Assembly: GCF_000020225.1 (NCBI RefSeq)
Contig: NC_010655.1
Span: 2,580,001-2,612,000, forward strand
Direction: 5' to 3'
From: Akkermansia muciniphila ATCC BAA-835
GTDB lineage: Bacteria > Verrucomicrobiota > Verrucomicrobiia > Verrucomicrobiales > Akkermansiaceae
Length of the DNA: 32,000 bases
Made by a program: the position numbers and the translations under genes. The notes beneath the pieces were generated by a model. The model worked only from the letters and a program-made list of their open reading frames with translations, ran no database searches and was not told where the DNA came from. Shown one piece after another: positions 1 to 32,000 of this stretch; the first letter of the stretch is position 1, and every line of letters begins with the position of its first letter.

Positions 1-475
1 ACATGAGGCTAACATTCAAATGAAAAGACTCATCCAATAGATCCTCTAAATCATTTAAATCTAATGATTTTATACTACATCGAGCCTTTTTCACTTTTTC
101 CATATACAAACTTAAATCTTCTAAATATTTCTGCTTTTGATCACCAGAAACATAAACATTACCTATTATTTCTTTTATTAATTCTTCACAGACCACAACC
201 ACATCATACAATTCCTCCTTTTTCACAGAAAATTCACGGGCTGCAGCAGAAATAATAGCGTTAACTATTTGATAATCCGGCAATCCTTTATCTACCACAT
301 ATGCTTTTAAAAAATCAATAACTTGTTTATTAGCACTATGTACTGAATTGATATAATTCCTCTTATCCTTCCTTTGCAAAAGCCATCTTGTTACATAAAA
401 TACTATAAATCCGCTAATAATCCCTCCCCCTATCCCAGAGGTCCAAGGGTTTTCTAAAAAAGATTGCACATCCAT
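1..475 (-). CDS. Hypothetical membrane protein, partial (C-terminus beyond left edge), encoded in AT-rich DNA
   Basis: Hand translation of the minus strand from ATG (complement of 473-475) gives 158 codons with no stop to position 2. The sequence reads MDVQSFLENPWTSGIGGGIISGFIVFYVTRWLLQRKDKRNY...SFHLNVSLM. It has one N-terminal hydrophobic helix and I recognise no family. It is absent from the ORF track because it runs off the window. Confidence 0.6.
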   Translation of the reverse strand, partial: MDVQSFLENPWTSGIGGGIISGFIVFYVTRWLLQRKDKRNYINSVHSANKQVIDFLKAYVVDKGLPDYQIVNAIISAAAREFSVKKEELYDVVVVCEELIKEIIGNVYVSGDQKQKYLEDLSLYMEKVKKARCSIKSLDLNDLEDLLDESFHLNVSLM

Positions 476-561
476 ATCTTTCAAGGAAAGGTCAGATAAT
501 AAAAAATGTCAACAAGTATTTTCCAAATACCAAATTTTTGTATAAAAATATATAGGATACA

Positions 562-1419
562 TTACTTTCCCCACCGTTCCGTGATGCCGCCGTAGGAGTC
601 AATGCGGCGGTCACGGAAAAAGGGCCAGATGCGGCGGTGGTCTTCCAATGCGTCCAGGTCAAGGTCCGCGTACAGGATGGCTTCATCGCTGACGGGAGCC
701 TTCGCCACAATCTGGCCATAGTAGTCCGCCACAAAGGACTGCCCCCAGAATTCGCTTTCCCCTTCCGTCCCCACCCGGTTGACGGCGCAGACATAGCAGC
801 CGTTGGCCACGGCATGGCCGCGCTGCACGGTTTCCCACGCGCAGTGCTGCTGTTCCCCCAGCAGGGGCTTTTCCTCCGGCAGCCAGCCGATGGCCGTGGG
901 GTAAAAAATGATTTCCGCCCCCTGCATGGCCGTCAGGCGCGCGGCTTCCGGGTACCACTGGTCCCAGCAGATGAGCACGCCGATGCGGCCGAATTTGGTG
1001 TCGAACGCCTTATAGCCCAGGTCGCCGGGGGTGAAGTAGAATTTTTCTTCAAACCCGGGATCCTGCGGAATATGCATCTTGCGGTACATGCCCAGGAACG
1101 AACCGTCCGCATCCACCACCCAGGCGGTATTGTGGTAAAGCCCGGTGGCGCGCTTTTCAAAGCCGGAGGCAACAATCACCACGCCCAGTTCCGCCGCCAG
1201 TTTCCTGTGGGCTTCCGTCAATTCCCCGGGAACAGGTTCCGCCAAGTCGAATAAATCGCATTCCTCCGTCCTGCAAAAGTATTCCGTGGTAAAAAGTTCC
1301 TGGGTGCAGACAATCTGCGCGCCGTTGGCGGCGGCTTCACGGATGGCGGATTCCGTCTTTTCCTTGTTCACGGAAGGCCGGGCATCTGCGGACAGTTGAA
1401 TGAGTGCAATTTTCGGCAT
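562..1419 (-). CDS. aguB: N-carbamoylputrescine amidase (carbon-nitrogen hydrolase family)
   Basis: 285 aa. Carries the CN-hydrolase Glu-Lys-Cys signature context (VCTQELF, YRKMHIP, GVLICWDQWYPE) and shows full-length resemblance to N-carbamoylputrescine amidases. Confidence 0.85.
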   Translation of the reverse strand: MPKIALIQLSADARPSVNKEKTESAIREAAANGAQIVCTQELFTTEYFCRTEECDLFDLAEPVPGELTEAHRKLAAELGVVIVASGFEKRATGLYHNTAWVVDADGSFLGMYRKMHIPQDPGFEEKFYFTPGDLGYKAFDTKFGRIGVLICWDQWYPEAARLTAMQGAEIIFYPTAIGWLPEEKPLLGEQQHCAWETVQRGHAVANGCYVCAVNRVGTEGESEFWGQSFVADYYGQIVAKAPVSDEAILYADLDLDALEDHRRIWPFFRDRRIDSYGGITERWGK

Positions 1420-1522
1420 GCCCCTTCCTTACCCCGTTTCCCTTCCCATTCCAAGCAGGGAAAATGAACGCGGCGCGATTATTTGGTGGAAAACGGCCCG
1501 GAAAGTGCTATGAAATTGCAAT

Positions 1523-2527
1523 ATGGAACCCGTCACCCCCACTCTGCCCGACGACGACGTAGCCGCCATTGACCGGCTCGGCGCCATTTACAAGGAGCTT
1601 TCCTCGGAATTGAGCAAAATGATCATTGGCCAGCAACGCGTCGTGGAGCTGCTGAGCATCGCCCTGTTTTCCCGCGGGCATGCCCTCCTGATGGGAGTTC
1701 CGGGCCTGGCGAAGACGCTGCTGGTCAGTTCCGTGGCAAAAACGCTGGACCTTAGTTTCAACCGCATCCAGTTCACGCCGGACCTGATGCCCGCGGACAT
1801 TACCGGCACGGACATCATCCAGGATGATTCCGCCGGCGGCAAGCGCCAGTTCGAGTTCATCAGGGGGCCCGTGTTCGCCAACATCGTGCTGGCGGACGAA
1901 ATCAACCGCGCCCCCGCCAAAACCCAGTCCGCCCTGCTGGAGGCCATGCAGGAGCGCCGCGTCACCGTCATGGGCCGCACCTTCACCCTGCTCCCCCCCT
2001 TTTTCGTGCTTGCCACCCAAAACCCCATTGAACAGGAAGGCACCTACCCCCTGCCGGAAGCCCAGCTGGACCGCTTCATGTTCCTGATTGAAGTGGACTA
2101 CCCCACGGAGGAGGAGGAAATGCGCATCGCCCGGGAAACCACCGGAACCCGGAGCGAGGAACTCAAGCACATCCTCTCCGGGGAGGAAATCATCTTTTAC
2201 CAGGATCTGGTGCGCCGCGTTCCCGTTCCGGAACATATTTACGAGTATGCCGTGAAACTGGTGCGCGCCACCCGCCCCACCCTGGAAACTTCCCCGGAAT
2301 GGGTAAAGCAGTATGTAGCCTGGGGCGCAGGCCCCCGCGCCGTCCAGTTCCTGATTCTTGGGGCCAAGACCCGCGCCGCTCTCCAGGGCAGCTACATCGT
2401 CCGCAGGGAAGACATAGACGCCATTGTGGAACCTGTGCTGATGCACCGCGTGGTCACCAACTTCGCCGCGGAATCCCAGGGCATCACGCCCCGTAAGGCC
2501 GTGGCGCGCCTGGCGGCGGAAATCTGA
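1523..2527 (+). CDS. MoxR-family AAA+ ATPase
   Basis: 334 aa. Walker A GVPGLAKT, Walker B VLADEINRA, and the typical MoxR length and C-terminal lid. Confidence 0.9.
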   Translation: MEPVTPTLPDDDVAAIDRLGAIYKELSSELSKMIIGQQRVVELLSIALFSRGHALLMGVPGLAKTLLVSSVAKTLDLSFNRIQFTPDLMPADITGTDIIQDDSAGGKRQFEFIRGPVFANIVLADEINRAPAKTQSALLEAMQERRVTVMGRTFTLLPPFFVLATQNPIEQEGTYPLPEAQLDRFMFLIEVDYPTEEEEMRIARETTGTRSEELKHILSGEEIIFYQDLVRRVPVPEHIYEYAVKLVRATRPTLETSPEWVKQYVAWGAGPRAVQFLILGAKTRAALQGSYIVRREDIDAIVEPVLMHRVVTNFAAESQGITPRKAVARLAAEI

Positions 2528-2565
2528 CCGCCGTCCCGGCATCATCAATCCCCTTTCCCTACCCC

Positions 2566-3468
2566 ATGAAATACCTGAATCACAACCTGCTCAGCCGCCT
2601 GGGGAACCTTCCCCTGGAAGCGCGCCACAGCATGACGGGGAACGTATCCGGCCGCCATAGAAGCGCCAGCCGCGGCTCCTCCGTGGAATTTGCGGAATAC
2701 CGCAAATACGTGGCCGGAGACGATACACGCCGTCTGGACTGGAAAGCGTATGCACGGTCGGACAGGTATTACATCAAGGAGTTTGAAGCGGATACCAACC
2801 TGCGCGCCTACATCGTCATGGATCTTTCCGGCTCCATGAATTATCATCCGGAGCAGGTGGAGACCAAGTATATGCGCGCGTGCAGGCTGGCGGCCAACCT
2901 GGCTTACATTGCCATCCGGCAGGGAGACGCGGTGGGACTGAGTTTTGCCCGGCAGACGAAGGACGGCGCCGCGCTGCACATCCCCGCCTCCCGCCGCCCC
3001 GCCCACCTGAACGTGCTCATCAGCCAGATGGACACGCATTCTCCGCAGGGGGAGACCGTCCTTCCCGATACCCTGCATGAACTGGCGGAACGCGTCGGCC
3101 GCCGCGCCCTGGTGTTGATTTTCTCAGACCTGTTCACAGATACGGCGGAGCTTAAAAACGCCCTCCGCCACCTCCATTTCCGCAAGCATGACATAGCCGT
3201 ATTCCATCTGGTGGACCAGTTGGAAATAGATTTTGACTTTGACCGCCCCATCCGCTTCGTGGACATGGAAGGCGGCGGCTCCCTGATTACGGAGCCGGAC
3301 CTTATCGCGGACGAGTACCGGGCTATCGTGGCCAGCTATCTGGAAGAAACGCGCCGGATCTGCACGGATATCAATGCGGACTACCGCCTGGTCAGAACCG
3401 GAGATTCCCTGGAAGACGTGCTGACCGGCTTCCTGATGGGACGTCAGAAAAAGAAGGCGGCCGGATAA
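2566..3468 (+). CDS. DUF58 protein (vWA-like, usual MoxR partner)
   Basis: 300 aa. DUF58 signature YVAGDDTRRLDWKAYARSDRYYIKEF and a MIDAS-like MDLSGSM. Lies directly downstream of the MoxR gene. Confidence 0.85.
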   Translation: MKYLNHNLLSRLGNLPLEARHSMTGNVSGRHRSASRGSSVEFAEYRKYVAGDDTRRLDWKAYARSDRYYIKEFEADTNLRAYIVMDLSGSMNYHPEQVETKYMRACRLAANLAYIAIRQGDAVGLSFARQTKDGAALHIPASRRPAHLNVLISQMDTHSPQGETVLPDTLHELAERVGRRALVLIFSDLFTDTAELKNALRHLHFRKHDIAVFHLVDQLEIDFDFDRPIRFVDMEGGGSLITEPDLIADEYRAIVASYLEETRRICTDINADYRLVRTGDSLEDVLTGFLMGRQKKKAAG

Positions 3469-3603
3469 ATGCCCGGCTGTCTCACGGAACGGTTGATTGC
3501 TCCGCGGAACGGATGCAGGATGCACCCAGACGCTCCCCGGATTGCAGGAAGCGTCTGTTTTTCATCTCTTTCCCTTTTTTCCATTGTGGATGCACCCGTT
3601 AAA

Positions 3604-4158
3604 ATGATCGTGGGCCTGGGCAACCCGGGCAGAACCTATGAAGACACCCGCCATAACGCGGGGTTCATGGTGCTTGACCGCCTGGCCGCCCGGTGGGGGG
3701 CCGTATTCAAGGCGGACAGGCAGCGCAAGTGCGAGGTGGCCGCCGGCCCCGGCGTCCTGCTGGTGAAACCCTCCACGTTCATGAATGAATCCGGTCTGTG
3801 CGTGGGCCCCATGATGCGGTTTTTCAAACTGGATCCCCGCAGCGTGTTCGTCATTCATGATGAAGTGGATTTCCCCCTGGGCGTGATCAAGCTGCGGGAA
3901 AAAGGCTCCGCAGGCGGCCACAACGGCATTAAATCCCTCATCGCCCACATGGGCACCCAGGAATTCCCGCGCCTCCGTTTCGGCATCGGCCAGCCCCGTG
4001 GCAAAGGGGAAATGATAGGGCACGTGCTGGGCAAATTCCGCCCGGAGGAACGCGAGCTTCTGGACGTGACGCTTGGCAAGGCGGAGGACGCCGTGCTGTA
4101 CACCATGGAACACGGCATTACCAGGGCAGGCAATATTTTCAACGCTGTTCCAGGCTGA
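3604..4158 (+). CDS. pth: Peptidyl-tRNA hydrolase
   Basis: MIVGLGNPGRTYEDTRHNAGF is the canonical Pth N-terminus. The track ORF starts at 3469, but the 45 upstream codons are not Pth-like, so I use the ATG at 3604. Confidence 0.9.
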   Translation: MIVGLGNPGRTYEDTRHNAGFMVLDRLAARWGAVFKADRQRKCEVAAGPGVLLVKPSTFMNESGLCVGPMMRFFKLDPRSVFVIHDEVDFPLGVIKLREKGSAGGHNGIKSLIAHMGTQEFPRLRFGIGQPRGKGEMIGHVLGKFRPEERELLDVTLGKAEDAVLYTMEHGITRAGNIFNAVPG

Positions 4159-4421
4159 CAGCCGCATGAAAGGCCGCCCCATTTGCGCCATGACGTATCC
4201 CTGGACGGGCCGGAGAGCGTTTTTTCCTGAAGCCGGAGCAGCCCGGGCCGCAGGATGATACGGCTGCCTCAGGCGCCTGGCGGCGTCCAGGAATACTCAG
4301 GGGGCGCGCATGCCTTCTTTTTTCGCCCGTCCGCCATGTACGGTATTGCTAAACAAACGGGAATCCGTTAGGATTTTTGCACGTTTTCCCCACTCCTCAG
4401 GACCAATCCTGCTTCATCTTC

Positions 4422-6947
4422 ATGGCTGAATTAAGTTCACAAGCTCCCCGCAGGCACATGCAGGCCAACAAAAGGCGGCATCCCAAGGCAAAGCCCAGGA
4501 AACGATTCTGGAGCTTTATCCGAAAGCTTGTCCTGTGGTGCCTGGTGATGGCGGCTATCGGCGCGGCCGTGGGATACTTCGGATTCATGATGGCCTGGAA
4601 ACGTTATAACAACTGGGCGGCGGAATTTGATCTGGAACGCATCAATGACCTGGAAAAACCCAGCATTATTTATGACCGGAACGGGGAGGAAATAGGCCGT
4701 ATTTATGTGGAGAACCGCAGCTACGTCACGCTGGACAAAATCTCCCCCGCCATGATTAACGCGCTGATTGCCCAGGAAGATTCCCGCTTCCGGGAACATC
4801 CGGGCTATGACTTCCTGGGGATTCTGCGGGCAGGCCGGGAGTATATCCACAACAGCGGGGACGCCAACCAGGGCGCCTCCTCCATCACCCAGCAGCTTGC
4901 CAGAAATGCGTATGACCTGAAAAACCGTGCCAAAGCCAGGAATGAGGGCAGCTTTGGCCGCAAATTCGTGGAAATAGCGCTGGCGCGCCGCATTACGGAA
5001 CGGTACAGCAAGGACCAGGTTCTGGAATTTTACCTGAACCGCGTTTACTTCGGCAGCGGGTTTTACGGCATCCGGGCCGCTTCCCTGGGCTACTTCGGCA
5101 AAGAGCCGGCGGACCTGACCACCCGGGAGGCCGCCTCCATCGCCGCCCTGATCAAAAACCCGAACGGACTTTCCCCTCTGAATAATCCGGCTAGCAATCT
5201 GAAATGGCGCAACCACGTTCTCAACCGCATGGCCAAGGAGAAATACATTACGCCGGATGAAGCGGAACGCCTCTCCGCCATGGAGCTGGGGCTGAATCCC
5301 AAGCCGCTGAAACGCGGCGTCTCCCACATTTACGACCGCATTTCCTCAGAAATCACCGCATACCTGGGAGAGGAGCGCGTCAATGCCGCCGGGCTTAAAA
5401 TTTACACCACCATTGACAGGCAGCTCCAGGAAGTTACCGGAAAAGCCCTGGAACAGGCTCTGGAAAACATTGAAAAACAACCCGGTTACCGTCATCAGAA
5501 GGCCGCAGACTACCACAGCGGTTCCGCGAACAAGCCGCGCTATCTGGAAGGAGCGCTGCTGGTGGTGGACAACAAATCAGGCGCCGTCCTGGCCTACCAC
5601 GGAGGCAGGGATTACACCAAGCGCCAGTATGACGCCATCAGGGACGGAGCCCGCCCCACCGGCACCGCCATCCTCCCTTTCCTGTACGCCACAGCCTTTG
5701 ACACGGGAAAAAGCCCCGTCACCCGCATTCTGGACGATGCCATCGACAACCGCCTGACGGGCATCGGTGGTTCGGAAGGAATCCTGGGGGAATGGGGGGC
5801 GGAAAACTCCAAAAACCGTTATGAAGGCATGATTACCGCCCATCGCGGCCTGTCTGCCTCCAAAATCGCCGCCTCCCTGCGCATGGGGATGGAGATGGGC
5901 ACGGCCCCGTTCGTCAAGAAGCTGACGGATTTCGGCATCCGCAAGCCCGTGAGGGAAGCGGGCAGCACGGAAGTAAACCCCGTTTACCGCCCCAAAATTT
6001 TCGTGGGCACGGAACCTGCCTCCCTGAAGGAAATGACGCTGGCCTACACCGCCATCCCGAACGGGGGTTCCCGCCCTCAGGATATTTACTATCTGGACAG
6101 GATAGAAGATGAAGACGGGCAGCTGATCTGGGAATCCACCCAGGCGATTGAAACCCGGAACAATGCCCAGGTACGGAAGGGGGCCACATCCACAGCGACG
6201 GCCTTCCAGCTTCACAATATCCTGAATTCCTCCCTGAAAAACGGTTCAGCCCAGCGCATTGCCCCGCATCTGCCGAAAAACTTCAAGGGCGGCGTGAAAA
6301 CAGGCACCACGTACGACTTCGCGGACAACTGGCTGTTTGGCTATGACAGCCGCATTACCTGCGGCATCTGGGTAGGTTTCCTGGAAGGCAAAAAGCCCAT
6401 TTATCACGGAGCCTTCTCGTCAGACACCTGCGCTTCCGTGCTGGGCGCCGCCATCACGGAAGCGGAACGGCAGTTCCCTGCCGGAGAACTGGCCCCTCCC
6501 CCCAGCGTAGAGCGGGTGGAAATCTGCCTGACCACCGGGAAGAGGGCCACGCACAGCTGTTATGACATTGACCCGTCGGATAAAAAATACCGCCGCCACA
6601 CCATATTCGAATACCTCCGCAAGGGGGATTCCAGCCTGCCCTTCTGCGACCTCCACGGGGAGGACATTTCTGCTCCCGTCTCCACCTTCACTGCCCAGAA
6701 CCGCATTCTTCCCCTGCCGCCCATCCTGCCCACCAGGCCCATCCTCCAGGGAGACGATCCCTACCATACGGAGCTGAACCAGGTCCCGGCCAACCGCAAC
6801 TTTGAACTGCTGGGCGCAGGAGAAAACGTGCCGGAAGCGCAAGCCCTTTCCGCAGATCCCGTTTCTTCAGACCATACGGATACAAGCATTACGTTGCCGG
6901 CACCCAGGCCCATCACCATTCCCGTGCCGGAATTCATCCACCTGTAA
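4422..6947 (+). CDS. Class A penicillin-binding protein (GT51 glycosyltransferase plus transpeptidase-like domain)
   Basis: GT51 motifs are present: EDSRFREHPGYD, GASSITQQLARN, RKFVEIALA, KDQVLEFYLNRVYFG. There is an N-terminal TM anchor and a KTGTT motif near the C-terminal part. The ATG at 4422 is preferred over the TTG at 4377. See the finding on the degenerate SxxK motif. Confidence 0.85.
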   Translation: MAELSSQAPRRHMQANKRRHPKAKPRKRFWSFIRKLVLWCLVMAAIGAAVGYFGFMMAWKRYNNWAAEFDLERINDLEKPSIIYDRNGEEIGRIYVENRSYVTLDKISPAMINALIAQEDSRFREHPGYDFLGILRAGREYIHNSGDANQGASSITQQLARNAYDLKNRAKARNEGSFGRKFVEIALARRITERYSKDQVLEFYLNRVYFGSGFYGIRAASLGYFGKEPADLTTREAASIAALIKNPNGLSPLNNPASNLKWRNHVLNRMAKEKYITPDEAERLSAMELGLNPKPLKRGVSHIYDRISSEITAYLGEERVNAAGLKIYTTIDRQLQEVTGKALEQALENIEKQPGYRHQKAADYHSGSANKPRYLEGALLVVDNKSGAVLAYHGGRDYTKRQYDAIRDGARPTGTAILPFLYATAFDTGKSPVTRILDDAIDNRLTGIGGSEGILGEWGAENSKNRYEGMITAHRGLSASKIAASLRMGMEMGTAPFVKKLTDFGIRKPVREAGSTEVNPVYRPKIFVGTEPASLKEMTLAYTAIPNGGSRPQDIYYLDRIEDEDGQLIWESTQAIETRNNAQVRKGATSTATAFQLHNILNSSLKNGSAQRIAPHLPKNFKGGVKTGTTYDFADNWLFGYDSRITCGIWVGFLEGKKPIYHGAFSSDTCASVLGAAITEAERQFPAGELAPPPSVERVEICLTTGKRATHSCYDIDPSDKKYRRHTIFEYLRKGDSSLPFCDLHGEDISAPVSTFTAQNRILPLPPILPTRPILQGDDPYHTELNQVPANRNFELLGAGENVPEAQALSADPVSSDHTDTSITLPAPRPITIPVPEFIHL

Positions 6948-6959
6948 CTTCTTCACCTC

Positions 6960-8510
6960 ATGCCTTCCCCATCCCAGGACACGGTAGCCTGCACTTGCCC
7001 GTCATGCGGCAACCTCTTTGCCGTGAAGGCGTCTTTTCTGGGACGCCAGGTAAAATGCCCCATCTGCACCGCTTCAGTCACAGCCAGGCAGGAAGCAAAG
7101 CCCAGGCCGGAAACGGAAAAACAGGACGCCGCCCCCTGCCTCTGCCATGTTTGCGGCAATCCCTTTGCCGTCAGGGCCGCCTGCGTAGGCAGCCGTGTGG
7201 AATGCCCCGTCTGCCACTCCACCGTCACGGCCGTCAAACGGGAAGAAGCACTTTCAACATTCCCGGGCCGGACGCCTGAAGTTGCAAAGAAAGCGCCCGG
7301 AAATCCGAAACAACCGGCTATTCCGTCATCTGCCGCCGGTGTTCCGCACACTTCCGCGTACTCCGCTCCGCATACACCGCTCGCACCAAAGAAAAAGACG
7401 GACAGACGGACCATTTCCGTTCACGGGCCTACCACTCCGGGCCCCAATAAATCCACGACAAAAATCCGTAAAAGGAAAGAGGGAAACGCCGCTCCGGCCA
7501 TTGCCGCGCCACGCTGCGCCGCCCTGGCCCCGGAAGAACCGGAATACCGCACTGCCGCCGCGGACCCCATGCGCAGCGAACGCCGGCCCACTTGGCATAT
7601 ATGGCTTTTTGTCGCGGGACTGGTTCTTTCCCTTCTGGGCGTGTTCATGTTCCTGCGCGGGAGGGATATGGAAGCGGAAAACTCCAAACTTCTGAATATC
7701 TCAGACCGGTTCGTGGATCATGAAGCGCTCTTTTCACAGGAAGTGAATAAAGACCTGCTGGAGCAATTGCAGCAGAGGGAGCGGCAATACCGGCTCATAG
7801 CCCACAGCCGCAGGGAGGAAGACCGGAAGGCGGAATCCATTTCCCCCCATATCACGGCGGCCATGAATGAACTGGCCCTTTACTGCATGGCGGAATCGGA
7901 TGAAGAGAGGCTCAACTACGTGATGAATCCCGCAGCCGTAGCTCCCAAAATGGCCTCTTGGGCCTCCTACGGCCAATACAAGGACTACCTGCCCCAGGAA
8001 GCGGGCAGAAGCTCCAAAAACGGGGACCTGCTCCAAATCACCGTGCTGATGGACGACAACACTATCCGCCCGGCGGTTTTCCTGTATGACCGGAATTCAG
8101 GAAAATGGAAGCTGGACTGGGAAGCCTGGGAGGGCTATTCCCCCATGCTTCCGGCGGAGCTGGAAGCCAAAAAGCCCTCCACCCCCGTTCCCGTCAGAAT
8201 CATCCTAAGCATGTCCGGCATTTATCAGCCCCCTTTCCTGGAGGAATCCTCCGCGGAAAGCTACCGCAACACGTCATATCTCAACTTCACCCTTGAGTTC
8301 CCCAACGGGGAACGCCTGAATGCGTACGTGGACAGGTATTCCCCGCTGGCCCTGGAACTGACCAGGCTGCTTTACAACGGCCCCGTGCGCACCTGCGTGC
8401 TCATCCGCTATCCGGAAGACCTGCCCGGCAACCGGGCCGTTATTATTGACCAGCTTCTGCACTCCGGCTGGATGAGCGACGCCACCCGCAGGCTTCTTCC
8501 CCCCCAATAA
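6960..8510 (+). CDS. Membrane protein with two N-terminal MJ0042-type zinc-ribbon repeats
   Basis: Tandem repeats CPSCGNLFAVKASFLGRQVKCPICTASVTA and CHVCGNPFAVRAACVGSRVECPVCHSTVTA. These are followed by a Pro/Lys-rich linker, one TM helix (WHIWLFVAGLVLSLLGVFMFL) and a ~270-aa C-terminal domain of unknown family. Confidence 0.7.
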   Translation: MPSPSQDTVACTCPSCGNLFAVKASFLGRQVKCPICTASVTARQEAKPRPETEKQDAAPCLCHVCGNPFAVRAACVGSRVECPVCHSTVTAVKREEALSTFPGRTPEVAKKAPGNPKQPAIPSSAAGVPHTSAYSAPHTPLAPKKKTDRRTISVHGPTTPGPNKSTTKIRKRKEGNAAPAIAAPRCAALAPEEPEYRTAAADPMRSERRPTWHIWLFVAGLVLSLLGVFMFLRGRDMEAENSKLLNISDRFVDHEALFSQEVNKDLLEQLQQRERQYRLIAHSRREEDRKAESISPHITAAMNELALYCMAESDEERLNYVMNPAAVAPKMASWASYGQYKDYLPQEAGRSSKNGDLLQITVLMDDNTIRPAVFLYDRNSGKWKLDWEAWEGYSPMLPAELEAKKPSTPVPVRIILSMSGIYQPPFLEESSAESYRNTSYLNFTLEFPNGERLNAYVDRYSPLALELTRLLYNGPVRTCVLIRYPEDLPGNRAVIIDQLLHSGWMSDATRRLLPPQ

Positions 8511-8540
8511 TTGAAAATCAAGAATCGGTTCCCGCTTTCC

Positions 8541-9929
8541 ATGAGTTCCAAAGCACTAGCGCAAACACAGGACAAAGCCCTCCAACTCAACCTGGCTTCC
8601 ACCATTTACGGCACCTTTGCGGAAATCGGAGCCGGACAGGAAACGGCCAACTGGTTTTTCCGGGCATCCGGAGCCGCCGGAACAGTGGCCAAAACCATTT
8701 CCGCCTATGACATGACCGTCAGCGACACCCTGTACGGGCCGGTCAAGCGCTACGTTTCTGAAGAACGCCTGAAAGGCATGCTGGACTACGAATTTACCCA
8801 GCTCATCAACCGCCTGGGCCCCCAGCGCGGCAAAGACACCCGCTTCTTTGCCTTCTGCAATACGGTAAAAGTCAAAGGCTACCGGGACAACGGCCCCTGG
8901 CACGGCTGGATAGGGGTGCGCTTCCAGCTGAAACCGGAGGCAAAACCGTCCGACCTGATTATTCACGTTCGCCTGAACGACCCGGACCACGACCGCCAGA
9001 TGAAGGACCTGGGCATCCTGGGCGTCAACATCCTGCACGCCGTCTTTTTCAAAAGGGACCGTCTGGAGGAATTCATTGAATCCCTGGTGGACAATCTGGA
9101 TCCCCGGCTGGTGGAAATAGATGTCGTCCGTTTTGAAGGCCACGGTTTTTCCATGGTGGACAACCGTCTTTTCGCGCTCCAGCTCGTCCAGTCCGGCCTG
9201 ACGCCGGCCACCCTGTTCCTGGCGAACGGCCAGGTGGCCCAGGCGGCGGATGTGCTGTACAAGCGCCCCATCGTGTTGATGAGGGGCAGTTTCAACCCCG
9301 TCTGCAATCTGCACCTGGAAGTCATGGCCCAGGTGAAAAAAACCTTCCTCTCCCACATCAATGAGACGCAGGCGGACCGCTGCATGGAAATTTGTGAAAT
9401 ATCCATGAATAACCTGCTCCGCGGCGATGATGTGGACCATCTGGAATTCCTGGACAGGGCGGACAGCCTCAAGGCTCTCGGCAAAAACGTTCTGATTACC
9501 AAAATGGCCCGTTTCGACAACCTGTCCGGGCTGCTGGCGCGCTACACGAGAGAACCCATAGCCATCGCCCTCTCCATCGGCCTGCTGAATGAGCTGTTCA
9601 AGGAAAAATGGACGGAGGACATTCCCGGAGGCATTCTGGAATCCTTCGGACGCACCTTCCAGAACAAAACGCGCCTGTACGTCTCCCCGTGGCTCAACCG
9701 CAAATCCGGGGAATTCGTCACGGCACGCACTTTCCGCGCGCCGGAACAATACGTGCACCTGTACCAGCACTTCCTGGCGAACGGCCTGGTGGTGGACGTG
9801 CCCTTTTTCAATGAATTCCTGCTGCGCCACACGCCGCGGGACATCCAGCGCATGATCGCTGCGGATGAAGACATCTGGAAAACGCTGGTTCCGGAGGAAG
9901 CGCACCGTTCCGCCCTCCACTTCCGCTGA
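8541..9929 (+). CDS. Conserved hypothetical protein with a nucleotidyltransferase-like (NadD/cytidylyltransferase-fold) segment
   Basis: Long ORF with normal amino-acid composition. Conserved-looking N-terminal block YGTFAEIGAGQETANWFF. The internal PIVLMRGSFNPVCNLHL resembles the GxFxPxHxGH strand-loop of adenylyltransferases but is degenerate. ATG at 8541 is preferred over the TTG at 8511. Confidence 0.6.
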   Translation: MSSKALAQTQDKALQLNLASTIYGTFAEIGAGQETANWFFRASGAAGTVAKTISAYDMTVSDTLYGPVKRYVSEERLKGMLDYEFTQLINRLGPQRGKDTRFFAFCNTVKVKGYRDNGPWHGWIGVRFQLKPEAKPSDLIIHVRLNDPDHDRQMKDLGILGVNILHAVFFKRDRLEEFIESLVDNLDPRLVEIDVVRFEGHGFSMVDNRLFALQLVQSGLTPATLFLANGQVAQAADVLYKRPIVLMRGSFNPVCNLHLEVMAQVKKTFLSHINETQADRCMEICEISMNNLLRGDDVDHLEFLDRADSLKALGKNVLITKMARFDNLSGLLARYTREPIAIALSIGLLNELFKEKWTEDIPGGILESFGRTFQNKTRLYVSPWLNRKSGEFVTARTFRAPEQYVHLYQHFLANGLVVDVPFFNEFLLRHTPRDIQRMIAADEDIWKTLVPEEAHRSALHFR

Positions 9930-10002
9930 GTTCCTTTTCAGCAGGCCGCCCCTTCCTCCCCGCGGCACGGCCCTCCCAATGCCGCGGTCTCTCCGTTCCT
10001 GA

Positions 10003-11412
<1,410 letters not shown>

Positions 11413-11442
11413 ACCTCGGCAGTTCTCGTTATTATTTCCTTC

Positions 11443-11480
11443 AAAGCAGTTCCGCATGCATGGCGGAACTGCTTTTTTAT
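11443..11480 (+). terminator. Rho-independent terminator downstream of purA
   Basis: Perfect 13-bp stem aaagcagttccgc / gcggaactgcttt (11443-11455 and 11463-11475), 7-nt loop, followed by a T-run. Confidence 0.8.
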
Positions 11481-11770
11481 TGTCAGCTAATAAAGGCCGA
11501 ACACACGTTTCAACGCTTTCTCCGCCACCGTTTCTCCACGGCAGCGGCATGGGAAAAACTTATTTTCCACCCTGCATCTTTGCATGAAGCGCGGAAATGC
11601 CTCCTCTAAAACACATGAAAACGGCAATTTTGCCGCTTCCAGGTCAGGAAAAAGCAAATAAATATCATCCAAAACAGCCCGGCGGAACTGGTGAAGCTAC
11701 CGTTGGAAAGCCCATGCCTGGGAGTTCCCGGAATGATTTGACGGATACGGATACTTCCCTCCTGATGATA

Positions 11771-11803
11771 ATAAAAGAGGAGGCGGGATCTTTCCCGCCT
11801 CCT
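11771..11803 (-). terminator. Rho-independent terminator downstream of the PEP-CTERM gene
   Basis: 11-bp perfect stem aggaggcggga / tcccgcctcct (11778-11788 and 11793-11803) with a 4-nt loop. On the minus strand it is followed by cttttat. Confidence 0.7.
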
Positions 11804-11829
11804 GTAAAACAGCAATTGGACTCCCCGGC

Positions 11830-12555
11830 TCAGGCACGTCTGCGACGCATCATGAGGGCAGCCAGACCAATCAGGCTGAGGGATGCCGTGGCCGGTTCGG
11901 GAACGGCAGCCGCCGCAATGGCATTAAGATTGGCTTCCTGGGAAGCATTAGCCTGCAACGTGGTATTATCCACGACAAGGTATTTGACGTAATCCGTGCC
12001 ATAGGTAAATGAAGTCAGGGCTCCGAACCCGCTCGCTTTCAACCCTGAATCCTGACCACCATAAGTGGTGGCGGTTCCTTCGGAATCAACCAGGGTCAGG
12101 TAAGTCCAGGTTCCGGTGCTGGTAATCTGATAAGTGATGGCGGCGGATTCATAGCTGTTTTCGGTGAACAATTCCTTCAATCCCGTATTCAAATTGAGTT
12201 CAGAACCGTTGACAGAAGTAATCGTGCGGTTGTAGTTCTCTCCTTGCCAGGAACCATAAATGCCCGCCGTGGGAGTTCCTGAAGAAACGTAGTTGAGGCC
12301 CAGGCCGATCATATTATTATTGGCGGAAAAAATATTCGCCTTGACGTTACCTGCCAGAATGGCGTTTTGGAAAGCCTGAGCGTCCAGGGCCATGGTCACG
12401 GAGAAATTGCCGTAACCGGAGTTTATACCCTCCGTCAGGGTATATGATCCGCCTGCTGCCTGCAATTCACTGGAATCCAAAGTAAGGACGGTTGCCCCCT
12501 GAACCATGAGGGAAGAAGCTACTACACAAGAAAGCAAAAATAATGTTTTCTTCAT
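11830..12555 (-). CDS. PEP-CTERM sorting-domain secreted protein
   Basis: Signal peptide MKKTLFLLSCVVASSLMVQG. The C-terminus VPEPATASLSLIGLAALMMRRRRA is the PEP motif plus TM helix plus Arg cluster. The body is Ser/Thr/Gly/Asn-rich. Confidence 0.85.
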   Translation of the reverse strand: MKKTLFLLSCVVASSLMVQGATVLTLDSSELQAAGGSYTLTEGINSGYGNFSVTMALDAQAFQNAILAGNVKANIFSANNNMIGLGLNYVSSGTPTAGIYGSWQGENYNRTITSVNGSELNLNTGLKELFTENSYESAAITYQITSTGTWTYLTLVDSEGTATTYGGQDSGLKASGFGALTSFTYGTDYVKYLVVDNTTLQANASQEANLNAIAAAAVPEPATASLSLIGLAALMMRRRRA

Positions 12556-12617
12556 TTGACTGTTCTAGGTTGAAAAGAAAAGAGCGACGCGCTCTCCCAG
12601 TGCGGTACATATAGGGG

Positions 12618-12791
12618 ATTTAGAATCCGGGAACAATAACAAATATTGAAAATCAACGTCTAATTCATCTTAATCAGTTGTTTTTTAATATCATATATAA
12701 TTTCTGGTCTTTTTTTATTTCATCTTATCCGAATACAGGTAAATATGTTATGAGAAGGAGAAAATATTTAAGTGCGCAGCGGATTCTAAAT
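12618..12791. repeat. 12-bp perfect inverted repeat pair flanking a ~150-bp AT-rich segment
   Basis: atttagaatccg at 12618-12629 and its reverse complement cggattctaaat at 12780-12791. Each copy is itself nearly palindromic (GGATTnnnAATCC-like). Confidence 0.6.
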
Positions 12792-13122
12792 TCGCAATAA
12801 AAATTACAGAGAAAATCTGATGCTTTTTTCCCGTTTTACACTCCTTTTGGCTCCCTCACCCGACGTACATTCAGACAGCCCCCTGCAAAAAACAATAATC
12901 TCCCTAAGCTACCATGTTCCAACTGGTTCCACTTCTTTTGCGGAAGGAATACGGCGGTGGGAGCTGCCCCTCCGCTTGCCCTATCATGCCTGTCTTAGGA
13001 AAAGGCCCCTGAAGGACAGCCCGCCTTTCCTTTTTCCGGAAAGACGGTGAAAAACGGATATTCGTGTCAGCATTTAAACGGAGTTATGATACTTCCGGGA
13101 AAAGCCTTGTCTGACTGTCTGT

Positions 13123-14607
13123 ATGAGACATGCCATTCTTCCCTCCATGTGCGCTGTTGCCGTCGCAGCCTCCTGCAGTCCCACCCTTGCCCAACAGGCG
13201 GCTCCCGCTGCGGCGGCTTCCCCTGCTTACCTGAACACGGAACGCGGTCTGCGCGTGAAAACTCTGGAAGGCAGGGAAATAAGCCCCAGCCTGATGAAAG
13301 GAATGCGCCCGGAAGAACAAATCACCAAAAGGACGCCCGGCGTTCCCACCAGGCCCAGCGTACTGCTTCAGCATGAAGGCGGAACTTCCGCTCCCGGCCT
13401 GGAATGGTTTGCGGCCAGGCCCCTTAAAATGATGCCGTACCTGGACAGTTCCTACGTTTTCGGCAATACCTGTGCGGAACCGAACGCCTGGATACGCGAA
13501 GACATGATTTCCACCGGAGCGCAAAAGCTCAAGACCGCTCTCTCCAGATACGGCATTACTTATTCCGCCCAGTTCGGATTCAACTACACGGGGCTGACGG
13601 GCGGCGGCCTGAACGGAAAAACGGATTTCCCCTCCTACAATGGTTCCCTGCTGACCAATATCACCATCTTCCGCAATCATTCCACGGGCAGCGGCCTGTA
13701 CCTGGCCTCCGAGTTCGACTTCGGCAACGGCTTTGACTTCAATGAAGGCAGTAAAGGCCCCAAAACCACGCTGGGCTCCCTCCAGAACCCCACCAGCTCC
13801 TTCCAGGGCCCGGCCCCCCACCTGAGCAACCTGAGCCTGGCATGGGTGGGAGCGGGAGGAAAGCTTCTGCTGATGGCGGGCCAGCTGGACACCACCAACT
13901 ACATGGACCACAACGCTTACGCCAATTCCCATAACAATAACCTCACCAACAGCGTTTTCGGCAATAATCCCGTACTCCCCCTGACTGATAATTCCCTGGG
14001 ATTCCATTTCGCGTGGCAGCCAACCACCTCCTTTTACGTGATGGGAGCCACTGCCGCCAATAACATGGCTCAAAACCACAATCCTTTCCGGAACCTGAAT
14101 TCCGACAATTGGACGAACGTGCTTGAATTCGGCTACGTGGCGGAAGATTTTTGCAGCATGGGCCCCGGCGTGTACCGCCTCCAGCCCTTTTTCACCACCA
14201 GCAACGGTGAAAACGGGGGCGGCGTGGCCGTAAACTTCCAGCAGCAGCTGGGCCGCAGCAGCCACTTGGGGTGGTTCTTCCGCGGCGGCTGGGCAAGCGA
14301 TGACGCAGCCACGCTGACCGGCGTACGCTGCGCGGCCACCACAGGGCTGGTGCTTCTTTCCCCCTTCCGGGGAAAGGGCGCATCCAATGACGGATACCTG
14401 GGCCTCGGTTTCCTCTGGCAGCAGGGGGCTAAAAAGAACGGCCCGTACGTGAACAGGAATGAATACGGCATTGAATTGACGTATGTGGCCCAGGTGACGC
14501 CCACCATGACTCTCCAGCCTGATATTCAGCTTGTCAAGAATCCCGTCAACGGCCGCAGAGGGCAAACGGCGGTGGTTTTCCAGATCCAGAACGTCTGGTC
14601 CTGGTAA
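13123..14607 (+). CDS. Outer-membrane porin, OprB (carbohydrate-selective) family-like
   Basis: Signal peptide MRHAILPSMCAVAVAASCSPTLAQQ. Alternating beta-strand-like composition rich in G/N/Y/F, with a C-terminal aromatic residue (VWSW) typical of beta-barrel OMPs. The OprB assignment is from overall resemblance and is not verified. Confidence 0.6.
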   Translation: MRHAILPSMCAVAVAASCSPTLAQQAAPAAAASPAYLNTERGLRVKTLEGREISPSLMKGMRPEEQITKRTPGVPTRPSVLLQHEGGTSAPGLEWFAARPLKMMPYLDSSYVFGNTCAEPNAWIREDMISTGAQKLKTALSRYGITYSAQFGFNYTGLTGGGLNGKTDFPSYNGSLLTNITIFRNHSTGSGLYLASEFDFGNGFDFNEGSKGPKTTLGSLQNPTSSFQGPAPHLSNLSLAWVGAGGKLLLMAGQLDTTNYMDHNAYANSHNNNLTNSVFGNNPVLPLTDNSLGFHFAWQPTTSFYVMGATAANNMAQNHNPFRNLNSDNWTNVLEFGYVAEDFCSMGPGVYRLQPFFTTSNGENGGGVAVNFQQQLGRSSHLGWFFRGGWASDDAATLTGVRCAATTGLVLLSPFRGKGASNDGYLGLGFLWQQGAKKNGPYVNRNEYGIELTYVAQVTPTMTLQPDIQLVKNPVNGRRGQTAVVFQIQNVWSW

Positions 14608-14692
14608 AAGCCCTCCCGGAAAACTGGAAAATATTGATCGCATTTCCCGGAAATCCTGTCTAAATGGAAATGTTCTTATTTGGACCACGCAC

Positions 14693-15913
14693 ATGAAGCG
14701 CATTCAGCAACCTTCCATGCAGGAGGCGGAGCAGGCCTCCCTGAATCATGAGATTTTAAATACATGGCGTCCCGGGGAAACTCTGGGGGAACACATGGAG
14801 CGCCGCGGCGTCAGCCGGCGCGAATTCAACAAGTGGTGTCTGAAAATGATCTCCCTGATGGGCGTTGCCACTGTAACGGGCGGCATTTCCAACGCCCAGG
14901 AGATTGCGGACAAGATGGCCGCATTGAAACGTCCCGTAGTCATCTGGCTCCAGCTTCAGGAATGCACCGGATGCCTGGAAAGCACTATCCGCAGCTATAA
15001 CGAGGAAATCGGGGACATGGTGCTTTCCGCCGTCTCCATGCCTTACGTGGAACTGCTGATGGCCCCTTCAGGAGAGGCCGCCAATCAGGCTCTGGAAGAC
15101 GCGATCAGGGAGCCCCACATCCTCGTCATCAACGGTTCCGTTCCGGTCAATGACGGCGGGGTGTACTGCACCGTGGCCGGAGATACCGTGGAGAACATGC
15201 TGCGCCATTGCGCGGAAAACGCCTCTCATATCCTGGCCGTGGGTTCGTGCGCGTACTTCGGCTCCATCCAGGCCGCCCGTCCCAACCCCACCGGGGCCGT
15301 GGGCATCCGGGACATCCTGACGGACCGCACGGTCATCAACGTGCCCGGCTGCCCGCCCATCGGGGACGTGATTACGGCCGTCATCATGTACATCCTTACA
15401 TTTGACCGCGCCCCGGAATGCGACCTGGAGTCGCGCCCGCTGATGGCATACGGCACCCGCATCCACAATAATTGCCCGCGCCGCGCCCATTTCGACGCCG
15501 GACAGTTCGTCAACGTGTTTGACGACGAGAACGCGCGGGAATGCTTCTGCCTGTACAAGGTGGGCTGCAAGGGCCCGGATACGTTCTCTCCCTGCCCCAT
15601 CGTCAAATGGAATGGCGGCGTCAGCTTCCCCATCCAGTCCGGCCACCCGTGCATCGGCTGTACGGAGCTGTACTTCTTTGACCGCATGACTCCGTTTTAC
15701 AAGACGCTGCCGAACGTGAACGGCTTCGGCGTGGAAGCCTCCGCCAACATCATCGGGGCTGTGGGCGTAGCCGGCGCCGGAGCGGCAATCGCCGCCCATG
15801 CCGTGGGCTCCGCCATTCATTACAGGAAGCAGCACATGAAGGAGGAAGCAAACGTCTCCCTGCCCGCCTTCGGGGACGCTCCCGGCTCGCCCGACAAGGA
15901 AATTGAAGAATAG
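14693..15913 (+). CDS. [NiFe] hydrogenase small subunit (group 1, Tat-exported, C-terminal membrane anchor)
   Basis: Twin-arginine motif GVSRREFNKWCL, proximal-cluster motif QECTGCLES, further Cys clusters (GSCA, GCPP, NCPRR, CKGP, CIGC) and a C-terminal hydrophobic helix. The ATG at 14693 is chosen because the track start at 14531 overlaps the porin gene. Confidence 0.9.
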   Translation: MKRIQQPSMQEAEQASLNHEILNTWRPGETLGEHMERRGVSRREFNKWCLKMISLMGVATVTGGISNAQEIADKMAALKRPVVIWLQLQECTGCLESTIRSYNEEIGDMVLSAVSMPYVELLMAPSGEAANQALEDAIREPHILVINGSVPVNDGGVYCTVAGDTVENMLRHCAENASHILAVGSCAYFGSIQAARPNPTGAVGIRDILTDRTVINVPGCPPIGDVITAVIMYILTFDRAPECDLESRPLMAYGTRIHNNCPRRAHFDAGQFVNVFDDENARECFCLYKVGCKGPDTFSPCPIVKWNGGVSFPIQSGHPCIGCTELYFFDRMTPFYKTLPNVNGFGVEASANIIGAVGVAGAGAAIAAHAVGSAIHYRKQHMKEEANVSLPAFGDAPGSPDKEIEE

Positions 15914-15939
15914 CCAGAAGCCCTCACCACCAGATTACC

Positions 15940-17697
15940 ATGAGCAATTACACATCAGCGGACGTTCCGGAATCCAGCCGGGTGGTCATTGACCCGGTAA
16001 CGCGCATCGAAGGCCACCTGCGGGTGGAAATGGAGGCCGGGGACGGCGTCATCAAAAATGCCTGGACGTCCACCACGCAGTACCGTGGCATTGAGGTGAT
16101 CGCCTGCAAGCGGGACCCCCGGGACGTTTGGGCTTTTGTGGAACGCATCTGCGGCGTCTGCACGGGTACGCACGCCATCGCGGCCCTGGCTGCGGTGGAA
16201 GACGCGCTCCAATACCCGGTGCCCGTCCAGGCCCGCCTCATGCGAGACCTGGTCAGCGGAGCCCTGGGCATCCAGGACCACGTCATCCATTTTTACCAGC
16301 TCCAGGCCATGGACTGGGTGGACGTGATGTCCGCCCTGAAGGCGGACCCCGCGGAAACCGCCGCCATCGCCAAGTCCCTTTCCGACTGGCCCCTGTCCTC
16401 CGCCGCGTATTTCGCCGGAGTGCAGAAGAAGCTGAAGGACTCCATCGCCTACGGGCAATATTCCATCTTTACGAACGGCTACTGGGGCCATCCGGCCTAC
16501 AAGCTGCCGCCGGAGGTGAATCTGCTGGGCGTGGCGCATTATCTCCAGGCCCTGGTCTGGCAACGGGACATGATCAAAATCCACACCATCCTGGGCGGCA
16601 AGAACCCGCACCCGAACTTCCTGGTCGGCGGCATGGCCTGCGCCATCAACATGAACAATGACCAGGCCATCAACCAGTTTTCCCTGAGCTACCTGAAGCA
16701 GCTGGTGCAAACCTGCCACGATTTCATTCACAAAGTATATTATCCGGACATTGTAGCCATCGCCGGATTTTATAAGGACTACGCCCACATTGGCGCGTCC
16801 AACCCCAACTTTTTCTGCACTGGGGCTCCGTCTGAAATCAACACGGGCGCCCCCGCCGGCAAAGGCATGATCAAGCCCGGCGTGCTTCTGAATGGGGATT
16901 ACAGGAACGTGCTTCCCTTTGACCAGGACAAGATCAGGGAATTCGTCACCAGCTCCTGGTACAGGTATACGGAAGGCAGGGACGCGGGCCTGGCTCCGTA
17001 TGACGGGGAGACGAATGCGGACTACAACGGCCCCAGGCCGCCCTACAAGTGGCTTTCCGACCACCCGCAGTACACCTGGGTGAAAGCCCCGCGCTATGAC
17101 GGCCACGCGATGGCCGTGGGTCCGAACGCCCGCATGATGATTGGCTACGCCCAGGGGGTTCCCGCCATCGTGGAACGGGTGGATGCCGCCTGCGACAAGC
17201 TGGGCCTGCCGCGCGACAACGCCTTCATGAACTCCACGCTGGGCCGCGTATACGGCCGTGCGCTGGACGCCCTGATCAACGTGGACATGATGGTGGACCA
17301 GCTCCAGGAAATGACGGACCGCATCAGGAACGGGGAAACCTCCACCTTCAACCCGGAAAAATGGGAACCGGAAACCTGGCCCTCCTCCTGCAAGGGCGTG
17401 GGCTGGGTGGAAGCGCCCCGCGGCAGCCTGAGCCACTGGGTGCGGATTGAAAACGGCCAGACGGTGAATTACCAGGCCGTAGTCCCCAGTACATGGAACA
17501 GTTCCGGACGGGACGCGGCGGGGCAGATGGGGCCATATGAATATTCCCTGGCCCATACCGGGAAACACCCGCTGGTGGACCCCTCCCGCCCGGTGGAGCC
17601 CCTGCGCACCATTCACAGCTATGACCCGTGCCAATCCTGCGCCGTCCATTTGTTTGACGAAGAAGGGGAGGCCATTCTGACCAGACAGGACCCGTGA
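15940..17697 (+). CDS. [NiFe] hydrogenase large subunit
   Basis: N-terminal RIEGH and RICGVCTGTHA motifs. The C-terminal DPCQSCAVH is followed by a 15-aa extension (LFDEEGEAILTRQDP), the segment removed by the maturation protease. Confidence 0.95.
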   Translation: MSNYTSADVPESSRVVIDPVTRIEGHLRVEMEAGDGVIKNAWTSTTQYRGIEVIACKRDPRDVWAFVERICGVCTGTHAIAALAAVEDALQYPVPVQARLMRDLVSGALGIQDHVIHFYQLQAMDWVDVMSALKADPAETAAIAKSLSDWPLSSAAYFAGVQKKLKDSIAYGQYSIFTNGYWGHPAYKLPPEVNLLGVAHYLQALVWQRDMIKIHTILGGKNPHPNFLVGGMACAINMNNDQAINQFSLSYLKQLVQTCHDFIHKVYYPDIVAIAGFYKDYAHIGASNPNFFCTGAPSEINTGAPAGKGMIKPGVLLNGDYRNVLPFDQDKIREFVTSSWYRYTEGRDAGLAPYDGETNADYNGPRPPYKWLSDHPQYTWVKAPRYDGHAMAVGPNARMMIGYAQGVPAIVERVDAACDKLGLPRDNAFMNSTLGRVYGRALDALINVDMMVDQLQEMTDRIRNGETSTFNPEKWEPETWPSSCKGVGWVEAPRGSLSHWVRIENGQTVNYQAVVPSTWNSSGRDAAGQMGPYEYSLAHTGKHPLVDPSRPVEPLRTIHSYDPCQSCAVHLFDEEGEAILTRQDP

Positions 17698-18866
17698 AAA
17701 CGACTCTTATCGATAACGACCTCACCCTGGCGGTGGAGGATGCCATTCCGGCCAGTCCGGTGTACGCTCCGGAAGAAATCCTGGCTCTGGCCGTGTGCGC
17801 CTCCCCCAACGGCAGCAGGGACGCGGGAGACCTGGCCCTGCTCCATGCCGCGCGGGAACGCGGCATAACCCTCCCTTACGCCCAGCGGGAAAACTCCTGG
17901 GAGGCTCCCTCCCGGGAAAGGCCGTACAGCACGGCTGTTCTGAAAGCCGCAGACAAGGCGGACGCCTCCCCTTTCATGGTAGCCCGCGGCAATCTGAAGG
18001 CGCTGGAAAAACTGTGCGAAGTCAGCTCCCTGGAAAAGGAGCGCATGAACAAGGCCTTTGAAGAGCATTCCCCCTCCGGCTTTGAACCCGTGGCCGTGGC
18101 CGTCCACCGGTCCGGCGCGCCGTGGCGCCTGTTGGGCGTCGTGCCCATGCACGCCATGAGGGATGTGCGCCGCCTCTCCATGGCCAAGGCCAATTTCCGC
18201 TATTTCCACGTCTGGGACTGGCCTCTGCGCGTGCTGCACTGGACGTGGGTGCTCTGCATCATCGGCCTGTCCGCCACAGGCATCTGCATCGCGGAAGGGT
18301 GGTTCCTGAAAATGGGGGATCTGCACGGGGCTTTCCAATTCGGAACGCTCCGCTTCGTGCATTACGCGCTGGGGTGGATTCTGGTGGTGGTGATGATGCT
18401 GCGTTTTTCCTGCTTTTTCATGGCCTCCAACAAATACCAGAGTTTCCGGGCCCTGTTCCCCGTTTCCAGACAGGAGTGGAAGGATTTGTACGCCACAGCG
18501 GTGGACTACCTGTTCGCCCGCAGTTATGACGGCCCCCGCTACATCGGCCACAATCCCCTGCAGCAGTGGACATACACGGGCGTGTACGTCCTGTTCACCA
18601 CCATGGTGGTGACCGGGCTGGCCCTGTATGCCCTGTATGAGCCGCGCCACTGGTTCTACCGCTGGTTCATGCCGCTGAACGACCTGATAGGCATTCCGTA
18701 CGTGCGCCTGGTGCATTTGATCGGCATGTGGTGCTTCATCATCTTCGCCATGATCCACGTGTACCTTTCCATCCTTTCCGGGAACGTGGACCGGGACGGC
18801 ACCATCTCCTCCATGTTCAGCGGCGGACGATGGCTGCGCAAGGGCGTCAAATTCCGGGATGAATAA
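17694..18866 (+). CDS. cybH: Ni/Fe-hydrogenase b-type cytochrome subunit with a ~165-aa N-terminal extension
   Basis: Residues ~165-390 show the HyaC/CybH pattern (FHVWDWPLRVLHWTWV, FVHYALGW, GHNPLQQWTY, LVHLIGMW..MIHVYL; four TM helices with conserved His). The GTG start overlaps the large-subunit stop (GTGA). The N-terminal part is described under findings. Confidence 0.85.
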   Translation: MKTTLIDNDLTLAVEDAIPASPVYAPEEILALAVCASPNGSRDAGDLALLHAARERGITLPYAQRENSWEAPSRERPYSTAVLKAADKADASPFMVARGNLKALEKLCEVSSLEKERMNKAFEEHSPSGFEPVAVAVHRSGAPWRLLGVVPMHAMRDVRRLSMAKANFRYFHVWDWPLRVLHWTWVLCIIGLSATGICIAEGWFLKMGDLHGAFQFGTLRFVHYALGWILVVVMMLRFSCFFMASNKYQSFRALFPVSRQEWKDLYATAVDYLFARSYDGPRYIGHNPLQQWTYTGVYVLFTTMVVTGLALYALYEPRHWFYRWFMPLNDLIGIPYVRLVHLIGMWCFIIFAMIHVYLSILSGNVDRDGTISSMFSGGRWLRKGVKFRDE

Positions 18867-18887
18867 CCTCTCCGCCCTCCCCTTGAC

Positions 18888-19433
18888 ATGAAATTGGAGC
18901 CATACACGGAAGAACTGCGGGGCTGCCCCGTGAAGGGAAATGCCTATCCCGTGCTCGTGCTGGGCATCGGAAACCCGCTCATGGGGGACGACGGCGCAGG
19001 CGTGGAGCTGGCCCACCGCCTCCAGGAACGGGACTACGGCCCGCTGGTCCACGTGGAGGAAGGGGGAACGCAGGGCATGACCCTGCTTCCCCTGCTGGAA
19101 GATGCGGACACGCTCATCCTGCTGGACGCCGTCAGGACGGGGGCCCTGCCGGGAACCGTCGTCACGCGCAGCCGGGAAGAACTGCCGCGCCACTTTTCCC
19201 GCGTTATGTCTCCCCACCAGATAGGCATGAAGGAAGTGCTGGGGGCGGCCCAGCTGTGCGGCACCCTGCCGCGCGCCATCACGCTGGTGGGAGTGGAGGC
19301 CCTGCATACGGATTTCTGCCGCCCCATGTCCGCGGAGGTGCAGGAAGCCTTGCCGAAGGCGCTGGACACGGCGGAGGCCCTCATCGCCCGCGCCCTGGCG
19401 GAACATCAGGCCCGGAAAAACGCCCATGCATGA
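18888..19433 (+). CDS. Hydrogenase maturation endopeptidase (HyaD/HybD family)
   Basis: VLVLGIGNPLMGDDGAG, LILLDAV and SPHQIG motifs. Position is immediately after the structural genes. Confidence 0.9.
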   Translation: MKLEPYTEELRGCPVKGNAYPVLVLGIGNPLMGDDGAGVELAHRLQERDYGPLVHVEEGGTQGMTLLPLLEDADTLILLDAVRTGALPGTVVTRSREELPRHFSRVMSPHQIGMKEVLGAAQLCGTLPRAITLVGVEALHTDFCRPMSAEVQEALPKALDTAEALIARALAEHQARKNAHA

Positions 19434-19767
19434 AGTAGGCATCATGGAAGGCGCGCTGGACATGGCCCGGCGACTTATGGAAAAACGCGGAGGAAACAGG
19501 CTGAGGCGCGTGCACATGACCATCGGCAGCCTGAGCGGCGTGGTGCCGGAAGCCCTTCAATCCGCCTTCCTGGCCCTGAAAGACTCGTATGCGGCGCAGG
19601 ATGCAGCCCTGGACGTCGCCTGGGTGGAGGCCGTGTGCCGCTGTGATGCATGCCGGGCGGATTTTTCCTTTACGGAACACGGCTACATCTGCCCCGGCTG
19701 CGGAGAACCGGCCCTGGCCATCCTGCGCGGGCGGGAACTGGAGCTGACCCGTGTGGAGTGGGAATGA
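19426..19767 (+). CDS. hypA: Hydrogenase nickel incorporation protein HypA
   Basis: 113 aa. The MHE N-terminus (nickel site) and CRCDAC...CPGCG zinc site are present. The start overlaps the protease stop (ATGCATGA). Confidence 0.9.
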   Translation: MHEVGIMEGALDMARRLMEKRGGNRLRRVHMTIGSLSGVVPEALQSAFLALKDSYAAQDAALDVAWVEAVCRCDACRADFSFTEHGYICPGCGEPALAILRGRELELTRVEWE

Positions 19768-19891
19768 ACAGTGCCCCTTCCGGGAAAAATAAGGGAAATT
19801 TACGCGAACACTTTCCCCGGACGGATGGTCTAATATCATTGGAGCGCATCCATCGCGCCTCAAACGTCAAACCAACTATGTAACCAGAGCC

Positions 19892-20839
19892 ATGAGCAAT
19901 ATCAACCCATTCATTCTAACAGGGATGATGCCGCTTTCAGCCTCATCCATGAACCGTGTCTCCTACATGTGCCCGGTCACCATCAGCAATGATGTAGTGC
20001 AGGGCCAGACGGACATTCAGGATTCCCTTACCGTTGATTCCGGCGGAAATCTTTACATCATCAACGCTCCTGTTTACGTGGGCGGCCCCAACCAGCCGGA
20101 CCACGGGCACCGCACCGCCCACCTCGTCATCCGGAACGGAGGCGCCATGACGCTCCTGGGCAATCTGCCGGACCATATGACCGTTTTCCTGGGGGACAAA
20201 GCCAACGGCAGCCTGGAAATCAACGGCGGCCGCCTTCTGATGGGCCAGGGGCGCATTCAGGGCGCCAGGGAGCATGAAGGCAGAATCGCCATGACGGACG
20301 GCTGGCTCTTCGCCTCGGAAGTGGATCTGCCGGCGGAGGGCTCGGAACTCGTGATCAGGCACGGCCTGATGCGTATCAGAAAACTCTCCGGCAATGCATC
20401 CACCCGCATTTACGGAGGCGTTCTGCACGTAAAGGAGGAAGCCCGCGCCAGCCGCATCCATCTGATAGACGACGGCGTGCTGCTGCTGGGCAGCGTCACC
20501 AGCCAGCCTTCCGCGGACGTCATGGCCGGAGCGGGCATCAACTTCCGCGGGGACGGCGGAGCGCTGGTAATCCGCATCCCCCACCCGGAAAACGCTCTGA
20601 CGCGCACGCGGGAAGCGGAACATGTCTTTGACGAACTGCTCCGGAGGGGCAAGCTCTTTCATGACAGTGAACCCATGACCAGCTTCCAGGGGTTCCATAT
20701 GAGGGAGTTCACGGGGCATGACGGACTGGCGTACGCCGCGCTGCGCCCCTCCGCCCAGCTGAACGCGGAACAGAATCAGGTTACCCGCCTGCTCCATACG
20801 TTCATGTACGGCGGCAGTGAAAAGGACATGCCCATCTGA
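19892..20839 (+). CDS. Hypothetical protein with beta-helix-like internal repeats, no signal peptide
   Basis: 315 aa. Recurrent segments of the type GGxLxI / GGxLLM / DGxLLL at ~25-30 aa spacing. No family recognised. Confidence 0.55.
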   Translation: MSNINPFILTGMMPLSASSMNRVSYMCPVTISNDVVQGQTDIQDSLTVDSGGNLYIINAPVYVGGPNQPDHGHRTAHLVIRNGGAMTLLGNLPDHMTVFLGDKANGSLEINGGRLLMGQGRIQGAREHEGRIAMTDGWLFASEVDLPAEGSELVIRHGLMRIRKLSGNASTRIYGGVLHVKEEARASRIHLIDDGVLLLGSVTSQPSADVMAGAGINFRGDGGALVIRIPHPENALTRTREAEHVFDELLRRGKLFHDSEPMTSFQGFHMREFTGHDGLAYAALRPSAQLNAEQNQVTRLLHTFMYGGSEKDMPI

Positions 20840-20868
20840 ACCCCTCCGGCAAATGGAAAGCCCTCATC

Positions 20869-20903
20869 AAAAAACCGCCGGCATTCCGTACCGGCGGTTT
20901 TTT
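20869..20903. terminator. Bidirectional Rho-independent terminator between convergent genes
   Basis: A6 - ccgccgg - 9-nt loop - ccggcgg - T6, so each strand sees the hairpin followed by a U-run. Confidence 0.8.
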
Positions 20904-20935
20904 CATCTGTTGATCTGCTGAAAAACGGAAAAACG

Positions 20936-21337
20936 TTATTTCAGGAATTTAATCGTGAAGGGAGCCACATAATCGTAATTCCCGTTCGCCGCCTTGACGG
21001 CAGCGATAATGGAGAAAACGATCCAGGCGATAACCACCACAGGGGCGAGCACGAACCCGATCAGGATCAAACATGAAAGACAGGCCGCAACCGTATAAAT
21101 CGCCCAGGAAATCTGGGCATTCAGAATATTCTTTCCTACTTTGTCCACCAGAGGGTTGGCATCCTTCCAGACCAGCCAGCAGATCAGGGGCGGAATAATG
21201 TTCACGCCGGCGGAGCCTCCGAAAAAGACGGCCACCAGCGGAGAAACCGCCGTCAGGATAGCCTGCGTTTTATCCGATTGTTTCTCAGGGGCGGGCTCCT
21301 GAACCGGTTCCTGGATGATTTGTTGTTCTTCGTCCAT
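20936..21337 (-). CDS. DUF4870-family small membrane protein
   Basis: 133 aa with three predicted TM helices. The NILNAQISWAIY block and the C-terminal YDYVAPFTIKFLK resemble DUF4870 proteins. Confidence 0.65.
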   Translation of the reverse strand: MDEEQQIIQEPVQEPAPEKQSDKTQAILTAVSPLVAVFFGGSAGVNIIPPLICWLVWKDANPLVDKVGKNILNAQISWAIYTVAACLSCLILIGFVLAPVVVIAWIVFSIIAAVKAANGNYDYVAPFTIKFLK

Positions 21338-21524
21338 AAAAATAAAGAGATGGAAAGCGGATGAAGGAGAACGGAAACCTTTTCCGTTTCATTCCGCCTT
21401 GATGAGACCTTTTTTACATATTCCTCCCCGTAGTCAAGCTTCCAGACCGTCCGTCCCCTGAATAAAAAACGTTCTCCAGCAATCATCCTTGCCACCAAGC
21501 AGGCCGGAAGCCATACTGCCGGGC

Positions 21525-22256
21525 ATGACCAATGCCCTGACGCTGCTCGTCTTCTCCGCCTGTCTGGGAGCCTGCGCCCCGGGAATACCGGAAATCCCGC
21601 CTCCCGCTTCTTCCGTCACCCGCCGTGAAGCCCTGGCAGCCAGCCGGGCCTATACCTCCATGATTTGGCGGGGCTCTCTCCGGAATGTCCGCCACGGGAC
21701 GGACGGGGACGGCATCCGGACAGACACGCCGGACGCCTCCGCAGCCGGATATGATGCCGGAGCATGGTGGAAACCGGGCATGCGTTCCATCGGCATGCCG
21801 TACAAATGGGGCGGCTTCGACACCCCGCGACAGTTCTCCGAACGCCTGAAGGCGGATGCCGCCAACGGAGGGCTTCCCGCTGCGGCCGGCGACATGGGCA
21901 CCCCGGAAAAGCAGGCCGCGGGAGACGCCGCCGTCAGCCGCTTTGCCGCCGGAGTGGACTGCTCCGGCTTCGTCTCCCGCTGCTGGCGGCTGGACAGGCC
22001 CTTTTCCACACGGGAACTCCCCGCCCTCTGCACGCGGCTTCCCTCCTGGGAAGACCTCCGGACGGGAGACATCCTGATTGTGCCGGGGCGCCATGTGCTC
22101 CTGTTCATTCAGTGGGAGGGAACGGAAAAGAGCAGGTTCCTGGGCAGTGAAGCCGGCCCCCTGCCGGCCTGGAAATGTTCGGAGCATGTGTTCAGCCGCT
22201 CCATGCTGGAAAACAGCGGTTACCGCCCCATGAGATACAGGGGCATGCGGGACTAA
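21525..22256 (+). CDS. NlpC/P60-like cysteine peptidase lipoprotein
   Basis: Lipobox in MTNALTLLVFSACLGAC. PYKWGG, catalytic-Cys context VDCSGFVSRCW and downstream GDILIVPGRHVLLF (His) are present. There is a long insertion between the WGG and DCSG motifs. The ATG at 21525 is preferred over the TTG at 21489. Confidence 0.6.
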   Translation: MTNALTLLVFSACLGACAPGIPEIPPPASSVTRREALAASRAYTSMIWRGSLRNVRHGTDGDGIRTDTPDASAAGYDAGAWWKPGMRSIGMPYKWGGFDTPRQFSERLKADAANGGLPAAAGDMGTPEKQAAGDAAVSRFAAGVDCSGFVSRCWRLDRPFSTRELPALCTRLPSWEDLRTGDILIVPGRHVLLFIQWEGTEKSRFLGSEAGPLPAWKCSEHVFSRSMLENSGYRPMRYRGMRD

Positions 22257-22356
22257 AAACAGGTTCCGGAACATCCGTGCCCCTCTTTCTTTCCCGGAAC
22301 AGGAATAAGGGGGAAGACATCGGGAAACATTCCGGAAGTTTTCCTCTCCCCCCTTC

Positions 22357-22398
22357 CATAAAAAGAAACCCGGCATCCCATGCGGCAGGGATGCCGGG
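22357..22398 (-). terminator. Rho-independent terminator downstream of the GH20 gene
   Basis: Perfect 11-bp stem cccggcatccc / gggatgccggg (22369-22379 and 22388-22398) with an 8-nt loop. On the minus strand it is followed by tttcttttta. Confidence 0.75.
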
Positions 22399-22445
22399 CT
22401 GCAGGCCGCCCCGTCAAAGGCGGCGGCCTGGCCAAATGCCGGGAA

Positions 22446-24716
22446 TTACAACGGCTGTACGTTCATATGGAACACCTTCCCCTGGAAGGAGGAGCCAAGT
22501 TCCTTCAGAGGCAGAATGAACGTGGAACGGTGAACTTTGGGACGATGCTTGAATTTGTCCGAAAAATCCTTGGACTTGTCGGAAAAATTCTTCAGCACGG
22601 CAGTTCCGGCAGGTTCCCCGTCAAGCAACAGGCTGGTTTTCTCCGGTTCTCCCACAATTTCCACCTTGACCTTCTTGCCTACGGGAAGCTTGGCGCCGAA
22701 GGAAAATTCCAGAGAATCGTCACGGCGGAATCCGACGGTGCCGTCCTTCATGACCGCAAGCAATTCGCCCTCAGGCGCAGCAAGCAGCACCTGCTCCTTC
22801 CCTTCCGGAGCGGCAGTCAATTCCAGTTCCATGGTCAGGCGGTAATTCGGCCCCAGGGCAGGTTTGTCCAGCTTCTGGGGGAGGGAGGAAGGCTTCACCG
22901 TCAAGGGCTGGCTGTCTTTCCATTTGTGCAGGGGATTGGTGCGCGGAGCGTTGCCGATGGAGGAAACCAGCTCGCGATGCTGTTCAAACGTATCCGGAGC
23001 TTTGGCGGTTCCCCACAGTTTCTGGCTGAGCACGTCCATGGAACCGGAAATGATCCCCCAAATGTCATAAGGCGCGTACCCCGTATGCATAATGTCCGTT
23101 TCATCATTCCAGACGGCGAAGGTGCCTCCGAGGAGCTGGGGATGCCCGGAAGGCAGCGTTTCATTGCCGATGCGGTTGGGAATCCAGTTATTGTACAGCC
23201 CCTTATGGTTTCTGTCCATCCGGTAGTAGCCGGCAAAGGGAACGATATAAAGGGCTCCATCGTTCGTATTGATCACATCATAGCCCTGGTTGACGGCTTC
23301 CCATGCTTTCATCCAGCCGGTGCTCCAAAGGTTCATCTGGACCCCTTTGCTGACCACCGGGGTCTTGCCCGGCTTGGCGCTGAGGCTTCCCCAGATGCGG
23401 GGCGTATAACCGCGCTTGAGGGCATGGGTGAGCACGGCGTTTGCAAAGTGGCGGTAATCTTCCTTGTCCCCATAAAATTCATCCGCCCCCACATGCACCA
23501 CGCCGCAGTCCGCGAACACGGGACGACCCAGTTTGGGATCCTTCAGCATGTATTCGTCAAAAACCTTGCTCACCAGGTCGATCGTTTCCGGGTTGGCGGC
23601 GTCCAGCATCTCGCAGCGGCGCTTCTCATGATTCATGGGCCCTTTATAAATGAGATCAGGCCGCAGGCGCGTAAAGGAAAGGGCATGCCCCGGCGTGTCG
23701 AACTCCGGAACAATATTGACGCCGTACTTTCTGGCATAGCTGACCAGGTCGGCAAATTCCTTCTTGGTATAAAAAAGATCCCTGGCTGTCAGGGGCGTTC
23801 CGTCCTTTCCCTTCATTTTGGATTCCAGGCGGAAAGCCGCATAGCTTTCCTTGAACGGATCATGGCCGTTGTCCACATAGTGTTCGTGGAAAATATAGTT
23901 GTTGTTGATGACCAGGTGCAGGTCATTCATCTTGTACCAGGCCATGGTGCGGATCACGTCCTTCAGGTAACTGAGGGGGTAAGGCGTGCGCGCGACATCA
24001 AGCATGAACCCGCGGAGCTGGTAGCGCGGAAAATCCACGGCCGTGCCGCAGGGCACGCTGCCGGGCGTCTGGCGGAGCATCTGCAGCAGGGTGCGCGTGC
24101 CCCAGAACAGGCCGGTGGGAGCCGCCGCGCCAAGGCGGACGCCGTCCCTGGCAATCTGGAGCCGGTATCCTTCCCTGCCCAGATTGCCGCCCTTCAACAG
24201 GGAAAGGGAAATATCCGCCTTCGCCCCGGGGGCGACAAGCTTGACCTTCTTCCCCAGCACGTCTTCCATATCCGCCGCAAACAATTTGCCCAGCTCCTTG
24301 TCCGGGCATGCTATGGTGACCGTATTCCCCAGCTTATATTCTCCCTGTCCCCCCTTCCATTGCAGGATTTCCGGGATAATCCGCGGCTTGGGGTTGCCCT
24401 GGGCGGCCTGAGGAGCCTGCAGCATGATTTCATAATCTTTGCTGACGGCTTCCTTGCCGTCCTTGGTCACCTTGAAGCTGACGTTGACGGGGGTATCTGA
24501 AATAACAGGGGCTATCTTGCCTTTGCTGTTGACGAGCTGCTCATAGTCGGCCCCCAGCAATTTAATCTGGGCTCCGGAAACGCTCGGCATGGGCAGTTGC
24601 TTCGCTCCGGCTTTCACCGGAGGGATGGAAAGGGAATCCGCAATCTGCTTGGCGTCCTGCCCCATCACGGGAGACGCGGCAAGAACGGCGATCATCAGGA
24701 ATAGGTTTTTCTTCAT
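22446..24716 (-). CDS. Secreted beta-N-acetylhexosaminidase, glycoside hydrolase family 20
   Basis: 756 aa. Signal peptide [20 protein letters not shown], the GH20 catalytic motif HVGADEF, and [12 protein letters not shown] preceding it. Confidence 0.9.
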
Positions 24717-25030
24717 GTTTTAGTCTTGTTTAGGAAAAGGAAATGTCTGATTTGCTCCAAAAACTACGCGCCCGCCGCCCCTTTCTTGCAGAGAAAGGGA
24801 GAAAAGCGGAAGAATTCTCCCTCTCTCAACCGGGCGGGACGGACATTCCGCCCAAACGGATTGCCGCGCGCCGGGCTTCATGAAGGAAAACCGCCGGCCA
24901 AGAGAGGCTTTCCCTCCTGTTCCAATAAATTATTATCCCAAAGAACCCGTTGTTGGCGAGATAAAAAACGTGGAGCCCCGGGCTGCAGGGAAAAAAGATG
25001 CCGCACGACGGCAAAACGCCCCCCCACGGC

Positions 25031-25074
25031 AAAAAACGGGAACCGGCCGTCCCTATTAGGGCGGCCCGTTCCGG
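25031..25074 (-). terminator. Rho-independent terminator downstream of the nitroreductase gene
   Basis: Imperfect GC-rich hairpin (about 13 paired positions, loop tatta at 25054-25058). It is followed by T6 on the minus strand (A6 at 25031-25036). Confidence 0.6.
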
Positions 25075-25087
25075 ACAAAAAATAAAA

Positions 25088-25735
25088 TCAGGCGCGGATA
25101 TCAATCACCTCTCCGGCGGGAAAGCGCACCTTGGCCTCGCGGGCATAAGCGTCATCCTTGGCGCGGTAGCCCAGAGCCACCCCCACCACAGAGCGGTACG
25201 GCGTACCGTCCAGGCCCAGGATTTCATCATACTTGGCGCGGTCCATGCCGCCGATCGTGCAGGAATCCACCCGCAGGGCGGCGGCGGCGCTGAGCAGGAA
25301 CCCCACGGCAATGTACACCTGGCAATCCAGCCAGGCATGCATCTTTTCCGGAGCCAGAGCCTCCACGTAGCTGGTATAAAAATCGGCGGAGGAAGCCAGT
25401 TTTTCAGCGGAGGGGCGGCGCGTGAATTCAATCTGGGCCAGGTAACGGTCCACATCCCGCCTGGTGGCGTCGCGCCGGGAGCACAGCACCACGTAATGGG
25501 AACAGTCCTCCACCTGGGACTGGTTCCAGGAAACCTCCCGCAGGCGAGCCTTCAGTTCCCTGTTGGTCACGACGACAAACTTCCAGAGCTGAAGCCCCAG
25601 GGAGGAGGGACTGAGACGCAGGCTTTCCGCCAGCGCATGCCAGGTGGGCTGTTCAAGACGGGCTTCAGGATCAAATTTTTTGCAGGCGTAACGCCATTCC
25701 AGACCGTCAATATACTGTTCCGGGGAGATCATCAT
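25088..25735 (-). CDS. NAD(P)H nitroreductase family protein
   Basis: 215 aa. RYACKKFDP, PSSLGLQLWKFVVV and CTIGGMD blocks are typical of the nitroreductase fold. Confidence 0.8.
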   Translation of the reverse strand: MMISPEQYIDGLEWRYACKKFDPEARLEQPTWHALAESLRLSPSSLGLQLWKFVVVTNRELKARLREVSWNQSQVEDCSHYVVLCSRRDATRRDVDRYLAQIEFTRRPSAEKLASSADFYTSYVEALAPEKMHAWLDCQVYIAVGFLLSAAAALRVDSCTIGGMDRAKYDEILGLDGTPYRSVVGVALGYRAKDDAYAREAKVRFPAGEVIDIRA

Positions 25736-25767
25736 GCAGGGTGAGACACGAAAAACGGAAAAACTGT

Positions 25768-26859
25768 TTAAAGAACCTCTTTCAATACCTCAATGCAGCG
25801 GGCGTTCTCCGCAGGAGTGCCTATGCTGATGCGTATCCATTCCGGCAGGCCGTAACCGTCCTGCGCGCGGACGATGACTCCCCTGGCAAGCATATCCTGG
25901 AACACCTGCTTGCCCCGGCCCACTTTCACCAGGATAAAGTTGCCCTGGCTGGGAATCCATTCCAGGCCCATTTCCCGGAAAGCCTGCTCATAAAAACGCA
26001 TGCCTTCCTTATTATTCTCCACAGTGCGGCGCACATGCTCCCGGTCCTCCAGGGCGGCCAGGGCGGCCTCCTGGGCCAGAACATGCAGGTTGAACGGAGC
26101 ACGCGCCTTGTGCAGCATGCTGCAAACCGGTTCCGGCGCAATGCCGTAGCCCACGCGCAGCCCCGCCAGGCCGTAAGCCTTGGAGAAGGTGCGCAGAACA
26201 ACCACGTTGCGGCCTTCTCGCACAAATTTGAGGGTATCCGGAGGATTGTCGGAAAACTCCCGGTACGCCTCGTCAAAGACCACCAGCACATGTTCCGGGA
26301 CCTTCGCCATGAAATCGTCTATTTCCTGCTGTCCCACTACGGTGCCTACGGGATTGGTGGGATTCGTAATGAACACGACGCGCGTATTCTCCGTAATAGC
26401 GGCCAGGAAGCCGTCCAGGTCATGCGTCCAGTCCTCCTTGTTGGGCACTTCCACGTACGCGGCGCCAAACAGCTTGGACATGATAGGGTACATGGAAAAG
26501 GCGTGTTTGGCGGCCACCACCTCCGCACGGGGATTCAGCAGGGCATGGCAGATCAGTTCAATCACTTCGCTGCTGCCCGTGCCCACTACCGTCTGGCCGA
26601 ACTCCACGCCGCAGAACTCCGCAATAGCGGAACGCAGGCGGAAAGCCGCTCCGTCCGGATAAATGTTCACGCCGGCAGCCGCACGGGCAATCGCCTCCAC
26701 CGCCTTCGGGGACGGCCCCAGAGGATTTTCATTAGACGCCAGTTTCACAATATCATGGGGATTCAGGCCCAGTTCCCGGGCCGTCTCCTCAATCGGCTTG
26801 CCCGGCTGATAAGCCACCAACTCCAGCACATGCTGATTTGCGAAACTCTCAATACTCAT
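25768..26859 (-). CDS. hisC: Histidinol-phosphate aminotransferase
   Basis: 363 aa. LASNENPLGPSP, the PLP-lysine context TFSKAYGLAGLRVGY, and the C-terminal IRISIGT. Confidence 0.9.
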   Translation of the reverse strand: MSIESFANQHVLELVAYQPGKPIEETARELGLNPHDIVKLASNENPLGPSPKAVEAIARAAAGVNIYPDGAAFRLRSAIAEFCGVEFGQTVVGTGSSEVIELICHALLNPRAEVVAAKHAFSMYPIMSKLFGAAYVEVPNKEDWTHDLDGFLAAITENTRVVFITNPTNPVGTVVGQQEIDDFMAKVPEHVLVVFDEAYREFSDNPPDTLKFVREGRNVVVLRTFSKAYGLAGLRVGYGIAPEPVCSMLHKARAPFNLHVLAQEAALAALEDREHVRRTVENNKEGMRFYEQAFREMGLEWIPSQGNFILVKVGRGKQVFQDMLARGVIVRAQDGYGLPEWIRISIGTPAENARCIEVLKEVL

Positions 26860-27193
26860 AGCGGCGGAATGTTACCGCCATTCCCCGTTTCTGGCAATAC
26901 GGATTTCCATCCGGCCGGCCCCTGGGAAGATGACAGCCGTTTAGAGAATCTGCGCTGGCGGAAAAGTGGAAACCTTTTCCGGAATTTTTCCATTCTTCCT
27001 GCAACGCCCTTCTACCGGAGAAAGGCAGCCGTCCACTTTCTCCGGCAGATTTCCGCCTGCTTTTCATGACGGACCGCCCAAATATGAAGGAGCACAGCCC
27101 CGGAATTCTTCAATGCCCCATAAGGTCAAAAACATTTCCCTTAAAAAGCGGGACGGCATTCCGTGACGGACGGTAAACTGGCCCCCTGCCCTC

Positions 27194-27331
27194 CTATTTT
27201 TTACGGCTGCGGCCCCTGCGCGGGCGGCTGCACAGGGTCTGGTACCCGGCCACGACAAAGGCGAACGCAGTCACCGCCAGAAAGGAACGGAACAGCCAGG
27301 CCAGAAGTTCCCAGTAAATCTCCTGAGTCAT
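27194..27331 (-). CDS. 45-aa single-pass membrane peptide (not in ORF track)
   Basis: Hand translation gives MTQEIYWELLAWLFRSFLAVTAFAFVVAGYQTLCSRPRRGRSRKK, then TAG. Its ATG overlaps the TGA of the upstream 70-aa ORF (ATGA), suggesting translational coupling. Confidence 0.45.
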   Translation of the reverse strand: MTQEIYWELLAWLFRSFLAVTAFAFVVAGYQTLCSRPRRGRSRKK

Positions 27332-27540
27332 GCGGAAGGTTTTTTACCGGAATCGGGAACGTTCCCCAAATCTTCCCGGAGGCGTTTGACGGCACAGGCA
27401 ATCAGGGTGGCTTTATCCAGCTGGCAGCGTTCCATGTTCAGCGCGTCCGCTTCCGCATCCCGGAAAAAATGGACCGATAACGGCATTTTCCCCTTGATTT
27501 GAATTTTTTTCTGACTCTTTTTTTTATTTTCCGTCTTCAT
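27328..27540 (-). CDS. Small ribbon-helix-helix-like protein
   Basis: 70 aa. The Lys-rich N-terminus is followed by MPLSVHFFRDAEADALNMERCQLDKATLIACAVKRLREDL, which fits a strand-helix-helix (CopG/Arc-like) pattern. An alternative start is the ATG at 27486. Confidence 0.5.
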   Translation of the reverse strand: MKTENKKKSQKKIQIKGKMPLSVHFFRDAEADALNMERCQLDKATLIACAVKRLREDLGNVPDSGKKPSA

Positions 27541-27695
27541 AAAAATCCTTTTTTTGGTGCAATAACGGCCTTAACAGCCCTTTTGCGCCCCTACAATGCA
27601 CCTGAAACGGTATTTCAGTCAACAAAAATATACCATTAAAATGACTTTATACAAAAAAGGTTGAAAAATAGCACCATTTTCGTTACAAAGGGTGC

Positions 27696-28184
27696 ATGAG
27701 TGAGAATCAGGACGAACTCAAAGTGCAGATCAAGGCTTGGCTGAAACAGCAGAACATTTCCCGCAATGATTTTGCGGCGGAATGCTTCGTGTCTCCCAAC
27801 ACGGTCCGCAACTGGCTTGCCAAGGTGGCCATCCCCAAAGACAAGGAAGCTCTCATCCGGCTCATGATGGAAAAAACGGAAAGGGAGAAAAAACTGAAAG
27901 AGGCGGCAAGAGCCAATTGGAAGCCCTTTGTCGTCATGCTGAGTTCCGAGGATTACAAACTCATCGAAGAAGCCGCCAGAAGGGACAACATGACGGTGGA
28001 GGAATGGGCGGAAGCCACCCTGATCAAGGATGCCCAGAAGAGGATGAAAAATTATTACGACGACAGCAGCCTTCCGGAAGATGTATCCCTGGCGGCGGAA
28101 GTACCGGAGGAATACGGAGCTCCCAGACGTTCCGGCCCTTCATCATCTCCGCCCTCTTCTGCCCGCCGCAAGCCGCGGCAATAA
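27696..28184 (+). CDS. Putative DNA-binding protein, N-terminal HTH plus RHH-like second domain
   Basis: 162 aa. LKAWLKQQNISRNDFAAECFVSPNTVRNWL looks like an XRE-type HTH. KPFVVMLSSEDYKLIEEAARRDNMTVEEWAEATLIKDA looks RHH-like. The tail is Ser/Pro/Arg-rich. Confidence 0.55.
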   Translation: MSENQDELKVQIKAWLKQQNISRNDFAAECFVSPNTVRNWLAKVAIPKDKEALIRLMMEKTEREKKLKEAARANWKPFVVMLSSEDYKLIEEAARRDNMTVEEWAEATLIKDAQKRMKNYYDDSSLPEDVSLAAEVPEEYGAPRRSGPSSSPPSSARRKPRQ

Positions 28185-28241
28185 ATCCTGGAGGGCATGG
28201 CATCCCGCTGATGTCCCGCCTGCCTGCCGGCTTCCGCCAGC

Positions 28242-29942
28242 GTGCTGTTCCGCGGAGGGCTTCCCCAGGCGCCGGGAACACCGATCTCCTTTGTTGTGCG
28301 CCGAATCAACTTTTCTCTTGCTTTCCGTTCTCCAAAAGTTCTATTTCCGTTGACTGTGAGTCAATTATTTTATCTACTGCTTTTTCCCGCCTTTTGTTTC
28401 CCGCTTTCGGCCCGCGCGAAAGCGGTTCCGCCGTCTGTTCCCGCCGTCTCCGTCAGGATGGTGCATCCGGACAGCCAGGAGCTGGACCGGGAAAGGAGCC
28501 CTGTTCCGGAAGGATACACGCCTTATACATACGAATTCCGCGACCGCCATGGAAAAATGCAGCGGGAACGGCTGTTCCTGAAAAATACCCCCATCATCAC
28601 GGAATCGGAAGTGGAACAGGCAAGAATTGAGCCGGAGAGAAGAGAATGCCTCCACATCACCCTGAATACACAGGGCGGAAAAACCATGAAAGCGGCAACC
28701 TCCGCCATGAATCTGGGCCGCGACAGGCTGGCCCTCGTCGTTCAGGGAAAAATCAAGTCGGCCCCCGTGGTGCAGGCCGTCATATCCCGTACTTTTGAAA
28801 TCTCCGGACTGGACGGAAAAAATGAAGCCTCCGGACTGGCGGAACTGCTCAACCGGCAGGCACCCACAGAAAAAAACACACCCTTCATTCCACAGGATCT
28901 GGCCCTGTACGCCGTCCATCCGGAAAGCCGCCGTCTGGTGGAAGAAGGAGCCCTACGCGTACCGGGCTTCAGGCTCTGGAAGCTCCCGGCGCACCGGCAG
29001 GGAAAAACGGGAGAGGTAGAATATCTGTTCCTGGGGAATTCTCCCATCATTTCCGGAGACTGCGCCAGACATGCGGAGCCAGATATGGAACATCCGGGAA
29101 GCCTGGACATCACCTGGAACGAAGAAGCATTCCGTAAACTGGAGCGGGCATCGGCCGGACTACGCCCCGGCAAGGACAGGATTGCTGTCGTTCTGCGCGG
29201 AACCATTCTGTCCACCCCCTTATTCCAGGGAATGCCTTCCCGCACCACTCTTATTCCCGGTCTGGGGGATGACAGCCGGCTGGATGCCCTGTGCCGGGCC
29301 ATCAACAACACCCTTCTGCCGCTGACGGAACAGCAAAAACGGCATGTGAGGGAAAACGTGGCTCTTTATCCCATCCATCCGCGCAGCCGGGAATTGGAAC
29401 AGCATTTTCTTCCGGAACTTCTGCAGGGAAAATCCATCCGCCTGGAAAGCGGATTCCGTTCCATCCCCTATACCTGCCCCGATTTCCCGAACCCCGTCCG
29501 GACCTATGTCTTCATCCGCCCGGAATCCCTCATTGGGCCGGAGGACATTCAGGAGGTGGAACGCGACCAGGATGGAACAATCTCCTGCCAACTTCTGCCC
29601 GGGGCATGGGAAAAAGCGTTTGCTTTCATGAAGGCAAACCCTGCGGGCCAGGTGGAGGCGGCAGTTGTTTTCCGGGGGAACATGCGCCTCCGGTTTGAAA
29701 TCAAAAGATTCTCCCTTCAACTGTGGGGGATGCCTGTGCTGGATTCCATCCAGCCAAATTCTTTCATTTACCTTCCTGAGCCGGAAGAAGAGCAACGGAT
29801 GTACCGGGAGTCCTTTCACCTGGCAATCTACGGCTTCCTGGAACCCGTTTGCCCGTGGTTCTTTAAAAGCTCTCCCGTGTTCCGGGCATGGGGTTCCCGG
29901 CGTCCCTTTCTGATGATTGACTCATCCCTGAAAGGCCCCTGA
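28242..29942 (+). CDS. Secreted protein with three tandem SecD/SecDF periplasmic P1-like modules
   Basis: Signal-like LFYLLLFPAFCFPLSARA. There are three ~150-aa modules, each opening with a xHPxSxxL motif (VHPDSQEL, VHPESRRL, IHPRSREL). Modules 1 and 2 contain LALVVQGKIKSAPVVQ / IAVVLRGTILSTPLFQ, which resemble the SecD LAIVLDGxVISAPVIQ block. The start is uncertain: GTG 28242, TTG 28350 or GTG 28356. Confidence 0.6.
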   Translation: MLFRGGLPQAPGTPISFVVRRINFSLAFRSPKVLFPLTVSQLFYLLLFPAFCFPLSARAKAVPPSVPAVSVRMVHPDSQELDRERSPVPEGYTPYTYEFRDRHGKMQRERLFLKNTPIITESEVEQARIEPERRECLHITLNTQGGKTMKAATSAMNLGRDRLALVVQGKIKSAPVVQAVISRTFEISGLDGKNEASGLAELLNRQAPTEKNTPFIPQDLALYAVHPESRRLVEEGALRVPGFRLWKLPAHRQGKTGEVEYLFLGNSPIISGDCARHAEPDMEHPGSLDITWNEEAFRKLERASAGLRPGKDRIAVVLRGTILSTPLFQGMPSRTTLIPGLGDDSRLDALCRAINNTLLPLTEQQKRHVRENVALYPIHPRSRELEQHFLPELLQGKSIRLESGFRSIPYTCPDFPNPVRTYVFIRPESLIGPEDIQEVERDQDGTISCQLLPGAWEKAFAFMKANPAGQVEAAVVFRGNMRLRFEIKRFSLQLWGMPVLDSIQPNSFIYLPEPEEEQRMYRESFHLAIYGFLEPVCPWFFKSSPVFRAWGSRRPFLMIDSSLKGP

Positions 29943-31104
29943 TTAAAGGAATCGTTTCGTCGCACGCGCCATGCTGCGCTTGCCGCCGGCCGGTATTTTT
30001 CACATGGGCCAGATACGGCAGAAGGCACGGGGCAAAACGTTTCAGGGCAAAATAAAACAGGACGATGGCCGCAAACACCAGCAACGGCGTGAAGAAGGCG
30101 AACAGGCTGGATTTCATGGCGGGAGGCAGGAAACCGTAAATGGGCCAGTGCAGCATGAACGTCAGAAAGCAGGCGGGAGCCAGCAAAGCTATTTTCGCAG
30201 ACAGGCCGGGCAGGTGCTTTTCCATCCAGATGCCTGCGTACATGATCATCATGACACCCAGAAGCATGCCAATGGCCGTCTCTTTCCACAGGGGGATCAC
30301 TCCGGCGGAATACAGCGCTATCAGTACAACGGGCATAAAAATGCTTACCCAGAAAAAAATGCCGAATTTTTTATTCATCAACAGATGAATGTCGTCAATC
30401 CGCCGGGAACTGAGCGCAACGCCCAGCAGGTAAAAAGCACAGGTTCCAATGGAAATCGTCTCCGTGTGGTCCGGGGCCGTGTTGAAGAAACAGAAAAAGA
30501 GGAGCACCGCAGGAAACAGCAGGATTTTGACGCGGACCAGAAGAGGCGTCAGCAACGTGAGAATGATAATGTCCCTCAGGAACCAGGAAGGGCCGATGGG
30601 GGGAACGGCATGGGAGTCATCTGCGGAGAAAAGGTTCATGCCCGGAAGAAAGACGTCCCGGATACCAATTAAATTCTCAAGGCGGAAGGAAGCGCCGTCA
30701 TGAGGCAGGACAAGGAACACGTACAGTACATTCCAGAACATGAACGGAATAAACAGCCAGAAAGCCCGGTTAAAAGCCTTGTTCCAGGTGATGTTCCTGC
30801 CCAGGAAGTACCCTGCCAGCACCAGGAAAAACGGAACCCTCCCCAGGTAAAAGAGATGGAGGCTCACCGCCTGGAGAAAGGGGGAGGACAGGTGGACGTA
30901 CATGATCAGAAGGGCTGCAATAACCCTTGATACGTCAATCCATAAGACACGTTTTGATGGGGGGGGGGGGGGGGGGGGTAAGCGTGTCAAGAATCGGAGG
31001 CTGGTTTTGGGAGTTATACACTTAAGCGGGGAAAAAGTAATGCAGGCGGGTGTCAAAGTCAAGTATCCGGAACCTTTTCGGGCATGGGCTCCGCATGGGG
31101 GCAT
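29863..31104 (-). CDS. Acyltransferase family 3 (AT3) integral membrane O-acyltransferase with an internal poly-C (poly-G on + strand) tract
   Basis: VLWIDVSRVIAALLIMYVHL and GRVPFFLVLAGYFLGRN are AT3 signatures, and there are about 10 TM helices. The ORF is open up to 31218, but the ATG at 31104 avoids overlap with the divergent fumarase gene. The exact start is uncertain. Confidence 0.8.
   Translation of the reverse strand: MPPCGAHARKGSGYLTLTPACITFSPLKCITPKTSLRFLTRLPPPPPPPSKRVLWIDVSRVIAALLIMYVHLSSPFLQAVSLHLFYLGRVPFFLVLAGYFLGRNITWNKAFNRAFWLFIPFMFWNVLYVFLVLPHDGASFRLENLIGIRDVFLPGMNLFSADDSHAVPPIGPSWFLRDIIILTLLTPLLVRVKILLFPAVLLFFCFFNTAPDHTETISIGTCAFYLLGVALSSRRIDDIHLLMNKKFGIFFWVSIFMPVVLIALYSAGVIPLWKETAIGMLLGVMMIMYAGIWMEKHLPGLSAKIALLAPACFLTFMLHWPIYGFLPPAMKSSLFAFFTPLLVFAAIVLFYFALKRFAPCLLPYLAHVKNTGRRQAQHGACDETIPLIRGLSGMSQSSERDAGNPMPGTRESF
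30959..30978. repeat. Homopolymeric G(20) tract
   Basis: Counted directly: 20 consecutive G from 30959 to 30978. On the minus strand it encodes the PPPPPPP run upstream of the AT3 domain. Confidence 0.95.
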
Positions 31105-31197
31105 CCCTGATTTTTTTGCTCGAACCGGATTCGGAGCTTCGCTATATTGGCTCCCGTTATGGCAACACCGGATTTTCATTATCAGGATCCTTTTCCC

Positions 31198-32000
31198 ATG
31201 GAAAAGGACGACACCCAATACCGTCTCATCACGTCAGACTATGTGAGCGTAGGCGACTTTGAAGGACACCCCATGCTGAAAGTGGAACCGGAGGGACTGC
31301 GCCTGCTGGCAGCGGAAGCCTTCCATGACGTGGCCTTTTTCCTGCGCCCCGCCCACCTGAAGCAGGTGGCCGCCATTCTGGACGATCCGGAAGCCAGCGA
31401 CAATGATAAAAGCGTGGCCCTGACGATGCTCCGCAACGCGGAAGTGGCGTCCGCCGGCATCCTGCCCTTCTGCCAGGACACAGGAACCGCCACCATCGTA
31501 GGCAAAAAGGGCCAGCAGGTATGGACCGGCTGTGACGACTGCGAACAGCTTTCCCACGGCGTTTACGACGCCTATACCCAGAACAACCTGCGCTATTCCC
31601 AGACGGTGGCGCTGGATATGTACACGGAGAAAAACACCGGCACCAACCTTCCCGCCCAAATTGACCTGGAAGCGGTGGAGGGCATGAAATACTCCTTCCT
31701 GTTCGTCGCCAAGGGCGGCGGCTCCGCCAACAAAACTTACCTTTACCAGGAAACGAAGGCCCTGCTCAACCCGGCCACGCTGAAAAAGTTCCTGGTGGAA
31801 AAGATGAGTACTCTGGGCACGGCGGCCTGCCCTCCCTATCACATCGCTTTCGTCATTGGCGGAACCTCTGCGGAAAAATGCCTGAAGACCGTGAAGATGG
31901 CTTCCACGAAGTACTACGACAATCTGCCGACTACGGGGAACGAACACGGCCGTGCCTTCCGTGACCTGGAACTGGAAAAGGAACTGCATGAAGAAGCGTG
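31198..32000 (+). CDS. Class I (FumA/FumB-type, Fe-S) fumarate hydratase, partial (continues beyond right edge)
   Basis: Hand translation gives [24 protein letters not shown]...[23 protein letters not shown]...[12 protein letters not shown]...[20 protein letters not shown]...[21 protein letters not shown]. This is near-colinear with E. coli FumA as I remember it. It is not in the track because it has no stop within the window. Confidence 0.95.

Follow-up and report, generated by a model that had tools for sequence, protein, structure and literature searches.

Canonical hydrogenase cytochrome b subunits of the HyaC/CybH/HupC type begin about 10 residues before the first transmembrane helix (TM1). 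In P-type ATPases the N domain only positions ATP and catalysis needs the P domain (the Asp of DKTGT, TGDN, GDGxND) and the A domain (TGES); isolated N domains can bind nucleotides even when separated from the other pump domains. Among the hydrogenases of group 1f, Hya of Geobacter sulfurreducens is implicated in oxidative-stress defence, in a role that is unexplained. The hydrogenase of Akkermansia has been assigned to group 1f as well, and we take the class from these surveys (PMC12578642; bioRxiv 10.64898/2026.06.24.733704); the physiology of the A. muciniphila enzyme is stated to be uninvestigated (PMC12578642), and the class itself is described as polyphyletic (PMC6896113).

The window analysed here is a stretch of 32,000 nucleotides of A. 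muciniphila DNA, and all features described lie on its plus strand. Re-reading of the sequence gave the cytochrome b ORF exactly as in the original prediction (17694..18866, 390 aa, GTG start), together with its overlap with the large-subunit gene: the GTG start codon (17694-17696) and the large-subunit TGA stop codon (17695-17697) share the tetranucleotide GTGA (17694..17697), with an AGGA 3 nt upstream. The [NiFe]-hydrogenase small subunit lies at 14693..15913 (Pfam Oxidored_q6 and NiFe_hyd_SSU_C; gene calls in identical genomes, L001 5000-6220); its translation contains a Tat signal (SRREFNK) and a C-terminal TM anchor, and its true start is likely the ATG at 14693 (406 aa) rather than the TTG at 14531, where the mechanical ORF begins. 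The large subunit (585 aa, 15940..17697; Pfam NiFeSe_Hases, E = 7e-204) follows, and downstream of the cytochrome b gene are a HycI/HyaD-type hydrogenase maturation endopeptidase (18888..19433; Pfam HycI, E = 6e-24) and a HypA nickel metallochaperone (19426..19767; Pfam HypA, E = 2e-26). Five other lineages likewise have the cytochrome b gene immediately behind the genes for the small and large subunits of a Tat-exported [NiFe] hydrogenase. The 4-nt overlap between large subunit and cytochrome b is also present in Geomonas (L084) and in a Verrucomicrobiota MAG (L085), which makes three lineages in all, and an ATG stands at the cytochrome b start position in A. glycaniphila and in another Akkermansia MAG. 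The product of the cytochrome b gene in the window is the di-haem, quinone-reducing anchor of a [NiFe] hydrogenase of the uptake type that is exported by Tat, membrane-bound and periplasmic.

The di-haem cytochrome b core, identified by PF01292, TIGR02125 and Foldseek, comprises residues 173-390 and the stop codon (18210..18866). PF01292 (Ni_hydr_CYTB) scored 90.9 bits against a cut-off of 30.1 with a match beginning at residue 173, and TIGR02125 aligned residues 173-379 with profile positions 2-208 at 120.8 bits, just below the equivalog cut-off of 121.5; the 165-172 residues ahead of these matches are therefore extra. Four TM helices are predicted by AlphaFold2 (AF2) at residues 176-200, 213-243, 288-312 and 334-361, and His182, His223, His341 and His355, which are invariant in the full-length family alignment, are by homology the probable haem ligands. 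The four helices, the four conserved His, the gene position after the large subunit and the structural match (Foldseek matches of the core to the E. coli Hyd-1 cytochrome b, 4gd3 and 6g94) are all shared with the HyaC/CybH/HupC subunit of the E. coli Hyd-1 complex (4GD3/6G94). In contrast to canonical members, the Akkermansia protein has a 156-residue folded, putatively cytoplasmic domain and a linker in front of this core.

This N-module (residues 1-156 including two hinge strands, 17694..18161) was identified by TIGR01647, a profile search of PDB sequences, AF2 and Foldseek. NCBIfam TIGR01647 matches residues 4-152 at profile positions 296-439 (E = 3e-7). With a family profile, the best PDB sequences were Pma1 (E = 3.4e-12, residues 387-532) and AHA2 (1e-9), and in a search of 1.8 billion proteins the first ATPases, bacterial H+-ATPases, appeared at E = 3e-22, their aligned part being about residues 320-480; the nearest non-hydrogenase relatives of the module are 'plasma-membrane proton-efflux P-type ATPase' proteins of Methylocystis and Competibacteraceae. 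The predicted structure of the module has a pLDDT of 93.1 and a pTM of 0.86, and the top 50 Foldseek matches to it are all P-type ATPases, with TMq values of 0.69-0.71 to Pma1 and AHA2. The domain formed by residues 1-156 folds separately and descends from the N domain of a type IIIA proton-efflux P-type ATPase of bacteria. The original prediction had seen here a cytochrome b with an N-terminal degenerate, non-catalytic N domain, and this central claim is backed by three independent methods, the curated HMM, the family profiles and AlphaFold2/Foldseek. The match to PF13246 that it had foreseen was absent from the Pfam search even at E <= 1: Pfam returned nothing for residues 1-165, with no match to PF13246 or PF00702, and single-sequence phmmer of the same residues against the PDB returned only noise. 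These two empty searches speak for the idea that the likeness to ATPase motifs is due to chance or composition, to which we attach practically no probability, as it is already refuted by the profile E-values of 3e-12 (PDB) and 3e-22 (1.8 billion proteins) and by the uniform Foldseek result.

With the type IIIA H+-ATPases (Pma1 7VH5, 1MHS and 7NXF; AHA2 5KSD; bacterial TIGR01647 members) the module shares the fold (TMq about 0.7), the order of the conserved blocks, the hinge-strand boundaries and the DxxD, G(F/Y)RxxxVA and WxFxGxxP signatures. It differs from them in standing outside any P domain, without DKTGT/DPPR and without the A or TM domains of the pump, in the KGAP Lys being always Arg, in the loss of the stacking Phe and in its N-terminal position on an unrelated membrane protein. 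Isolated N-domain constructs of MgtA (3GWI), CopA (P+N, 3A1E) and ATP7A (2KMV), themselves weak matches to the module, show the fold to be an autonomous unit, as is the case for the module; however, these are laboratory fragments of pumps, whereas the Akkermansia domain is a natural excision joined to a redox protein.

That the 5' region is real coding sequence, as had been argued from the gene overlap, is borne out by conservation of the module and of its start position from Akkermansia to Geobacter, by the overlap kept in three lineages and by low dN/dS. Over module codons 2-156 dN/dS is 0.11-0.20, compared with 0.05-0.09 for the cytochrome b core, and the module evolves 2-3 times faster than the core; start position and length are identical from Akkermansia to Geobacter. 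As judged by these codon substitutions, the N-module is translated and under purifying selection. An annotation artefact, in which internal Met152, Met155 or Met163 would be the true start and the preceding 450 nt untranslated or decaying, could draw on the differing lengths of some GenBank records (377 aa in A. muciniphila; 305, 360 and 439 aa in Geobacter). We consider it next to impossible in view of the dN/dS values, the confident AF2 fold, the protein-level conservation to Geobacter with a shared start position, the conserved coupling through the 4-nt overlap, and the three internal Met residues, which were examined and are unconserved in the family.

Residue columns were counted in HMM and MAFFT alignments of 113 modules and 36 type IIIA ATPases. 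Of five block correspondences proposed in the original prediction, four were reproduced against these real ATPases: D43xxD46ALL aligns with DAIDxA, the block at residues 68-83 with FxPFDPxxKRTEA, A97-R98-G99 with xKGAP, and W144..G148..P151..A154 with WxFxGxxPxxDPPR. The first block did not hold: MKTTLIDNDLTL had been equated with DKTGTLTxNxMxV, the initiator Met standing for the phosphorylated Asp, yet residues 1-9 are unconserved, virtually every true member has a gap in the DKTGTLT columns, and significant alignment to ATPases begins only at about residue 10-11, which corresponds to K387 of Pma1. The module limits are nevertheless those of the N-domain insertion, as claimed, with cuts at the two hinge strands and without DKTGT and DPPR.

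The helix D43-A-G-D46-L-A48-L-L-H-A-A53 (17820..17852), equivalent to DAIDxA(I/F)L of the ATPases, contains D46 in 113/113 modules and 36/36 ATPases, and D43 in 108/113 modules. In the block S68-W-E-A-P72-S-R-E-R-P77-Y-S-T-A-V-L83 (17895..17942), equivalent to FxPFDPxxKRTEA, the adenine-stacking Phe of the ATPases (35/36) is replaced by Pro in 72, Leu in 26 and Ala in 7 of 113 modules and kept in 2, the Akkermansia protein having Pro72; the Lys column of the xKR block (Lys 28, Arg 6 in ATPases) holds Arg in 45, Pro in 26 and Lys in 13 modules, with Pro77 in Akkermansia. The KGA(PE) motif is represented by A97-R98-G99 (17982..17990, read directly from the sequence and counted); R98 and G99 occur in 113/113 modules, whereas 35/36 ATPases have Lys, which amounts to an invariant Lys-to-Arg switch. 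Four sequences with Lys at the KGAP position were rejected as truncated P-type ATPases and are not family members. G129-F-E131-P-V-A-V-A136 (18078..18101) corresponds to GFRxLGVA, where Arg (36/36 ATPases) is found in 70 modules, besides Val in 20, Glu in 5, Lys in 5 and Gln in 3. The return hinge strand W144-R-L-L-G148-V-V-P151-M-H-A154-M-R156 (18123..18161) has W144 in 112/113 and G148 and P151 in 113/113 modules; DPPR is replaced by A-(T/M)-R, with Ala in 90, Val in 16 and Leu in 6 modules in the Asp column.

Both the PR of DPPR and the DKTGTLT columns are deleted in 111/113 modules. Pfam finds no E1-E2_ATPase, Hydrolase or Cation_ATPase match, and by sequence the Akkermansia protein is not a P-type ATPase pump. 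Homology to an ATP-binding domain would be the argument for a catalytically active module, one whose remaining ATPase or kinase-like activity would power or phosphorylate some component at the hydrogenase anchor. This is very improbable: with every catalytic motif missing, given the deletions just described, and with no Hydrolase or E1-E2_ATPase domain, it is as good as refuted; the module is predicted to be incapable of ATP hydrolysis or phosphorylation. The original prediction had already suspected a non-catalytic module from its changed Lys and DPPR, and the losses go beyond those it listed, extending to the stacking Phe, Pro77 and Glu131.

We take the pocket positions of the module to be the counterparts of F487, K492, K515, R560 and E442 of SERCA, these equivalences being assigned from general family knowledge. 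In the Akkermansia module only the acidic residue (D46) of this canonical nucleotide-contact set is unchanged, the equivalents of K492 and R560 being Pro77 and Glu131. Geobacter-clade modules retain more basic pocket residues than the Akkermansia module and keep 4/5 charged contacts, including the R560-equivalent Arg and a basic residue at the K492 equivalent. D46, R98 and G99 are invariant across sequences of about 25% identity. Because the Phe is lost and K492 and R560 are replaced, the Akkermansia module may bind no ATP at all. The invariant Asp46 and Arg98 could form a structural salt bridge instead of a ligand site.

The module is joined to TM1 by a basic, flexible linker (residues 157-172, 18162..18209; AF2 pLDDT <50 at residues 161-172), with four Lys and Arg residues within 157-175. 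Lys and Arg number 16 in the linker, loop 2 and the C-tail together, compared with 3 in loops 1 and 3. Since there is no signal peptide, a basic linker follows the module and the positive-inside rule applies, the module would lie on the cytoplasmic face, in an N-in topology. By analogy with related enzymes, in which the cytoplasm-side haem and quinone site lies nearby, it would be tethered next to those parts of the cytochrome b that face the cytoplasm, namely loops and C-tail; in the full-length AF2 model (pTM 0.47, linker pLDDT <50) the relative position of module and core is unreliable.

The fused architecture is shared by Verrucomicrobiota, by Geobacteraceae (G. sulfurreducens among them) and by a few other lineages, in every case within a small-large-cytochrome b operon, and the fusion is a conserved family trait rather than a one-off. 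The module occurs in only part of group 1f. G. sulfurreducens encodes a 390-aa member, presumably hyaB/GSU0121, which falls in the same 90% cluster as a protein about 40% identical to the Akkermansia one over 98% of its length. No mention of the fusion was found in the literature and public annotation searched, and the Geobacter Hya literature examined does not mention the N-module. Because the N-module alignment has no conserved 7-10-mer, related loci were sought with the full-length alignment; the cytochrome b proteins closest to the family, those of Gemmatimonadota, Vicinamibacterales, Anaerolineae and Bacillus, are without the module. A candidate for a hidden, divergent module before a Gemmatimonadales cytochrome b was rejected: the long ORF is read-through in high-GC sequence that overlaps the large-subunit gene, and the protein itself begins just ahead of TM1. 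Since boundaries, DKTGT/DPPR deletions and the Lys-to-Arg switch are common to the members and the nearest relatives lack the module, the alignments show that it was evidently fixed once, in the ancestor of the cytochrome b clade of Verrucomicrobiota, Geobacteraceae and the few others. In Geomonas MAGs a free-standing N-module with one TM helix is found at a locus that lost the hydrogenase genes; two such versions are only 52% identical and keep all motifs. The persistence of these copies indicates that the module is autonomous.

Taken as a whole, an N-domain-derived module on the cytochrome b anchor with a ligand-sensing role is the explanation we consider fairly probable, and our best guess from the sequence comparisons is that the module caps the anchor of a group 1f hydrogenase on the cytoplasmic side, with a ligand-sensing or regulatory role. 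For the mechanism in detail we see rather less than an even chance: a ligand pocket would be retained in remodelled form, recognisable by the invariant Asp46 and Arg98-Gly99 at the adenine-holding positions of P-type ATPases; the module would sense an adenine nucleotide or a related anionic metabolite; occupancy of the pocket would change its docking on the cytochrome b; and this would tune electron delivery from H2 to menaquinone to the energy or redox state of the cell. Against this mechanism stands the eroded ATP-binding signature, the stacking Phe being lost in 111/113 modules. The operons of five lineages were searched for a conserved partner gene and none was found; this result, the silence of PF13246/PF00702 and the unreliable inter-domain geometry also count against it.

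A purely structural or scaffolding cap, which would stabilise the complex of hydrogenase and cytochrome b, promote its oligomerisation or provide a docking site for a cytoplasmic protein partner, bind no small molecule and use Asp46/Arg98 as a buried salt bridge, appears possible though rather unlikely. It would accord with the loss of most nucleotide contacts, chiefly in the Verrucomicrobiota clade (Phe to Pro, K492 equivalent to Pro, R560 equivalent to Glu/Val/Gln), with conserved blocks that are largely those forming the core in ATPases, and with the faster evolution of the module. However, an Arg for Lys in 113/113 modules and an invariant Asp and Gly at pocket positions exceed the usual need of fold maintenance, the Geobacter clade keeps 4/5 charged contacts, and the operons contain no conserved partner gene. 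The ligand-sensing cap can also be taken a step further, to an adenylate or metabolite sensor that would gate the flow of electrons across the membrane by way of the di-haem cytochrome b, which we regard as doubtful. If such gating were true, the group 1f hydrogenases of Akkermansia and Geobacter would be the first respiratory ones known under allosteric energy-charge control, the module would be the first natural P-type ATPase N domain acting as a stand-alone sensor outside a pump, and the free-standing, membrane-anchored Geomonas copies would be sensors acting in trans.

Group 1f hydrogenases are widespread and poorly understood, and a conserved domain on their anchor offers a testable handle on their switching; the fusion may link hydrogen use to the energy state of the cell. 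For the P-type ATPase field, the family is a natural experiment in which an N domain was cut exactly at the hinge, lost its catalytic partners and has persisted within another protein for hundreds of millions of years. Thousands of database entries for such proteins are labelled only 'cytochrome b', some with truncated start sites, and the exact Akkermansia protein is present in >31,000 assembly blocks.

The N-terminal 156 residues of the hydrogenase cytochrome b encoded at 17694..18866 on the plus strand (390 aa) are a P-type ATPase nucleotide-binding (N) domain. Gene order and Pfam matches place this ORF in a compact [NiFe]-hydrogenase operon, entirely on the plus strand, between the small subunit (14693..15913, with the Tat motif SRREFNK and a C-terminal TM anchor) and large subunit (15940..17697) on one side and a HycI-type maturation protease (18888..19433) and HypA (19426..19767) on the other. 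Genes for hypB-F were not found within 17 kb around the operon. Published surveys assign the Akkermansia hydrogenase to group 1f and say of A. muciniphila H2 metabolism that it "remains to be investigated" (PMC12578642). Regarding the flanks, an OprB-family carbohydrate porin gene (13123-14607, plus strand) lies directly 5' of the operon in Akkermansia, a position taken by an NrfH/NNT-like multihaem cytochrome c in a Verrucomicrobiota MAG (L085). The mechanical small-subunit ORF runs from TTG 14531 and overlaps the 3' end of this OprB gene; in identical genomes the gene is called from ATG 14693 (406 aa, MKRIQQ...), ahead of the Tat motif. Directly after hypA, a 315-aa ORF (19892-20839, plus strand) without Pfam match is kept in all four Akkermansia loci with the identical gene (L001-L004).

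The GTG start at 17694 overlaps the large-subunit TGA (GTGA), with AGGA 3 nt upstream, and was also called for the identical protein in the complete genomes CP029705.1 and CP174100.1; over 31,000 assembly blocks contain this protein. Homologues of 384-398 aa with the same start were identified in Akkermansia (98-53% identity), other Verrucomicrobiota (about 48%) and Geobacter, Geomonas, Citrifermentans and Desulfuromonadaceae (about 40%, 98% coverage), G. sulfurreducens among them. A. glycaniphila and a further Akkermansia MAG have ATG as start codon at this position, and in Geomonas oryzae and a Verrucomicrobiota MAG the gene likewise overlaps the large-subunit gene by 4 nt. None of the internal Met residues proposed earlier as alternative starts is conserved. 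For codons 2-156 dN/dS is 0.11-0.20 among Akkermansia species, compared to 0.05-0.09 for the cytochrome b core; the module is genuinely part of the protein and under selection. GenBank records disagree on the start: some A. muciniphila entries give a protein of 377 aa, and those of Geobacter anodireducens and Geobacter sp. 60473 give proteins of 305, 360 or 439 aa, in each case with the N-terminal module shortened or lengthened.

The protein's C-terminal half is a typical hydrogenase cytochrome b. Residues 173-377 match Pfam Ni_hydr_CYTB (90.9 bits), all members of the family alignment share His182, His223, His341 and His355, and the AlphaFold2 model contains four TM helices and was matched by Foldseek to E. 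coli hydrogenase-1 cytochrome b (4GD3, 6G94). Residues 173-379 align with positions 2-208 of the 212 positions of TIGR02125; as this alignment begins at profile position 2, hardly any sequence precedes TM1 in normal members of the family. For the N-terminal module neither a single-sequence search against PDB nor a Pfam scan gave a match, whereas positions 296-439 of the NCBIfam profile TIGR01647 (plasma-membrane proton-efflux P-type ATPase) match residues 4-152 with E = 3e-7. A profile built from 21 N-terminal modules and searched against all PDB sequences identified Pma1 of S. cerevisiae (residues 387-532, E = 3.4e-12) and N. crassa (residues 387-532, E = 3.2e-11), A. thaliana AHA2 (residues 339-475, E = 1.2e-9) and the MgtA N domain (3GWI, E = 0.034); the matched Pma1 segment begins just after D378KTGT and stops just before MDPPR. 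Against 1.84 billion representative proteins the same profile yielded 905 matches, led by about a dozen cytochrome b fusions or fragments and followed, from E = 3.5e-22, by proteins of 800-1200 aa matched at about residues 320-480. These long proteins, named as plasma-membrane proton-efflux P-type ATPases and found in Methylocystis and Competibacteraceae, contain the Pfam domains E1-E2_ATPase and Hydrolase and carry the full pattern CSDKTGTLT...DAID...FxPFDPxxKRTEA...KGAPQ...GFRxLGVA...WxFLGxLPLFDPPR. Modelled alone with AlphaFold2, the module reached a pLDDT of 93.1 and a pTM of 0.86, and the best 50 Foldseek matches in PDB were all P-type ATPases, with Pma1 and AHA2 leading at TM 0.69-0.71 (query-normalised). 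Two of the closest bacterial type IIIA H+-ATPases, P0131 (1189 aa) and P0132 (1205 aa), are themselves fused to other modules, one carrying a C-terminal HlyD-like membrane-fusion domain and the other an N-terminal AAA_17/18 kinase-like domain.

When 113 true modules were aligned by MAFFT with 36 type IIIA ATPase segments, four of the five motif correspondences of the original prediction were reproduced. D43xxD46-A48-L corresponds to ATPase DAIDxA, with D46 present in 113/113 modules, and residues 68-83 to FxPFDPxxKRTEA, which is partly eroded in the modules. A97-R98-G99 takes the place of xKGA (R98 and G99 in 113/113), and G129-F-E131 that of GFR, with the Arg kept in 70/113. W144..G148..P151 represents WxFxGxxP (112/113, 113/113 and 113/113, respectively), and at A154-M-R, corresponding to DPPR, the Asp is replaced and PR is deleted in 111/113 modules. 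The fifth correspondence, which equated MKTTLIDNDLTL with DKTGTLTxNxMxV and the initiator Met with the phosphorylated Asp, was not supported: no conservation is seen at residues 1-9 of the family (MK.., MT.., MS..), true modules have gaps in the DKTGTLT columns, and significant alignment starts from about residue 10-11. The proposed boundaries were nevertheless right, the module being exactly the N-domain insertion plus its two hinge strands.

Of the catalytic parts of a pump, DKTGT, DPPR and the P, A and transport domains are missing, and the module is predicted to be incapable of catalysis. We mapped its pocket by position to the residues that we take to be the nucleotide contacts of SERCA, namely E442, F487, K492, K515 and R560. 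The acidic residue at E442 is kept as the invariant D46, while the KGAP Lys K515 is Arg in 113/113 modules (R98). The stacking Phe F487 is Pro, Leu or Ala in 105/113 and Phe in only 2 (Pro72 in the A. muciniphila protein); the K492 equivalent is Arg or Lys in about half of the family (here Pro77), and the R560 equivalent is Arg in 70/113, forming the Geobacter-type clade, and Val, Glu or Gln in Verrucomicrobiota (here Glu131). Judged from these residues canonical ATP binding is doubtful, above all for the Akkermansia version. On the other hand, Asp and Arg-Gly are absolutely fixed at pocket positions across lineages with only about 25% module identity, which suggests that the site is still used for something.

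The protein has no signal peptide, and the module is followed by a basic, low-confidence linker. Counts of K+R (4 in the linker, 6 in loop 2 and 6 in the C-tail versus 1 in loop 1 and 2 in loop 3) give a predicted N-in topology and thus a cytoplasmic module, in agreement with the known topology of the cytochrome b family. In N domains the N and C termini are adjacent at the hinge, so the face turned to the P domain in pumps should here face the cytoplasmic surface of cytochrome b; the inter-domain geometry of the full-length model is unreliable (pTM 0.47). The reading we prefer, tentatively and short of calling it probable, is a non-catalytic sensor of adenine nucleotide or another anionic metabolite that would tune how electrons pass from H2 to menaquinone. 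Its main rival, which we consider only somewhat less likely, is a ligand-free structural or docking cap. Catalysis, mis-annotation and chance similarity are as good as ruled out.

The fused form was found in about 36 species among one-genome-per-species GTDB contigs, comprising Akkermansia and other Verrucomicrobiota, Geobacteraceae, Desulfuromonadaceae, one Desulfovibrio MAG, one Polyangiaceae MAG and unclassified Deltaproteobacteria. The closest cytochrome b relatives, from Gemmatimonadota, Vicinamibacterales, Anaerolineae and the Bacillus group, align only from about residue 155-172 on, and in a Gemmatimonadales locus a cytochrome b with short N terminus lies right after the large subunit. 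Group 1f has been described as polyphyletic and poorly studied (PMC6896113), and the module is characteristic of a single part of this group. More divergent fusions of 395, 415 and 424 aa also exist, with a small-large-cytochrome b operon at both contigs examined (395 and 424 aa). Boundaries, deletions and the Lys-to-Arg switch are common to all members, which points to one ancient fusion; the module probably came from a bacterial type IIIA ATPase, and the operon was then probably transferred between phyla. The divergent fusion P0129 lies in an operon (L091, 4261-8126) whose large-subunit gene is in pieces, with 32 aa and 517 aa before cytochrome b and a further 327-aa NiFeSe_Hases fragment after it, and a full hypA-B-F-C-D-E set follows downstream.

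Public names of these proteins are "Ni/Fe-hydrogenase b-type cytochrome subunit", "cytochrome b/b6 domain-containing protein", "DUF4405 domain-containing protein" or "hypothetical protein". The module is mentioned neither in Pfam, nor in precomputed annotations of 120 homologues, nor in NCBI, JGI or UniRef names, probably because the similarity is visible only with a profile, and full-text literature searches returned no paper on this fusion. Automated matches may exist among the InterPro superfamily annotations (Gene3D, SUPERFAMILY). This is a known enzyme subunit with a conserved, undescribed domain acquisition.

Free-standing modules were observed as well. One Geomonas MAG has a region that shares synteny with the hydrogenase locus of G. 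oryzae (PilY1 homologue upstream, small ferredoxin downstream); both hydrogenase subunit genes and the greater part of the cytochrome b gene are lost there, but a 224-aa protein consisting of the module and one TM1-like helix is still encoded (L087, 8001-8675, WP_324079661.1). Such proteins of 223-224 aa also occur on contigs L088, L089 and L090 (416-1087). A second version (223 aa) is 52% identical and keeps the motifs DPLDLALL, IARG, G(F/W)R and WRFLGYVP, so the two do not look like decaying relics. This small sample of four contigs hints that a membrane-tethered module may be maintained without its own hydrogenase. Elsewhere in the window, two adjacent plus-strand ORFs without Pfam match (6960-8510 and 8511-9929; 516 and 472 aa) lie 3' of a PBP1-type transglycosylase/transpeptidase, and a MoxR-type AAA_3 ATPase followed by a DUF58/vWA protein (1523-3468, plus strand) forms the usual MoxR-vWA pair.
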